A program made the position numbers and the translations under genes. DNA of 64,000 nt, taken from the sequence record NC_070874.1. One strand, written 5' to 3'. Source of the DNA: Escherichia phage vB_EcoP-ZQ2. Of the stretch, positions 1 to 64,000 are shown piece by piece (position 1 is the stretch's first letter; every line of letters begins with the position of its first letter). Below the pieces are notes generated by a model, which was not told where the DNA came from, did no database searches, and was given only the letters and a program-made list of their open reading frames with translations.

Positions 1-156
1 GGAATAGGGTCATCGGAACATTACATACTATTTAGTATCATGAACTTTTTCTATATCATGACTAAAGTGTAACTGTATGGTATCGTTTCTTCAAGGGGTA
101 TCTCACCCCAAGAAAAGAATCTTCTTTAATAGACATAACTTTGTAGCGAGATAAGT

Positions 157-846
157 ATGAGTGAACTAACTAAGCAGCAGATTATTAATGCCTTACCTGC
201 TAACTTCAAAAACAGTGTGACCCAGGAGTTGGTAGACACAATTAACAACATAACCCAAGACCAACTAGTTGCTGAGTCCTTTCGTGAAAACTTTATCTCC
301 TACTCTGGTGTAATGAAGGAAGGTAAGTTTAAGACACAGGACTACATGAATGCAGTTCAGTATGTAACTTATAAACATATGGGCTACTCAAATAAGGAAG
401 CCTACTTCAAAACATTCCCCAACCGACAAGCAGAACTTGTTGCACGAGGAACCAGTGAGAAAGATATTAGTGCTTATGTATCTGCTTACCACAGGGGTAA
501 GTTAGTTAACCTCATCATGGAACAAAGTTTGGTTCCAGTGTGGATTGTGAACCAAGACAATTATCAGAAGGCAATCAACGTTCAGGTTGAACTGATGACT
601 TCAGCAGCAAGTGAGAAAGTAAGATGTGATGCAGCTAACTCTATCCTTACTCACTTAGCTAAGCCAAAGGACCAGGTAACGAATATCAATCTGGACTTAA
701 GAGAGAACTCCGGATTAACTGACCTCAAGGCAACACTTGCTGCATTAGCTGAACAGCAGATTAATGCAATCAATAGTGGTGTACCTACTAAAGAGGTTGC
801 TGGTTCTAAACTAGTACGAGCAGATGAGGACATTACAGATGTCTGA
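157..846 (+). CDS. hypothetical protein immediately upstream of terminase large subunit (N4 gp69-like position; possible terminase small subunit)
   Basis: 229-aa ORF overlapping the terminase ORF by 23 nt; function assigned by gene order only. Confidence 0.45.
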   Translation: MSELTKQQIINALPANFKNSVTQELVDTINNITQDQLVAESFRENFISYSGVMKEGKFKTQDYMNAVQYVTYKHMGYSNKEAYFKTFPNRQAELVARGTSEKDISAYVSAYHRGKLVNLIMEQSLVPVWIVNQDNYQKAINVQVELMTSAASEKVRCDAANSILTHLAKPKDQVTNINLDLRENSGLTDLKATLAALAEQQINAINSGVPTKEVAGSKLVRADEDITDV

Positions 847-2428
847 GTTAATTAAACAGGAACTAGATGAATGGCTAGACCAGGTGGATTACTCCCACCT
901 AAACTCTTCCAACTATGTTCCCAGTCAGTTTGCTCTTACCTTTGCTAACTTTATTAAGTTGGTTAATGGCAAAGAGGGTGAGTCCAACAAAACACCTCCG
1001 GTTCACTTAAAGATGCTGGATAAAATGATTAGTCCGAACCAGTACGTAGTTAACCTATGCTTCCGTGGTGCAGGTAAGACTGCTGTATTCATGGAATACT
1101 TTACATTGTTTCTGGCAGTGTTCGGTCACTTACCTAGCTTGGGTAAAGTAGAAGGAATGATTTACGTATCTGACTCAATGGATAACGGTGCTAAGTCTGC
1201 ACGTAAGAACATTGAGTTCCGTTACAAGAATAGTGAGTTCCTTCAGCAATGGATACCTGAAGCTACCTTTACGGATAACCTATTAGAGTTTCGTAATGTA
1301 GAAGGGCATCGACTCGGAGTTAAGCTGTTTGGTGCTAAGACAGGTCTTCGTGGTACGAAGATATATGGTAAACGCCCAACACTTTGTGTACTGGATGACT
1401 TGATTAGTGATGGTGATGCTAACTCCAAGACGAGTATGGAAGCTATTAAAGATACTGTCTATAAAGGTGTGAACCATGCTCTTGACCCTACCCGTCGTAA
1501 AGTAATCTTCAACGGTACTCCCTTTAATAAGGAAGATATTATCATTGAAGCAGTTGAGTCTGGTGCATGGGATGTAAACGTATGGCCCGTTTGTGAGAAA
1601 TTCCCGTGTAGTAGAGAAGAATTTCAGGGTGCATGGGATGACCGTTTCTCTTACGACTACATCAAAGCCCAATATGACATGGCAGTTAAGACCGGTAAGC
1701 TGGCAGGTTTCTATCAGGAACTTATGCTCCGTATTAGCTCTGAAGATGAGAGACTGGTTCAGGATAGTGAAATAAGATGGTATAGCAGACAGCAACTATT
1801 AAAGATGAAGTCCTGCTATAACTATTACATTACAACTGACTTTGCTACATCGGAGAAACAGACCAGTGACTATAGTGTCATATCAGTTTGGGCTTATAGT
1901 TCTAATGGAGATTGGTTCTGGGTTGATGGTGTGGCTAATCGTCAGCTTATGGATAAAAACTTTGATGACCTGTTCCGTCTGGTTCAGGAATACCAACCAC
2001 AAAACGTTGGGGTTGAAATCACAGGACAACAAGGTGGATTCATCTCACTTCTTCAGAAGGAAATGATTAACCGTAATGTCTTCTTTAACTTTGCATCCTC
2101 TGTGGGTGGTAAGCCAGGCATCCGTCCTGTAACCTCTAAGCTGTCACGTTTTAACCTAGTAGTTCCATGGTTCAAAGCTGGTAAGATGTACTTCCCGGAA
2201 GAGTTGAGAGATTCAACTATTATGGGTCTGTTCATGGGCCAGATTAAACTAGCTACCATTAACGGAATAAAGGGTAAGGATGACTGTATTGATACTATCT
2301 CCATGCTGGGTTATCTCAATCCTTGGAAACCACAAGCAGGTATGACTATGGTGGATAACAAAGGTGACCCAATGTGGGATGATGAAGAAGAAGATAGTGT
2401 TAACCCACTACGTTCATACATTGTGTGA
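824..2428 (+). CDS. terminase large subunit
   Basis: 534 aa; Walker A-like GAGKT and Walker B-like VLDDLISDGD; size and position typical of podophage TerL. Confidence 0.8.
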   Translation: MRTLQMSELIKQELDEWLDQVDYSHLNSSNYVPSQFALTFANFIKLVNGKEGESNKTPPVHLKMLDKMISPNQYVVNLCFRGAGKTAVFMEYFTLFLAVFGHLPSLGKVEGMIYVSDSMDNGAKSARKNIEFRYKNSEFLQQWIPEATFTDNLLEFRNVEGHRLGVKLFGAKTGLRGTKIYGKRPTLCVLDDLISDGDANSKTSMEAIKDTVYKGVNHALDPTRRKVIFNGTPFNKEDIIIEAVESGAWDVNVWPVCEKFPCSREEFQGAWDDRFSYDYIKAQYDMAVKTGKLAGFYQELMLRISSEDERLVQDSEIRWYSRQQLLKMKSCYNYYITTDFATSEKQTSDYSVISVWAYSSNGDWFWVDGVANRQLMDKNFDDLFRLVQEYQPQNVGVEITGQQGGFISLLQKEMINRNVFFNFASSVGGKPGIRPVTSKLSRFNLVVPWFKAGKMYFPEELRDSTIMGLFMGQIKLATINGIKGKDDCIDTISMLGYLNPWKPQAGMTMVDNKGDPMWDDEEEDSVNPLRSYIV

Positions 2429-2434
2429 GGAACC

Positions 2435-3145
2435 ATGCAGAAATTATCGGAAGTATATCGTGGCTTAGCACTAAGTACCTTGAAGGGTACTGGTGCAGTC
2501 ACGGATGACAGATTAGGCATTGAGCCAGACAGTAAGCCAGAAATATTGGCTGCTATTAATGAAGGGTTGGTACGATTGCATAGTCGTTTCCCTCTCCGAA
2601 CTAATAGCTGCATTGTGGAGATGAAAGAAGGTCGTACTGACTACCCTCTTCAATCTCGGTATGCTTACTCCCGGTTTACTAAACCTACTCTTGAGATTCA
2701 ATATCCATATATCATGGATGGGTTCATGAAACCTTTCCAGGATGACGTTATTAAAATCTTAAATGTGTTTGATAACTCTGGGAATCGACGTAGACTGAAC
2801 GACGACTCAGACCCTAATGCAATCTTCACCCCAAGACCTGATACTATTCAATGTATGCGACCTCGACACTTCGAGGCACTTAACGTAACTTATCAAGCTA
2901 AGCACCCAGTACTTACGGGTGATGAAGAACAGGAAGTTGACTTAGCAGACACGCTAATGACAGCACTTCATAACTGGGTGGGTTATCGTTACCACACTGG
3001 TTTGAATACTCCGGAAGCTAATGCTAAGGCAGTAGAGTATCTGCAAACGTATGAAAGCATCTGTGGTGAGGTTGTTGATTACGACCTGGCTAATGGAAGT
3101 ATTTCAATTACCGAAACTAAATTTGAACAACGAGGATGGCGATGA
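2435..3145 (+). CDS. hypothetical virion-associated protein (N4 gp67-like position)
   Basis: 236-aa ORF tightly packed between terminase and tail fiber gene. Confidence 0.45.
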   Translation: MQKLSEVYRGLALSTLKGTGAVTDDRLGIEPDSKPEILAAINEGLVRLHSRFPLRTNSCIVEMKEGRTDYPLQSRYAYSRFTKPTLEIQYPYIMDGFMKPFQDDVIKILNVFDNSGNRRRLNDDSDPNAIFTPRPDTIQCMRPRHFEALNVTYQAKHPVLTGDEEQEVDLADTLMTALHNWVGYRYHTGLNTPEANAKAVEYLQTYESICGEVVDYDLANGSISITETKFEQRGWR

Positions 3146-6100
3146 ACGCACATACCCCCTTTGATGCAAATCAGGATTGGTCTAATCCTTACTGTCAGAA
3201 CAGTTCCAATGATCCTATGGTAGATGCACTACTTGGTAATGCTTACCATGTGGTTCGAACTGTTTACTGTAACTTGGGTAACCTGAAACTTATCTATGAC
3301 TTCCTTAACCAGTATGGAATGGTACTTGGTGTACAGTCTGAAGCAGAACTTAAAGCACTAACAACCAAAGCTAAGTATGCACGTATCTATGGATTCTCTC
3401 GTGCAGGTGACCGTCAGGTAACTGACTACCTGTATGTGGAAGGTGATCGTACGGGTATTATTCCAGACGATCCAAAGGCAACCGGTTCGTGGATTACTGT
3501 TGCTACTTCTGGTTCTAATAGTGGTGGTACTTCCTCTGGGGAAGGTGCTTATATTCCTTGGGTATACGACAATGGTTCTGCTGCTGGTGGGGAAACCACA
3601 ATCAACGTACCAGATGGTACGGTAGGTGTACCTTTTATCATTATTAATGGGGATATGCAGTATGTAGGACGTGGCTTTGAATTTAATGCAGATAGCCTGT
3701 CGGTAACTCTGGCTCAACCTCTGGAAGAAGGTGATGAGGTAGTATTCCTTCTGACTGGAGTTCCTGCTGTACCAGATAATCCTAACGTTAATGACTGGGT
3801 TCAGATTAACTGGTTATATAACAATGGTGCTGCTATAGGTGGTGAGCAGGTTATTGCTATCCCTTATACCTTCCAGTCTGTTCCTGCTGTGTATAAGAAT
3901 GGGCTTCGTTTGTATAAAGGATTAGCTACTGAGTCATATACTGCTGACCCGGATAACCAACGTATACTTCTTACAGAACCACTGGCAACCAATGACCGGC
4001 TAATTGTGCAGATTGGTGGTGAAGCACAGGTACTGGAAACAGCAGACCATACCCTTCAGGAAGTTGCTCGTGCTACTAACGTTAAGGATAGTGAGGTAAT
4101 TCTTAGTACAGATACTACCCAGTTCCTGAATAATAAGAAGGTTATTTATTCTGTTAGTGAGCAGAAAGCATATGGATTACCTGTACTACCAACTAACGTA
4201 TTCATTCAGTCTGTAAGCAATGGCAAGTTAATTTACTCACCTGGATCCATTGAAGTAGACCTAATCCCCGTACCCAATTCTGCAGAGAGTTTGGAACAGG
4301 CACTGTCAGCTGAAAATGGTGCATCGTTGATTGTAGATAAACTCCCGTATGCTGGAGCAGTACCAAGAACCCAGCACGATATAAATTCACAATTTAGTAA
4401 TATTCTTGACTTTCTAGGCGATGGGTATGATGGCACTACGGATGCTGCAGGAGCCTTTATCTCTGCCAACACACTCGTTCCGAAAAGTAGAGAGATTGTT
4501 GTTCCAAGTGGGGTGTATCTTCTCAATAGTGACGTGGATTGTTCCGGTCGCCGTTTTACATTTGAGGAGCCTGTGACATTTACTGGTATTGGTAAGTTCT
4601 ACCGGGCTATTGTCAATAGAATTATGCCGGATGGAACAACTCGGGTTTCTCAGTGGGCCAAACCAGGAACTACCGAATATATGACGGCATCTGCTGTTTT
4701 CGGTGACAATGGGGCTACAGCAACTGGCATTCAGATTGGTGGAGCTGTGCCATACAATGGCACAGATGGTGTCATGATGTTTACCGATGGTAGCTCTGGG
4801 TGGTTAGGTGTTCGTGCATCTAAGTGGCCCCACCCTACGGAAATGGCGATATATCCAAGCTCTAAAGCTGGGTCATGTCAGACAATCTCAGGCAGTAATG
4901 CTGTAAAAAGACTGTCGGGTGCTAGCATTACGGCTGAAGCGATTGGGAAACCAATTTCCATCTATGATTCCCTATATACCATATCGACCATAACAGCAGA
5001 TGGTTTTACTGTTAAGAATATTAATGGAACACCCGTTACTTGGGGGTCAACGGCAACTCACTCATTCATTTTATGCTATTACAATGGTAGTGGTTTGTGC
5101 AGCGTATCTGGTACTACTGTGACACGTATTAGTGGCGACCCATTTGTAATTCCTGACCCGACAGTACCACAAACAATGACTATAAACGGTATTGACTACC
5201 GTGTAGTGTCTTTTACAGACCCTCAACATGTTACCCTTAATTCTGCTCCAGGGGATTCAGCGTTAACGGAATATAAATTCTGGGGCACAGTCAATAGCCT
5301 TAACTCTGCTCTTAGGATTCATCGACTCAATGCTGCTGGGTTTGAGGAAAATATTAGTCTCATTGCTAATAATGCTGGCTATTTTGCATTACACGCCGCA
5401 GCTGGTAACCCAGCCAATGAGCAGTATCCAATCTATATTGGGTCAGGTTGGGAAGATAACGGACAGATGCGTAAGAGTATTATCTCTGCAGGTAATGGAG
5501 ATGTAACTCTTGGTGGGGGTTATGGAAATGGGCCGTTATACGTGCCATATAATCAAACATCTGGCCGCCCGCAAGTCATGGTGGATAACAGTACGGGTAC
5601 AGCCACCATTTCGTCTACTGGCGGACCTACTCCGGATGCATCGTTAGCTATTAAAGCTAAGGGTACAGGTAGGGTTGTGTTTCACTCCGAGGTCGGGGTT
5701 AACGCTGCGATATACCCCTACATAGATAACGTTTATTCATGCGGTCAATCCGGGAATAGGTGGTCACAGATATGGGCATCGAACGCCACCATCCAGACTT
5801 CTGATGGGACGACAAAAACTGCAGTTCAAGCATCCGACTTATCTACAGACTTTATTCTTGGTCTAAACCCTGTTTCTTATAAGAACATTGTCGGGGGAAA
5901 TGTTGTAGAAGAGGTTGAAGATGGCGTAGAAGAAATTGAACGACAAGTGGTAGAAAAAGTTACTTCTTCTGAAGAAGTCCATGAACGCGTTGTTGATGGT
6001 GATGAAGTCTACTACGTTCGCAAGTTTGTTAACAAGGAAGTAGAACGACCAGTATTTCATGATGTTGAGCTGCGTGACGAGCTTGGCAATGTCATTGGTA

Positions 6101-6363
6101 CAATCAAAACACCATTGATGGAAAAAGTGGTTGTTCCAAAAACTCGTCAAGTTATTACGCCAGTACCAGGGAAACGGACGCACTATGGATTTATTGCACA
6201 GGAGGTTAAAGACCTCGTAGACGAATTAGGAATTTCCGATTTCGGTGGGTACGTTGAAGGTGAAGATGGTAAACTTGGTCTTCGCTACGGTGAGTTCATC
6301 TCTCCGATAGTGTCTTGCTTGCAGGATATTATCAAGCGACTGGAACTGCTAGAGAAAAAGTAA
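3136..6363 (+). CDS. tail fiber/tailspike protein with C-terminal intramolecular chaperone (peptidase S74-like) domain
   Basis: 1075 aa; C-terminal ...GFIAQEVKDLVDELG...LRYGEFISPIV... resembles the auto-processing chaperone domain of tail fibers and endosialidases; Gly/Ser/Thr-rich repeats. Confidence 0.6.
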   Translation: MAMNAHTPFDANQDWSNPYCQNSSNDPMVDALLGNAYHVVRTVYCNLGNLKLIYDFLNQYGMVLGVQSEAELKALTTKAKYARIYGFSRAGDRQVTDYLYVEGDRTGIIPDDPKATGSWITVATSGSNSGGTSSGEGAYIPWVYDNGSAAGGETTINVPDGTVGVPFIIINGDMQYVGRGFEFNADSLSVTLAQPLEEGDEVVFLLTGVPAVPDNPNVNDWVQINWLYNNGAAIGGEQVIAIPYTFQSVPAVYKNGLRLYKGLATESYTADPDNQRILLTEPLATNDRLIVQIGGEAQVLETADHTLQEVARATNVKDSEVILSTDTTQFLNNKKVIYSVSEQKAYGLPVLPTNVFIQSVSNGKLIYSPGSIEVDLIPVPNSAESLEQALSAENGASLIVDKLPYAGAVPRTQHDINSQFSNILDFLGDGYDGTTDAAGAFISANTLVPKSREIVVPSGVYLLNSDVDCSGRRFTFEEPVTFTGIGKFYRAIVNRIMPDGTTRVSQWAKPGTTEYMTASAVFGDNGATATGIQIGGAVPYNGTDGVMMFTDGSSGWLGVRASKWPHPTEMAIYPSSKAGSCQTISGSNAVKRLSGASITAEAIGKPISIYDSLYTISTITADGFTVKNINGTPVTWGSTATHSFILCYYNGSGLCSVSGTTVTRISGDPFVIPDPTVPQTMTINGIDYRVVSFTDPQHVTLNSAPGDSALTEYKFWGTVNSLNSALRIHRLNAAGFEENISLIANNAGYFALHAAAGNPANEQYPIYIGSGWEDNGQMRKSIISAGNGDVTLGGGYGNGPLYVPYNQTSGRPQVMVDNSTGTATISSTGGPTPDASLAIKAKGTGRVVFHSEVGVNAAIYPYIDNVYSCGQSGNRWSQIWASNATIQTSDGTTKTAVQASDLSTDFILGLNPVSYKNIVGGNVVEEVEDGVEEIERQVVEKVTSSEEVHERVVDGDEVYYVRKFVNKEVERPVFHDVELRDELGNVIGTIKTPLMEKVVVPKTRQVITPVPGKRTHYGFIAQEVKDLVDELGISDFGGYVEGEDGKLGLRYGEFISPIVSCLQDIIKRLELLEKK

Positions 6364-6440
6364 ATAGTTCTAACGCGTCGTTGTGTATGGTTTTATGAAC
6401 CTACTAGACCCAAAGTCTTAATAGCACACAAACCCCTCTT

Positions 6441-6461
6441 CGGAGGGGTTTCCTAGAAAAA
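6441..6461 (+). terminator. hairpin AACCCCTC-TTCG-GAGGGGTT between the two tail fiber genes (weak U-tract; terminator/attenuator or stabilising hairpin)
   Basis: perfect 8-bp stem with UUCG loop, read directly. Confidence 0.4.
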
Positions 6462-6474
6462 CAAAGAGGTTGTT

Positions 6475-8826
6475 ATGAACGAAATGTTCTCACAAGGTGG
6501 TAAAGGCTCCACTGGTATACTTACCAATAAGCAAGCCATTGCCCGTAAGTTTGGTGTTAAGCAGAATGAAGTAGTCTACTTTGCTGTAGGTGTAGACTTA
6601 GGTGGTTACAAAGTAATCTATGATAAGACTACCCAGCGTGCTTACTCATTGCCCGTACTTCCTTCAGGAACCACTGCTGTAAGTCTTAGCAACCAGGCAG
6701 TCCTGGTTCATTCAGCAGGTACAGTTGATTTAGGGGAACTGGCTGCTACATGCAGGGAGTTCGTGAACTTGTCTGACACGTTTGCTACTGGTTTGGTGGT
6801 AAATACTAGAAATGAATTACTATTTCATAATGGTATAGGTTATTCATATTTAGGTTCTCTACCTGTAACTATTACCGCAGGAACTAACCCTGTTGGCAAT
6901 GCAGACTGGAAGCCACAAACTGATCCTAATTTGAGAGAAGATTTATCTTCACCTGACCTAAATAAGGGAGCTTCTCTTGTTACTTTCCACTACTTAGGCG
7001 ATACGGTGGAAAGCACATTAGGTAACATTCAATCAGTACCTTTTGAGCATTTCGGCGGCGGAACCTCAAAAACTGGGGAAGAAAACACCGCTGCTTTGAA
7101 AGCGGCTATCTCTTCACAGTTTAAGCACATTTGGTTTAATAACGGTCCCTATACTTTCTCTGGGGATACTAATTTTACTGGAATCAATGGTAAAATTTTT
7201 GAGTCTAATACAAACGCTGCTTTTGTTTTCTCAGGTTTATTTTTTAACTTCAAATCTCCAGTGGACACCGAGTTCAGGGGGATCACGTTCAGTGCTCCTC
7301 CTACCAATACGGTGTTAAACTCCGTGACTCTTAGTAACTTCACTAATATTAAATTTACTAAGTGTAAGTTTCTTGGTTTTGGGGGAGACACTACAAATAC
7401 CGCAGGTAGTGCAGCACTCATACTTTATGCTGGTGATTCCGAGACGGCCCAGTATGCTGCTGGTAGTTCTACTGGTGCTGTTCTTGATGGGTGCTATTTT
7501 GACGGCCTTCGCGACCGTTTGTGTAACTTCGCGGTTAGGGTCTACACAGAATTTACTGTGCCGACTGCATCTATTGCAACTAATTCCAATAATAAAATCA
7601 TTAACTGTGATTTTGTCGGGCATAACTGGAACGCAGTTGAAATAGCCGGGCCTAGTACCCACAGCAACATTGTTAGTAACTGTTCAGCTACTAACCCAGG
7701 ACTGTGCCCATTTGACCTGGATAAAGGGACGCACGATAACATCGTAGAAAATATTACGATACGTAATTTGAAAGGAGACCTTGGCGTAAGTGGGTTCACC
7801 CGCGCGTCGGCTGTCAACATTCAGGGTGCCACTGCTGACACCTACTTTGCATACAATAACACCGTTAGAAATGTAACATGTGTCACAACTAAGGATAATA
7901 TCGACGCGTATAACGCCACCGGTTTTGGTTCCGGGTTCGCTGCTGTTAGTCTGGCATACTGCTACAACAACTTTGTAGATAATGTCACTATGACATGTAA
8001 CGGTGGTGTTCCGACCAAACCATCAAATGGCACAATGGCATTCTGTCATCTCACGTTTGAATCTATATCCGGGTGTACCGTTAATCGGGTGTCTACGGTT
8101 AACGCGTCTCATGGCATATTAATGACTTCATTCAAAAGTCAATCTATGTCGGCACTTAACGAGCCAAATCATTTTTCCACGTTCCGTAACTCTGGGGCCA
8201 ACCTAGAAGGTGAAATATTTTACGGGTATGCTACCGCAGCGGGTAGTCCATTGAAGATTATCCTCAATGACATAGACCTAACTACATCTGGTGCTCAAAG
8301 TAACCTTACGTACAACGGACACAAATATGCAATTGTGTACCGCACAGCTGGAAGCTCTGTTAACTATTTAAGGATTGAGGAAAGCCGCATCGGATTAGCT
8401 ACTGATTCTAATCTCTGGTTTGCTATGTGCACAGGGCCGCAAATTGGTTTGCGAGAGGTGCAAATCCACGATGGCAACGGTACAGCGAATGTTAATAGTC
8501 GTTTTATGGAATCCAATGGTTTGTCATTAATAACAAATATTGCTATCGATAACGTATATGGGGATCTAGAGAGAAAACCTATCCAGATACAGACGGCGTT
8601 AGCCGGGCTGACGGGTGGTACGTTTAAACTTGTTGGTGGGATTTCGGATAGTGGGTTACCACAATCTAGACCTGTTACGTTATTCGCCAATTCAGCAACC
8701 ACATTCCCATCAGCTGCTCAGTTTGATACGAATATAATCTTACGTCGTACATCGGCTACTACGGGCCAAGCGTGGGGATGGATTAGCACAGGAACAGCGT
8801 GGGCAGCGTTAGGCTCACTGACGTAG
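6475..8826 (+). CDS. tailspike / receptor-binding protein, probable right-handed beta-helix
   Basis: 783 aa; repetitive N/T/G/V-rich beta-solenoid-like sequence (NIVSNC, NIVENITIRN); position after first fiber gene. Confidence 0.5.
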   Translation: MNEMFSQGGKGSTGILTNKQAIARKFGVKQNEVVYFAVGVDLGGYKVIYDKTTQRAYSLPVLPSGTTAVSLSNQAVLVHSAGTVDLGELAATCREFVNLSDTFATGLVVNTRNELLFHNGIGYSYLGSLPVTITAGTNPVGNADWKPQTDPNLREDLSSPDLNKGASLVTFHYLGDTVESTLGNIQSVPFEHFGGGTSKTGEENTAALKAAISSQFKHIWFNNGPYTFSGDTNFTGINGKIFESNTNAAFVFSGLFFNFKSPVDTEFRGITFSAPPTNTVLNSVTLSNFTNIKFTKCKFLGFGGDTTNTAGSAALILYAGDSETAQYAAGSSTGAVLDGCYFDGLRDRLCNFAVRVYTEFTVPTASIATNSNNKIINCDFVGHNWNAVEIAGPSTHSNIVSNCSATNPGLCPFDLDKGTHDNIVENITIRNLKGDLGVSGFTRASAVNIQGATADTYFAYNNTVRNVTCVTTKDNIDAYNATGFGSGFAAVSLAYCYNNFVDNVTMTCNGGVPTKPSNGTMAFCHLTFESISGCTVNRVSTVNASHGILMTSFKSQSMSALNEPNHFSTFRNSGANLEGEIFYGYATAAGSPLKIILNDIDLTTSGAQSNLTYNGHKYAIVYRTAGSSVNYLRIEESRIGLATDSNLWFAMCTGPQIGLREVQIHDGNGTANVNSRFMESNGLSLITNIAIDNVYGDLERKPIQIQTALAGLTGGTFKLVGGISDSGLPQSRPVTLFANSATTFPSAAQFDTNIILRRTSATTGQAWGWISTGTAWAALGSLT

Positions 8827-8834
8827 TAAAATAA

Positions 8835-8858
8835 AAGGCCCATTTGGGCCTTTTCTTA
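8835..8858 (+). terminator. rho-independent terminator
   Basis: AAAGGCCC-ATTT-GGGCCTTT hairpin followed by T-run, 9 nt after tailspike stop. Confidence 0.65.
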
Positions 8859-9071
8859 TATAGAGTTTACTGTTTGCATTACCCTAACTGATACTGCTGT
8901 TAGGGTAATTACTTGCCCAAAGATATTAAGCATACCTAGCTGAATACCATCCCCCATGTATTGATGCCAGACACTATGTCTGGATGTACCCCAACATACT
9001 AAGTATTATCTAAGAGTCATCTTATGATATGGCCCTATTGGGAATTCTAACTACACAACTACGGTAATATT

Positions 9072-9401
9072 ATGAATGAATCAGGTGAACTGCTTCTAGT
9101 CAGACTGGAGGAACGATTGAAGACTCTGTTTGATAACCAGGCAAGAGACAGACAGGACCGTGAGAAACTAGAGGAAACTCTGGTGGAACTACGGGATTCA
9201 ATCAATGACATAGGTAATAGACTAAAGAATGTGGAGGATAGCTTAGCTAAGAATGAACCTACTATTGAAGAGTTCATCACCATTAAGCATAAAGTTGTTG
9301 GTGCTGGAATTTTTGGTAAGTGGGTATGGGCTGGGGCAGGTGCAATTATTGGTGTATTGGCTGCTGCAAGACGGGAGATATTCGCATGGTTCGCAGGCTA
9401 A
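9072..9401 (+). CDS. lysis-cassette membrane protein (holin/antiholin candidate)
   Basis: 109 aa; N-terminal coiled coil plus C-terminal hydrophobic segment GAGIFGKWVWAGAGAIIGVLAAA; stop overlaps next start. Confidence 0.4.
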   Translation: MNESGELLLVRLEERLKTLFDNQARDRQDREKLEETLVELRDSINDIGNRLKNVEDSLAKNEPTIEEFITIKHKVVGAGIFGKWVWAGAGAIIGVLAAARREIFAWFAG

Positions 9402-9646
9402 AAAGAAAAGTAGAGTTAGTACCTAACTGGAAAAGATGCTGGAAATGGGCATCCATTCAGATTAGTACACTCGGGTTAATTATGTTTTCTGCCATAGATA
9501 TCATTCAACCAATGCTGACAGGATTACCTCGTCACATCCTAGAAGATATTCCCCATGGTTCCAATATTGCAATCGCACTGTTTGCCTTAAGCATCGTAGG
9601 CAGATTAATACGATTCCGTCCGAAGGAAGATTCACATGAAAGCTAA
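9386..9646 (+). CDS. putative holin (two TMD, pinholin-like)
   Basis: 86 aa from internal ATG of ORF 9320..9646; two hydrophobic helices; directly upstream of and overlapping the endolysin start. Confidence 0.45.
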   Translation: MVRRLKRKVELVPNWKRCWKWASIQISTLGLIMFSAIDIIQPMLTGLPRHILEDIPHGSNIAIALFALSIVGRLIRFRPKEDSHES

Positions 9647-10271
9647 ACAGAAACTTGCTGCGAAAGGTGGTGCAGTGGGAGGGGTTGTCGCTGCTATCCT
9701 GGGGGCAGTGTTCTATATGGAAGGGGGATATGTAAACAATCCTCGTGACCCAGGTGGTGAAACCAATCATGGCATTACCCAGGCAGTAGCTAAATCTCAC
9801 AAAGAAGTTCTGGCTACTGAATACGGCTGGGATGGTTCTATGAAAGGTTTATCTAAAGAGATGGCTGCTGAGATATACATTGATGACTACGTACTTAAGC
9901 CTAACTTCGTAGCTTTCGCTGATATATCTCCTGCTGTAACTCATAAGCTGATAGATGCTGGTGTTAACACTGGTGTAACTCGTCCAGCTAAGTGGTTGCA
10001 GTTATCTCTTAATGAAATGTCCCGTGATGGCAAAGACTACCCTAAAATACAGGTTGATGGTAAAGTCGGTACAAGCACTGTTAATGCATATAAAGCATTA
10101 CAGAAAAAACGAGGCAAAGTTGCAGCATGTCAGGTAATGATTAAATTACTAGATGCTAAACAACTAAACCACTACACCTCATTAAACATGCCAGACTTTA
10201 CATATGGTTGGGTAGCTAACCGAATAGGCAATGTGCCACTGGAGGCGTGTAATGAAGATGCTAATCTCTAA
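9636..10271 (+). CDS. endolysin, GH108-type N-acetylmuramidase with N-terminal signal-anchor (SAR-like) region
   Basis: EGGYVNNPRDPGGETNHGIT motif typical of GH108; Gly/Ala-rich weakly hydrophobic N-terminus. Confidence 0.7.
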   Translation: MKAKQKLAAKGGAVGGVVAAILGAVFYMEGGYVNNPRDPGGETNHGITQAVAKSHKEVLATEYGWDGSMKGLSKEMAAEIYIDDYVLKPNFVAFADISPAVTHKLIDAGVNTGVTRPAKWLQLSLNEMSRDGKDYPKIQVDGKVGTSTVNAYKALQKKRGKVAACQVMIKLLDAKQLNHYTSLNMPDFTYGWVANRIGNVPLEACNEDANL

Positions 10272-10758
10272 AGGTTGGCCTTATCTTCTGGTGGTGGTCC
10301 TGGGGGCCACCATTTACTTTTGGGGTAATTCCAATGGACAGTCTACTGTTCAAAAGAAGTGGGATGCCCAAAAGGTTGAAGACCAAAAGGCAACACAAAA
10401 ATTACAGGACAAATACAATGCTCTCCAAAGAAACCATAGTTATGAAGTCGGGTTACTCACTTCCCGGTTGCAGACGGCTGAGAGTAATTACGCAAGCGAG
10501 CTTGCTCGCGTTAGCAGTGATTATGACAGCCGGATGCAACAGTCTGAAAGACGAGCATCGGTATATAAACGTCAAGCCGAAGCCGGAACCTTTGAGTGCA
10601 GAAGTCTTGCAAGCCATGCAGCCAGACTCGACAACAGTCTTGAAGAAGGCAGACGTTTGGTTGAAGAACTCAGGGCAACTGTTAGACTCCGTGACAGCCA
10701 ACTAATTGAGTTGGGTAAACAGATTCAGGCTGACCGTAAACTTTTTGAACAGGAATAA
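10231..10758 (+). CDS. i-spanin (Rz-like)
   Basis: 175 aa; N-terminal TMD then charged coiled-coil region; overlaps endolysin end. Confidence 0.6.
10418..10705 (+). CDS. o-spanin (Rz1-like lipoprotein) embedded in +1 frame within Rz
   Basis: signal peptide ...[12 protein letters not shown] with lipobox-like Cys, proline-rich mature part; fully embedded in 10231..10758; start codon uncertain (10418 or 10442). Confidence 0.5.
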   Translation: MLSKETIVMKSGYSLPGCRRLRVITQASLLALAVIMTAGCNSLKDEHRYINVKPKPEPLSAEVLQAMQPDSTTVLKKADVWLKNSGQLLDSVTAN

Positions 10759-10760
10759 CT

Positions 10761-13031
10761 ATGGAACACCAAGACACTTTTAAGCCTTTACCAGACCCGG
10801 CTCAATCAGAGAAGTTAACGGACTGGAAAAAGGAACCAAGTATCCAATTACTGAAAGGTGATTTGGAATCAGCCAAACCTGCTCACGATGCAATCATGGC
10901 TCAGATTCGTGAGTGGAATGACTTAATGGAAGTCAAAGGCAAGGCTAAACCCCCAAAGGTTAAAGGACGTTCACAAGTCCAACCTAGACTGGTTCGCCGT
11001 CAGGCAGAATGGCGTTATGCACCATTATCCGAACCATTCCTCTCATCCAATAAACTCTTTAAAGTAACCCCTGTTACTTTTGAAGATGAGTTAGCTGCAC
11101 GTCAGAATGAACTAGTTCTTAACTACCAATTCCGTACTCAGCTTAATAAAGTAAAACTAGTAGACGATTACGTTCACAGTGTCGTAGATGATGGTACTGG
11201 TATTGCTCGCATTGGTTGGGAACGTAAGACTGTTAAGATTAAAACAGAAACACCAGTCTTCCAGTTGTATCCAATTGAGAACCAGGAACAAGCAGATATT
11301 CTTCAACGGGCTTTGCAGCTTCAGGCAGAGAATCCTCGTGAGTATGATGAAACAATGCCTGAAGATATTAAGGAAGCTGTTAACTACTTCAATGAAACTG
11401 GAGAAGCTACCTATGCAATCCAGACTGGAGTTACTGAAGTAGAGGTAGAGAAAGCACTGGTTAACAGACCTACTGTTGAAATGCTTAATCCCAATAACGT
11501 AGTTATTGACCCAAGCTGTAATGGAGACTTGGACAAGGCTCTGTATGCAGTTATCTCATTTGAGACTTGCAAAGCAGACCTAATGAAGAACAAGGACCGT
11601 TACCACAACCTGGATAAGATTGACTGGGAAAGTTCTAGTCCTATGACTGACCCAGACCATGAAAGTAAAACTCCTGGTGATTTCCAGTTTAAGGATGCAC
11701 TTCGTAAGAAAGTAGTTGCTTATGAATACTGGGGATTTTATGACATTAACGATGATGGTTCACTGGAACCAATTGTTGCTACCTGGATTGGTTCTACTCT
11801 TATCCGTATGGAGAAGAACCCATTCCCGGATGGTAAGTTACCTCTGGTAGTTGTTCCTTACATGCCACGTAAACGTGAACTCTTTGGTGAGGCTGATGCC
11901 GAACTGTTAGGAGATAACCAAGCAATTCTTGGTGCAACTATGCGTGGGATGATTGACCTGTTGGGTCGAAGTGCAAATGGTCAACGAGGGTATCCTAAAG
12001 GGATGTTAGATACTCTGAACCGACGTCGATATGATGATGGACAAGACTATGAATACAACCCAATGCAAGGCAATCCTAGTCAGGCCATTATGGAACATAA
12101 GTTCCCTGAGTTACCTCAGTCGGCAATAATAATGACTCAGATGCAAAACCAGGAAGCAGAAGCACTAACTGGTGTTAAAGCATTTTCTGGTGGTGTAACT
12201 GGTGCAGCTTACGGAGATGTGGCTGCTGGTATTCGTGGTGCACTTGATGCAGCATCCAAACGTGAGATGGCAATCCTTCGTCGATTAGCTAAGGGTATGG
12301 CAGACATTGGTACTAAGATTTGTGCAATGAATGCTGTGTTCTTATCAGAAAAGGAAGTAGTACGTATTACTAATGAGCAGTATGTAGAAATTAACCGTGA
12401 AGACCTTAAAGGTAATTTCGACATTGAGGTTGATATTAACACTGCTGAAATTGATAACCAGAAGTCCCAAGACTTGAGCTTCATGGTTCAAACATTAGGT
12501 AATACAGTTGACCAGACTATTACGTTATCTCTTGTAGCTAAGATTGCAGAACTTAAACGTATGCCTGACCTTGCTCATGAATTACGTACCTGGAAACCAC
12601 AGCCAGACCCTATGGAAGAACAGCTTAAGCAATTAGCAATTCAGAAAGCACAGCTTGAGAATGAAGAGTTGAAAAGTAAAATTGCACTCAATAATGCTAA
12701 GGCTAAAGAAGCTATTTCTAGTGGTGACCTTAAAGACCTGGATTATCTGGAACAGGAATCTGGTACTAAACATGCTCGTGATATGGAAAAACAAAAAGCA
12801 CAATCTCAAGGAAACCAGAACCTTCAAATAACTAAGGCGTTGACAACACCTACTAAAGAAGGTGAAACTACCCCCAACATATCTGCTGCTGTCGGATATA
12901 ACGCTTTGACTAACGGGAACTCTTTACAGGAACGTGACTTAGCTGCACAGCAAGACCCGACTTATTCACTTAGTTCCCAGTATTATGACCCTAGCCAAGA
13001 CCCAGCATCGGCTCTTGGTATGAACTTATAA
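10761..13031 (+). CDS. portal protein (N4 gp59-like)
   Basis: 756 aa, position between lysis cassette and scaffold/capsid genes. Confidence 0.65.
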
Positions 13032-13044
13032 GGCAGACCTTCAC

Positions 13045-13389
13045 ATGAGTAAAGAATCAACAATCGCAGGACTGGAACATCGACTTGAAGCTGCTAAAGG
13101 TGCAGTTGCACACGCAGAAGATGTACGTAAACTTCTGGAGAATCCACTGTTCCGTAAAGTAATCCTTCGCCAGTTCTGTGTAGAAGATTGTGCACGTTAC
13201 GTGCAGGAGTCTGGTGACCCACTGCTTGAACCGAATAACCGTGCAGATGCACTGAACATGGCACAAGCTGCTGGTCACTTACGTCGTTGGCTCGACCTCG
13301 CCATTCGTATGGGTGAGAATGAAGCTGACGTTATTCTTCAGGTAGAAGAAGAACTCGATGCAGTTCGTGCTGAGCCTGAAGACGAATAA
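13045..13389 (+). CDS. hypothetical protein
   Basis: 114-aa ORF in head-morphogenesis block. Confidence 0.45.
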   Translation: MSKESTIAGLEHRLEAAKGAVAHAEDVRKLLENPLFRKVILRQFCVEDCARYVQESGDPLLEPNNRADALNMAQAAGHLRRWLDLAIRMGENEADVILQVEEELDAVRAEPEDE

Positions 13390-13408
13390 TTAACCGGAGA
13401 TATTTCCT

Positions 13409-14629
13409 ATGACTACGGAAGCTGCAACCACAGCTTCCGACATTCTCGCAATGTCGGATGATGAGATTCTGAATATGGAAGCCCCAGCAATTATTGCTGA
13501 GGAAGATACTTCCACTCAGAACAACCCAGAAACCAACGGCGTACAGACTCCTGATGAAGAAGTTGACACCTCTGCTGTTGAAGACCTACCAACCGAAGAA
13601 ACCTTCCCTGAAACTGAGCCAGTTGAAGATGATTCAGCAAATTCTTTAACTTCTGATAAAGTTGATGATAAAGTTGTTGACACAGAAGTTGATAGTAACG
13701 GTAAGCCGATTACTGAAGCTGAACCTTCTACTGCTGAACCAGGCCAGGAACAGAAAGAAGAAGGCAAACAGTCTGAAGGTCTGCCTGCTGACTTCAACTA
13801 TAAGGAAGGTTATGAGAAGTTGATGGCTCCTTTTAAAGCTAACGGCAAAATGATTACTCCCCGTTCACCGGAGGAGGCCATTAGCCTGATGCAGATGGGT
13901 GCTAACTATACTCGTAAGATGCAAGAACTACAGCCGTACCGTAAGGTAATGCTGATGCTACAGAACAACGGTTTAATGGATGAGGAAAAACTTTCTTTCC
14001 TGATTGACCTGGATAAGAAGAATCCTGAAGCCATTAAAAAGTTGTTGAAAGACTCTGGTACAGATCCTCTGGACTTTAATCCTGATGAGGAAATTAACTA
14101 CCAGGGTGGCAAACACCGTGTTACAGACACCGAAGCAGATTTTGCAACCGAAATTGACGACTTAAAGTCTACTCAAGAAGGACAAGCTACATTAGGTGTT
14201 ATTAGCTCGACATGGGATGCTGCCAGTAAAGATGCTCTTTATCAGAATCGTGGCTTACTCCACACCATTCACGAACAACGTGAGAATGGTATTTATGACA
14301 CCATTGCTAATGAAGTGAATCGTCTTCAGGTGTTAGGTCAGATTCCGGTAGGTACTCCGTTTATTCAGGCTTATAACTACGTTGGTAACCTCCTTGCACA
14401 ACAGGGAGCATTTAACCAAGTGGCTAAGCCTGAACCAGTACAAGCAGTTAAACCAGCTGTTCAGCCGGTAGTGCGTGTAGCACGGCCTAAGCAGACTCTG
14501 GCTAACAGTGAGCAAGCTAAAGCAGCTTCCCTTAATCGGGCTGCTACACGTAAAGCTACACCTATTGTAAACCCACTCGCTATGAGTGACGAAGATTTCG
14601 CTAAACTCCCAGTACCGGGTAGTCTTTAA
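13409..14629 (+). CDS. putative scaffolding protein
   Basis: 406 aa, highly acidic low-complexity N-terminus, immediately upstream of major capsid gene. Confidence 0.45.
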   Translation: MTTEAATTASDILAMSDDEILNMEAPAIIAEEDTSTQNNPETNGVQTPDEEVDTSAVEDLPTEETFPETEPVEDDSANSLTSDKVDDKVVDTEVDSNGKPITEAEPSTAEPGQEQKEEGKQSEGLPADFNYKEGYEKLMAPFKANGKMITPRSPEEAISLMQMGANYTRKMQELQPYRKVMLMLQNNGLMDEEKLSFLIDLDKKNPEAIKKLLKDSGTDPLDFNPDEEINYQGGKHRVTDTEADFATEIDDLKSTQEGQATLGVISSTWDAASKDALYQNRGLLHTIHEQRENGIYDTIANEVNRLQVLGQIPVGTPFIQAYNYVGNLLAQQGAFNQVAKPEPVQAVKPAVQPVVRVARPKQTLANSEQAKAASLNRAATRKATPIVNPLAMSDEDFAKLPVPGSL

Positions 14630-14645
14630 ACAGGAATGAGATGAT

Positions 14646-15848
14646 ATGTTAAACTATAACGCTCCAATTGACGGTCAGAAATCTAGCATTGATGGTGCTG
14701 GTTCCGACCAGATGAATACCTATTACTGGCTGAAGAAGGCTATTATTCAGTCCCGTAAAGACCAGTATTTCATGCCTCTGGCTAACACTGTTAACATGCC
14801 GAAGAACTACGGTAAGACTGTTAAGGTGTATGAGTACGTTCCTCTGCTCGACGATAAGAACATTAATGACCAGGGTATTGATGCTAATGGTGCTACCATC
14901 GTTAACGGTAACCTGTATGGTTCTTCCAAAGACGTTGGTAACATTACTTCTAAACTGCCTCTGCTGTCAGAGAACGGTGGTCGTGTTAACCGTGTAGGCT
15001 TTACTCGTCTGGCTCGTGAAGGTTCTATTCATAAGTTCGGTTTCTTCTACGAATTTACCCAAGAGTCTCTGGACTTTGATTCTGATGACCAACTGAAAGA
15101 ACACCTGTCTCGTGAACTGATGAACGGTGCTGTACAGTTGACTGAAGCTGTTCTCCAGAAAGACCTGCTGGCTGCTGCTGGTACTGTACTGTATGCAGGT
15201 GCTGCTGTCTCTGATGCTACCATTACTGGTGAAGGTTCTACCCCGTCTGTAGTTTCTTATAAGAACCTGATGCGTCTTGACCAGATTCTTACTGAGAACC
15301 GTACCCCGACCCAGACTACTATCATCACTGGTTCTAAACTGACAGATACCAAAGTACTTGGTGGTACTCGTGTAATGTACGTTGGTTCTGAACTGGTTCC
15401 AGAACTGAAAGCGATGAAAGACCTGTTCGGTAACAAAGCATTCATCGAAGTTCAGCACTATGCTGATGCTGGTACTCTGATGAATGGTGAAATTGGTTGT
15501 ATTGATAAGTTCCGTATTATCCAGGTTCCAGAGATGCTGCATTGGGCAGGTGCTGGTGCTCAGGTTGGCACTAACCCAGGCTATCGTTCTTCTATGGTTG
15601 GTGGTCAGGAACACTACGACGTATTCCCGATGCTGGTAGTTGGTGATGATTCCTTCTCTACCATTGGTTTCCAGACTGATGGTAAGTCTGTTAAGTTCAC
15701 CATCATGACTAAGATGCCGGGTAAAGAAACTGCTGACCGTAATGACCCGTATGGTGAAACTGGTTTCAGTTCTATCAAGTGGTACTATGGTATTCTGGTT
15801 AAACGCCCAGAACGTCTGGCTCTGATTAAGACTGTTGCTCCTCTGTAA
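14646..15848 (+). CDS. major capsid protein (N4 gp56-like)
   Basis: 400 aa; strong codon bias typical of a highly expressed gene; followed by hairpin; position after portal/scaffold. Confidence 0.7.
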
Positions 15849-15865
15849 TAGTCCGAAATAAAACA

Positions 15866-15888
15866 AGGGGGACATAAGTCCCCCTCTT
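15866..15888 (+). terminator. hairpin terminator after capsid gene
   Basis: AGGGGGAC-ATAA-GTCCCCCT, weak U-tract. Confidence 0.45.
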
Positions 15889-15915
15889 AATAAAACTAAA
15901 TGAACCACAGGAAAT

Positions 15916-16554
15916 ATGAACATGAGCATTAACGATAAACCGACCACTGACGTAGAAGTGAACGTACAGGGCAACGAAGATACCGTTAACGATATTGCAA
16001 TGCCTAGCGAACTTGAAGTTCTTAAGCAACGTGCAACGTTGATGAATATCAAGTTCTCTAACAACATTTCCGTTGAGAAGCTTCGTGAGAAGATTGAAGC
16101 TGCACAAGTAAAAGATGAACCAGTAGTAGAAGCTGCTGTTAACCCACTGGGTGCTAATCAGGAAGCAGGTGTTAAGAAGATGACCCTGGGTCAGAAGATT
16201 CGTGCAGAACAGACTCGACTGATTCGTGTACGTATCCAGAACCTTGACCCTAAGAAGAAAGATCTGCCGGGTGAGATTATCACCGTAGCTAACGAATATA
16301 TGGGTACTGTACGTAAGTTTGTCCCGTTCGGTGAAGTAACCGACAATGGCTATCATATTCCGTACTGTATCTACGAGTTCCTTAAAGAGCGTAAGTTCAT
16401 CAACATTACGACTCGTAAAGGTAAGAATGGCTTACCGGACATCCGTGCAACAGAAGCACGTGAGTTCTCCATTGAAGTACTGCCTCCGTTGACTGAAGCT
16501 GAATTAGCTCAACTGGCTCAAGCACAGATTGCTGCTGGTAGCCTTAACGATTAA
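15916..16554 (+). CDS. virion structural protein (N4 gp55-like position)
   Basis: 212-aa ORF. Confidence 0.45.
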   Translation: MNMSINDKPTTDVEVNVQGNEDTVNDIAMPSELEVLKQRATLMNIKFSNNISVEKLREKIEAAQVKDEPVVEAAVNPLGANQEAGVKKMTLGQKIRAEQTRLIRVRIQNLDPKKKDLPGEIITVANEYMGTVRKFVPFGEVTDNGYHIPYCIYEFLKERKFINITTRKGKNGLPDIRATEAREFSIEVLPPLTEAELAQLAQAQIAAGSLND

Positions 16555-16624
16555 CGTATAAGCTACAGTTCAACACGGCTCACTGGGGTAACTCCGTGGG
16601 CCGTTTCTTTTTGAACCGAGAGGA

Positions 16625-17467
16625 ATGATTATGTCTTGTTCTGCTGAGGTAGAAGCTAACCGACTCCTAGAAGAGTTAACTAAGGGTGATGACTTTACCC
16701 TTCCTGATATTGATATGTCCGGCCCTGAATGGGATATCCCAGGTGGAGATGGTTCCCCAATCTTTGGTGCTATTACTAAGATAACCAATGAATCTCTTAC
16801 TACCCGTGAAGTAGGTGGTAGTGGTACGTTTGATGCATTAATGGAATCTGCACATAATCACCTTAAAGCTGAGTTTAAGGCTAACCGTATTACAGGTGGT
16901 GAATATACCAAAGCGTATATTGCTATGATGGAATCATGCATGAGTAATGCTGTTCAGTTCTTACTTGGTCGTGACCAGGCATACTGGGCTGCTGCACTGG
17001 CACAGATTCAAGCAGTTACTGCTCGTGTTCAATTGGCAACTACTAAAGCTCAGTTTGTACTGGCTAAGATTCAGGCACTGTCTGCTAAGAGTGAATACGC
17101 TCTTACTAAGATGAAGATTGCTACTGAATCTGAGACATATTGTGCTGCATTGTTTAACGTTAATCAGATGTTACCTCAACAGCTTAAGCTGATTACTGAG
17201 CAAACCGAATCACAACGTGCACAGACACTGGATACTCGTACTGATGGTGCAGTAGTTAAGGGTTCTGTTGGTAAACAGAAAGAACTGTACTCTCAACAGA
17301 TTACTTCTTATCAACGTGATGCAGAAGTTAAAGCATCTAAGCTGTTTACTGATGCATGGATTACTCAGAAAACTATTGATGAAGGCTTGAATCCACCAAA
17401 TGGTTTCACTAACGCAAGTATTGATACCATTCTGTCCAAGCTGAAGTCTAACAACGGGCTGAACTAA
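16625..17467 (+). CDS. virion structural protein (N4 gp54-like position)
   Basis: 280-aa ORF, alpha-helical/coiled-coil rich. Confidence 0.45.
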
Positions 17468-17468
17468 T

Positions 17469-20123
17469 ATGGGTTTATTCAGTGGGAAGACTAAAGTATA
17501 CGTAGCATCCTCTGTCTATAACATGGCAGGGGATATACATAAACGTCCTAACTATATGAAGACTGTAGTCATTGGCAATATTATTTCCAATACAGGATTC
17601 ACTATGGCAGACACTATCTCTGATAGTTATCTGAATGGGCCTGGTATTCGTATGCGATTGTTCTCCAGCTGGAGCAAGAACCACTATGATTCAGAAGTTG
17701 GTATGGCAGGCTCTTCATTAGGTGTACTGGCTAAGATTGACCCTACTGTTATAGAAGGTCAAATTACACCCCCTGCTGGAGAGTCTGTTTATGTTCAGGC
17801 AGCAGAGATTGGTTTTGCTGACTTTGAGCAATGGTGTGACCAGTATCTTTATGAGAATGCTCCAAGTCGAATCATGGAACGATTCGACATAGACATTAAT
17901 GAAGATACTAATGAAATTACGATGACCTCTTTAGATGGAGGTTCCACTATTACATTCACACCTACTAACTTTGAACCAGGTGCTTTATATCTCTATGCTG
18001 ATTACTCTTTCTATAAGTCTCCCTCTACCAATCCACCGGTAGTAGGACCAACTACTGTCTATGATAGTGAGGGTGACTTACCCTCAACTTTGTTATGGAC
18101 TACTGTCTCAAGTGATACGACAGCTAATACAGCCAATCTTACTAAGACTATACATACTCATTCCGTCTACTCTGATGGTAGACCAGATGAAGACAGTACT
18201 GTCACCGAACCAAGTGTAGATAACTGGAACTCTTACGTTAAGGTTTACCGTAGAGGGTTTACAGAGAAACCTAATGATGTAACTGTAGTTGTATCTGACA
18301 GAGTAATGACACATAAAAAGTTTGGTGAGATACAATCCAGTACTTCTGTAACTACCAATGTAGTTGATATAGGTGGAGGAGTTACTCGTACTGATACAAT
18401 TACTACAACCACAGAGACACTGGTTCGTAAGTACTCATCCCAGACTACTCGCACTGATACTGAGATGACTGCTGTTGGTACACCTAAGCTGCTTATCTAT
18501 AAGCAGAACTCTGGTAACGTTGCACTGGATTCACTGTTTAATACTGAGGCTACTGATAACCGATTCTATCCATTCATTCCAATCAGGAATGATAAGCAAT
18601 GGGTAGAGAACGACCCAATCTACCCACACTGTAAGAAAGCTCTTTATAAAGCTACTGGTGGTAAGCTCAATAATGTAATGACGGAGCTTAAGAAGAATAA
18701 AGACATAGGTGATATTCAGTACATTTATGGCACATTCGGTGTATCTCTTAATTCTCCTGAAGATACTGCTAAGGAATACATTTACCGTTTCTTTCAGATG
18801 GCTACTGAAGCATTTCCACCTGACCCAACCTACCCGACTTTGGAAGCAGTAATTGCAGGTTATCAGGCAGCTAATGATGCAGTTGATGCATACGTAGAAT
18901 GGTGGAACAGGACTGAAGGGCATACTATTGGAACTCCTCCACCACTGCCAGAATACCCTGTAATACCTAAACGAGAGTTTAGAGTGCATAGTAATAAGCA
19001 TTATAAATATGACATGACCATTGGTTGGAACTATGTGTCTGAAACTACACATTCAGGGCAAGCATGGGCTGGGGCTAAGCAGGGACAACTACGAGCCAGG
19101 TATGCAGGTGATATTACACTTACCCGTAAGAACATAAGGACAGCTTCTAACTCCGGTTCTGCTAAGAAACTCGAGGTAACATATACATTCTATTCAATGC
19201 AGGAGTATGAGTTACTTTGGCAGGACGGTAATAACACTTACCGTAAACTCAGAGTACTGGGCCTAAATCACTATAACAGGGTGTATAAGAATAAGTCAGT
19301 GCACATTGATGTTGCTGGGGCAATGGGTGATGCAGAAGAGAGTGGGTTCATTATCCCACTACACACTAACATTTATCGTTCCATGTCACTGGTTCGAAGT
19401 ACTCAGCTATCCACTGCCTGTTCCTACTTAGTGATGAACTCATATAAGAAGGTTAAGAAGAAATGGTATCAGACTGGGGCTTTTAAGATTGTTGTTGTAG
19501 TGGTCGCTGTGGTTATCTCTGTATTTACAGCTGGTGCAGGTGGTGCAGGTATACTTGGTGCATATGGTGCAGTTGGTGCATCTCTGGGTTTTGTTGGATT
19601 AGCTGCTGTGATAGTTGGTGCTGTAGCAAATGCTATTGCTGGAATGATTCTGGTATCCATTATCACTAAAGTATCCACTTCACTGTTCGGGGACAAGCTG
19701 GGCTTTATCATTGCTGCTATTGCTTCAATGGTAGCTATGAATGTTGGTACTGCTTTGTCTACTGGTACATCCCTATCTACCCTGGCAAGTGAAATGATGA
19801 ATGCCCAAAACATCATGCAGCTTACCAGTTCAGTAGGTAATGGTATTAGCCAGTATATTAATGCATCTACGGCTGCTACTATTCAGAAAGCAGAGAAAGT
19901 AATGCAGCAGTACAATACTGATATGATGGCAATCAATAAGCAGTATGAAGAGATGTTTGGTACTGCTGGGCAGGGTGTAATTGACCCAATGCAATTCGTG
20001 TCAATGGAGTCACTGGATTCATTCTTATCACGTACTCTTATGACTGGTTCAGATATAGCTGACCTGTCCTTAGATATGATAGGTAACTTCTCTGACATGA
20101 CTCTTAATACTGACTTAGTTTAA
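17469..20123 (+). CDS. internal virion / ejection protein with C-terminal multi-TM Gly/Ala-rich region
   Basis: 884 aa; C-terminal ...[45 protein letters not shown]... strongly hydrophobic. Confidence 0.5.
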
Positions 20124-20136
20124 CAGGAGAATCCCC

Positions 20137-20580
20137 ATGGATTTATCATTTTTAACAGGCAACCAAACTCCACAGCCAGCTGCTATGTCTTGGATGTCTA
20201 ATAACAATCAGAACTTTAATACCCCGGCTATGAACTATAACCCTGGTGCAGCTATTGGTATGGGTACGAATTTGGGTACATCTGCCCCTACTTCTTTCAT
20301 GTCTGGTTCAGCTAATCAGTTGGGTCTGAACGTACCAACCTTCCAATTAGGACTGGGTGCACTTGGTTCATTAGCTAATATCTATAGTGGTTTCCAGGCT
20401 AATAAGTTAGCCAAAGACCAGTTGAACTTTACTAAGAGTGTTACTAACACTAACCTGAATAATCAGATTAAGTCTTATAACACTGCACTAGAAGACCGTG
20501 CTCGTAGCCGTGCTGTTGCAGAAAACCGTGACCAGTCTTCAGCTGATGCTTACATTGCAGCTAACAAATTAACCCGTTAA
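20137..20580 (+). CDS. hypothetical virion protein
   Basis: 147-aa ORF. Confidence 0.45.
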   Translation: MDLSFLTGNQTPQPAAMSWMSNNNQNFNTPAMNYNPGAAIGMGTNLGTSAPTSFMSGSANQLGLNVPTFQLGLGALGSLANIYSGFQANKLAKDQLNFTKSVTNTNLNNQIKSYNTALEDRARSRAVAENRDQSSADAYIAANKLTR

Positions 20581-20592
20581 TAGGAAACCATC

Positions 20593-22539
20593 ATGGCTCA
20601 GATTACATGGCGTAATGTTGATGCACCTAACTTTTCTGGAGTTGGTGACAGCATTCGCACATTTGGAAGCATGATTGGTAACGCCACCTCCGGCTTAAGT
20701 GATGCACTGGGTAACTTCCAGAACGCTGCCAAGCAGGAGGCTGGCAATGCCGTCATGATGAATGCTCTGCGGTATCAAGACCCTACTGAGTATCGTAATG
20801 CTTTGGCATCCGGTGCATTGTTTCAGGGGGTTGACCCTACACTGGTAAACCAACATACCCTCCAGAATCTGGATGAGCGAGCAGGTACTCTTCTGACTCA
20901 ACAAGGTCAGCAAGGAACCAATGACTACAACGCTTATAACTTTGGTCGCTTAAAGGATGTTAACTCTGCATTAGATAACGCATCCCCAGCTATTCGTTTA
21001 CTGTCTGAGGCTTATCAGTCTGGTGACCAGAATCGTATTAATGCTGCATTGAGTCAGACTCGTGATGCACTGTCTGCACTTCCTGCTGACCAACAACTGG
21101 ATATGTTGGGTCGTCTACAAGGGCAAGGTGGTCAGGCTATTAACCAAGCACAGAACCGCTTTGATTTGGGCGTGGCTCAGCGTAATGATGCTGATTCACA
21201 AGCTGCATCCGGTATACTGACGGACATCTTCCGTAGTGCTTCCACTCCTATGGATGCACTTACACAGGCAGAGTCTGCTATGCAAAATGCTTCCCCTGGC
21301 GTACGTGCTGCAATTATGCGAGGTGTGAACGAGAGATTCCCAGGTACTTATGCCACGTCTGCTTCTGGCTCTGCTCCAGGAACTGCTGGTACTCGTTCTG
21401 GTTCTCCTTATGATGCAACCTATACCTTTGCTGCTACTGATAAGCCTATTACTGAAATGACACTGGGTGAGGTTACTAATCATCAACAGAGTATGATTAA
21501 TAATCCATCACAAGGTCATTCCCCTGTAGGTGCGTTCCAGATTAATAAAGCTACTCTGGAAGACTATGCACCTAAAGTACTTGGTTCAGACTGGCGTAAT
21601 CAGCAAATGACTCCGGAAGTACAGGACAAAATCGCTGAAGCAATCTTCAATGACCGTAAGGGTGGTAACCTTTCTAAGACTTGGGCTGCATTGCCTGACC
21701 TGGGTGTAGGTGGTTATAAGGATATGCCTTGGAGTGAGGCACGTCAGTTAATTGCACAAGCGGAGGTAGGAGCACCTCTTGATCAGCAACAGACCCAACA
21801 AGTAGTTTCAAAAATGGCAGGCAATACAGTTGCTGCACGTCAGTCTGAAGATAATACTGGAACCATTACTGCTAACTATGCTCGTGCATTACGCGACAAT
21901 TCTACTATTGGTGAAGTAGCAGATCGTCTTCTTAAGGATGCTTTTAAAGGTTCTGAGAAAGGATGGGTGATTGCTCGACTGAATGATGTTATGCAGGAAT
22001 CCGGGCAGTCTCCTGCCGTAGCTGCTGAGATTCTTAAGCAGTCTACTACTAACGTACCTGAAGGTATGATTAGTCGAGCACTTGATGCACTTAACCCATT
22101 CATCTCTAATGAGGGTGGTGGTGGTATTCGTATTGATGATACCGTTGCCAGAGAACTAGCACGTTCAGTTCGTCGTGGGGAAGGTATTGAAGCTACTGCT
22201 CGTGATAATGTTCTTACACAGGTACAAGGTAATATTGAAAATGCTCAGAATCAGGTAAACCAGGCAGAAGCCTTGCTTATTGATACTCGCCGTCGTGTGG
22301 CTGCTGGGCAAAGAGGACTTGCTGCTACTATTCCTGCCCGTGAGGCTGAGTTAGTAAGAGCACGGGCTGCACTGGATGCTGCTGTTAATACTGTGGTAGC
22401 TAACCAGGGAAACCTGGTTCCACAGAACTTCCGTTCTAATGCTTCAGTAGAACGTGAGCGTAGTCGTGAAGACGAAGAACGGGCTAAACGTTATCGAAAA
22501 TTAGCAGAGGGTTTACCTCCCTATATGCAACCTCGATAA
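20593..22539 (+). CDS. internal virion protein (N4 gp51-like position); possible lytic transglycosylase-like segment
   Basis: 648 aa; segment ...GHSPVGAFQINKATLEDY...AIFNDRKGG... weakly resembles a GH23 motif. Confidence 0.45.
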   Translation: MAQITWRNVDAPNFSGVGDSIRTFGSMIGNATSGLSDALGNFQNAAKQEAGNAVMMNALRYQDPTEYRNALASGALFQGVDPTLVNQHTLQNLDERAGTLLTQQGQQGTNDYNAYNFGRLKDVNSALDNASPAIRLLSEAYQSGDQNRINAALSQTRDALSALPADQQLDMLGRLQGQGGQAINQAQNRFDLGVAQRNDADSQAASGILTDIFRSASTPMDALTQAESAMQNASPGVRAAIMRGVNERFPGTYATSASGSAPGTAGTRSGSPYDATYTFAATDKPITEMTLGEVTNHQQSMINNPSQGHSPVGAFQINKATLEDYAPKVLGSDWRNQQMTPEVQDKIAEAIFNDRKGGNLSKTWAALPDLGVGGYKDMPWSEARQLIAQAEVGAPLDQQQTQQVVSKMAGNTVAARQSEDNTGTITANYARALRDNSTIGEVADRLLKDAFKGSEKGWVIARLNDVMQESGQSPAVAAEILKQSTTNVPEGMISRALDALNPFISNEGGGGIRIDDTVARELARSVRRGEGIEATARDNVLTQVQGNIENAQNQVNQAEALLIDTRRRVAAGQRGLAATIPAREAELVRARAALDAAVNTVVANQGNLVPQNFRSNASVERERSREDEERAKRYRKLAEGLPPYMQPR

Positions 22540-22556
22540 AATCTTACATACTAATA

Positions 22557-22580
22557 AAGCCCCATCCGGGGCTTTTCTCT
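22557..22580 (+). terminator. rho-independent terminator
   Basis: AAAGCCCC-ATCC-GGGGCTTT plus T-run. Confidence 0.6.
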
Positions 22581-22624
22581 TACATTCACTTACTGTACAG
22601 TGAATCTTCTTATACGATATAAGT

Positions 22625-25600
22625 TTGAACAGGAATCATGCTATGTCAACATTTGACCGTCTGGCAGGTTTCGCAGACAGCATCACTACTGCTAAGCAAG
22701 TCGATGTCTCTACTGCAACCTCTCGGAAACAAGCTGAACAAGGGCAAAACCCTTTCCAATTAACCCCACAGAACGCCTACCAGTTACAGGCAGGTCGTGC
22801 CGGTGATTTAGGTGCTGGTGCATTTGACCCAGGTTCTATTCAGGCAGATTTTACTAATGCCTCTCCTCTTGAAATCATAAACAAGTATGGCAATGAGCAA
22901 GGAATGGACATTCTTAATGCTCGTGTCAATGCAGCTAATGCTGTTCGTCGTGATTTAACTAAGAGTCGTACATATGGTGAAGCACTTGGTGATACCCTTT
23001 CTGGTGTTGGTCTTGGTGTTGCTAATACCCTTGGGGGCATTGCTGCTCTTGGCACAGGCTTGGTCAATGATAATGCCGGGGCATCCATTGCTTCCGGTCT
23101 TGACTGGTTGAACAAAGGTGTACACAACCTACAGTCTGATGCACTGAATGCTCGTCGTAATGTAGTACAGAACCAGAACGTAATATCTGCACAGGAAAAC
23201 GAAAAACAATATAAGCAGGATATTGATAAAGGAGAAAGTGAACTCGTTGCTTCCTTGTCTCGTATTGGTCGGGATGCTTACGATTCAGTTGCTAATACTT
23301 TGTCCAATGGCATGGCTGCTACAGATGGTATTGCTGAAGGTGTTGGTTCACTGTTTACTGGTGGTCCACTTATCCGTGGTGTATCTGCACTTGGTAAAGT
23401 AATGGTAGGTGGGGATAAAGCTGTTAAGGGTATTACCTTAGCTGCTGAATTAGGTTATCGTCCTGCACGTATTGCACAGACTGCTGGTCGTGTTGCTGCA
23501 CCTGCTATAGCAATTGGTGGTATGGAAGCTGGTGGTGCATACCAACAGACTGCTAATGAAATTATGGAAATGCCATTCAGTGAACTGGCTGCTAAATCTC
23601 CTGTATACCAACAACATATTAAAGATGGTTTAACTCCTGAAGAAGCACGACGTCAGACTGCATCTGAAACAGGTATCACTGCTGCTGGCTTAACCGCCCC
23701 AGTTGCTGCTCTCACTGGTCCACTGGTATCCAAGTTTGAACTTAACCCACTTAAGGTAGGTTCACTGGCTGGTGCTGGTTCTAACATGCTACGTGAGACT
23801 GTGGAGGAAGGTATTCAATCCGGTTTCGGTCAATTCGCACAGAACAAAGCAATTCAGGGTAACGTGGATGCTAATCGTGATTTGCTTAAAGGTGTAGGTG
23901 AACAAACTGGTCTAGGTGCATTGTATGGCTTTGGTTCTGCTGGGGTTGCTCAAGCTCCTGGTGTAACTGCTAAGACTGCCGTTGCTGCCGTTGGTCCTGC
24001 TGTACGTACTACCCTGGCTGGTGCTTCTCTGGCTGGTAAGGCACTAGCAAAAGTAGCTTCTCCTATTACTAACATTCTGGTTCAGCGTGGAGAAGAAGTT
24101 GCTAAGCGAAATGAGCAAGCATCTCCTGTATCAGACGTTACGGTTAATGCTGCTGCACAAGAAGCTACTGCTCAGGCAGAACAGGCTCAAGCAACTGTTC
24201 AGGAAGCAGTAGATGCAATGGACATTTCTCCAGAAGAGAAAGCTGCTGCTACTCAGTATGCTGCTGACTTAACTCAGGCAATGAAGTTTGACCCAGTAGA
24301 ACTGGAACAAGCTAGTCCAGCAATCCGTGAAGCTGTTTCTGGTTCCACTAACCGTGTTGAAGCTATTCAGAAGATGGCTGACCTGGTTAATACTGCCGAA
24401 GATCCTAACGTTCAAATGGAAGCTGCAATCCAGATGTATGACAACATCATGTCTATGGATAGCTTCATTAACCGTGACCCAGGTGCATTAGCTAATCTGG
24501 AACAGGGTTCTCCTGCTGCTAATATTGTTGACCAGTTCTCCGGTCTGATGGCTAACGTTCAGAATACACCGAAGGTACTTCGTGCATTCCGTGCCATCCA
24601 TTCCATGATTCAGGAACAGGCAGAAGCAGGTAAACTGAAGGCTACTGAAGAAGCTAACCAAGCCCAAGCAAACAACATTGCTATGGCTGCTGATATGTCT
24701 CCAGAAGTACTGGATGCTGATTCAGTGAACATGGTTCTGAAACACGCAAGTGAAGGTAAGATTACGCTGGGGAATCGTCAGCGTGCTGCCCTGCAATCTG
24801 CTGCTGCTCTATTGCAAGGAGCACGAGAATTTGATGCTAAAGCAGAAGAGCTAGGCTTACGTCCTCAAGACATTGTTAGTAAACAAATTAAAACCGACGA
24901 ATCTCGTTCTAATGAAGGCCAGTACTCTGCGTTGCAACATGCTAAACGCATTCGTTCTGCGTATAACTCTGGTAACTTCGATTTGGCTTCCGCTTATCTC
25001 GATGACTTTATGAAGTTCGCCCAGCACATGCAGAATAAGGTCGGAGCGTTGAATGAGCATTTGATTTCTGGGAATGCGGATAAGAATAAGTCTGTCCATT
25101 ATCAGGCTCTTACTCCCTCCCGTGAATGGGTACGTAGTCGTACTGGCCTCGGTGTTAATCCGTATGATACCAAGTCTGTTAAGTTTGCCCAGCAAGTAGG
25201 ACTGGAAGCCAAGACCGTAGCTGATATTGCTAACGCACTTGCTACGGCTTACCCGGAGCTTAATGTTTCTCATGTGAAAGTTACCTCATTGGATTCACGT
25301 CTGGACAAGCCTGCTGCCCAGGTAGTTAAAGAGTTCCGTCAGGGCAATCTTGACGCTGCTCAATCCCAACAGACTAATGAACCAGTGAATCAGGTTGATG
25401 AAACTCCTGTTACAAAACAGGAACCAGTTACCCCTACTGTACAGACTAAACCCTCTGTTAGTGAAGCTGTTAAAACAGAACCCACTATTAAAGAGTCTAA
25501 ACCACAGTCTGTAAAAGAACCTGAGAACCAGTCTGAAAAACAGGATACCGTTGATCAGTCTACTGAATCTGAAAGGGATGCTTATGTAAAAGAGAATACT

Positions 25601-28600
25601 ATTTCTCAAGATACTCTTAATAAGTATGGCGACCGTAAAGAGAGTCCATGGCTCTTTGCTGATGGTACTGTTGTTGGTTCTAATGGTGACCACATTAGCT
25701 TGTCCGATGTATTTGGACATGATGGTTATCGTGATATGTCACTAGATACAGGTGCTATTCGCTCTACCTTCTACAAAGGAAGCGAGCAACCATTTGTATC
25801 ATTGCAACTGTTTGATAATCAGAAACTGACTACTGAACAGTTCAATACTGTTCAATCATTCGTAGAAGCAAACAATGCACTGATTCAGATTGGTGTAGAT
25901 ACATCTGGGCTTAATACCAATAACGTTGAGAAAGAAGAAGTATCACTGGCTCAATTGAAAGCAGACTATACCGTTGGTGGTAAACCTCTATCTCAAATGG
26001 AAACAGTGTTCCCTGTCTATAACAATGAAAAGACACCGAACCAGTTCCTTAAAGCATTCTCTCTACCGGAAGAACCTAAGTCCCGTACCATTGGTTCTGA
26101 ATCTCCTTTGACTGATGTTAAGAAAGCACTGTCTTCTGTTGCTCGCTTTGAATCATTCACTCAAAAAGAAAATAACGCTCTCACAAGTGATGTGATTAAG
26201 CGTTACCAGGACTTATTTGATTTTGGTGAAACTCTGAAGACTACTCTGTCTGACCGTCTGGCTAAGTTCCTTGCTAACAAGAATGTTGGTAAACGTTTTG
26301 CAGAAGGTACTGAGGCTAACCGTTGGGTAGGTGGTAAATTACTTAACATCGTAGAGAAAGACGGAGATACCTTTAAGTTCAATGACCAGTTGTTAGAGAC
26401 TGCTGTACTTGCTGGTCTGCAATGGCGACTGACTGCTACACAGAATGCTGCCATTAAAGACATGCAGGATGTGGCTGCAATTACTGGTGTAAATGCTTCC
26501 TTGTTACCAGAAGGTATCCTTGCAGAGTTTGAGAATGCTCAAACCTTAGTAGAAGCTACTAACTCACTGGCTCAAAAGATTGAATCTTATTGGGGTCTTA
26601 ACCGCAATGCTGATGCACCTCTGGGCTATACCAAAGGTATCCCGATGGCAATGGCTACAGAGATTCTGTCTTCCCTTATTGAGATGGGTGAAGTTAAAGA
26701 GTCCATGTTGGATGTGTCTGAAATTGACTCAGAATCTAATAAGACCATTGGCCTGTATACCATTGAGAAGCTGGATGATACCGACGCCATTAACAAATTC
26801 CCTACTGCTATTGAGGAAGCTGTCCTCATAGAACCAGAAGAGAAACTGTACCTGGGTGATGACATTCCTTCCGTGGCTCCTACTCAGTTACGTAACCCAG
26901 CTGTTCGTAATACCCCAGAACAGAAAGCTGCTCTTAAAGCAGAACAGGCTACAGAGTTCTTTGTACATACCCCAATGGTTCAGTTCTATGAGGCGTTAGG
27001 TAAAGACCGTATCCTCGAACTGATGGGTGCTGGTACTCTGAATAAAGAATTACTTAACGAGAACCACGCTAAATCGCTGGAAGGTAAGAACCGTTCAGTA
27101 GAAGACTCTTATAACCAATTGTTCTCTGTTATTGAACAGGTAAGAGCACAGAGTGAAGACATCTCTTCTGTGCCTATTCATTATGCATACAATATGACCC
27201 GTGTCGGTCGTATGCAGATGTTAGGTAAATATACCCCCCAATCAGCTAAGCTGGTTCGTGAGGCTATCTTACCTACCAAAGCTACCCTGGATTTATCGAA
27301 CCAGAACAACGAGGACTTCTCGGGCTTCCAGCTTGGACTGGCTCAGGCATTGGGTATCAAAGTTCATAAAATGACTCGTGAAACTATGTCAGAAGAACTT
27401 ACCAAAGCTCTGGAAGGTAAGCTGAAACCTGCTGTAGATATGATGGTTGAGTTTGATAAGTCTGGATACTTACCTACTGATGCAGTGGATATCTTGAGAA
27501 CATCTCTGGGTAATGATAAGTCCTTTGTAGCTCTCATGGCTCTTATGGAGTATGCCCGTTACCTTAACAGTGATGACCGTGCCAACTTTAATACTCCTCT
27601 GTACGTTGAAGCTGATGGTGTAACCAACGGACCAATCAACGCAATGGTATTAATGACAGGTGGTAAGTTCACTCCAAACTGGATTAAGAATACTGCCAAA
27701 GGTGGTTTGTTCTTCGGTAAAGCCGGTAAGACTATGAATGAGCATCATACTCAGGATGATAGTGTTGACCTGTATGAAGCATCTACCAATAGTCTGCAAT
27801 TCCATCTGAATGAATTACGTAATACTTATAGTAAGAATATTCCTGTTATAAACCAGATGGACCATCTCCAGAAGTTAATGGACCTGTTCATCAAAGACTT
27901 CAATCTTAATGAAGATGGTACTCTGGACCTGAAACGTGGTATCGCTAAAAACCCACTAACCATTACTATCTATGGTTCTGGTGCTCGTGGTATTGCAGGC
28001 AAAATGGTAAGTGCAATTACTGATACCATCTACGAGCGTCTAAGCGACGTTCTGAAAGCCCGTGCTGCTGACCCTAACATTTCCCCAGCTATGGCGATGT
28101 TTGGTAAGGAGGCTGCGTCTGAAGCCGATGCTCAGGCTAAGCTGGATACTTTCCTTACTTCTATGAAAGAACTGACTGGCAAGATTCCAGCCAAACGTAA
28201 AGGTAGGTTATTTATTAAGGAAGTAGAAGGTGCTCTGACTGGCAAGTTAAATCCTCAGAAGTTTACCGTATCAGGGGATGCTCTGAAGAACTTACAAGAG
28301 AATATGCTGCACTTCTTTGTTGAGCCAATGAGACAAGGTATTCGGTTTACTGTTGGTGAAGGATTAATGCACTCTACTGAGAACTTGCAGAAGGCTACCC
28401 AGATTCAATCTCTGGTATTGCAGGATATGTTCCAGCAAGCAGTACAGGCTAAGCTGGCAGAAAAAGAAAAAGACCCAACATGGAAGAAAGGTGATTTCTT
28501 AACACAGAAAGAACTGAATGAAATTCAGAATAGCTTAGCTCCTCTGGCTCCAATGATTAAAACTGGTTCGCAGACTTTCTACATTGCTGGTAGTGAGAAT

Positions 28601-31600
28601 ACTGATGTTGCTAACCAAGTATTGGCTACTAACTTAGATGACCGTATGCGTGTACCAATGAGCATCTATGCTCCTTCGCAAGCAGGTGTTGCAGGTATTC
28701 CATTTATGACCATCGGTACTGGTGATGGCATGATGATGCAGACTCTTTCTACTATGAAAGGTGCTCCGAAGAATACCCTGAAAATCTTTGATGGTATGAA
28801 CATTGGTATTAATGACATTACTGATGCAAGCCGTAAAGCTAATGAGGCTGTATATACTTCCTGGCAGGGTAACCCTATCAAGAATGTATATGAGTCTTTC
28901 TCTAAGTTTGTTAAGAATGTTGATTTAAATAAGCTGTCCGATTCAGCAATAGATGCTATTGCAAAGTCTGCTTTAGACTTTGAGCAGCGTGCTCATATTG
29001 CCAGGGTAGATGGTGATAGAGATTATAAAATTTCTATGATTAGAGATTCTGGTATTGCATTAATTGAGCGTAACCTACGTAACATTGCTTTGGGTGTAGA
29101 TATTCGTCACAAGGTAATGGACCAGGTACAAGTCACTGTTGACCAGATGGCTGCTGTAGGTGCTCCTTATGTGAACAACGGTAAAATCTCTCTGGAAGGT
29201 CTGACTATAGACCAGCAAGTAGCCAAGCTGAACGAACTGTTTGATGCTGAATTAAACAAGCGTCGTGATGCAGTACGTGCTGCTAAAGCGGAACCAACGA
29301 AGGCAGAACCAGTGAAGGAAGTGCCGGTGAAAGTTGTACCAGCTATGGAGAAGGTAGGTCGTGTACTGAAGTCTGGTGTACGTCTGCTGTCTAATACTGC
29401 TATCACTAAGCTGGCTAAAGAAATGACCCCTGATCAGCAAGCAGTATTGAAAGAAATACAGAAATCCCTTGCTGCTAAAGACTATAAGGTTGTTTACGGT
29501 ACACCTTCTCAACTGGATGCTTATGCCATTGAGAAGAATATTACTCGCCCAGCACCGGAAGATATTGAAGCTGCTGAAGCTGGTAATGCATACGGCTGGA
29601 CTAACTTTGAAGATAAGACCATCTACTTAGTTACCCCTTCCTTAGAGACTCTGGTTCATGAATTAGTACATGCCTCTACTTTTGAATCTGTGCTGGCTCA
29701 CTACGAGGGTACTCCTAATGAAGCAGTCCAGAATATTGAAGACTTGATGAACCAGTTCCTTACTCTGGATGTTAAGGATGAATCTCCGGCAGTACGTGAA
29801 GCGTATGCCGATGCACTGAATACCATTAATGGTCACCTGTCTAATGGCTTCATTGAACCAGCAATGGCTAAAGCTGCTGCTCTGAATGAGTACATGGCTT
29901 GGGGTTTAACCAACCGTGAACTTATTAGTAAGCAGAAGAAAACCACTGCACTTAAAACTATGGTTCAGGCTGTATATGAAGCAATCAAACGTCTGGTATT
30001 TGGGCGTAAGAAAGCTCCAGCTAATGCAGATGATATGTTCTCAGGCTTACTGTTTAACTCTGCTGTAGTAATGCGTGGGCAGGCTCCTACTGCTGCTGTA
30101 GCTAAAGACACTACTCTGTTCCATAACAAAGCATACGGTAACAATACTCGTCTGGAAGAGTTAGGTAAGACCTTCGATAAACTAATTACTGACTACATTG
30201 GTTCAGAACCAGTACAGCAAGTAATTCGTAAAGGTAAGTTCTCTGATGCAGTAGTGAATGCAACTAAAGTAACTCGTGATGTTCAGGCTCATGGCTTCAC
30301 CATGAATATGCAGGAACAGCGTCTATTTACTAACATTGTTGCTGCACTTGCTACTGAGGCTGCTATTAACCCAGCAGCCATGGCTCGTGCACAGGAATAC
30401 TACACGCATGTTACTAAGAACTTGACCGTTGAAGCGTTCATGGCTGACCCAGATAGTACTAACCCTGCTGACCGTTACTATGCACAACAGAAGTTCGACA
30501 CCATCATGGGTGCTAACAACATTGAGTTTGATGCACAAGGTCGTTCTTCCTTACTGCCTACCTTTGTTGGTCTGGCAATGGTAAGTGAAGAGGTACGTAA
30601 GGTACTGGCTGATATTCCTGTTATGAAAGCAGATAAGAAATCAGGTAATACTGTTGACGCAATGCTGACTAACATCGGTACTGCTGCAATGGTTAGTCTG
30701 AATGCTCGTGTAGCAGGTGATACTAAAGCCACTAACGTGCGGGAAGGTATGGATGCACTGGCTCAGACAATTATGGAGACTAGCCTTAATGCACAATCTT
30801 TCTATGATTCCGTTGCTACCCCTACTGGTAATGCTATCGACCGTGCTAACCAATATCTGGTGGATTCTATTGATGTACTGTCTACTCGTACTTTGGAAGG
30901 TGCTCGTGAAGTTGCAGCTAATACCAAGAACCCACTAGTTAAAGGTGCTGCTCATGCTGCACAATTGGTAGCTGCTATTGCTACAGAGAAAAATGGTGCA
31001 ATTGTAGCTGAGGGTGTTATGGCTGCAATGAACCAGGGTAAAGTATGGCAACCGTTCCATGACCTGGTTAATGACATAATCGGTCGTACTAAGAGCAATG
31101 CTTCTGTATACGATTTGATTAAAGCAGTACGTGCACAGGTGCAAGCTGACCGTCAACAGTTCCGTGAGCATTTGCCTACCACTATCGCATCTAAGTTCAG
31201 CCGTAAGCTGACTAATGATGAGTGGAAAGCAATGCATACCGGTATGGGTAAAACTGACTTAGCTGTTCTTCGTGACACTATGTCTCTGGCTGAAATCCGT
31301 GACCTGTTGACTGACCAGAAGATTGTTGACCGTGAGGTTAATAAACTGGAAGCAGATTTGCAGAAGCAAGCCGGACGTAACTGGCCTCTGATTAGTCGTA
31401 AGTCTAAGCAACTGGCTCAGTACATGATTAATGGTACAGTCGGTAATAACCTGCTGCGTAATGCTACTGCAATTTCTCGTTTACTGGGTGAACGTAAGAC
31501 TACACGTTCTGTTGTAGATGTAGCACAACTGGATAAATTGATTACCCTGTATGCACTGGAAGCAATGAATAAGACTGACCGTGAGATGTTATCTTCACTG

Positions 31601-33460
31601 GCTCAGACAGAAATTGAAGGCATGGACTTTGCTATTTCTTACCTGGTTGGTCAGCGTAAAGATGAAATGGCTAAAGCTAAATCTGATAGCCGTGCAACCT
31701 TGAACCAGTACAAAGGGTATATTCCCGGTGAGACTAAACAGGGTGTTAATCTGATTGTTGCTGAAGATAATCAGTTTGCTGATTTGATTGAGAAATCCTA
31801 TGTACGTCTGGGTACTTATCAGGGTAGCTCTGCTAACCGTGGTCCAGCACGTAGCTACTACTTTGCACCAGTACAGGCACAGGCTCCATTCTCACAGGGT
31901 ATTCTACAGAACGTTCGTAATACTGCTGGTGGTGTAGACCTTGGTACAGGCTTTACGATGGGGACCATGGTAGCTGGTCGTATCACTGACAAACCTTCCG
32001 TAGACCGTATCACTAAAGCACTGGCTCGTGGTGAACGTGGTAATGAACCACTGCTGCCTGTATATGATACCAATGGTAATGTGGTTGCTTATGAGCAATC
32101 CATTGACCCAAGCATGCTGAAGCACATCGAGGGTGAGAACCATCTTGCTCGTGCAATCGGTGTATGGCGAGGTCGTCAGGTAGAAGAGGCTAAGGCTCAG
32201 CGTTTCAACGATATGCTGATTGAGAACCTGCATAGCATGTATGAGAACGACATTAAAATGTCTGCTTCTAATAAGTCCCAGTACGTTAACCTTCTTGGTT
32301 CTAAACTGGACCCAGTAACTGCTGATGCACTTAAGCTGATGAACAGTGAAACTCGTCAGAAAGCAGAAAGTCTGTTTGGCCCGGGTGAGCTATGGGTACG
32401 TCGTGACATGCTGAATGATGCACTAGGTTATCGTGCAGCTTCTGTTGGTGATGCCTGGTCTGGTAATTCTCGTTGGTCCCCAGAAACACTGGATACCTTC
32501 AAGAAAGCTATGCTGGGTGTCTTCGGTAACCGAGCCTATAAATATGTAATGGGTGGTGAGAACCTGGTTCAAAACTTAGTTAAAGAAGCTAAGACTCTAA
32601 TTGTAGTTAAGTCAGTAGTTGTACCTGCTGTTAACTTCCTGGCTAACCTTTACCAGATGGTTGCTCGTGGTGTACCTGTTAAGAACATTGCTAAGAGCAT
32701 TCCACAGAAGACTGCTGAGATTAATCAGTACCTGAAATCTCGCCTGCGTCAGGTAGATGCAGAAGCAGAATTACGTGCAGCTACTAACCCGAACCAGATT
32801 CGTAAACTTAAGGCTGAGATTCAATCAATCACTGATAGCCATAAACGTTTGAGTATCTGGCCTCTGTTAGAAGCTGGTGAGTTCTCTTCAATTGCAGATG
32901 CTGGTATTGGACGTGATGACATCCTGATTACTGAAGGTAAGATTCACGAATACATGGATAAGCTGGCTGATAAGCTGCCTAAGTCTGTACGTAACGCAGG
33001 TCGTTATGCACTTATCACTAAGGATACTGCTCTGTTCCAGGGTATCCAGAAGACGGTTGAGTACTCTGACTTTATCGCTAAAGCAATCATCTATGATGAA
33101 CTGACTCAGCGTAAAGGTAAGACTCGCGAAGAAGCACTGGGACGTGTAACAGAAGAGTTCATTAACTATGACCGTCTGCCAGGTCGCTTCCGTGGGTATA
33201 TGGAAAGTGTTGGTCTTATGTGGTTCTATAACTTTAAGATTCGTTCTGCAAAAGTTGCAGTATCCATGATTCGTAACAACCCAGTACATGCTGCTATGGC
33301 TATGTTGGCCCCAACCCCTACCATGTTTGGTAATGTTGGTCTGCCTATTAAGGACAACATCTTTAGTATTGCTGCACAGGGCAACCTCGGTTACTCCTTC
33401 GGATTCGGTATGGGCTTACGTGCCCATACCCTGAACCCGTGGCTCAACCTTACTAACTAA
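22625..33460 (+). CDS. virion-encapsidated giant RNA polymerase (N4 vRNAP-like)
   Basis: single 3611-aa ORF; central region with T7-like RNAP-type motifs (IYGSGARGI, FDGMNIG); position next to internal virion protein genes. Confidence 0.8.
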   Translation: MNRNHAMSTFDRLAGFADSITTAKQVDVSTATSRKQAEQGQNPFQLTPQNAYQLQAGRAGDLGAGAFDPGSIQADFTNASPLEIINKYGNEQGMDILNARVNAANAVRRDLTKSRTYGEALGDTLSGVGLGVANTLGGIAALGTGLVNDNAGASIASGLDWLNKGVHNLQSDALNARRNVVQNQNVISAQENEKQYKQDIDKGESELVASLSRIGRDAYDSVANTLSNGMAATDGIAEGVGSLFTGGPLIRGVSALGKVMVGGDKAVKGITLAAELGYRPARIAQTAGRVAAPAIAIGGMEAGGAYQQTANEIMEMPFSELAAKSPVYQQHIKDGLTPEEARRQTASETGITAAGLTAPVAALTGPLVSKFELNPLKVGSLAGAGSNMLRETVEEGIQSGFGQFAQNKAIQGNVDANRDLLKGVGEQTGLGALYGFGSAGVAQAPGVTAKTAVAAVGPAVRTTLAGASLAGKALAKVASPITNILVQRGEEVAKRNEQASPVSDVTVNAAAQEATAQAEQAQATVQEAVDAMDISPEEKAAATQYAADLTQAMKFDPVELEQASPAIREAVSGSTNRVEAIQKMADLVNTAEDPNVQMEAAIQMYDNIMSMDSFINRDPGALANLEQGSPAANIVDQFSGLMANVQNTPKVLRAFRAIHSMIQEQAEAGKLKATEEANQAQANNIAMAADMSPEVLDADSVNMVLKHASEGKITLGNRQRAALQSAAALLQGAREFDAKAEELGLRPQDIVSKQIKTDESRSNEGQYSALQHAKRIRSAYNSGNFDLASAYLDDFMKFAQHMQNKVGALNEHLISGNADKNKSVHYQALTPSREWVRSRTGLGVNPYDTKSVKFAQQVGLEAKTVADIANALATAYPELNVSHVKVTSLDSRLDKPAAQVVKEFRQGNLDAAQSQQTNEPVNQVDETPVTKQEPVTPTVQTKPSVSEAVKTEPTIKESKPQSVKEPENQSEKQDTVDQSTESERDAYVKENTISQDTLNKYGDRKESPWLFADGTVVGSNGDHISLSDVFGHDGYRDMSLDTGAIRSTFYKGSEQPFVSLQLFDNQKLTTEQFNTVQSFVEANNALIQIGVDTSGLNTNNVEKEEVSLAQLKADYTVGGKPLSQMETVFPVYNNEKTPNQFLKAFSLPEEPKSRTIGSESPLTDVKKALSSVARFESFTQKENNALTSDVIKRYQDLFDFGETLKTTLSDRLAKFLANKNVGKRFAEGTEANRWVGGKLLNIVEKDGDTFKFNDQLLETAVLAGLQWRLTATQNAAIKDMQDVAAITGVNASLLPEGILAEFENAQTLVEATNSLAQKIESYWGLNRNADAPLGYTKGIPMAMATEILSSLIEMGEVKESMLDVSEIDSESNKTIGLYTIEKLDDTDAINKFPTAIEEAVLIEPEEKLYLGDDIPSVAPTQLRNPAVRNTPEQKAALKAEQATEFFVHTPMVQFYEALGKDRILELMGAGTLNKELLNENHAKSLEGKNRSVEDSYNQLFSVIEQVRAQSEDISSVPIHYAYNMTRVGRMQMLGKYTPQSAKLVREAILPTKATLDLSNQNNEDFSGFQLGLAQALGIKVHKMTRETMSEELTKALEGKLKPAVDMMVEFDKSGYLPTDAVDILRTSLGNDKSFVALMALMEYARYLNSDDRANFNTPLYVEADGVTNGPINAMVLMTGGKFTPNWIKNTAKGGLFFGKAGKTMNEHHTQDDSVDLYEASTNSLQFHLNELRNTYSKNIPVINQMDHLQKLMDLFIKDFNLNEDGTLDLKRGIAKNPLTITIYGSGARGIAGKMVSAITDTIYERLSDVLKARAADPNISPAMAMFGKEAASEADAQAKLDTFLTSMKELTGKIPAKRKGRLFIKEVEGALTGKLNPQKFTVSGDALKNLQENMLHFFVEPMRQGIRFTVGEGLMHSTENLQKATQIQSLVLQDMFQQAVQAKLAEKEKDPTWKKGDFLTQKELNEIQNSLAPLAPMIKTGSQTFYIAGSENTDVANQVLATNLDDRMRVPMSIYAPSQAGVAGIPFMTIGTGDGMMMQTLSTMKGAPKNTLKIFDGMNIGINDITDASRKANEAVYTSWQGNPIKNVYESFSKFVKNVDLNKLSDSAIDAIAKSALDFEQRAHIARVDGDRDYKISMIRDSGIALIERNLRNIALGVDIRHKVMDQVQVTVDQMAAVGAPYVNNGKISLEGLTIDQQVAKLNELFDAELNKRRDAVRAAKAEPTKAEPVKEVPVKVVPAMEKVGRVLKSGVRLLSNTAITKLAKEMTPDQQAVLKEIQKSLAAKDYKVVYGTPSQLDAYAIEKNITRPAPEDIEAAEAGNAYGWTNFEDKTIYLVTPSLETLVHELVHASTFESVLAHYEGTPNEAVQNIEDLMNQFLTLDVKDESPAVREAYADALNTINGHLSNGFIEPAMAKAAALNEYMAWGLTNRELISKQKKTTALKTMVQAVYEAIKRLVFGRKKAPANADDMFSGLLFNSAVVMRGQAPTAAVAKDTTLFHNKAYGNNTRLEELGKTFDKLITDYIGSEPVQQVIRKGKFSDAVVNATKVTRDVQAHGFTMNMQEQRLFTNIVAALATEAAINPAAMARAQEYYTHVTKNLTVEAFMADPDSTNPADRYYAQQKFDTIMGANNIEFDAQGRSSLLPTFVGLAMVSEEVRKVLADIPVMKADKKSGNTVDAMLTNIGTAAMVSLNARVAGDTKATNVREGMDALAQTIMETSLNAQSFYDSVATPTGNAIDRANQYLVDSIDVLSTRTLEGAREVAANTKNPLVKGAAHAAQLVAAIATEKNGAIVAEGVMAAMNQGKVWQPFHDLVNDIIGRTKSNASVYDLIKAVRAQVQADRQQFREHLPTTIASKFSRKLTNDEWKAMHTGMGKTDLAVLRDTMSLAEIRDLLTDQKIVDREVNKLEADLQKQAGRNWPLISRKSKQLAQYMINGTVGNNLLRNATAISRLLGERKTTRSVVDVAQLDKLITLYALEAMNKTDREMLSSLAQTEIEGMDFAISYLVGQRKDEMAKAKSDSRATLNQYKGYIPGETKQGVNLIVAEDNQFADLIEKSYVRLGTYQGSSANRGPARSYYFAPVQAQAPFSQGILQNVRNTAGGVDLGTGFTMGTMVAGRITDKPSVDRITKALARGERGNEPLLPVYDTNGNVVAYEQSIDPSMLKHIEGENHLARAIGVWRGRQVEEAKAQRFNDMLIENLHSMYENDIKMSASNKSQYVNLLGSKLDPVTADALKLMNSETRQKAESLFGPGELWVRRDMLNDALGYRAASVGDAWSGNSRWSPETLDTFKKAMLGVFGNRAYKYVMGGENLVQNLVKEAKTLIVVKSVVVPAVNFLANLYQMVARGVPVKNIAKSIPQKTAEINQYLKSRLRQVDAEAELRAATNPNQIRKLKAEIQSITDSHKRLSIWPLLEAGEFSSIADAGIGRDDILITEGKIHEYMDKLADKLPKSVRNAGRYALITKDTALFQGIQKTVEYSDFIAKAIIYDELTQRKGKTREEALGRVTEEFINYDRLPGRFRGYMESVGLMWFYNFKIRSAKVAVSMIRNNPVHAAMAMLAPTPTMFGNVGLPIKDNIFSIAAQGNLGYSFGFGMGLRAHTLNPWLNLTN

Positions 33461-33461
33461 A

Positions 33462-33495
33462 TAAAAAAGCCCCTCTAATGAGGGGCTTCTATTTT
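33462..33495. terminator. bidirectional rho-independent terminator at the convergence of late (+) and early/middle (-) transcription
   Basis: AAGCCCCTC-TAAT-GAGGGGCTT 9-bp stem flanked by A-run upstream and T-run downstream. Confidence 0.7.
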
Positions 33496-33856
33496 ACTTC
33501 TTAACTACAAGAGCTTTTCGGTCAGTTTTGATTACATAATCAATCTTGTTGGCATTAAAGTGAATATCTACAAAATTGGCGTCTACCTTTTGGTAAGTAC
33601 CGTTGTTTCTGCGAATACCTAACTTCTTACAGTGAACCATTGCGATTCCTGTATCCGGTATAGCAATCCAGTTGTTATCATCAATTTGTACATCACAACC
33701 AAAGGTTAAACGATGTCTTGCTTTACGATGGACATGTAAACCACCAATACGCTTTGGTATAATCTGACCCTTCCTAAAGAGTTCCAATGTTTGAACTTGA
33801 TGCGCTGCAAATGATTTAGTCATGCGTTCTCCACATCTTGGGCTTACGCCCTTCAC
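33494..33856 (-). CDS. hypothetical protein, possible degenerate HNH-like nuclease
   Basis: 120 aa; His/Asn spacing GGLHVHRKARHRL...DDNNW...VHCKK loosely HNH-like; overlaps upstream ORF by 41 nt. Confidence 0.3.
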   Translation of the reverse strand: MKGVSPRCGERMTKSFAAHQVQTLELFRKGQIIPKRIGGLHVHRKARHRLTFGCDVQIDDNNWIAIPDTGIAMVHCKKLGIRRNNGTYQKVDANFVDIHFNANKIDYVIKTDRKALVVKK

Positions 33857-34049
33857 TTGGAAATTTACCAGTCTCTTTAATCTTCCGTAATGTTTCCTCT
33901 GATGGGAACCACAGGAATGTGAAGTAAAGTTTCTTGGCTACGTAACGAGTTACTCCAAGTTTCTCTACGATTTCATCGAAAGAATATGTACGAACAGTAT
34001 TGTTGAGAATGGCCTCACGAACAACAGAGGTAATAGATACTTGTGTCAT
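33816..34049 (-). CDS. hypothetical protein (may be N-terminal part of a frameshifted gene with 33494..33856)
   Basis: 77-aa ORF. Confidence 0.3.
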   Translation of the reverse strand: MTQVSITSVVREAILNNTVRTYSFDEIVEKLGVTRYVAKKLYFTFLWFPSEETLRKIKETGKFPSEGRKPKMWRTHD

Positions 34050-34070
34050 GCTATTTTCCTATAAATGAGA

Positions 34071-34101
34071 AAGCCCTCACTAGGAGGGCTTGTTTTGTTT
34101 T
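34071..34101. terminator. hairpin terminator (plus-strand orientation: AAGCCCTC-ACTAG-GAGGGCTT plus GTTTTGTTTT)
   Basis: 8-bp stem and T-rich tract on + strand; second terminator about 600 nt downstream of vRNAP. Confidence 0.5.
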
Positions 34102-34175
34102 ACTGGCTTCTAGAGCCTTACTACTTTGTCGGGTAGTTCAGTACCTTTCGGTAAAAACTACCTTACACTTTTGAA

Positions 34176-34556
34176 TCAGATTGTACAACCACCACCATCA
34201 CATGTATTGTTTTCTGCAAATGAAGCCAGAGCCTTAGCAGTCTCTTCTTTCTCATGCAGTGCCTGACGTAGCAGGTAACCCTCTAATTCCCAAATCTTAT
34301 TGAATGCATTTTCATATGCATACTGACGACCCTTCTGCTCATCATAGATAGCCGGGTCTACGCAGGCAGATACACCCTCAACTTTAAAGTTGTTTTCCAG
34401 AATGATTACACAATAGGTTACCAGACCCAGGTTAGCCAAATCATCTGCTGGAAGTGCAGAGGGGTCAACGAATGCAGACTTCACTGCGTCAGCACCATTA
34501 AAATAGTAGACGCTCTTAATCTTAGCTTCAATTGCTTCTTTACTTACTGTTGCCAT
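34176..34556 (-). CDS. hypothetical protein
   Basis: ORF 34176..34568; start moved to second ATG (MATVSK) which has a GAGG Shine-Dalgarno 7 nt upstream. Confidence 0.5.
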   Translation of the reverse strand: MATVSKEAIEAKIKSVYYFNGADAVKSAFVDPSALPADDLANLGLVTYCVIILENNFKVEGVSACVDPAIYDEQKGRQYAYENAFNKIWELEGYLLRQALHEKEETAKALASFAENNTCDGGGCTI

Positions 34557-34611
34557 TATTAACCTCATAGAGTGGTTTGAATTTGTACTTAAACATGATT
34601 GTGCTTATTAG

Positions 34612-34645
34612 TACTCAAATAAAAAAGTCCCTCCGAAGAGGGACT
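34612..34645 (-). terminator. rho-independent terminator (minus strand) closing the tRNA/non-coding region
   Basis: minus strand AGTCCCTC-TTCG-GAGGGACT followed by TTTTTTATTT. Confidence 0.7.
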
Positions 34646-34872
34646 TAGTAGCTTTAACGCAGCTAACGAGGCTAGGCCAGTTAACTATTACCACCGGTGC
34701 TTGTACCAGCAAACAGGATTGATAGTCCGATAATAGATAACTGTATTTGAGCATTATAGTCTACTCATACTCACACCGATAGGTATGTTTTCAATAGCTA
34801 GAGTGCCGGACTGTCTCACCGGCATTGTCTTTAGAGTGCAATGCAATCAGGACTATGTTCTCTATTAATGAG

Positions 34873-34946
34873 TACCCACTACTGGATTTGAACCAGTGAC
34901 TTTCCAATTATTAGTTGGTTGCTTTCCCCGTCTAAGCTAAGTGGGC
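34873..34946 (-). tRNA. tRNA, 74 nt, anticodon read as AAU (Ile-type, atypical A34)
   Basis: hand-folded cloverleaf: acceptor GCCCACT/AGTGGGT (one G-U), D-stem GCTT/AAGC, anticodon stem CCAA/TTGG with loop CTAATAA, T-stem ACTGG/CCAGT with loop TTCAAAT, discriminator A. Confidence 0.6.
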
Positions 34947-36031
34947 ATAATGGGTGAGTCATGCCAGACTTTAACTGGCTCCTTCTTCGCAATCCTTACA
35001 TACCCCTACATAATTATTGCGTTAAGCTTTTTTGTTTAAGTTTAAGTGAAGGCGTTCTTGCTGACTCATAATAGGGTGGGCGTTTGACGAATGACTAGTT
35101 CGTTACTACCCATTTGCCATAAGTACCTGGCGACTTCGGATAACGGGGGATGGAATCGAACCACCAGTATTAAGTCTTATTCGTGCACCAAGCACGCTAG
35201 TAGATTACTCTACCGGAGGGAATCGAACCCCATCTACTTCACCAGACCCGTCATAATTCTTACAATTCAAAGTAGCACTGCTCCATGTTTGGCCTTTGAA
35301 CTCCGGGATGGATTAGTACAATGCTACTTTGAATTAATTGCCAGGGATTCCACCTGGCTCCATCTGTTTTTATAGTCACTCAGATATCGTCTGGACTTTG
35401 ATAGCACAACCTATCAAAGAGTACACTAAGCACAGGTAGCTATCCTGCCGTCTTCTCCACCTACACCGGCTACAGTGTAGACCTCCGCACGTTAGCTTAA
35501 TGTACTCATTGATAGGATGTCATAATAGGGGAGGGAGGACGAGTCCCTCTTTACCCTATGATTTAGTTTACATGTAAGACCTAACATTTCAATGCTGGAT
35601 GAATAGCGTAATGAACTATCCGACATTAATGATTAATGTTGTGCTCAGCATGAGCGTTAGTTTGATAAGGGATCTGAAGCCTTACCCCAAAGATACTAAC
35701 CTTTGGGGTATAGCCTAAGATTCAGAAATGGCCCCCCATATAGAGAGAGGCCATTGATTAACCCGAATGTTGCTTTACATTTTCTGTGATAACCCATTCT
35801 TAAAATAGTCTGACTGACGGATGGGGGGCCACCCCTAGCGTCAGTGCCATACGGCAAAGATTAAGTTAAGAAAGGTTATGATAGGAGTTCCTATCTCAAA
35901 GGATTCTAACAGAACCCTTCACGATATTAACTACTCACTGTGAAATTCTTTGTTTCCTTCAACAGGTTCTACACCCAAGAAAAAGCTAACTTTTCACTTA
36001 GTTTAGATTGAACCAACGGACTGGGGAGAGT

Positions 36032-36529
36032 TTATCTCCCATGGCGTAAGGTGTAGTTGTGATTCTTTACCAGGTCTGCTTCTATAGTAGCCCGGTATGC
36101 TATAGCAGCATCTTTGGCTTCGCTATCCCCAAGAACACCAATGTTGAAGCTTTTAGTTCGTAGCTTACCTGTATGCGGATCATTCCAAGCAGCAGTCCAA
36201 TATTCGTTGGTCTTCTTCCATTGTCTATACACACCGGTAGTGCCTGATGTATTGTCACTTCTTTTGCGACGATTGCGACAGTTAATCATATGGGACACTA
36301 GTCTCATATTAATAAGTCGACAATCGGTTGGGATTCCATTGATGTGGTCAACTTCATACCCATCCGGGATTGGTCCATTATAGTATTCCCAAATCCAGTT
36401 GTGCAGAAATACCCTCACCCCATGACGTTTAATACGGATGTACCCATCCTTTGCATTGGCATCATCGGGAGAATGTACTACAGCGAGTTCATGGGCAGGT
36501 TTATTCCAGTATCCTAATGGCTTGCTCAT
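36032..36529 (-). CDS. HNH homing endonuclease (HNH plus AP2-like DNA-binding region)
   Basis: ...YEVDHINGIPTDCRLINMRLVSHMIN...TSGTTGVYRQ... typical free-standing phage HNH. Confidence 0.75.
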   Translation of the reverse strand: MSKPLGYWNKPAHELAVVHSPDDANAKDGYIRIKRHGVRVFLHNWIWEYYNGPIPDGYEVDHINGIPTDCRLINMRLVSHMINCRNRRKRSDNTSGTTGVYRQWKKTNEYWTAAWNDPHTGKLRTKSFNIGVLGDSEAKDAAIAYRATIEADLVKNHNYTLRHGR

Positions 36530-36760
36530 AAATACCTCAGATGAACCAGAGAGCTTCGGAGAGTATTAAAACTCTCTGGTTCGGTTGTTGTTACTCTGGC
36601 GGCTTGTCACCACCGTTTTTATCACTGAGTTTCCAAAGTATAAGCACAGTGATGATAAATGCTATGTATGGAGCCGACACGTCCAGAATCCTGATAAGCA
36701 ATAGCATCAGAATTACGAACACTACCACAAATAGCAGCAGCTTCTGAGCCACCTACCAGA

Positions 36761-37207
36761 TTAACTACGTTTAAGGCCAGCGAACAGTGAAGGCTTAGTA
36801 GCAGGTTTCTCTGCCGGTTCTTCAGCCTTAACCTCTTCCTGCACAGCTTCTTCTTGTGCTTCTGGTTCAGTTACTGCTTCTTCTTCAGGTTCCGGCGTAG
36901 AACTCTCGTTCGGACCACCAGTAGAGGTCTGGGTTTCTTCTACCTTTACATCTTCAACAGCTTCTTCCGGCTCTGGTTCTACCGGGCGGTGTTTAGCTTC
37001 TTGTGGGTTCTTACGAGAACGGCGAGTTTTCTTCTCTACTCCCACGGGTGGAGTATCATCGTTATGACTTACCTCTTCATTGATACCAATAGAGGCTGTG
37101 CCATCTGCATTTACAACAATGCTGGCCTCCCCTGGATAATTAACTTGTTCATCTACATACGCCTGGATAGCTGCTTCTACTTCAGCTTGGTTCAAAGTGA
37201 TTTGCAT
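36761..37207 (-). CDS. acidic low-complexity protein (E/P/A-rich C-terminal half)
   Basis: 148 aa; ...PEPEEEAVTEPEAQEEAVQEEVKAEEPAEKPATK... Confidence 0.5.
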   Translation of the reverse strand: MQITLNQAEVEAAIQAYVDEQVNYPGEASIVVNADGTASIGINEEVSHNDDTPPVGVEKKTRRSRKNPQEAKHRPVEPEPEEAVEDVKVEETQTSTGGPNESSTPEPEEEAVTEPEAQEEAVQEEVKAEEPAEKPATKPSLFAGLKRS

Positions 37208-37208
37208 A

Positions 37209-37763
37209 TTACGCCTTTAATAACTTAATAAGGTTCTGGAAAGCTGGGAGATTTACACCAGCATGGATTGCACCGATTGCATCAGCTAAGTGCTCATTCT
37301 TATTCAAAAGTTTACCCTTCTTATCTGTGAGCCAGTTGGCTTCAGGATAGATGGCATGAGCAGCACGAATCATCGTGTCCTTAGATGCAGTTTTATCACC
37401 GACCAGTGCAAGTTTGTTTTCAATTGGGGATACTTCAAAGATTGGACAACCCAATGCTCGAAATGCACCGATTAATCCTACGCATACACCATAGGATTTC
37501 ATACCGTTAGCAGACTGAGAGCCTACTGGTACTTCTACGAATACTGCTTTAGCAGACCGTAACCATTCCTCACAACCAAGAAACAAATCGTGAGCGGCTT
37601 GTATATCTTTGGAGTTGGTTCGAACTTGTTTGTTGTGGTCAACTTCAGTTTGAACCAGTTTAAGTTCGACCTGCTCGAAGACGCCGGACTCAATGTCCAG
37701 CATCCCACGAGCTAAACCCCAATTGCGGAGACTAATGTCTGCACCAACAATTGGGATTTTCAT
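37209..37763 (-). CDS. RuvC-like (RNase H fold) nuclease / putative Holliday junction resolvase
   Basis: IVGADIS N-terminal motif, VFVEVP, C-terminal EHLADAIGAIHAG resembling the RuvC catalytic Asp motif. Confidence 0.5.
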   Translation of the reverse strand: MKIPIVGADISLRNWGLARGMLDIESGVFEQVELKLVQTEVDHNKQVRTNSKDIQAAHDLFLGCEEWLRSAKAVFVEVPVGSQSANGMKSYGVCVGLIGAFRALGCPIFEVSPIENKLALVGDKTASKDTMIRAAHAIYPEANWLTDKKGKLLNKNEHLADAIGAIHAGVNLPAFQNLIKLLKA

Positions 37764-38557
37764 TAACGTTTGCCGAACAGTGATTTACCACCAGCAGGAG
37801 TAGTACCAGTACCTGCACCAGGTTTAGGAGGCAAGCCGCCTTTACCATTACCACCAGCAGAACTCTTAGTCTTGTCACGAGTTTTGCCTTTGTTCTTCTC
37901 CAGCCATGCTGCATAGAATACAGCCAGTTCTGGGGTCAGTTCTTTCTCAGCCTTCTCTGCTTCCTGAGCCTCGACGACTGTGACCAGCAGTTCCGGGTGA
38001 AACACTTTCTGAATCTCGTTTACTTCACGAGTTTCACCGGAGTCAACATAACCGTTGTCGCCTTTAACCTGCTTGGATTCCAGAACTTTTTCCAGAGCGA
38101 AGGTAACAGTCTGACCAACCAGTTCAACTGGAACCATGACGGATTTATTAACTTCTGCTTTAGCGTCGTAGTCGTAGACTTTAACAATCTTCTCTTCGAA
38201 GTCTGCTTCAGGCAGTTCAGTACCAGTAGCCATCAGCATCATGTCATTAATGACGGTATAACCAGGCAGGAAGTATTCTTTACCATTCTTCTCGTAAGTC
38301 GGCTTGTTGCCTTTAGCATTACCAGAAGTGAAGTACACCTGAGCACGAAACTCACCAGCAGGTACGCCATCAGAGTTCTTCAGGTCTTCAATAATTAACT
38401 GCATCCAGTCTGCACCAGAGTCAGCTTTGCCTACGTAAGCTACTTTTACAGTACCGGTGTAGATATCGGATTCTTTCACACCGAAGCCACCACCCAGGGA
38501 GTCTTTAGCAGCTTCAACGTTTTTGGTTTTTTCTTTCAGATTACTGAACAATGACAT
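37763..38557 (-). CDS. single-stranded DNA-binding protein-like (N4 gp45-like position), Gly-rich C-terminal tail
   Basis: 264 aa; position in replication module; C-terminal GGNGKGGLPPKPGAGTGTTPAGG tail; codon usage of an abundant protein. Confidence 0.45.
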   Translation of the reverse strand: MSLFSNLKEKTKNVEAAKDSLGGGFGVKESDIYTGTVKVAYVGKADSGADWMQLIIEDLKNSDGVPAGEFRAQVYFTSGNAKGNKPTYEKNGKEYFLPGYTVINDMMLMATGTELPEADFEEKIVKVYDYDAKAEVNKSVMVPVELVGQTVTFALEKVLESKQVKGDNGYVDSGETREVNEIQKVFHPELLVTVVEAQEAEKAEKELTPELAVFYAAWLEKNKGKTRDKTKSSAGGNGKGGLPPKPGAGTGTTPAGGKSLFGKR

Positions 38558-38596
38558 ATGATTTTCCTAATAAGTGATTAACAACCAGGCAAACGC

Positions 38597-39349
38597 TTAA
38601 GCGTAGTATTCAGCCAGATGGTCTAAGAGTTTCTGGGCATCGTTATCAATGTAAGTCTCGGACTTATCAAACATACCCATTGGGGAACGAAGTCGTTTAC
38701 CAACCGACTTCTTAGTTGGACGGGTTTGGAATACGTGCTTATATCCTAAGTCACGTTCTTCTTCCGTAATTTCAAGCATCTTGTTTCCATACTTCTCCAG
38801 TTCTTTAATGTCTACACGCTCTGCATAAACCACTGTAGAGAAGTAGGCTTCAAGCCCGTTATTTTTAAGAGAACCTTTTACTGGGATGAATGTTTTCATC
38901 ACACCGGCAGCTTCATCAAGTTCGTCTTTAGCATGAGCAGTAATGATTACTGGCTTACCAAACTTAACGACTTTCTGTTGCAGCAGTATCTTAAAGAACT
39001 GTGCAAAATCCCCCCATGCTTTCTGCGTGTTTGCAGAAGGCAATACGTACTGGGATTCCAGCATATCCATCATGAAGGTTGCTGAGTCAATGATGATACC
39101 ATCAACATCATCTGCCATTTCTCCACCAGGAGATGCAACATCAAATGCTTCCCAGATTTGATACGGGTCTTCAATGTTGTAGGTATTGAACTTGTTACGG
39201 AAAGGCAGACGCTTACCTGCTTCAGTATTCAGATAGAGCCAGCGTTCCTGGTTCCTGATGTTACGCAGTGATGCTGATTTACCACTCGCTGAGAATCCTG
39301 CAATCAGGATTAGCTGAGTGTTAATATCATTGGGAATTACTTCGGACAT
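38597..39349 (-). CDS. P-loop ATPase (RecA/Sak4-like family candidate)
   Basis: Walker A GFSASGKSAS near N-terminus; 250 aa. Confidence 0.5.
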   Translation of the reverse strand: MSEVIPNDINTQLILIAGFSASGKSASLRNIRNQERWLYLNTEAGKRLPFRNKFNTYNIEDPYQIWEAFDVASPGGEMADDVDGIIIDSATFMMDMLESQYVLPSANTQKAWGDFAQFFKILLQQKVVKFGKPVIITAHAKDELDEAAGVMKTFIPVKGSLKNNGLEAYFSTVVYAERVDIKELEKYGNKMLEITEEERDLGYKHVFQTRPTKKSVGKRLRSPMGMFDKSETYIDNDAQKLLDHLAEYYA

Positions 39350-39405
39350 TATTTTTCCTCATTTAATTTAGGAGTCCTTCAAACCAAAGAAAGACTCCTG
39401 TTTGC

Positions 39406-41559
39406 TTACTTGCCAGCGAAGCGTTTAGCCACGGTGACCATTACGGTTGCATTCAATTCATCATCTGGTAATGGATTAGCCAGTTTCTTATTGAATGAGT
39501 GGACGGCTTGCTGTACTTGGGCAAAGTCCCAACCACTGTCAACCAATGCCAGTGCGTACTTAATCATTTGATTATTACGATTACCGGTAGCAATACGACT
39601 AGCGAACCAACGCTCCAGATTATCCAACGACTGTACTTCCTTCATCTGGTTCCGGAACTGCTCGTTCTTACTAGTACGAGGAATAAAGTCACGCACGTCC
39701 AACAGATTTGCTTCAAGATTGTAATGATAGGAACCAGTCTCACAGGACATCCATTTCTTGGCTCGTTGGTTAGCAGATTCATCCGTTTCGAACGGTAGCC
39801 AAGACATAACGTTATTCATGAACTCTTTGTATTCCTCGGTGTCGAGGTGTAACTCATAGTTCATTGGAATAATCAGTCGGAATCGGTTCTCTTCATCAGA
39901 ATGACGCTTAGTGGTATAGGTCATGAACTTATATTCCTTCATCAGTTCATGGCACGTATGCAGTGGTACTCCACCATCACAGTCAATAACAATCATGTTA
40001 AATCCTGGAATAACGTTCTCTTCGGAACGATGGCCATTTTTCATGTGATGGTTTACCCAGTGCATACCGGGAGCTTGGGTTAATACATGCAACTGGTCGA
40101 ACGGTACACGTTCACCAATGTAGTCATAAGCAAAGCTATCACTATATGCCACTATCATCTCATTGATGTCAGTCTCTTTCAGAGTTTCCCCACGGAAGAA
40201 CTCAATACCTTCATTGAAGGTTTTCTTAATGATGATGTGCTGTTTGTAACCCCATGCTGTAGCAAGGGTCATCATCTCATTACGGGCTGCATTACCACTC
40301 TTATAGAACGGCAATGACTCCAACAAATCAGCATGAGTCACTTCTTTACCTACAGAGGCAATGTACTTAGCCAGCTTCACATAGGCTTTCTCACGATTGA
40401 GAATACCCTGGAATGCTGCCCCGGATTCCTCTACAAGCAGGATTGCTTGTTTAAGGTGAGACATCTCAATGAATGAACTCTGGTCAACAAATGCCAGTGC
40501 CCCAGCCAGTTTAAGTGCTTTGAAGTAACGGTGTTTTATTTCATTTTTACGGATTTCTTCATGGTCTGACATAGCTGCTGCTTGTTTATCACAGTCAACT
40601 TTATAGGCCATTGCTGCAATGCCTACATCGTCTTCTACAACCATCCTATAACCGAATAAGTTTGGGTCAGCTAAATCATGAAATTTATTTGCCCATTTAC
40701 TAACAGTAATATTGTTATCCGTTTTAATGAGATTTCTGTAAATTTCTTCTGGAGTCATACTCACAAAAGCTTGTTGGTCTACTTGACCAATTGCAAATAA
40801 GCAACGGCGAGCATAACCAGTATCCAGAAAATCATAGAATTGGTCTTCGATTTGACCACCATCTAACAGCTTACTTGGTGTACCAAAAAGTAGCAGATTA
40901 GTAGGAGTCTTACCGTCCAGTTCTTCCCCTCGCTGGCTCTCGGCAGTGTTCTTGGTCAGCTTCTGTTTAACCTTACCCTGGTCATATAATTCCAGGAACA
41001 GAGTTAATACGTCTGTGTTGGCCAACAGGTTTGAACCAATTTCATCAATCTGAAGGTTGATTGAACCACACCCAGCCATTAACAACTTGTGACGTAATTG
41101 TTTAACTGCTGGTGGAGTACCAGAGTCAAACGTAAACGGATATGCCCCAGCACGTTTATATTCTGCTTCAACTTTATCAAACTCATCATTCTGGTCTGTA
41201 CCCTGACGAGCAGCACGTTCGTTGGCAATCTTCCATAGGCGGTCATTTGCAATGACGGGCATGGTGTCTTCCATAAAACGTTTACGGAATCCAGACATAA
41301 ACCCGTCTTCAATGATATTTACTGAGTGACCTTTACCGAAACCAGATGTAGCCAACGCAATAGCGTAGATGTTTACCGGCAGGTCACCACGGTCTTTAGT
41401 TACAATGGTTGCACCCATGCAGGATGCCATTTTAGCCAAGAAGTAGGCTACTTCGACACGGAAAAATCCCCGGTCATTATTCTGGGTTTTATTGCAGAGC
41501 ACATCTACGATTTCTTCAATCGCCGGATGGTGACTGATGCCAGTAAGGTCGATACTCAT
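39406..41559 (-). CDS. putative DNA primase (N4 gp43-like position)
   Basis: 717 aa in replication module between SSB/ATPase and DNA polymerase; functional call by synteny and size. Confidence 0.45.
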   Translation of the reverse strand: MSIDLTGISHHPAIEEIVDVLCNKTQNNDRGFFRVEVAYFLAKMASCMGATIVTKDRGDLPVNIYAIALATSGFGKGHSVNIIEDGFMSGFRKRFMEDTMPVIANDRLWKIANERAARQGTDQNDEFDKVEAEYKRAGAYPFTFDSGTPPAVKQLRHKLLMAGCGSINLQIDEIGSNLLANTDVLTLFLELYDQGKVKQKLTKNTAESQRGEELDGKTPTNLLLFGTPSKLLDGGQIEDQFYDFLDTGYARRCLFAIGQVDQQAFVSMTPEEIYRNLIKTDNNITVSKWANKFHDLADPNLFGYRMVVEDDVGIAAMAYKVDCDKQAAAMSDHEEIRKNEIKHRYFKALKLAGALAFVDQSSFIEMSHLKQAILLVEESGAAFQGILNREKAYVKLAKYIASVGKEVTHADLLESLPFYKSGNAARNEMMTLATAWGYKQHIIIKKTFNEGIEFFRGETLKETDINEMIVAYSDSFAYDYIGERVPFDQLHVLTQAPGMHWVNHHMKNGHRSEENVIPGFNMIVIDCDGGVPLHTCHELMKEYKFMTYTTKRHSDEENRFRLIIPMNYELHLDTEEYKEFMNNVMSWLPFETDESANQRAKKWMSCETGSYHYNLEANLLDVRDFIPRTSKNEQFRNQMKEVQSLDNLERWFASRIATGNRNNQMIKYALALVDSGWDFAQVQQAVHSFNKKLANPLPDDELNATVMVTVAKRFAGK

Positions 41560-42071
41560 TTGATTAATCCTACGCTCTTATTAGTGACGGCATATTCTCC
41601 GAAGTATTTTACGGCAGCTAAGTCATACGCTTTGGCTGCTTCAATTGCTTCCAGGAATACACCTAAATGAATTGATTTACGGTTTACTTTGATTTTGGCT
41701 AAGTAGTTACCCCTGAACTTAGTAACACCCATAAAACCACTGGTATTGTTTTTATTCAGTCCACGGTTAGCACCATTGGTGCTTTTATCCGCTTCTCTTA
41801 GATTGTCTATCCAGTTGTGGTGACGTATGGTGTCTTTATGGTCTATTAAACCAGTAGGCCACATACCGTACACGTACAACCAAGCTAACCTATGAGCAGC
41901 TTCCCGTTTGGAATCAACTGTTATGTAGAGATAACCGTCACTGTTATTGAGCGACCCAGCAACACTACCGACAGGTGTTCGGTTACTGAGGGAGATGCGG
42001 CGAGTAAATATCCCAGTAAGTGGGTCATAATGCAGCAACTCTTTTAGCCGTTGCTGAGTCAGCTTAATCAT
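41556..42071 (-). CDS. HNH homing endonuclease (free-standing)
   Basis: ...HRLAWLYVYGMWPTGLIDHKDTIRHHNWIDNLRE...TSGFMGVTKF...; start set to the ATG forming an ATGA overlap with the upstream stop; stop also forms ATGA overlap with primase start. Confidence 0.7.
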   Translation of the reverse strand: MIKLTQQRLKELLHYDPLTGIFTRRISLSNRTPVGSVAGSLNNSDGYLYITVDSKREAAHRLAWLYVYGMWPTGLIDHKDTIRHHNWIDNLREADKSTNGANRGLNKNNTSGFMGVTKFRGNYLAKIKVNRKSIHLGVFLEAIEAAKAYDLAAVKYFGEYAVTNKSVGLIK

Positions 42072-43048
42072 GATGGAAAATATCTCTCTCTTTGTTTGCA
42101 AATGGACGCGACAGGGCAGTATAGACAACGCTTAACCTGCCCCTCCACGACCTTGATAGCACCCTTGCCACCTTTTTCAGCCATGAAGATACGAGCAGAT
42201 GCCATATCGTCAAAGTTTTTAGTACTTCTGGCTCCAGGTACATCTACCTTAGAAGCATCAGAGAAGTATTTGAACTGTGGTTCTGTTCGCCACAACTCCT
42301 CGTCAGTACATTCAGGAATTTCCTCTTCAGGTGCATTCCAATACTTCTCAATGAGGTGAATCTTCTCTTCTACCCAACGTTCAGTCTTATCGACAGACAG
42401 CAACGGAATATCCTTATGCATAATACGATTAGCAGGATAGTTCGGATTGCTATTAGCCATATGCTTCATGAAGTCAGTGAAGATGTAGTTAATACGGATT
42501 ACATCCTCGGTAATGATGTCGTTGTGAATCCAACGGTACAAGCTGCCTTGCATCTTGTGTTCATCATCACGGGAACCAGCAACCCAGGAATAGGTTGAGG
42601 TGGACTTAAAGTCTTGCAACAGACCCTCTGTTACGATGTCGAACTTACCACCGATAGTCCAACCCTTAACTACCCTGGTTCCACGCTGTTCAATGTAGAT
42701 TGGGATAAGGTCAGGGTTAGCATCAAAGTCTGCTTTGGTTGGGTTAATGACTACTGCATCAATTACTCGCTGGGAATAACCTAGCTTCTTCAATGCAGTC
42801 TTATGACCCAGCTTCCAGGCTTTCTCGATAGAATCATGTAAACCAGTACCCATTGATGTGGAGACAAAATCCATAACATCAATTGACTGGTCACTGAGGT
42901 CTACACGATGTTTCATGACGATTTGCTTAATAGGCTTAAGCAATGTGGTAACAGACAGGTACTTAGGATTGTCTACGTAATCATACTCATCATGTAGTAG
43001 CCATACAGCCAGAGCCAGTGAGACATCATGATTGTTGGTTATCTTCAT
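42068..43048 (-). CDS. PD-(D/E)xK-family nuclease with C-terminal Cys cluster (Cas4/RecB-like exonuclease)
   Basis: 326 aa; C-terminal ...RCLYCPVASICKQR... cysteine cluster; position next to DNA polymerase. Confidence 0.5.
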   Translation of the reverse strand: MKITNNHDVSLALAVWLLHDEYDYVDNPKYLSVTTLLKPIKQIVMKHRVDLSDQSIDVMDFVSTSMGTGLHDSIEKAWKLGHKTALKKLGYSQRVIDAVVINPTKADFDANPDLIPIYIEQRGTRVVKGWTIGGKFDIVTEGLLQDFKSTSTYSWVAGSRDDEHKMQGSLYRWIHNDIITEDVIRINYIFTDFMKHMANSNPNYPANRIMHKDIPLLSVDKTERWVEEKIHLIEKYWNAPEEEIPECTDEELWRTEPQFKYFSDASKVDVPGARSTKNFDDMASARIFMAEKGGKGAIKVVEGQVKRCLYCPVASICKQRERYFPS

Positions 43049-43310
43049 TGTAAGCCTTTTTCAATATGCGATTGGCATAGTGCACAATCTTCTCTGAGTC
43101 GTACACCGAAGAGTTTCCAGGTTTACCATTACCCATACGGGCAGCAGCATTTCGCCATAGAGCTTTAAAGGCACAACCTTCATCGAAGGTCATGCCCAGT
43201 GCTTGGATAATATCCTCACACTCTGCTTGATATGGCTCTTGCTCTTTCCGCTGGGGATTCTTAATTAGAACTACATAGTAGTTGTTAAGACCACCGGAGA
43301 GCTTAGTCAT
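43026..43310 (-). CDS. hypothetical protein
   Basis: 94-aa ORF, stop/start coupled with neighbours. Confidence 0.4.
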   Translation of the reverse strand: MTKLSGGLNNYYVVLIKNPQRKEQEPYQAECEDIIQALGMTFDEGCAFKALWRNAAARMGNGKPGNSSVYDSEKIVHYANRILKKAYNEDNQQS

Positions 43311-43615
43311 TACTTATCCTTTGGAATCATGTTTGCCTGGAACTCTGGTTCAGACATCAGACCCAGATTGCTAAGAGACAGATAAACAATGTCTTTCAGG
43401 TCAACTGAGGTGTCGAAACGTTGATCCAGACTAATCTTCAGTGAGTGATTGGCACGAGCCAAATCTTTATAAGTCACATAAGGTTCATCAGTGAGCAACA
43501 TTGTGTTCATGGTAAGCAGGGAACCATCATCAACTTTAGGAAGTTGGAAGACTACCTGTGCTGCTACCATCCAATGATATTTTCTGACTACAGTTTCTTT
43601 AGTACTTTTGGTCAT
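43310..43615 (-). CDS. hypothetical protein
   Basis: 101-aa ORF. Confidence 0.4.
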   Translation of the reverse strand: MTKSTKETVVRKYHWMVAAQVVFQLPKVDDGSLLTMNTMLLTDEPYVTYKDLARANHSLKISLDQRFDTSVDLKDIVYLSLSNLGLMSEPEFQANMIPKDK

Positions 43616-46191
43616 GCGAATGCCTTTTGAATTATTTGATGAACTTCTTCTGGGGTAGCGTGATTTGGAATTTCAATCTCGTTAGCCCACGTTGGGTAAA
43701 ACAAGGATAGTTCCCCACCCAAACCAACTTCTGGATGAGCAATATCAGGATGGTCTTGCCAGTTAACGGCCTCAACCAAGTGCTTGTTCGTGAATTGCAA
43801 AGTATCCATGTTGTCACGAATCATGAAGTACTGAGCATCGTGAATGTGAATACTAGGACGAATATCTAACCTGAACTCACTGGCTCTGACTTTACGCATA
43901 AATTCTGAACCAGCACGGTTATTCAGTAGACACCAGCTTTGCCCTAAAGCATTACCAGCAGTTCTGCCTTCTGCTTCTGCTTCATACGGAGTCTTACATG
44001 TCCCACGTAATACTTGAGCCAGTAAAGGAGTACGCACTCTCAAACCGAATGCGGCAGTAACATAACCAGTTTTGGCAGCTTCGTCTAGCTTAGCCTGAAC
44101 CCATCTGTCACTAACTACATAGAGATCGTGATAACGTTTCTCTGTAGTTTTAGCCTTCTCTTCAGAGAAGCCACAGTTTTTCATTAAGCCCATATAAGTA
44201 CCACCATAGGTAAGCAGGAAGGTTGGAGCCTTCGAGTCACTACGCAATGATTTGTACTTATGCTGGATGGAGTTAATGGATTCTACCGTATCTTCAATGT
44301 CTGGCATCTGCTCACCAAAGTAAGCATACGCACGAAGACTGTGACCATCATAACCATCGGTATACACCTTAAGCTTCTGTGGGTCTTTGGTAGTTAAAGC
44401 TGAGATACGGTCTTCAAGGCTCGCAAAGTCCAGTCCACAAAATATCCAACCCGGTGGTGCTTCGAAGCATTTCTTAATCTTCTTGGCGTATTTGGAGCCA
44501 GATGGAATGGTTTGCAGGTTTGGTTCAGAGGCAGATAATCTACCAGAAACCGTTCCCCCCAAATTGAGGTTGCCGAATAGGTAGTGCCATCCATCCGGCC
44601 CAGGTTGGGCATTTCTAAAGGCCGGTATGAAGCTAGTGATAATCTTATCCACGAGCTTATAGTCGATAAGTGCATTGAGCAGTTCCTTAACATCGTCACT
44701 CTGCGTATGCGTACGCAGTGCTTTAATAGTGTCACCGTCAGTAGCAGGTTGCTTGCTCTTAGTGAGTCCAAGAACCGGTAAGCCAATATAATCAAATAAT
44801 AATTTCTGTAACTGTGGACCGGAGTTAGGATTAAACTCGATGTCACAGTCAGCAAGTGTTACTTGTTTCTTCTTGAGCTTAGCATTCTTATCATCTACCC
44901 ATTCCTGACGAAGCATCAGGGTGAAGTTCTTCATGAGCTTGGACTCACGAATAGTTTTCAGAGCCTGGTTCCTGTCAGTTTCCATCTCCTTAGCTACTTG
45001 GTTAACGGTATCCATATTCATGGGCATACCGGTTAACTGCATCTGAATGATGTCTTCACAGGCTGGCTTAAAGATGTTGTTGTAAACATCCAGTTGGTCA
45101 TCAGCAATGAGGGTATCCCAGTGCTTCTCGTAGGTATACCACGTACATAAACCGTCAATAAGGTTGTAGCGTAACAATTGCTCATTAGGAATAAGACGAA
45201 TGTCTTTAATATCATCCTGAGCATAGTTACCAGCATACTCCTGAGCCTGGTCTTTCAGACTAAGGTGATTACCGGCACAGCTGTTAGTAGCTAAGTAGGT
45301 GATTAGCTTAGTGCAATCCCAGTTACGTAGCATGATATCCATGCCATGCAATAAGCCTTCTGTATCAATCAGGTTATCCATGAATAACTGATAGATAAGC
45401 ACGTACACGTCATAGCTAATGTTGTGATACATCTGTCGTTGTGTGTACTTAATGAAGAACTCACGGAGAAGATTTCGAACAATATCATTTCTGTTTATAC
45501 GCCCGTATGGTGCTTCAGTAGCCCCAGGAATTGGCTCGTAGTCCACATTAAAGGCTATGCCTTGTGTCTTACTCCAACAGAATGTAATTGTCCCTATACC
45601 GGCGTTATAATGCTTTAAACCGAATGCTTCGATGTCTATAGCCAAAGGCTTATTCATCTCAAGCAACTGGTCTAGCCAGGCTTTAATCTTCTCTGGAGTA
45701 TCCGGGTAGGCTTCAAACTCAATGATTCCTTGACCTGGTTCAGCATACTGACCACGTATGTGGTTAAGTAATGCATCCATACCCTGAGCAATCTTGGCTT
45801 TTACTACAGGTGGGTCATAGAAGACCTGCCTGTAGCTGGGTGTATAGATAACCTTCTGTTTACCCCATACTGAGTCACAAACATAGCCGAGGTTAGCCTC
45901 TGCTTTAGCTTCTTTAGTCAGTATTTTGAAGTAATCAGAATCGGTACAGATAATGTACTGAGTTTCTGCATCATCCAGTACTTGTTGCAGTTCCTGCTGT
46001 ATGAACTCTTTAATTTCCCTTGCAGGAGTCTTCTTCTTGCCTGGGGCAGAATGAAGTTCAATGAAGATGAAATCTTCCATGCTTAGGTCATTAGGCAGCA
46101 GGTAGGTTTTAATCATCTCCTCCCTTCGGATTTGATGACCGAGGATAGCAATAGGATACTTACCCGTATCCTGAGAGGTGATGTAACGCAT
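43612..46191 (-). CDS. DNA polymerase, family A, with 3'-5' exonuclease domain
   Basis: 859 aa; exo motif LAIDIEAFGL; Pol A motif A GLDFASLEDRI, motif B K...TFLLTYGG, motif C IHIHDAQ. Confidence 0.85.
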   Translation of the reverse strand: MRYITSQDTGKYPIAILGHQIRREEMIKTYLLPNDLSMEDFIFIELHSAPGKKKTPAREIKEFIQQELQQVLDDAETQYIICTDSDYFKILTKEAKAEANLGYVCDSVWGKQKVIYTPSYRQVFYDPPVVKAKIAQGMDALLNHIRGQYAEPGQGIIEFEAYPDTPEKIKAWLDQLLEMNKPLAIDIEAFGLKHYNAGIGTITFCWSKTQGIAFNVDYEPIPGATEAPYGRINRNDIVRNLLREFFIKYTQRQMYHNISYDVYVLIYQLFMDNLIDTEGLLHGMDIMLRNWDCTKLITYLATNSCAGNHLSLKDQAQEYAGNYAQDDIKDIRLIPNEQLLRYNLIDGLCTWYTYEKHWDTLIADDQLDVYNNIFKPACEDIIQMQLTGMPMNMDTVNQVAKEMETDRNQALKTIRESKLMKNFTLMLRQEWVDDKNAKLKKKQVTLADCDIEFNPNSGPQLQKLLFDYIGLPVLGLTKSKQPATDGDTIKALRTHTQSDDVKELLNALIDYKLVDKIITSFIPAFRNAQPGPDGWHYLFGNLNLGGTVSGRLSASEPNLQTIPSGSKYAKKIKKCFEAPPGWIFCGLDFASLEDRISALTTKDPQKLKVYTDGYDGHSLRAYAYFGEQMPDIEDTVESINSIQHKYKSLRSDSKAPTFLLTYGGTYMGLMKNCGFSEEKAKTTEKRYHDLYVVSDRWVQAKLDEAAKTGYVTAAFGLRVRTPLLAQVLRGTCKTPYEAEAEGRTAGNALGQSWCLLNNRAGSEFMRKVRASEFRLDIRPSIHIHDAQYFMIRDNMDTLQFTNKHLVEAVNWQDHPDIAHPEVGLGGELSLFYPTWANEIEIPNHATPEEVHQIIQKAFA

Positions 46192-46200
46192 AGCCTTACC

Positions 46201-46731
46201 TTAGAAAATCAGATGGGAAGCTGCATAGTACTCAATAGAGGGAAGAATCTTCTCATACTGTTTTATTGCCATAGGATCACCAGCAAGTGTCCAGGCTGCT
46301 TCACGAGTACGTGGCAGTTCCTTGTACTTACCAGTCTGGTCTTGGGCCACCAGACACTCAGGCAGAGCATCACGTACATCCTGATAGGACATACAACCGC
46401 GAACCAGGCGATATACAGTCTGGTTCACAAGGTGTACTTCCATAATCAGACGACTGGAGGCTTTCAGATACTTGTCCATTGCAGGCCAAAGTTCTGGATT
46501 AAGTGTTAATCGTTCACCGTAGGTTGGAGGTCTGGAAGCATTAGAACGCTGATAGAACTCACCTTGATAAAGGAATCCAGCCGATACATCAATACCATTG
46601 ATACGGTCGTTCTTATCAATGATGCCGTTTAACACACTATCAAGACGAACCAGTTCTGCTAAGAACAGGTGTTTGACTATCTCACTGCTATTGGCAACTT
46701 GACCAATAGTTGCTGAACCAATCTGAGGCAT
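46201..46731 (-). CDS. hypothetical protein
   Basis: 176-aa ORF between helicase and DNA polymerase. Confidence 0.45.
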   Translation of the reverse strand: MPQIGSATIGQVANSSEIVKHLFLAELVRLDSVLNGIIDKNDRINGIDVSAGFLYQGEFYQRSNASRPPTYGERLTLNPELWPAMDKYLKASSRLIMEVHLVNQTVYRLVRGCMSYQDVRDALPECLVAQDQTGKYKELPRTREAAWTLAGDPMAIKQYEKILPSIEYYAASHLIF

Positions 46732-46741
46732 ATATCCTCCC

Positions 46742-48052
46742 TTAGAAAGTTAGACCACCATACTTACTGGCAAGATTGCCATAGAACACTACTCGCTTAC
46801 GGGCACGAGACACAGCGACGTAAAGCAAACGGGCAACCATATCAGGTTGGCGACAGCTTGAGAGGTCATTTGCATCAATGAAGATTGTGTCGTAAGTAGA
46901 GCCTTGTGATTTATGGACAGTACATGCGTGAGTAGCACGTAGGTCTGGAATGGTTTCTTTAAGACGGAAGTAAGGTTCCCAGTTCTTCTCCTTACCCAAC
47001 CACTTAACCAAACGGTTGAAGTATTCTGGGTCGGTAGGAACTGGAACTTCACTTACAATACCACCATAACCAAGGTCCAGAGTACTATCACGAACTTCCA
47101 GTTCCAGGTCGCCTGTAACTGGAATCATGCGAGTACTGCTATCCTGGTCAATGAGTTTTACGTCTTGCTCGATAGACAGACGGTCTTCCACCCCTAAGCG
47201 AACAGCAGAGTTAGAAACTAACTGTTCACCGATGGAGTACTCACCTACATAGCCATTAGCTTCACGAATGTAGTTATTGTAATTAATAACCTGGTCATTC
47301 GTATAAGCAACAATACGGCTATTGGTAGGTTGAGTGAAGTGACTGAGAACCAGTTTCTCCATCTCTTCTCCCTGTACCCAATCAATGATGCCTGGAATAC
47401 ACTTAATAGGCAGGAAGCCTGTCTTACCTTCCACGGTATCACGCAATTGCTGGTGCAATGCTTTGAGTTCCGGTGCATCGGTACGCATCTGTTCAGTCAG
47501 ATAGTGTGTTGGGATATTACCTGCATACACTGGAGACTTATTCTCTTTAACAGGCAGAAGCTGAGAAGCATCTCCTACGAATACCAGTTTGCACTGGTGA
47601 GTACCTTCACGAGCATACTTAAGCAACTGACGGTCAATCATGGATGCTTCATCTACGAAGATGATTTTGTTCTTCTTAATATTGAATGATTTAGACGGCA
47701 CTACGTTAGCTTCACCAGTCTTAAAGTCATTCTTAACAATCAGTCCCTGAAAGGAATGATAGGTAGATGTAGGACGTCCAGTAGCCTGAGCCAGAACTTC
47801 AGCAGCTTTGTTCGTGGTCGCAGTCATAACGACTTCGTTATACAAGGGCTTGGTTCCCATAAGGGAGCAAGTTTCCATATATGCAGGCATAGTGTCATCA
47901 ATGAGGTGCGACATTAGGAATGTCTTGCCAGTTCCCCCTGGGCCACTAATATTGAATTCGGTAGCATTAGGGTCGAGCAGGAAGTCGAAGAACTCCTTCG
48001 CAACCGCTTCTTGCCCCTTGTTCAGTGGGGCTTTGGTAGGTTTGGAAAACAT
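46742..48052 (-). CDS. SF1B DNA helicase (Dda/RecD-like)
   Basis: Walker A GPGGTGKTF, Walker B FVDEASM, TVHKSQGSTYDTIFID and AVSRARKRV motifs. Confidence 0.8.
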   Translation of the reverse strand: MFSKPTKAPLNKGQEAVAKEFFDFLLDPNATEFNISGPGGTGKTFLMSHLIDDTMPAYMETCSLMGTKPLYNEVVMTATTNKAAEVLAQATGRPTSTYHSFQGLIVKNDFKTGEANVVPSKSFNIKKNKIIFVDEASMIDRQLLKYAREGTHQCKLVFVGDASQLLPVKENKSPVYAGNIPTHYLTEQMRTDAPELKALHQQLRDTVEGKTGFLPIKCIPGIIDWVQGEEMEKLVLSHFTQPTNSRIVAYTNDQVINYNNYIREANGYVGEYSIGEQLVSNSAVRLGVEDRLSIEQDVKLIDQDSSTRMIPVTGDLELEVRDSTLDLGYGGIVSEVPVPTDPEYFNRLVKWLGKEKNWEPYFRLKETIPDLRATHACTVHKSQGSTYDTIFIDANDLSSCRQPDMVARLLYVAVSRARKRVVFYGNLASKYGGLTF

Positions 48053-48063
48053 TAAAATCTCCA

Positions 48064-48087
48064 GTAAAAAACCCTCCGTAGAGGGTT
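48064..48087 (-). terminator. rho-independent terminator (minus strand)
   Basis: minus strand AACCCTC-TACG-GAGGGTT followed by TTTTTTAC. Confidence 0.6.
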
Positions 48088-48544
48088 AGATGTAAGGGGT
48101 TAAATCCGGGGGAGTATAGTCTTTCCCTTTCATAACTTTCATATTCTCATTGAAGACAGGTTCTCCATCTTCAAACTTAGAATAGTTAGAGCGATTGACT
48201 TCAGCCAATGCTCCAGGGACATTCATCCCAAGGAAAGTACCGACGCCAGTTGCTGTAACAATCTGGTCTGCCAGCGAATCCAGTAGTTCTACTGAATCTT
48301 TTATAACAATACTGTTATCTTTTTTGAGCAGATTGCCCACATGGTCAATTGCTGCCCGTAATGCATCAATTTGTGAGGCACGTTCCGGGCTTTTACTGGT
48401 AATAGCGTTTAGCATTTCTGCTACTTCTTCCAGATGGCAACCAATCTGGGTACTAATGTTCTTACTCGTCGGATTCGGTACGGCTTTTAGAAACCATTGC
48501 CGTGTGTTTTCCAGCGTACAAACGGATGAACTTGTCATGCTCAC
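48086..48544 (-). CDS. hypothetical protein, possible MazG-like all-alpha NTP pyrophosphohydrolase
   Basis: 152 aa; helical EE/D-rich pattern loosely MazG-like; overlaps upstream ORF so start uncertain. Confidence 0.35.
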   Translation of the reverse strand: MSMTSSSVCTLENTRQWFLKAVPNPTSKNISTQIGCHLEEVAEMLNAITSKSPERASQIDALRAAIDHVGNLLKKDNSIVIKDSVELLDSLADQIVTATGVGTFLGMNVPGALAEVNRSNYSKFEDGEPVFNENMKVMKGKDYTPPDLTPYI

Positions 48545-48857
48545 TCTCTTGGTTAAGGTGGCGATTGTTATATGCCTCCAGAATTAAGTCTCTTACATAT
48601 GAGCGAATCTCATAAGCAGGACCAACTTGTTCTGATAGCCAATCAGCCACATGGGTTGGTAAAGGACGTAATACGTTTTCCATGAACGTCCGACGTGTGT
48701 CGGCTGGTTCAATGTTTAGAGAACGCAATCGCAAAGTAACAGTAGTTGGGTGAACCCCCAACGTCTTAGCGATAGTTGCGAGGGACAGACCAACAGCATT
48801 CATACGAATGATGTCTTCATCAGTTGCTTTGCGATTACTTCTGAATACTTTAGACAT
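48462..48857 (-). CDS. putative helix-turn-helix DNA-binding protein
   Basis: 131 aa; ...GLSLATIAKTLGVHPTTV... HTH-like. Confidence 0.4.
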   Translation of the reverse strand: MSKVFRSNRKATDEDIIRMNAVGLSLATIAKTLGVHPTTVTLRLRSLNIEPADTRRTFMENVLRPLPTHVADWLSEQVGPAYEIRSYVRDLILEAYNNRHLNQESEHDKFIRLYAGKHTAMVSKSRTESDE

Positions 48858-49083
48858 AGCTTATTTCCTCTTCAAAGATAGCCTCACTTTATTATAAGTG
48901 AGGCTATTTGAACAGGCTAGGACTGGTTCTTATACCATTCCCCGAACTCTTTCATCGCATCTTCTAGAGACAAGCCTTCAAAGAATTGACTAAAGTGTCC
49001 GTTGTACGTCACACAAATCCTTGTAACGGTTTGCTTTAAGGGTGTGATTACTTCCCGTATATCCACCTTATCAATACTAACCA

Positions 49084-51120
49084 TTACTTAGCAGCCTTAA
49101 CTAGTTTGGTAGCTAACTTAGCTTCTTCTTCGGTCAGGCTCATTGCAGTGAATGACTTCTTAGCATGGCGCTTATAGTCTTGCAGAGCATGGCCTTTCTG
49201 ATAGTCGGAATACGACGTATCATTCAGGATGCTACGCAGATTATCAGCGTGTGTTCCATTAATTGGTTTAGGGGCAGTTTTAACAGGTTTGCTTACCTTC
49301 ACCGGTTTAGCTTTTGGTGCAGGAATGCGAGTACTACGGATAGTAGCAATAGCATCTACTACATCACTACCTACGTCGAATGCACCCCAAGGCTTACGAG
49401 CTTTACCACGCAGTTCTACTAGAAGGTCAGCAGCAGCTAACTTATCTTCTGGTGTTGTTGCAGTGAGGAACTCTTTTACCAGTTCCTGAATTTGTTCTTT
49501 CACAGTAGGAGCCTTCTTAATAATAGGTTTAAGGTCAGTAGCTTTCACTGGTTCAGCAGCTACAGCTTCATTCAGCGACTCTTCCATATTCAGTGCTTCT
49601 TTACTAGCAACTGTACGGAATTGTTCTACAGAACCAGATGTGAGATTAGTGTATTTGAGATTAGTACCACGATGTCCACCAACCATAATAAGTGTGGTAG
49701 GTGAACTATGGTTCCCAACGATGGCATCATTAAGCAACTTCTTACCTACTTCTGTCTTAGACAGGTAGATACCATTGTTAACGTTATTACGTTCCTCTTC
49801 CGGTAGTTCAGCAATAATATGATATGCAGATACACGCATCTTATTGGTGCTGTACTGAGGAACAGCAAACACATCTTCTGGTGCTACTTTACCAAGGATA
49901 GTTACGTCACCACCGAAGCTACGGATATAGCTCATGGATGCTACGTGTAGTCCATTAGAGCAGTCCTGGCGACGGTCAGGGTCTACCAGGTCTTCACGTA
50001 CCTGCACTTTACAACCTACCCATTGACGAATGTTACCCGAGTGACAGTCAACGAATATACGTTTACCATTCTCTGCGTCTTTATACTTCAGACGTTTCAG
50101 GAACAGGATTGAACCATCATCAGCAATAGGTAGTTCAGCAGTTTCCATGAACTTCATCAGGTCTTCCACTGAGTGCAGACGATCTTTAATAACCGGAGCC
50201 AGACGCTCAAGGAACTTAGTAAAGCCCTTGTAGTCTTTTAGCTTGGCTGACTGACGTAAGTGACGCTGCAAGTTTTCAACTCCTGGGATAACCCCATTAT
50301 TGGTAACAGCAACAACTACCTCATCTTCCTTCACATCAGTGTGGAAGTTAGCATCATCAGTACTAATAGCTCCCAATGCAGCCAACTTTTCAGAAGCAGC
50401 AGCTAGCTTATCCTGGTTCGTAGTTTTAGTTACTTCAATGTAAGGTGGTGGGGTATGTTTACGGCTGGTGAATACAATGTGTACTCCTTTGATGTGCTTG
50501 GCTTGTTTAGCAAACTCACTCATTTCATCATCGGATACTGCACGAATTGCAATAGGCCATTCCTGTTTAAGAGTACGGTCGGTATGGGCATAACCCCAAC
50601 ACAATACATCGTTAATAAAGCGAACCAGTGCAGGATGGTTATGGTCCTTATCCCAGCCAGTAACCCACATCAAGTTGTCACGTCTGTCGTAGAAACCGTC
50701 TGCTACCGTTACTTCTGGTTCATTAGCCTGTACAGCCAGGAAAGTATCCATAGCTTTAGACACTAATGTTTTGGTTGGATTACCTAGCTTAATATCTGAG
50801 ACGATACGGTCAGGTTGAGTACCCGTACCATCTTGAAAGAACTCTTTCAGTTTAGCTTTAGCTACCTTGAAGAAACGGACGAATCCGTTAGTATTCTTCT
50901 CTGCTTCCAGATATTCAGTACGCAGGTTTACCTCTGGTGCAATGTTTACTTCTATCTGGTCTTTAGTAGTTCCCAGACCTTTGGTTTGTGCTTCAGATAC
51001 AATGCGAGCAACCCGTGGGTCGCTCTGAGGATATACAACCGTGGAGCCGTCAGGCTTCCACAATGTTAGGTTTCGACTGTCAACTGCCAGTGCGATGATA
51101 GAAATCAGTTCGATTTTCAT
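49084..51120 (-). CDS. rIIB-like protein
   Basis: 678 aa ORF immediately downstream of the rIIA-like gene; call by synteny. Confidence 0.45.
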   Translation of the reverse strand: MKIELISIIALAVDSRNLTLWKPDGSTVVYPQSDPRVARIVSEAQTKGLGTTKDQIEVNIAPEVNLRTEYLEAEKNTNGFVRFFKVAKAKLKEFFQDGTGTQPDRIVSDIKLGNPTKTLVSKAMDTFLAVQANEPEVTVADGFYDRRDNLMWVTGWDKDHNHPALVRFINDVLCWGYAHTDRTLKQEWPIAIRAVSDDEMSEFAKQAKHIKGVHIVFTSRKHTPPPYIEVTKTTNQDKLAAASEKLAALGAISTDDANFHTDVKEDEVVVAVTNNGVIPGVENLQRHLRQSAKLKDYKGFTKFLERLAPVIKDRLHSVEDLMKFMETAELPIADDGSILFLKRLKYKDAENGKRIFVDCHSGNIRQWVGCKVQVREDLVDPDRRQDCSNGLHVASMSYIRSFGGDVTILGKVAPEDVFAVPQYSTNKMRVSAYHIIAELPEEERNNVNNGIYLSKTEVGKKLLNDAIVGNHSSPTTLIMVGGHRGTNLKYTNLTSGSVEQFRTVASKEALNMEESLNEAVAAEPVKATDLKPIIKKAPTVKEQIQELVKEFLTATTPEDKLAAADLLVELRGKARKPWGAFDVGSDVVDAIATIRSTRIPAPKAKPVKVSKPVKTAPKPINGTHADNLRSILNDTSYSDYQKGHALQDYKRHAKKSFTAMSLTEEEAKLATKLVKAAK

Positions 51121-51124
51121 CAGA

Positions 51125-53692
51125 TTAGTTACCTTTCAGTTTATTTAGACGATTACGGTAGAGGGACTTAAACCCAGGAATATCCTCTGGATTCTTCTTG
51201 AGGTGTTTAACCAAACTACCTAAGTCCAGCGACTGTAGGATGTCATTTTTATTCCAGCTATAGCTGAATAATCCTTTGTAATCATTAAGTATTTGGAAAT
51301 ACTTATGATTGCGCGGATTAACCATCATTGTATATGGCTCTAAGTCATTAACTGACTTAATACAACCCATTTCAACAAGTTTTTCTTTGTTGTCATGTGG
51401 TCGATTTCGTAGAAAGTCATATGCCCATTCATACTCTGGTTTAAAAATCAGATTCTGTAATGGTTTGAAGGTTAGACCCAGTATGTCTAGAATTTCCCAA
51501 TACTCTCTGTCATCCAGTCCTACGTATTCCAGAATACCAATACGGTGTTCAGTGACATACTTCTTGAAGCCTTTACTGGTAATAACTGGCATCAGCTCCA
51601 TAAAGCGAACATCATCAATGTGGATAGCACCTCGTCGTTTGGCCTTGTTAGCCTCGATTTGATTGCGACAGACAACAGTTTCTGCTTTCATCTCATCAGA
51701 TAACTCATACCATTTCCACATGGTTCCAATCCGAGCAGTTACAGGGCTACCAGCACCAACCTGATTAGCCAGTACATAGTACTTAGGCTGTTCTACCTCA
51801 ACGAAACCATATTTCTCATGGAAGCTCGGGTCAGCAAAACCTTTGTCAATGTATGGCTTAGATACCAAATCACCATTTTTATCCCGTGCAGGAGTAGTAC
51901 CAAGAACTGCATTCAATGAAATCAGAGCATTGGTTTTACCCCCTGCTTTAGTTTTATTGGCAGCTATTGTCTTAGCTCGTTTCTCAGCAGCTAACTTAGC
52001 CTGTTCTCTACGGAAGTTAGTTGGTTTGTCCCACTCATTATATTGAGTAAGGTCAATTACCCGATAACCCATAGCAGTGAACTTAGCTACAGCCTCTTCT
52101 GCTGCACCCTTCTTAGGACCAACGACATGAACAAAAGCTGTACGCTCCAGGTCACCTCGGTTGTATTCAGGGAAATACGAGAAAGAGTCTGCACAATCAG
52201 ACAAACGCCGGGTAACTACAACATTCTTGGTAGTGAATATGCCAATACCCTGATGGGAGTTAGGGAATGCTCTAAAGTAGTCAATAAGCTTACCTTTTAC
52301 CAAGTCAACACTGTTACCTTGGTTCACTATGTAACCAGACCATTTAATACCCGTAGCTTTTAAAGCAGCAAGATGGGGTAAGTGCAGATGACGATATACT
52401 AATTTCTTGAATGGAGAGCATGTACTCTCTTCACGAGTATCCTTAAGAGCACGCATAGCTTTACCATACAGTTTCTTAAGACCTGCATATTCAGGACGAG
52501 CCAATAATGCCTTATCGGATAAGTTACGCCAGTGTTTAATGTGATGCTTACGTTGCTTAGCCCATAAACTAGAGGACATATAACGTTGAACAATAGGGTC
52601 TGTAACAGCAAGTAGGAAAGACGGATATTCCCAAAAGCGGGTAGAGGATTTAGAAGCATATTCTTCAACCTGCTTAATAGCTTCAGGAATCTTAGCCTTA
52701 ATCTCTTTCTCCATACGATCTACTAAATCTACACACAGAGTAGTAATACCATCATCAGTTAACTTCTGGTTAGATAGAGTTTCTCGGCTAGGAGCAATAG
52801 CTAGGGTATCTGGTGCAGCCTGAACTACTAGATTAGAAGCACCAATGATATTCATAAAGTTTAGGATAAGACCTACAGCCTCTTCACTAGCAGGGCTGGA
52901 TACAATTGGGTACATTACATTGCCGTAACGAACGAATATGTTACTGTTACCCATATAACCCTTATACCAGCTATCAGACATATCATATGAACCAGGTTCA
53001 AATGACATGCCCAGTGTATCCAACAGAGTGTAGTCGCCTTGCTGAATACTAATGCCTTCTTCTGTTTTAACGAGTTTAGTAGTACTAAGCTCGGCTTTAA
53101 TTTCACCGTTAAACACAATTGATTTGATGTAGTGAATAAAGGTATTTAAATCATGTTTGCCTAACTGGAATTTAACTTCCAGACCAGATTCCTCAGTAGG
53201 AATACCAGTAACAATGGGAACAATACCAGGCTTACCATCATTCTCAATCGCAGCCTTAGCCACGTTATATACCGACATTTTTCCCTGGTTCCATGAAGTA
53301 ACCTGGAAGCTATCTGTATAAGCGAATGGAGATTTACATCCCAGACCAAAGCCACCAGTAACACTACTGTTGGCCTTCTTAGTAGATGCACCATAGACAC
53401 CATAAATGGAACCAATGAGTTCATCCGGGATTCCGTTACCGTAGTCTCGGAAGGTAATAAAGTTGTCTTTATCAATAGTGATGCGAATAGGAGTATCAGT
53501 CTTACCTGCTTCAATATGAGCATCCCAACTGTTACAGATAGTCTCACGAACTACTGCCAGAGTAGGATTGTTATATAGGGAAGTACTTAATACATGGAAG
53601 AATGCCGGGTCATCAGAGATGCCAAAGGCAATTGTTTCTTTGCCACCCAATGTCGCTGAGGTAGCTACTTCATTGGTATCTGCAACTAACAT
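51125..53692 (-). CDS. rIIA-like protein with N-terminal GHKL-type ATPase domain
   Basis: N-box ETICNSWDAH, G1 DYGNGIP, G2 GGFGLG at N-terminus; 855 aa. Confidence 0.6.
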   Translation of the reverse strand: MLVADTNEVATSATLGGKETIAFGISDDPAFFHVLSTSLYNNPTLAVVRETICNSWDAHIEAGKTDTPIRITIDKDNFITFRDYGNGIPDELIGSIYGVYGASTKKANSSVTGGFGLGCKSPFAYTDSFQVTSWNQGKMSVYNVAKAAIENDGKPGIVPIVTGIPTEESGLEVKFQLGKHDLNTFIHYIKSIVFNGEIKAELSTTKLVKTEEGISIQQGDYTLLDTLGMSFEPGSYDMSDSWYKGYMGNSNIFVRYGNVMYPIVSSPASEEAVGLILNFMNIIGASNLVVQAAPDTLAIAPSRETLSNQKLTDDGITTLCVDLVDRMEKEIKAKIPEAIKQVEEYASKSSTRFWEYPSFLLAVTDPIVQRYMSSSLWAKQRKHHIKHWRNLSDKALLARPEYAGLKKLYGKAMRALKDTREESTCSPFKKLVYRHLHLPHLAALKATGIKWSGYIVNQGNSVDLVKGKLIDYFRAFPNSHQGIGIFTTKNVVVTRRLSDCADSFSYFPEYNRGDLERTAFVHVVGPKKGAAEEAVAKFTAMGYRVIDLTQYNEWDKPTNFRREQAKLAAEKRAKTIAANKTKAGGKTNALISLNAVLGTTPARDKNGDLVSKPYIDKGFADPSFHEKYGFVEVEQPKYYVLANQVGAGSPVTARIGTMWKWYELSDEMKAETVVCRNQIEANKAKRRGAIHIDDVRFMELMPVITSKGFKKYVTEHRIGILEYVGLDDREYWEILDILGLTFKPLQNLIFKPEYEWAYDFLRNRPHDNKEKLVEMGCIKSVNDLEPYTMMVNPRNHKYFQILNDYKGLFSYSWNKNDILQSLDLGSLVKHLKKNPEDIPGFKSLYRNRLNKLKGN

Positions 53693-53735
53693 TTATTTAC
53701 TCTCCAGATTAAATGTTGCTTCTCGGATGTGACTA

Positions 53736-54002
53736 TTAAGAATCTAATGCTGATTTACAGGCTTCGAAGATTACTTTACGCATTTCCCGTTCTTTTTCCG
53801 GTTCCTCATGGGGACTGTAACCAAAAGGACTGTTTTGCATAAAACTAGCCAGAATTAGTAAATCTTCTTTAGATAGTTCATCAATAGTGATGGAGTATTG
53901 GTTTTTGCTTTTCACTGTAGCGTTAGCCATTGCGTTTACCTGCCATTGCTTGAAGGACAAATACAGCCAGATCTGCTGCTTGGTCATCACTAACTGGATC
54001 AT
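53736..54002 (-). CDS. hypothetical protein
   Basis: 88-aa ORF. Confidence 0.35.
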   Translation of the reverse strand: MIQLVMTKQQIWLYLSFKQWQVNAMANATVKSKNQYSITIDELSKEDLLILASFMQNSPFGYSPHEEPEKEREMRKVIFEACKSALDS

Positions 54003-54300
54003 TACCGTGCCCTAATTGAATGTGACCTTCATCATCCCATTCATCAAGCATACGCTGTACTTCGGACAAACCGGCCTGAATCATTTCCTTGGTTGGTTCC
54101 AACCATAACTTACGTTCTTCTGCTAGTGCAGCAATGCACATGCATAGAGAGGCAATGTTTGCTGGGCAAGCAGCAATATCACCAGTTACTGCAATCTCAC
54201 TAAGTGGGACAGCCTTACCGGTTTTACTATGAATTACTTCAGGATTGATCATGAATTTGCTCCAGGTTATGGGCAGGAATAGGGAAGCATGGATAGTCAC
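53923..54300 (-). CDS. hypothetical protein
   Basis: 125-aa ORF. Confidence 0.4.
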   Translation of the reverse strand: MTIHASLFLPITWSKFMINPEVIHSKTGKAVPLSEIAVTGDIAACPANIASLCMCIAALAEERKLWLEPTKEMIQAGLSEVQRMLDEWDDEGHIQLGHGNDPVSDDQAADLAVFVLQAMAGKRNG

Positions 54301-54457
54301 CGGTGGGGTCCAGTGTTACTGACACATGCAGTATATTGGTCATTTGAGTTAGCATTTGAGCAGCATTGAAATCATCCTGAACACAAGCGTATACAATGTC
54401 ACCCTTCTCACCTTCACACATTACAGGTGTGTCTTTGATACGGTATTTAGCAGGCAT
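54239..54457 (-). CDS. hypothetical protein
   Basis: 72-aa ORF. Confidence 0.35.
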   Translation of the reverse strand: MPAKYRIKDTPVMCEGEKGDIVYACVQDDFNAAQMLTQMTNILHVSVTLDPTGDYPCFPIPAHNLEQIHDQS

Positions 54458-54466
54458 ATTGTTTCC

Positions 54467-54721
54467 TTATTTTTTACTAATAATGGGGTTTTTGTAATTC
54501 CAGGCTTTACTAAGTTTTTCCAATTTAAACCCTGAATACCCATATTCTTTAGACAGAATCTCTTCAGCAGTATCCATTGCATTAATCTTGCTTAAACGCC
54601 CATCTATACAGATGTTTTTAAAACTGCCTGTGGATTCTCTGTATATTCCATTGGAATCTTTCTCCAACATGGTTGCATACCAACTTGCCATAAGTCCTCC
54701 TGGGACAGTTATTGAAACCAA
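54467..54721 (-). CDS. hypothetical protein
   Basis: 84-aa ORF starting right after a minus-strand terminator. Confidence 0.4.
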   Translation of the reverse strand: MVSITVPGGLMASWYATMLEKDSNGIYRESTGSFKNICIDGRLSKINAMDTAEEILSKEYGYSGFKLEKLSKAWNYKNPIISKK

Positions 54722-54745
54722 AAAAAGACCTCCCGGAGGAGGTCT
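54718..54745 (-). terminator. rho-independent terminator (minus strand)
   Basis: minus strand AGACCTCC-TCCG-GGAGGTCT followed by TTTTTTT. Confidence 0.65.
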
Positions 54746-54750
54746 TAGGT

Positions 54751-54987
54751 TTACTTACTATTCTCTTCAATGAAGCGTCTCATACGTTCCTTTGCTTCAT
54801 CATGTTCCTTAATGGCTACATAGTCCCGTGCATAATAATATACACACCATAGGCCAATAGCACATGCAGAGAAGCGAGCCACTACGAAGAACATCTCTTC
54901 CAGGCTCTGAGCATTGTGTAATGAAAATACAAATTCCAGGACCAGGATTATATTTATAATCATTGCCTGGATAGCTAGTTTTTTCAT
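54751..54987 (-). CDS. small membrane protein
   Basis: 78 aa with two hydrophobic helices. Confidence 0.4.
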   Translation of the reverse strand: MKKLAIQAMIINIILVLEFVFSLHNAQSLEEMFFVVARFSACAIGLWCVYYYARDYVAIKEHDEAKERMRRFIEENSK

Positions 54988-55928
54988 TCAGTAATAGTCT
55001 CACCAGGGATTAACTTACGGAATTGGATAAAGTGAAGCAGGTTACCTGAGTACAGATTCCCTTCTTTATCCATGGATGTAACACCTTGTTCCCATGTAAC
55101 TGGGTTCATGTTATTCACGTACTTCTCACTAAGGTTCATAGGCGTAGCCTGATGTTCCGTTGGGGAAGCATGAATAGGTTGGTTTTCTACTAACTTAGCA
55201 AATAAGCCAAGGTCTTCTTCGATAGTAGATGGGAGTCCTTCAAAATTGTTATAAGAAGCACGAGCACAGCGTGCAGCACTTACTTTAAGAAGTAGGCCAT
55301 GTACTTCTGCATCACTTGGTTCATCGCGTGCAACTCGATTACGTTTGCAGAAATTGTAAGCCCCAACACGGTCAATATGAGCAATGTACGGCAGATGCCA
55401 TTGTCCATATGGTAATGCTCTTGGTGTACTTTCTTCATGTGCCTTACGCATTGCTTGAGCCAGTTCACGAATCTCTGGTTGTGCATCTTTGTGGTCACGC
55501 AGTCCATAGAAGTTAGCCCAGCTAGTTGAAGTTACCACTACACGGATATGTGTGAAGGGTTCCAGAATACGGTTAACAATCTGCTTATGTACTTGCCCAC
55601 GACGCAACATTTCTGCATATGTAGCAACACTGGATGCAGCCTGTTCCCAGATAAAAATTGCATCACTGCGTTGGTCTTCAGATAATTCTTCAAATGCCTG
55701 CATACCTTTCTGGTTCTTGCCCCAGTGACTTGGCATCACTGGTTCATTACGAACCTGTTCAATCAACTTAGATGTAGGAATAGCACGGCTACTTGAAGCA
55801 TTACGGTTGAATACACGGTGAGTCATAAACTCACTGTGAATGAATCGGGGATAAACCAATTCAAAGGTTGTGATACGGGTTCCTGTTTCTGGATGAACGG
55901 AATCCGCAATTACTGATGCCTTAATCAT
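54984..55928 (-). CDS. flavin-dependent thymidylate synthase-like protein (ThyX-like)
   Basis: ...SEFMTHRVFNRNASSSRAIP... resembles the ThyX RHR-x7-S signature with T replacing the first R. Confidence 0.5.
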   Translation of the reverse strand: MIKASVIADSVHPETGTRITTFELVYPRFIHSEFMTHRVFNRNASSSRAIPTSKLIEQVRNEPVMPSHWGKNQKGMQAFEELSEDQRSDAIFIWEQAASSVATYAEMLRRGQVHKQIVNRILEPFTHIRVVVTSTSWANFYGLRDHKDAQPEIRELAQAMRKAHEESTPRALPYGQWHLPYIAHIDRVGAYNFCKRNRVARDEPSDAEVHGLLLKVSAARCARASYNNFEGLPSTIEEDLGLFAKLVENQPIHASPTEHQATPMNLSEKYVNNMNPVTWEQGVTSMDKEGNLYSGNLLHFIQFRKLIPGETITE

Positions 55929-56371
55929 TAGAATGACCTTAGATAGTTGGTGATACCACTTCTTGTCTCTGTGATCCTCTTAACCTGAACATATACCAGC
56001 TTAAATTCACTACGAGGTAGTTCTTGTAATACTGCTACACCTTCAGTAAGAGCCACAGAACACGCTACAGCGGTTTCTTCTTTAAAGGAGTACAAGTCTT
56101 CATACATGAGGGCTTCATACTCCTTACGGAGCATACAGAGAGCATGTCTTGCCTTATCACTTACTTCTCGTGAACCAGCAGACATAGCTAAGCTGTATAT
56201 GACAAAGACTTGTTCAAAAACAAAGTCTAGTAATCTATCAGGATTGTTAGTCCCCATAAATAATTTTGATGTGTATGAACGAGCTTTACGGTTGAGTTCA
56301 TACTCATCTTCTATGCCTTTATTATAAAGAATGGGATTTCGTTCCCTTTTTCTTAGGAATGGGATACGCAT
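55928..56371 (-). CDS. hypothetical protein
   Basis: 147-aa ORF, start/stop coupled. Confidence 0.4.
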   Translation of the reverse strand: MRIPFLRKRERNPILYNKGIEDEYELNRKARSYTSKLFMGTNNPDRLLDFVFEQVFVIYSLAMSAGSREVSDKARHALCMLRKEYEALMYEDLYSFKEETAVACSVALTEGVAVLQELPRSEFKLVYVQVKRITETRSGITNYLRSF

Positions 56372-56769
56372 TAGTATTTACTACCTCTTCTATACCAGGG
56401 GTAGTGGTGAGTAGTACTCTTACCTTTGAACACATCCTTAGTATGAGGATTCTTTTGTATTTGAGTCAGATAAAGTTGCATATCATCCCCGTATGGGTTA
56501 AGCCAGAACTTATCTATGATTCGGTCTACCTTAGATTTCAAATGTGGTTCTGGAGGAATGTAGGTTTCAACGAATACCTGTCTACCTGTCCAACCATTAG
56601 CTAATGTTTGTTTCATCTTGGAGAGCATATTCTCCAGATTCTTTAATTCAACTTTAGAAACAGTAACATCTATTGAGTCATGAATGCCTGCGTGTGCAAT
56701 TAGCCTTTCTTCCAGCTTACTAAAGTCCATATCATGTAGGACTGATTTACCTCGTCTATTTTGAAACAT
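56371..56769 (-). CDS. hypothetical protein
   Basis: 132-aa ORF. Confidence 0.4.
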   Translation of the reverse strand: MFQNRRGKSVLHDMDFSKLEERLIAHAGIHDSIDVTVSKVELKNLENMLSKMKQTLANGWTGRQVFVETYIPPEPHLKSKVDRIIDKFWLNPYGDDMQLYLTQIQKNPHTKDVFKGKSTTHHYPWYRRGSKY

Positions 56770-56782
56770 AACAGTACCTGTA

Positions 56783-56811
56783 ATTAAAAAAGCCCACGGG
56801 TTAGGTGGGCT
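56783..56811 (-). terminator. rho-independent terminator (minus strand)
   Basis: minus strand GCCCAC-CTAACCC-GTGGGCT followed by TTTTTTAATT. Confidence 0.55.
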
Positions 56812-56886
56812 TGGGTTAGGAGATGGATAAGCAATGAGCTGGAAGTAACTTCCACAAGCATCACTATGTAATGATGCTTAGGTTAG

Positions 56887-57183
56887 TTACTCTGCTTTAC
56901 TGCTCGTGTGAGACACGTTGTATTGGTTACCACTGCCAACGTTAACGATTGTAGTCTGTGATTGCCCTTTATTAGACAGTGACCAAATCAGTGCTACTGC
57001 CCAAAATACTAGTGACCAGCCCAATACGATATTAAGCACACCAATACCCCATTTAGAGGCATGTCCTCGTGCAAAAGCAATGATAGTAGGGATAAGGTAT
57101 ACAGCTAATATGAATAACAGTACAAGGATTGCTGCTAAAGATTCCATGATGGTTCCTATGTGGGGTTGAGTTAGTTTCTTCAC
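56887..57183 (-). CDS. superinfection immunity protein (Imm-like membrane protein)
   Basis: 98 aa; ...YLIPTIIAFARGHASKWGIGVLNIVLGWSLVFWAVALIWSL... matches the Imm-family pattern. Confidence 0.65.
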   Translation of the reverse strand: MKKLTQPHIGTIMESLAAILVLLFILAVYLIPTIIAFARGHASKWGIGVLNIVLGWSLVFWAVALIWSLSNKGQSQTTIVNVGSGNQYNVSHTSSKAE

Positions 57184-57220
57184 AAATAGCCCAACAATGC
57201 TGGGCTATTTAGGCAGCTAC

Positions 57221-57430
57221 TTACTCAGAGTCTTTGCTTGCAGGAGCAAGAGCTTTCTTCAGGTAATTACGTACCGAACGATAGGTTTCTTTGGTTTCTA
57301 TATAGTTATTATCTACAAATATGACGCGTGCATGGTCAGACTGTGGAATCTGTTCTACTGCAATTACATTTGTAGCATTAATGGTTAAGCGTACATCTGA
57401 GGTTGCATGAGTTACTTGAAATACTGACAT
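57221..57430 (-). CDS. hypothetical protein
   Basis: 69-aa ORF. Confidence 0.35.
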   Translation of the reverse strand: MSVFQVTHATSDVRLTINATNVIAVEQIPQSDHARVIFVDNNYIETKETYRSVRNYLKKALAPASKDSE

Positions 57431-57439
57431 GAGTTTTCC

Positions 57440-57946
57440 TTATTTACTGCTTCTTGCAGCTACTGGTTTGTTTTCCTGGTTCTGATACTTGCCATTGTAA
57501 TTAGCAGGTTCTTGAACCAGATGAAATAATACTTGAGCTATCCCAGCACCAGCCGGGATATGTAATTTCTTACGACCATGATAGACCAGTTCAAGAGTCA
57601 AATACCCTTTCCATCCTGGTTCTATTACGGTATTGAATACTGATAATGCACGCCTTGCCCATGTAGACTTGTCGTGAACGATAGCTACACAGGAAGGGGA
57701 CATGTTAAACTTCTCAATTGCTGAAGCCAATGTGAACTTACCGAGATGTCGTGATACTTGATTTCCATCAACGACCTTCACCATTGGAATCAACCCAAAT
57801 AAGCGATAGAAGGTAATATCTTGTTTGATGCGAATATCATAACCAGCTTCACCCAATCCATAGCTTACACCATGCTCGGATATCTTACGGTCTGGGACAT
57901 CCAACAACTGAGATGAACGATATAGAGAATTACCATTAACAACCAT
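57440..57946 (-). CDS. dCTP deaminase (dUTPase-fold)
   Basis: GYDIR, EPGWKGYLTLEL and AGIAQVLF motifs characteristic of the dCTP deaminase/dUTPase family. Confidence 0.7.
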   Translation of the reverse strand: MVVNGNSLYRSSQLLDVPDRKISEHGVSYGLGEAGYDIRIKQDITFYRLFGLIPMVKVVDGNQVSRHLGKFTLASAIEKFNMSPSCVAIVHDKSTWARRALSVFNTVIEPGWKGYLTLELVYHGRKKLHIPAGAGIAQVLFHLVQEPANYNGKYQNQENKPVAARSSK

Positions 57947-59154
57947 TATTTCATTCCTTTAGGGATATGAACTACCTCCCCAAAAGGTACGGTAGCATTG
58001 GGATTATTCAGAACACACCAGATGATAGGGATATCAAATGGCAATTCTTCCATTGGACGAACATACATATCGGAGAATATGATTGCAGCGGTTGGCTTAT
58101 TCTTAATAATCCAATCGCGTACTGGTTCAAGGTTTGTACCACCACGACCGGTAATCTTAATCTCTTCGAATGTATCTTCTTCAGTGATGTCTATCTCTTC
58201 CTGGATAATATCGTCGAAGGTAATTAGGGACATCTTCTTAGGATTGAACTGGCTCTTAACATAGGCAACCTCTGAGTTAAAACGTAGAGAGTCAGCACTA
58301 CTAATAGAACCAGATACATCCTCAAAGTAGGCTAAGTGACGTAGACGTCCTTCATCATCTTCCAGTGAAGGTAGATAGATGTCAGTGTAACGACGGTTAG
58401 GTCTGGCCCACGTATAGTGAGTGTCATCAATGTCGGTAAAGAAGTTCATCAGAACTTCCTGCCATGGAACCACTGGTTTAAGGAATTGGGTAATAACCTC
58501 TTCCATACGACCAGCACCCTTACCAGGCATCTGTCCACCAGCCATCTTCTGGCTCTGCATTGCACGTACTACGTTGTTGACGACAGCACCCTGGGACTGC
58601 CCCGAAGTGGGGGATTTCATGTCGCCAGCAAGACCTGCTCCAGCACCCCCCGATGGCTTCTGCCTTTTCTGAGGGTTCTTCATCAGGTCATCGTAGATGT
58701 CTTCTTCGACCCATCCTTTATATTGAGGGTCTTTACAAATACCTTCATTGATACCAGTGAACTTGTAACCATCTTCCTCTAGCTGAAGGTTAATAAAGTG
58801 GTCACATGCCTGGTTCCAGACTTCCGGGTCACGGCTACCACGACGGATGTCGTGTAGATATGCCACATGCCATAGTTCGTGCATTAATACTGTTTCTCTT
58901 GCATCTGGACACATCCAGATAAAGAAGTCTGGGTTGAAGTGAAGTTCTACCCCATCAGTACATGCAGTGGGACAATCCTCACGTTTCCATGAGAATTTAA
59001 GACTACACAGTAATGAACCAAAGAACGCAGCAGACTTGCCTAGGAAAGCCTGAGCCTGAATACGGTCATACTCACGCATGAGTTGTTCATCACTAAGTGT
59101 GTGCTGAGGAAATTGGTTCATATTGTGATTATCCATGAATGTAACGAGAGACAT
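57946..59154 (-). CDS. vWA-domain protein with N-terminal HExxH metallopeptidase-like motif
   Basis: HELWH motif; MIDAS-like DVSGSIS; 402 aa; coupled to AAA ATPase gene. Confidence 0.65.
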   Translation of the reverse strand: MSLVTFMDNHNMNQFPQHTLSDEQLMREYDRIQAQAFLGKSAAFFGSLLCSLKFSWKREDCPTACTDGVELHFNPDFFIWMCPDARETVLMHELWHVAYLHDIRRGSRDPEVWNQACDHFINLQLEEDGYKFTGINEGICKDPQYKGWVEEDIYDDLMKNPQKRQKPSGGAGAGLAGDMKSPTSGQSQGAVVNNVVRAMQSQKMAGGQMPGKGAGRMEEVITQFLKPVVPWQEVLMNFFTDIDDTHYTWARPNRRYTDIYLPSLEDDEGRLRHLAYFEDVSGSISSADSLRFNSEVAYVKSQFNPKKMSLITFDDIIQEEIDITEEDTFEEIKITGRGGTNLEPVRDWIIKNKPTAAIIFSDMYVRPMEELPFDIPIIWCVLNNPNATVPFGEVVHIPKGMK

Positions 59155-60181
59155 TAGCAGCAGCCTTACGCCACTCAGGAGTAGCCTGAATTTCTGGTAA
59201 TGCTCTGCCTACTGTGCGGAAGTACAGAATCTTATGGGTGAACGTTTTAAAGCGTTCAATGTACTGAAGAACATCAACAAAGTTCTCTTCAGTAGTTTTG
59301 TTAGCCAGGTGGTTAACGGTAGCCCAGCACAGGTTGTTATCTTCCGGTAGTGCACAGCCCAGTGGGTCTTTGACTACCTTCTCAATCGTAATGATACGAT
59401 TATATACCTGGGTAAACTGAATAAATTCTGTAGCTTTACCAGCAGTAACGTGACCTGCATAGTAGATAGAATCTTCATCAGGCAGAGCACCTTCCGGCTG
59501 GTTCTTGAGGTCTTTATTAACAAAGTCCCAGGTACGAGGGCAACAGAACGTTTTGTTCTTATGAGCTGGGTCGAAGTCATGCAGATAGCCTGGATTAGCA
59601 TGTAAGAATGCAACCAGACGTTCATCCCAATGTTGAGGAATCATTACGTCTTCAACAAAGATGTCGAAGTTAAGTTCCATTTCAAAGTGAACCACACGAG
59701 ACTGCATTGCAGTACCTAATGGGTTAACAATGGCACGGTCAGTAGCTTTGTTACCAGCACAAACAATCATCACATTAGGATGAAGTTTTTTCTGTCCAGT
59801 CATACGATCCAGAATCAGTTTGTATGCAGCAGCTACTACTTCTTTCTTAGCGGAGTTGAATTCGTCAAGGAATAAAATCCACCCGTTATATCCTTCTGGT
59901 ACTTCATCTCCCTCAATAGGGAATAAGTCAGCGAATGGAATAAACTCTGCACGGTCACCATTACGAAATGGTAAGCCAGAAAGGTCTTCCGGGGCAGAAG
60001 TAGACAGACGATGGTCTATCAGCTTCATACCAAATTCTTCTGCAATAGAACGAATGATTGCAGACTTACCCATGCCAGGTGATGAAGTCAGGAACGGTAC
60101 GTTACCTGCTTTCAGGGCACGGACAATAAAGTTACGAGCTTGACGTGAATTACATACGGTCAAGGAGTCGATGCTTGCCAT
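59129..60181 (-). CDS. MoxR-type AAA+ ATPase
   Basis: Walker A SPGMGKSAI, Walker B ILFLDEFN, 350 aa. Confidence 0.7.
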   Translation of the reverse strand: MASIDSLTVCNSRQARNFIVRALKAGNVPFLTSSPGMGKSAIIRSIAEEFGMKLIDHRLSTSAPEDLSGLPFRNGDRAEFIPFADLFPIEGDEVPEGYNGWILFLDEFNSAKKEVVAAAYKLILDRMTGQKKLHPNVMIVCAGNKATDRAIVNPLGTAMQSRVVHFEMELNFDIFVEDVMIPQHWDERLVAFLHANPGYLHDFDPAHKNKTFCCPRTWDFVNKDLKNQPEGALPDEDSIYYAGHVTAGKATEFIQFTQVYNRIITIEKVVKDPLGCALPEDNNLCWATVNHLANKTTEENFVDVLQYIERFKTFTHKILYFRTVGRALPEIQATPEWRKAAANVSRYIHG

Positions 60182-60215
60182 TTACTTACTCTCCTAAAGC
60201 TAATGGAATTGCTAA

Positions 60216-60545
60216 TTAAGATTTAGTGCAGGGGTACGCCTTGTGTACTGAGTACACAACAATTTGGGATGTATTCTTCAATTTGAGGATTGCAGAATCA
60301 TAAATAACTACTTTGGCAATCTTAGGCAGAATGACTGAATATTTAATACCTTCAGGAACACAGTTATCTGTGCTCTCGATGTAAGAGATCATACTGCCCA
60401 TGAAGAATCCTTGTCCGAATGCATCACGAGTGTCATCCAGGTAAGCCTGAGCACCTTCCAGAATTGGTTCTGGTTCAATTGCTTGTGCATTTGGAACCAA
60501 AGCTATCAGTGCAGCTACTGCAATACCTTTAAGTAAAGTTTTCAT
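60216..60545 (-). CDS. secreted/periplasmic protein with signal peptide
   Basis: N-terminal MKTLLKGIAVAALIALVPNAQA. Confidence 0.45.
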   Translation of the reverse strand: MKTLLKGIAVAALIALVPNAQAIEPEPILEGAQAYLDDTRDAFGQGFFMGSMISYIESTDNCVPEGIKYSVILPKIAKVVIYDSAILKLKNTSQIVVYSVHKAYPCTKS

Positions 60546-60731
60546 TTAGTTACCTTTCATTTCATTGAGTTGAAGTACACCGATAGTGGTTAATGACCAC
60601 CCAAGACCAGCATTGAACTGTACTAAGCCCAGCTTCTTAAGAGACTGTGCGGTTTTGTTATTACGGTTGCTGGTGGCAGAGCCACCTTGAACCATACGAA
60701 GGAAGATTGCTTGGGACTGAGTTAATTTCAA
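60546..60731 (-). CDS. hypothetical protein
   Basis: 61-aa ORF. Confidence 0.3.
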   Translation of the reverse strand: MKLTQSQAIFLRMVQGGSATSNRNNKTAQSLKKLGLVQFNAGLGWSLTTIGVLQLNEMKGN

Positions 60732-60937
60732 AGGTAATATCCTTCCAGGTTTATTGGTGTTACAAATGTATTTGCTGATAGATAGAATGATTTTCCAGTC
60801 TCTACAGCAACAGCAGCAGGTTTTCCTTCAGGTAAGTGAATCTTTAAACACACTGTCTGGTTATAAATAAAACCATTAGCAGGCTCCACGTCACCGAAAG
60901 TTACCTCATTGTTTTCAGAACGATTTGTTACTTTCAT
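60728..60937 (-). CDS. hypothetical protein
   Basis: 69-aa ORF. Confidence 0.3.
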   Translation of the reverse strand: MKVTNRSENNEVTFGDVEPANGFIYNQTVCLKIHLPEGKPAAVAVETGKSFYLSANTFVTPINLEGYYL

Positions 60938-61122
60938 TTCTTCTCCGGTACGAACTGCATTACACAGTTTTGATCACGAGGGATATTCAATTCACATTCA
61001 TACTTGAGGGTTTGTGTTACAGAATTTGGAGTAGAACCAAAGTAGGTATTAGAAATAGCTACAAATCCTGCACCTATCAAACCACCTAGTAAGAATGAGA
61101 AGAATGCAATCTCTTTATACAT
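60934..61122 (-). CDS. small membrane protein
   Basis: 62 aa, hydrophobic N-terminal helix. Confidence 0.35.
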   Translation of the reverse strand: MYKEIAFFSFLLGGLIGAGFVAISNTYFGSTPNSVTQTLKYECELNIPRDQNCVMQFVPEKK

Positions 61123-61146
61123 TTCCTGGCTCCAGGATGTTTAAGT

Positions 61147-61177
61147 CAAAAAAAGACCTCCCTTCTATAGGGAGGTC
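61147..61177 (-). terminator. rho-independent terminator (minus strand) after Ig-like protein gene
   Basis: minus strand GACCTCCC-TATAGAA-GGGAGGTC followed by TTTTTTT. Confidence 0.65.
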
Positions 61178-61227
61178 AAACTTGGGAGTTTTATTTCAGG
61201 GTTTATAACCCCAAACAAAGGATACCC

Positions 61228-62060
61228 TTATTCTGCAACAGTAATGGCGATGGTTACATCGACCGTACCGTTGGTAACTACTACAGAAGTAGCATCACCA
61301 GCAGCCACTGGTTTAACCGTCAGTACGTTACCAGCAATGGTAGCTGTAGCACGGGCAGAATCTGGAGCAGTCTTGATAGACAAAGCACCAGAAGAAGAAC
61401 CAACAGGCATAGCAACAATTGTTACGTTCTTACCAGCAACAGCATCGGCAGCAACAGACAGGGCCAGTGAAGCAGGAGTAGCTACAAGTGAGCTTGCTTC
61501 ATAATAGCCTACAGCCAGCAACGACTCATCTTCTACAGTGGTTCCATTAGCATCAGTAACAATCACTTTATAAGTACCAGCAGAAGCAGCTGTTACGTCG
61601 TTAAGTGTCAGTGTTGCAGTAGCAGCGGATTCGTTCTCACCTGAATCAATATCAGCGAATACTGCACCAGCGGTATTAGCTTTGAATTGCCATTTATAAG
61701 TAAATGGTGCTTTACCACCTGCTACATCAACATGCCAGTTAATATCTTCACCTTCGATAGCAGAGACTACACGAGGCAGTTTGGTAGCAATAGTCAGTCG
61801 TGGAGTAGCTTTCATATCAATAGAGATAGACTGCATATCCACAATGTTATTAGGCCAGAAGCCTTCTTCAGAAGGGTTTTTAGCAGAACGTTTATACAGC
61901 AGATCTCGAACACCATGGAAGATAACTAAGCTATCTGGATAAGTGGCATCGGGGTGTACAAAAGTACCCACTTCTACGGAACCACCTGGGATAGAACCAC
62001 CGGCATCCAGTACAGTTGCAACATTAGTGGTTTTGTTAAAACCTACTTTCAAAGTTGGCA
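61228..62060 (-). CDS. Ig-like domain protein, candidate capsid decoration protein (N4 gp17-like position)
   Basis: Ig/Big_2-like pattern ...FTYKWQF...AGTYKVIVTDANG...; start set to MPTLKV with upstream GGGGA; flanked by strong terminators. Confidence 0.45.
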
Positions 62061-62135
62061 TATCAATTTCCCCATAAGTAAATAGCAGGATTAGTATACA
62101 TGATGAATAAAAATAAAAACCCCCCAAAAGGAGGG

Positions 62136-62318
62136 TTAGTTGTTTACACAGTAGATAGCGAAAGCTATCCATCCTGCCATTACAAAGCAGCCTAATGAAT
62201 ATGCTCCATAGTAGTAATAAGCAAACTTAGACTTGTGGGCATGAACTATTGTAGACAGAACCAGTACAGATAAAACTATCAGTATTAGCTGAAAGATTAC
62301 TTCAAAAGGGATTAGCAT
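62136..62318 (-). CDS. small membrane protein
   Basis: hydrophobic 60-aa product from the ATG that has a GGAGGT Shine-Dalgarno (ORF track start 62351 lies inside the terminator hairpin). Confidence 0.4.
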   Translation of the reverse strand: MLIPFEVIFQLILIVLSVLVLSTIVHAHKSKFAYYYYGAYSLGCFVMAGWIAFAIYCVNN

Positions 62319-62334
62319 AGTTGTTACCTCCAAG

Positions 62335-62370
62335 CAAAAAATAAGCCTCACTCCCGAAGGAATGAGGCTA
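62335..62370 (-). terminator. rho-independent terminator (minus strand) after the RNA polymerase 3' exon
   Basis: minus strand AGCCTCATTCC-TTCG-GGAGTGAGGCT followed by TATTTTTT. Confidence 0.6.
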
Positions 62371-62375
62371 GTTTA

Positions 62376-62438
62376 TTAACTCAACGCATAGTCTGTTTCA
62401 AGAATGTCCTGCCAGAGGCTGTCATCCAGCTTACCAGC
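62376..62438 (-). CDS. putative 3' exon of split T7-like RNA polymerase (N4 RNAP II large subunit-like) gene; boundary approximate
   Basis: encodes ...AGKLDDSLWQDILETDYALS-stop, matching the T7 RNAP C-terminus ...LPAKGNLNLRDILESDFAFA as recalled from memory. Confidence 0.45.
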   Translation of the reverse strand, partial: AGKLDDSLWQDILETDYALS

Positions 62439-63532
62439 AGAGAACTCTTGCCCCAGTACCTGAGACAGGATGAAGCCCAGCAAGTCACTCTTAGCAATGT
62501 CAGATAGAATCTGATTGTACTGACGACGCAGGTCATTACCGTAGTTAGGATGACATCTAAAACCATTAGTTAAACGAGTCGTTAGCTCGCCCTTACCTTC
62601 CATGATTAACATGGAAGCCATACGTAGCATCTGCTTCTTTACGAGCAAGCATTGCCTCCTCAAGTGTGTCATACGTACCCAGACCAATCTGTTTACGATT
62701 GACTGTGATGTGTGCCTGGAATCTACCAGAAGGCAATATTCTTACACCATTCACTTTGCTTGATGTATTACGTGATAAACCCATATTCATCTGGTTCTGT
62801 CTACTGGTTACATTTCTCAGATTAGACCAACGGTTGTCGTTTCTAATGTGATTGATGTGATCCACCTGGTTAGGTGTTTCCCCTGTTTCCATTATCCAGA
62901 TTATTCGATGCAGTAAGTACTCTTTACGACCCAGACTAACAGATAAATAGCCTTCTTTGTGAGGATACCCCACAATTGTTCCGGCTAATCCACTAGCAGA
63001 GTCGAAACGATGAGTTACTAGCCCACTTTCTCTGTCATACCTTAAAACCTTCTTCAAAGATTCTCGGGTAATGGTATCCAAGTCTTTTATCAGGTTCTTA
63101 CAGGTAGGGCATAGGTGGCCTATTGGACTCTTTTTAGCATCATAGAAGTTGCAAACAAACTCATTAGAGCATTGCTTACAACTACAGATAGCTGTGTACT
63201 TACCAGTTTTACGTAATATTTGGGAGTTATCTAACATATGGATTCCTTAGTAATTTTGCATACAATTTCAGATTGTATCCTAACCAAGGAAGTAAGTCTC
63301 CGGTTTTCACCGGAGTATCGGACTATATCATCACCCACTAATCAGTGGGGCAAGGCGCTTGGGTGGTCACTTGACTCACCTACTCTACTCACATACGAAA
63401 TGTTTTCGATAGTCTCTGAACCTTCCCTCATGGAGGGCTTGGCTGCTGATTGGCATATCCATAGGACTTAGCTTTCCAGCAATTCACCTTGTTTTCGACA
63501 CGGATTACTCCGTGAAGGATCATTTATGTTTA
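62439..63532 (-). mobile_element. group I intron with HNH homing endonuclease ORF, inserted in the RNA polymerase gene (boundaries approximate)
   Basis: on minus strand in order: P2-like GNRA hairpin (63499..63514), P element GAATTGCTGGAAAGC (63471..63486), Q CCAATCAGCAGCC (63441..63453), R GGTTCAGAGACTA (63407..63422), P8 hairpin (63334..63349), S GATATAGTCC (63320..63329), P9 hairpin (63298..63315), then HNH ORF. Confidence 0.7.
62593..63237 (-). CDS. intron-encoded HNH homing endonuclease with N-terminal CxxC zinc-finger-like motifs
   Basis: ...YLSVSLGRKEYLLHRIIWIMETGETPNQVDHINHIRNDNRWSNLRNVTSRQNQMN...; CSCKQC and CPTC at N-terminus. Confidence 0.75.
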   Translation of the reverse strand: MLDNSQILRKTGKYTAICSCKQCSNEFVCNFYDAKKSPIGHLCPTCKNLIKDLDTITRESLKKVLRYDRESGLVTHRFDSASGLAGTIVGYPHKEGYLSVSLGRKEYLLHRIIWIMETGETPNQVDHINHIRNDNRWSNLRNVTSRQNQMNMGLSRNTSSKVNGVRILPSGRFQAHITVNRKQIGLGTYDTLEEAMLARKEADATYGFHVNHGR

Positions 63533-64000
63533 ATCATGTACAGTCATTACAGGGAATGGTTTCTTAGGCAGAGTGTCAATCATATCTGCTACTACCTTAC
63601 GGTCTACCAATGCAATGGTATTCGGGTCAAGGTAGTCCAGAATAGACAGTGACAGGAACCCAGACTTCTCATAATGACTCCAAATTTCCATAGTCATTTC
63701 CTGGTTCCCTGCGATAGCAGGATAATTGCTTGGCCCGATATCACATAGTTCACGTACATAGGCAACCAGTTTAGGGTCGAAGTTACAACGACGCAGCATC
63801 TCACGTACCACCATCCCATCAATAGAGTGAGTGATGTTAGCAGAGAGCATACGGGTCTTTTCTTCAGTACCCTGAACCATACGAGTGATGTCAAATGGTT
63901 TACCTAAGAAGTTAACAGTCTGTACTTCAGGAACCATGACCTTAATGACAGCGTGGAAGTTGTCAGGAAGTACCCATACGTAACGGTTGGCATCCGGATT
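63530..64000 (-). CDS. T7-like single-subunit RNA polymerase (N4 RNAP II large subunit-like), 5' exon, truncated by window edge
   Basis: frame open to window end; ...YVWVLPDNFHAV... and ...ITHSIDGMVVRE... resemble T7 RNAP ...HWVTPDGFPVW... and HSQDGSHLR/HDSFG regions; in-frame stop at 63530 is at the proposed 5' splice region. Confidence 0.55.
   Translation of the reverse strand, partial: NPDANRYVWVLPDNFHAVIKVMVPEVQTVNFLGKPFDITRMVQGTEEKTRMLSANITHSIDGMVVREMLRRCNFDPKLVAYVRELCDIGPSNYPAIAGNQEMTMEIWSHYEKSGFLSLSILDYLDPNTIALVDRKVVADMIDTLPKKPFPVMTVHD

Follow-up and report, generated by a model that had tools for sequence, protein, structure and literature searches.

The window, a 64,000-nucleotide stretch of Escherichia phage vB_EcoP-ZQ2 (NC_070874.1), ends inside a gene read on the minus strand, and it holds only the 3' part of the gene's first exon because the gene extends past the window end. 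By homology, this gene is the counterpart of N4 gp16 (RNAP2), the T7-like large subunit of the middle-gene RNA polymerase RNAPII. The closest relatives of the phage belong to Gamaleyavirus, the homologue in the intronless relative PBM-2 matches chain B of PDB 6DT7 (N4 RNAP2) at an E value of 7e-191, and a profile of the spliced C-terminal part matches the same chain at 8e-78; the preliminary description had spoken of a T7-like RNA polymerase gene of an N4-like phage, and these matches agree with it. The gene is interrupted by an insert in which a ribozyme-like RNA and an open reading frame (ORF) for an HNH protein follow one another (Table 1).

Table 1. Features assigned at the interrupted RNAP2 locus (positions in the window; slashes in the text mark splice sites)
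Feature	Position	Strand	Content or basis
RNAP2 (N4 gp16 homologue) exon 1	63532..64000	(-)	Translation collinear with intronless RNAP2 of PBM-2, IME11, and Bp4
Group I intron, 968 nt	62564..63531	(-)	Alignment to intronless alleles; starts AAACAUAAAUGAUCC, ends UUUAACUAAUG
P1	63518..63535	(-)	GAUU (63535..63532) and intron A+1 pair with guide UGAUC (63522..63518)
P2 hairpin CACGGA-GUAA-UCCGUG	63499..63514	(-)	Rfam; both sides change in 4 of 6 pairs
P3 5' strand (63491..63485), then P4-P5 hairpin and return strands	63441..63491	(-)	P and Q elements
P element GAATTGCTGGAAAGC	63485..63471	(-)	
Q element CCAATCAGCAGCC	63453..63441	(-)	
P6/P6a hairpin and R element	63410..63443	(-)	Rfam
R element GGTTCAGAGACTA	63422..63410	(-)	Carries P7 5' strand GACUA
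P7.1 (63408..63396) and P7.2 (63380..63362)	63362..63408	(-)	Between P7 and P3'; 49-nt insertion relative to Rfam consensus
P3 3' strand (63357..63351), P8, S element, P9	63298..63357	(-)	
P8 hairpin CCCACT-GATT-AGTGGG	63349..63334	(-)	
S element GATATAGTCC	63329..63320	(-)	Carries P7 3' strand UAGUC
P9 hairpin CTCCGG-TGAAAA-CCGGAG	63315..63298	(-)	
P9.1-like stem-loop	63243..63291	(-)	UUCCUUGG pairs with CUAAGGAA; MFE -15 kcal/mol
Putative HNH homing endonuclease ORF, 214 aa	62593..63237	(-)	Pfam HNH_3, E 1.1e-15; PHROG 99, E 8e-58
Intron 3' tail	62564..62592	(-)	P9.2-like hairpin CGAG-CUAACGA-CUCG (62589..62575), then UUUAACUAAUG, terminal G62564
RNAP2 exon 2	62376..62563	(-)	GT TTT AGA TGT CAT ... 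= (C)FRCHPNYGND...DILETDYALS, then stop
Terminator-like hairpin and T-run	62336..62369	(-)	Directly 3' of RNAP2 stop; read from sequence

Exon 1 ends in CCT GTA ATG ACT GTA CAT GAT T, which encodes PVMTVHD and supplies the first base of a Cys codon. In intronless relatives, the gene runs on contiguously through the segment that lies downstream of the insert in the window, and this alignment fixes the insertion site: joining the two exons restores TVHD-C-FRCHPNYGN, identical in about 50 intronless Gamaleyavirus relatives, in a reading frame with the same length and sequence context as those of PBM-2, IME11, and Bp4. The predicted spliced junction is CATGATT/GTTTTAGATG; the spliced sequence around it would be GTACATGATTGTTTTAGATGTCA, for which the intronless PBM-2 and G7C genes have GTACATGATTGCTTCCGTTGCCA, and the predicted junction peptide, PFPVMTVHDCFR, spans TVHDCFR. 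The preliminary description had placed the end of the element at 62439, a position 125 nt inside exon 2, and had held that the splice sites could not be fixed and that no convincing P1 or P10 was present; the 3' end of the intron (AAUG/GUUUU) lies instead at 62564, and both sites, P1, P10, and the terminal G have been located. The join adopted here is the sole one that keeps the frame in the alignment to intronless alleles, and with it the 5' splice site falls at a U·G pair, the intron ends in a G (G62564), and P10 has 4 bp.

The pairings around the splice sites are those of a group I intron. U63532, the last base of exon 1, stands in the U·G pair with G63521 of the internal guide sequence, and AAAU (63525..63522), just 5' of the guide G, can pair with the start of exon 2, GUUU (62563..62560). 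P10 is short, being 4 bp in the window and 3 bp in Pseudomonas phage ZC08 (GUU with AAC), and is unclear in Erwinia phage MIF8. In all 12 carriers of the intron, the Asp codon before the 5' splice site has a third base (U or C) that covaries with the opposing guide base (A or G), giving the combinations GAU-U with GAUC and GAC-U with GGUC. An in-frame UAA straddles the 5' splice site.

The 5' 244 nt of the intron are taken in by a match to the Rfam group I model RF00028 at 63541..63298 on the minus strand, which covers model positions 1 to 253 of 253 with 91.8 bits (E 3.1e-22; the gathering score is 50). The P, Q, R, and S elements and the P2, P8, and P9 hairpins, from which the preliminary description had argued for a group I intron, were all recovered as quoted, the four elements in order and far beyond chance. 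Neither of two outcomes that the preliminary description had named as refuting was observed: a group I covariance model does match, and in related phages the contiguous gene includes a homologue of the downstream segment. Across eight homologues, pairing is present in 96.8% of cells, against 32 to 44% when partners are slid, and both sides change in 27 of 56 pairs, against 5 to 9 in the slid controls; none of 500 shuffles attained the observed pairing and covariation values. Both sides are changed in three pairs of P3 and in six of the seven pairs of both P7.2 and P9, where the differences between the window and Shigella phage Moonfish also keep the pairing, whereas P4 is invariant and P7 is the same in all eight sequences. 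RNAalifold placed three spurious long-range pairs (columns 13 to 15 with 263 to 265) where the P7 pseudoknot belongs; for the structure used in these counts, they were removed and P7 was added by hand. The presence of both P7.1 and P7.2 between P7 and P3', which we take to be a hallmark of subgroup IA (Michel & Westhof), places the intron by its predicted helices in the IA type, a placement that spans IA1 and IA2 alike. The ribozyme is compact, at about 320 nt without the ORF.

Comparison with Moonfish indicates what has been conserved. The noncoding ribozyme is 98.3% identical in its 5' part and 100% identical (29 of 29 positions) in its 3' tail, whereas the embedded ORF has diverged to a dS of 0.33 and exon 1 is only 82% identical; selection therefore acts on the RNA. 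The core helices are all intact, and every helix-internal difference between the two phages preserves pairing.

The HNH ORF follows P9, as first described, and occupies a peripheral loop between P9.1 and P9.2. Its product combines an N-terminal CxC..C / CxxC cysteine cluster, the HNH_3 domain, and a C-terminal AP2-like DNA-binding domain whose match (E 1.4e-4) falls under the Pfam curated cutoff. The ORF and its HNH motif are intact, dN/dS against Moonfish is 0.085, and ZC08, Pseudoalteromonas phage pYD6-A, MIF8, and carrier L012 have homologues at the corresponding place. Sequence searches of the PDB found no relatives of the HNH part, and the AP2-like tail alone gave weak matches. The P9.1-like stem covers the Shine-Dalgarno sequence (AAGGA) of the ORF and probably masks its ribosome-binding site; a comparable hairpin adjoins the ORF start in ZC08, pYD6-A, L012, and L011. 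At the position of the 3' tail, ZC08, MIF8, pYD6-A, and L012 have a hairpin with an unrelated stem sequence. The product is a candidate site-specific nickase with a target of perhaps 20 to 30 bp, and the five to six synonymous differences from intronless alleles within the opening 14 nt of exon 2 may be an indirect hint that such alleles are cut near the insertion site.

gp16 contains motifs A to C (PMC4496689), and the intron lies one base past an Asp codon (VHD/CF) that probably belongs to motif C: HDCF aligned weakly to HDSF of T7 RNA polymerase (E about 0.03, in a pairwise BLASTP comparison with the C-terminal part of the T7 enzyme). A PDB profile search intended to anchor VHD at T7 Asp812 reached N4 RNAP2 only.

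Introns homologous to that of the window interrupt RNAP2 at this "HD" site in Moonfish, ZC08, MIF8, and pYD6-A, with RF00028 matches of 82 to 94 bits, and in about 10 metagenomic contigs. Within Gamaleyavirus there is one carrier against about 50 records without the intron, and it is present in at least four other lineages of Schitoviridae, including Zicotriavirus, Efbeekayvirus, and Matsuvirus; its distribution is thus sporadic, rare among close relatives, and yet the same element is found in distant hosts. Two registers, separated by one codon, are used at the site. In MIF8 and pYD6-A, splicing at the window's position was ruled out, as the intron would end in a base other than G or the frame would shift; only GAT GCG T/...G/TC, downstream of the window's register, combines a U·G pair with a terminal G while keeping the frame intact, yielding HD-A-F. 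None of the GenBank records of the four named phages annotates the intron; in them RNAP2 was deposited as two to three unrelated coding sequences or as "hypothetical proteins," and the Moonfish genome announcement makes no mention of an intron, an HNH protein, or an RNA polymerase. A scan of IMG/VR with the HNH protein returned a single distant relative, which had no intron; the DNA pattern CATGAY together with the invariant P3/P4 block is a better finder of carriers.

Taken together, we consider it very probable that a mobile, self-splicing IA-type group I intron interrupts RNAP2, the N4 gp16 homologue, after the Asp codon assigned to motif C. The arrangement could also be read as an HNH cassette that has split RNAP2 into two separately translated, assembling polypeptides, the ribozyme-like sequence being a nonfunctional relic. 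Moonfish is indeed deposited as three coding sequences (RNAP2 subunit A, HNH endonuclease, and "RNA polymerase"), and both Moonfish and the window have in-frame ATGs, which overlap the 3' end of the HNH ORF and lie 14 to 23 codons ahead of exon 2, so that a separately translated C-terminal fragment is possible in these two phages. Genes split in such a way have precedents, among them nrdA of Aeh1. In phage 10Gb, a similar-looking insert in g39, the gene for DNA polymerase, remains unspliced and two polypeptides are made (bioRxiv 10.1101/542787). A relic, however, would hardly be conserved at 98 to 100% beside neutral sites that have diverged to a dS of 0.33, nor would covariation uphold every helix across lineages, including the exon-pairing P1, and the break would separate the catalytic Asp from the very next residue. 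Moreover, in four of the six carriers (ZC08, L012, MIF8, and pYD6-A), an in-frame stop lies 3 to 11 codons ahead of exon 2 and no start codon follows it, so the conserved N terminus of exon 2 could be expressed there only by splicing. On ribozyme conservation, covariation, and this absence of an exon 2 start, a split gene without splicing was rejected, and we regard it as highly improbable.

Still less credence is given to a decaying intron whose ribozyme, endonuclease, or both are now inactive, with RNAP2 either a pseudogene or rescued by other means. The homing cycle predicts that such elements degenerate once they are fixed. The window, however, retains a full-length ORF under purifying constraint with its HNH motif intact, and its core helices differ from those of Moonfish only in ways that keep them paired. 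RNAPII is needed for middle transcription in N4 (PMC4496689), and so an insert that could not be spliced out should be lethal.

Group I introns with HNH genes are well known in phage polymerase genes, and the element described here is of an ordinary kind; what is new is a site without prior intron annotation. The T4 introns in nrdD (sunY), td, and nrdB belong to subgroup IA2, encode endonucleases, and have the extra P7.1 and P7.2. With them the window intron shares P7.1 and P7.2, an ORF in a peripheral loop (3' of P9, as in sunY), a stop codon soon after the 5' splice site, and, as for I-TevI of td, an ORF ribosome-binding site that would be masked by RNA structure. The T4 host genes, in contrast, serve nucleotide metabolism rather than transcription, the endonuclease of the window intron is HNH-AP2 and not of the GIY-YIG type, and no similarity between a T4 intron and the window ribozyme is detectable at the blastn level. 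I-HmuI, I-BasI, and I-TwoI, from introns of Bacillus and Staphylococcus phages, are nicking enzymes in which HNH is combined with separate DNA-binding modules; their genes likewise sit inside group I introns that interrupt polymerase or reductase genes of phages, but the layout of cysteine cluster, HNH_3, and AP2 in the window belongs to PHROG 99. The nearest ribozymes outside RNAP2, with about 72% identity over some 200 nt of the core, are those of FelixO1-like phage introns, which lie in the DNA polymerase genes of myophages that infect Salmonella and E. coli, that is, in another host gene and another phage family.

The novelty implied by the preliminary description has to be qualified, since a spliced intron in the same gene and an insertion at the same site are already in print. 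In the G7C-like phages N4G2 and Sz33, RT-PCR and a peptide across the junction have established that an intron in g16 is spliced in vivo (Babenko et al., bioRxiv 10.1101/542787). That insert resembles the present one in host gene, phage genus, size (about 800 to 970 bp), and possession of a homing-endonuclease ORF; its junction, however, falls within QAVMTAFYGSEAK, some 190 codons upstream and beyond the window, and it has no Rfam match. It was absent from the phage collection, where that site is intact in 49 of 49 records. The homing-endonuclease ("HE") insertion in RNAP2 of ZC08 has also been published (PMC5418858). In phage PhiPA3, the HNH endonuclease gp210 is encoded inside a putative group I intron and nicks a competitor phage's allele that lacks the intron (Birkholz et al., Science 2024, PMC11620839). 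There, as here, an intron with an HNH gene interrupts a phage RNA polymerase gene beside conserved aspartates, but the PhiPA3 host gene encodes a subunit of the multisubunit virion polymerase of a jumbo phage and not a T7-like enzyme, and its endonuclease activity and competitive advantage were established by experiment, whereas for the window intron they are proposed from sequence.

We suggest the following course of events. The RNAP2 gene would be transcribed early, as in N4, and ribosomes on the precursor would halt at the UAA across the 5' splice site. Once the RNA has folded into its P1-to-P9 core, guanosine would attack after U63532, held as U·G by the guide UGAUC; exon 2 would then be aligned by P10 (GUUU with AAAU) together with the terminal G62564, and ligation would produce an mRNA for the full 405-aa RNAP2. 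The HNH-AP2 enzyme would nick or cut the intronless RNAP2 gene of coinfecting relatives near the insertion site, whereupon repair would copy the intron in. At least three intron sites are now apparent in the large subunit of N4-like RNAPII, namely, motif B (N4G2 and Sz33), the ANxxHSxDG block (pYD6-A), and motif C (the window). We advance only tentatively, and think it rather unlikely to hold in all its parts, a wider proposal that joins three ideas: that independent group I introns land repeatedly in the catalytic motifs of RNAPII, that the HNH enzyme at motif C is a weapon of interference, and that splicing times the switch from early to middle transcription. If it is true, the enzyme acts against coinfecting intronless N4-like phages as demonstrated for PhiPA3 gp210, and obligatory splicing, given a stop codon that lies across the splice site, would set the timing of the switch.

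The annotation of an essential gene is corrected by these comparisons: RNAP2 of the carriers is best read as a spliced gene, and production of the middle-gene polymerase, and middle transcription with it, would depend on RNA self-splicing. The endonuclease could bias mixed infections between therapeutic N4-like coliphages. More broadly, in at least five lineages of Schitoviridae, a family of mobile introns appears to be aimed at the codon for the catalytic Asp of a T7-like RNA polymerase.

An ORF on the minus strand enters the window at 64000 and meets a TAA stop directly after ...PFPVMTVHD, and the preliminary description had read the sequence beyond it as a group I intron carrying an HNH endonuclease gene. 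The core motifs P, Q, R, and S and the P2, P8, and P9 hairpins that it quoted are all in place on the minus strand, and an Rfam scan of the whole window returned a single group I intron match that covers the full model (91.8 bits against a gathering score of 50; E 3.1e-22), so that the observation is real and far beyond chance. Only one join restores the frame, from T63532 (...CAT GAT T) to G62563 (GT TTT AGA TGT CAT...), giving HD-C-FRCH; the lower limit first proposed, 62439, falls within exon 2. P1, P10, and the terminal G, which had not been verified, are now located at this join: U63532 lies in a U·G pair, with exon GAUU and the following intron A facing the guide UGAUC; the intron ends in G62564; and AAAU, which directly precedes the guide G on its 5' side, is able to pair with the GUUU opening exon 2. 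The intron interpretation is thus supported at the level of sequence and is sharpened by exact splice sites, these helices, family-wide covariation, and a map of carriers.

Coordinates of the RNAP2 intron, related introns, and other features
Feature	Sequence	Position	Strand	Detail
Motif C intron	window	63531..62564	-	968 nt
Rfam group I match	window	63541..63298	-	
Stop codon across 5' splice site	window	63532..63530	-	TAA
P1 guide	window	63522..63518	-	UGAUC
Start of exon 2	window	62550..62563	-	14 nt
HNH endonuclease ORF	window	63237..62593	-	214 aa
Endonuclease part 1				N-terminal cysteine cluster
Endonuclease part 2				HNH_3 domain, Pfam E 1e-15
Endonuclease part 3				C-terminal AP2-like domain, E 1e-4, under Pfam's cut-off
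Terminator-like hairpin	window	62336..62369	-	
Similar hairpin	window	near 62095-62135		
Second HNH_3 ORF	window	41556..42128	-	190 aa, TTG start
Third endonuclease ORF	window	36032..36529	-	165 aa, HNH_3 + AP2
tRNA gene	window	34872..34946	-	Rfam tRNA, 62 bits; ARAGORN tRNA-Ile, unusual anticodon AAT
Motif C intron carrier	Pseudomonas phage ZC08 (Zicotriavirus)			
Motif C intron carrier, downstream register	Erwinia phage MIF8 (Efbeekayvirus; L006)	~2986 / 3970		
Motif C intron carrier, downstream register	Pseudoalteromonas phage pYD6-A (Matsuvirus; L007, JF974296)	~2187 / 3165		
First Rfam group I match	pYD6-A	1593-1840		74 bits, no ORF
Second Rfam group I match	pYD6-A	2166-2422		81.7 bits, motif C intron with HNH ORF
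Extra segment after RNAP2	IME11	3141-3281		annotated 46-aa hypothetical ORF

The flanks of the insert match about 55 records of N4-like phages, mostly of the genus Gamaleyavirus (G7C-like), at 86-93% identity, and every alignment except one is in two pieces, with the insert left out. Alignment to intronless relatives, as the preliminary description had proposed, gave contiguous genes of 405 aa in PBM-2, IME11, and Bp4 (...PVMTVHDCFRCHPNYGND...DYALS), and the PBM-2 product matches the N4 RNAP2 crystal-structure chain 6DT7_B along the full length (E 7e-191). Motifs A, B, and C of the polymerase are carried by gp16 (PMC4496689), the N4 homologue of RNAP2. In a weak alignment with T7 RNA polymerase (E ~0.03), the VHDCF block falls opposite IHDSF and the C-terminal DILETDYALS opposite DILESDFAFA. 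We take the Asp of the VHD block to be the metal-binding Asp812 of motif C, so that the intron would lie one base past the codon for a catalytic residue, as is typical of homing sites. A GC-rich hairpin and T-run (AGCCTCA-TTCCTTCGGGAG-TGAGGCT TATTTTTT) resembling an intrinsic terminator directly follows the RNAP2 stop, and a comparable structure lies after the next small ORF. Some intronless relatives have an extra segment of ~125 bp after the RNAP2 stop and ahead of the next gene (IME11 and the Gamaleyavirus phages AN24P2 and CU10EC, the latter two aligning in three pieces with a span of ~857 nt); it is absent from the window and from most relatives.

In Shigella phage Moonfish, the whole element is 94% identical to that of the window, and the GenBank record gives three separate CDS there without intron annotation. 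Three more phages (ZC08, MIF8, and pYD6-A) have ribozyme cores 71-79% identical, directly after "[ILV]HD" of RNAP2, each followed by a homologue of the HNH ORF (43-50% amino acid identity). A search by DNA pattern, CATGAY joined to the invariant P3/P4 block, added RNAP2 genes ending "[ILV]HD" at the junction from six metagenome contigs and from four matches to IMG/VR contigs, two of which are near-identical; two further metagenome matches lay in unrelated contexts. In MIF8 and pYD6-A, the splice site lies downstream of the window-type site by exactly one codon (3 nt), at GAT GCG T|...G|TC, and the joined exons read HD-A-F (window type, GAY T|GT TTY); P1 is retuned, GCGU with GCGC. The homologous intron and endonuclease occupy two registers of one motif. 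FelixO1-like myophages of Salmonella and E. coli have, inside their DNA polymerase genes, sequences ~72% identical to the core over ~200 nt; some are annotated solely as "hypothetical protein" and some are unannotated, and they are probably group I introns of the same ribozyme lineage that have escaped annotation.

Covariation was assessed in an eight-sequence alignment, from which RNAalifold recovered P1, P2, P3, P4, P5, P6, P7.2, P8, and P9; P7 was added as a pseudoknot for the pairing statistics. Paired cells amounted to 96.8%, versus 32-44% when partners were slid by one to three columns, and both sides had changed in 27 of 56 pairs, versus 5-9 in the slid controls; none of 500 shuffles reached the observed values. 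The exon takes part: in 12 of 12 carriers, an Asp codon GAU accompanies guide GAUC and GAC accompanies GGUC. Between the window and Moonfish, the noncoding ribozyme differs at 5 of 294 nt (98.3% identity), three of these changes falling in P9 and keeping its pairs, and the 29-nt 3' tail does not differ at all. The embedded ORF has a dS of 0.33; the RNA is thus more constrained than neutral sites. Exon 1 is only 82% identical, so that the intron is closer between the two phages than its carrier gene, which fits horizontal movement. The first 14 nt of the window's exon 2 carry five or six synonymous differences from intronless Gamaleyavirus alleles (TGT TTT AGA TGT CAT versus TGC TTC CGT TGC CAY), with 0-2 changes in the final 30-40 nt of exon 1; the cluster fits co-conversion, P10 selection, or endonuclease resistance alike.

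Separate expression of two RNAP2 parts with no splicing is a serious rival to splicing because the preprint on G7C-like phages documents precisely such an unspliced outcome for the DNA polymerase g39 insert of phage 10Gb (bioRxiv 10.1101/542787), and in-frame ATGs upstream of exon 2 in the window and Moonfish make the start-codon argument alone insufficient for these two. In ZC08, MIF8, pYD6-A, and a further carrier (L012), however, an in-frame stop 3-11 codons before exon 2 is followed by no start codon, so that the conserved (C/A)F.xH.N is expressible by splicing only, and the split-gene explanation is disfavoured. In each of 14 carriers, whichever the register, the last exon U and the two intron bases that follow it make up a stop codon (UAA or UGA) across the 5' splice site; it would halt ribosomes on unspliced RNA exactly at P1.

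The intron ORF product belongs to PHROG 99, "HNH endonuclease" (E 8e-58); sequence searches of solved structures gave as its only relatives, in weak matches, the DNA-binding domains of plant AP2/ERF proteins, and its dN/dS between the window and Moonfish is 0.085. The ORF is flanked by a P9.1-like stem-loop, whose 3' strand CUAAGGAA includes its Shine-Dalgarno sequence, and by a P9.2-like hairpin kept in position in all carriers with a wholly changed stem sequence. A second HNH_3 ORF, 32% identical to it, extends over the ends of two others, a 326-aa ORF (no Pfam match) and a 717-aa primase-like ORF (PriCT_1); it looks free-standing, since no group I signal occurs nearby at E<=0.1, and none was found near the third endonuclease ORF. 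The window has a single tRNA gene.

Phages commonly carry group I introns that contain HNH genes. One lies within the gene for thymidylate synthase in N4-like Vibrio phage pVa5 (PMC5746245), and PhiPA3 gp210, an HNH enzyme encoded within an intron in a phage gene for a multisubunit RNAP, confers an advantage in competition (PMC11620839). For RNAP2 itself, a 2015 review noted gp16 "split into two genes" in two N4-like genomes (PMC4496689), the paper on ZC08 described an "HE inserted within RNAP2" with the ribozyme unrecognised (PMC5418858), and Babenko et al. demonstrated splicing of an ~800-bp g16 insert in N4G2 and Sz33 by RT-PCR and a junction peptide (bioRxiv 10.1101/542787). That insert differs in its site, in QAVMTAFYGSEAK, ~190 codons upstream of the motif C intron, and gave no Rfam match. 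In pYD6-A, the RNAP2 gene is in three pieces, all annotated "hypothetical protein", the first intron splitting ...GVSLAAKLIG | NVIHSIDGYMVRE. RNAP2 intron sites thus number at least three, including the published motif B site of N4G2/Sz33.

In the literature searched, no paper identified the insert at motif C as an intron. It is a new, unannotated member, and by insertion site arguably a small new family, of a very familiar type of element. Its value lies in the annotation of RNAP2 and, with splicing and cleavage inferred, in a tidy natural system for studying how polymerase expression would depend on splicing and how introns would home among N4-like phages; the presence of introns at several catalytic motifs of RNAP2 is itself an observation of value.
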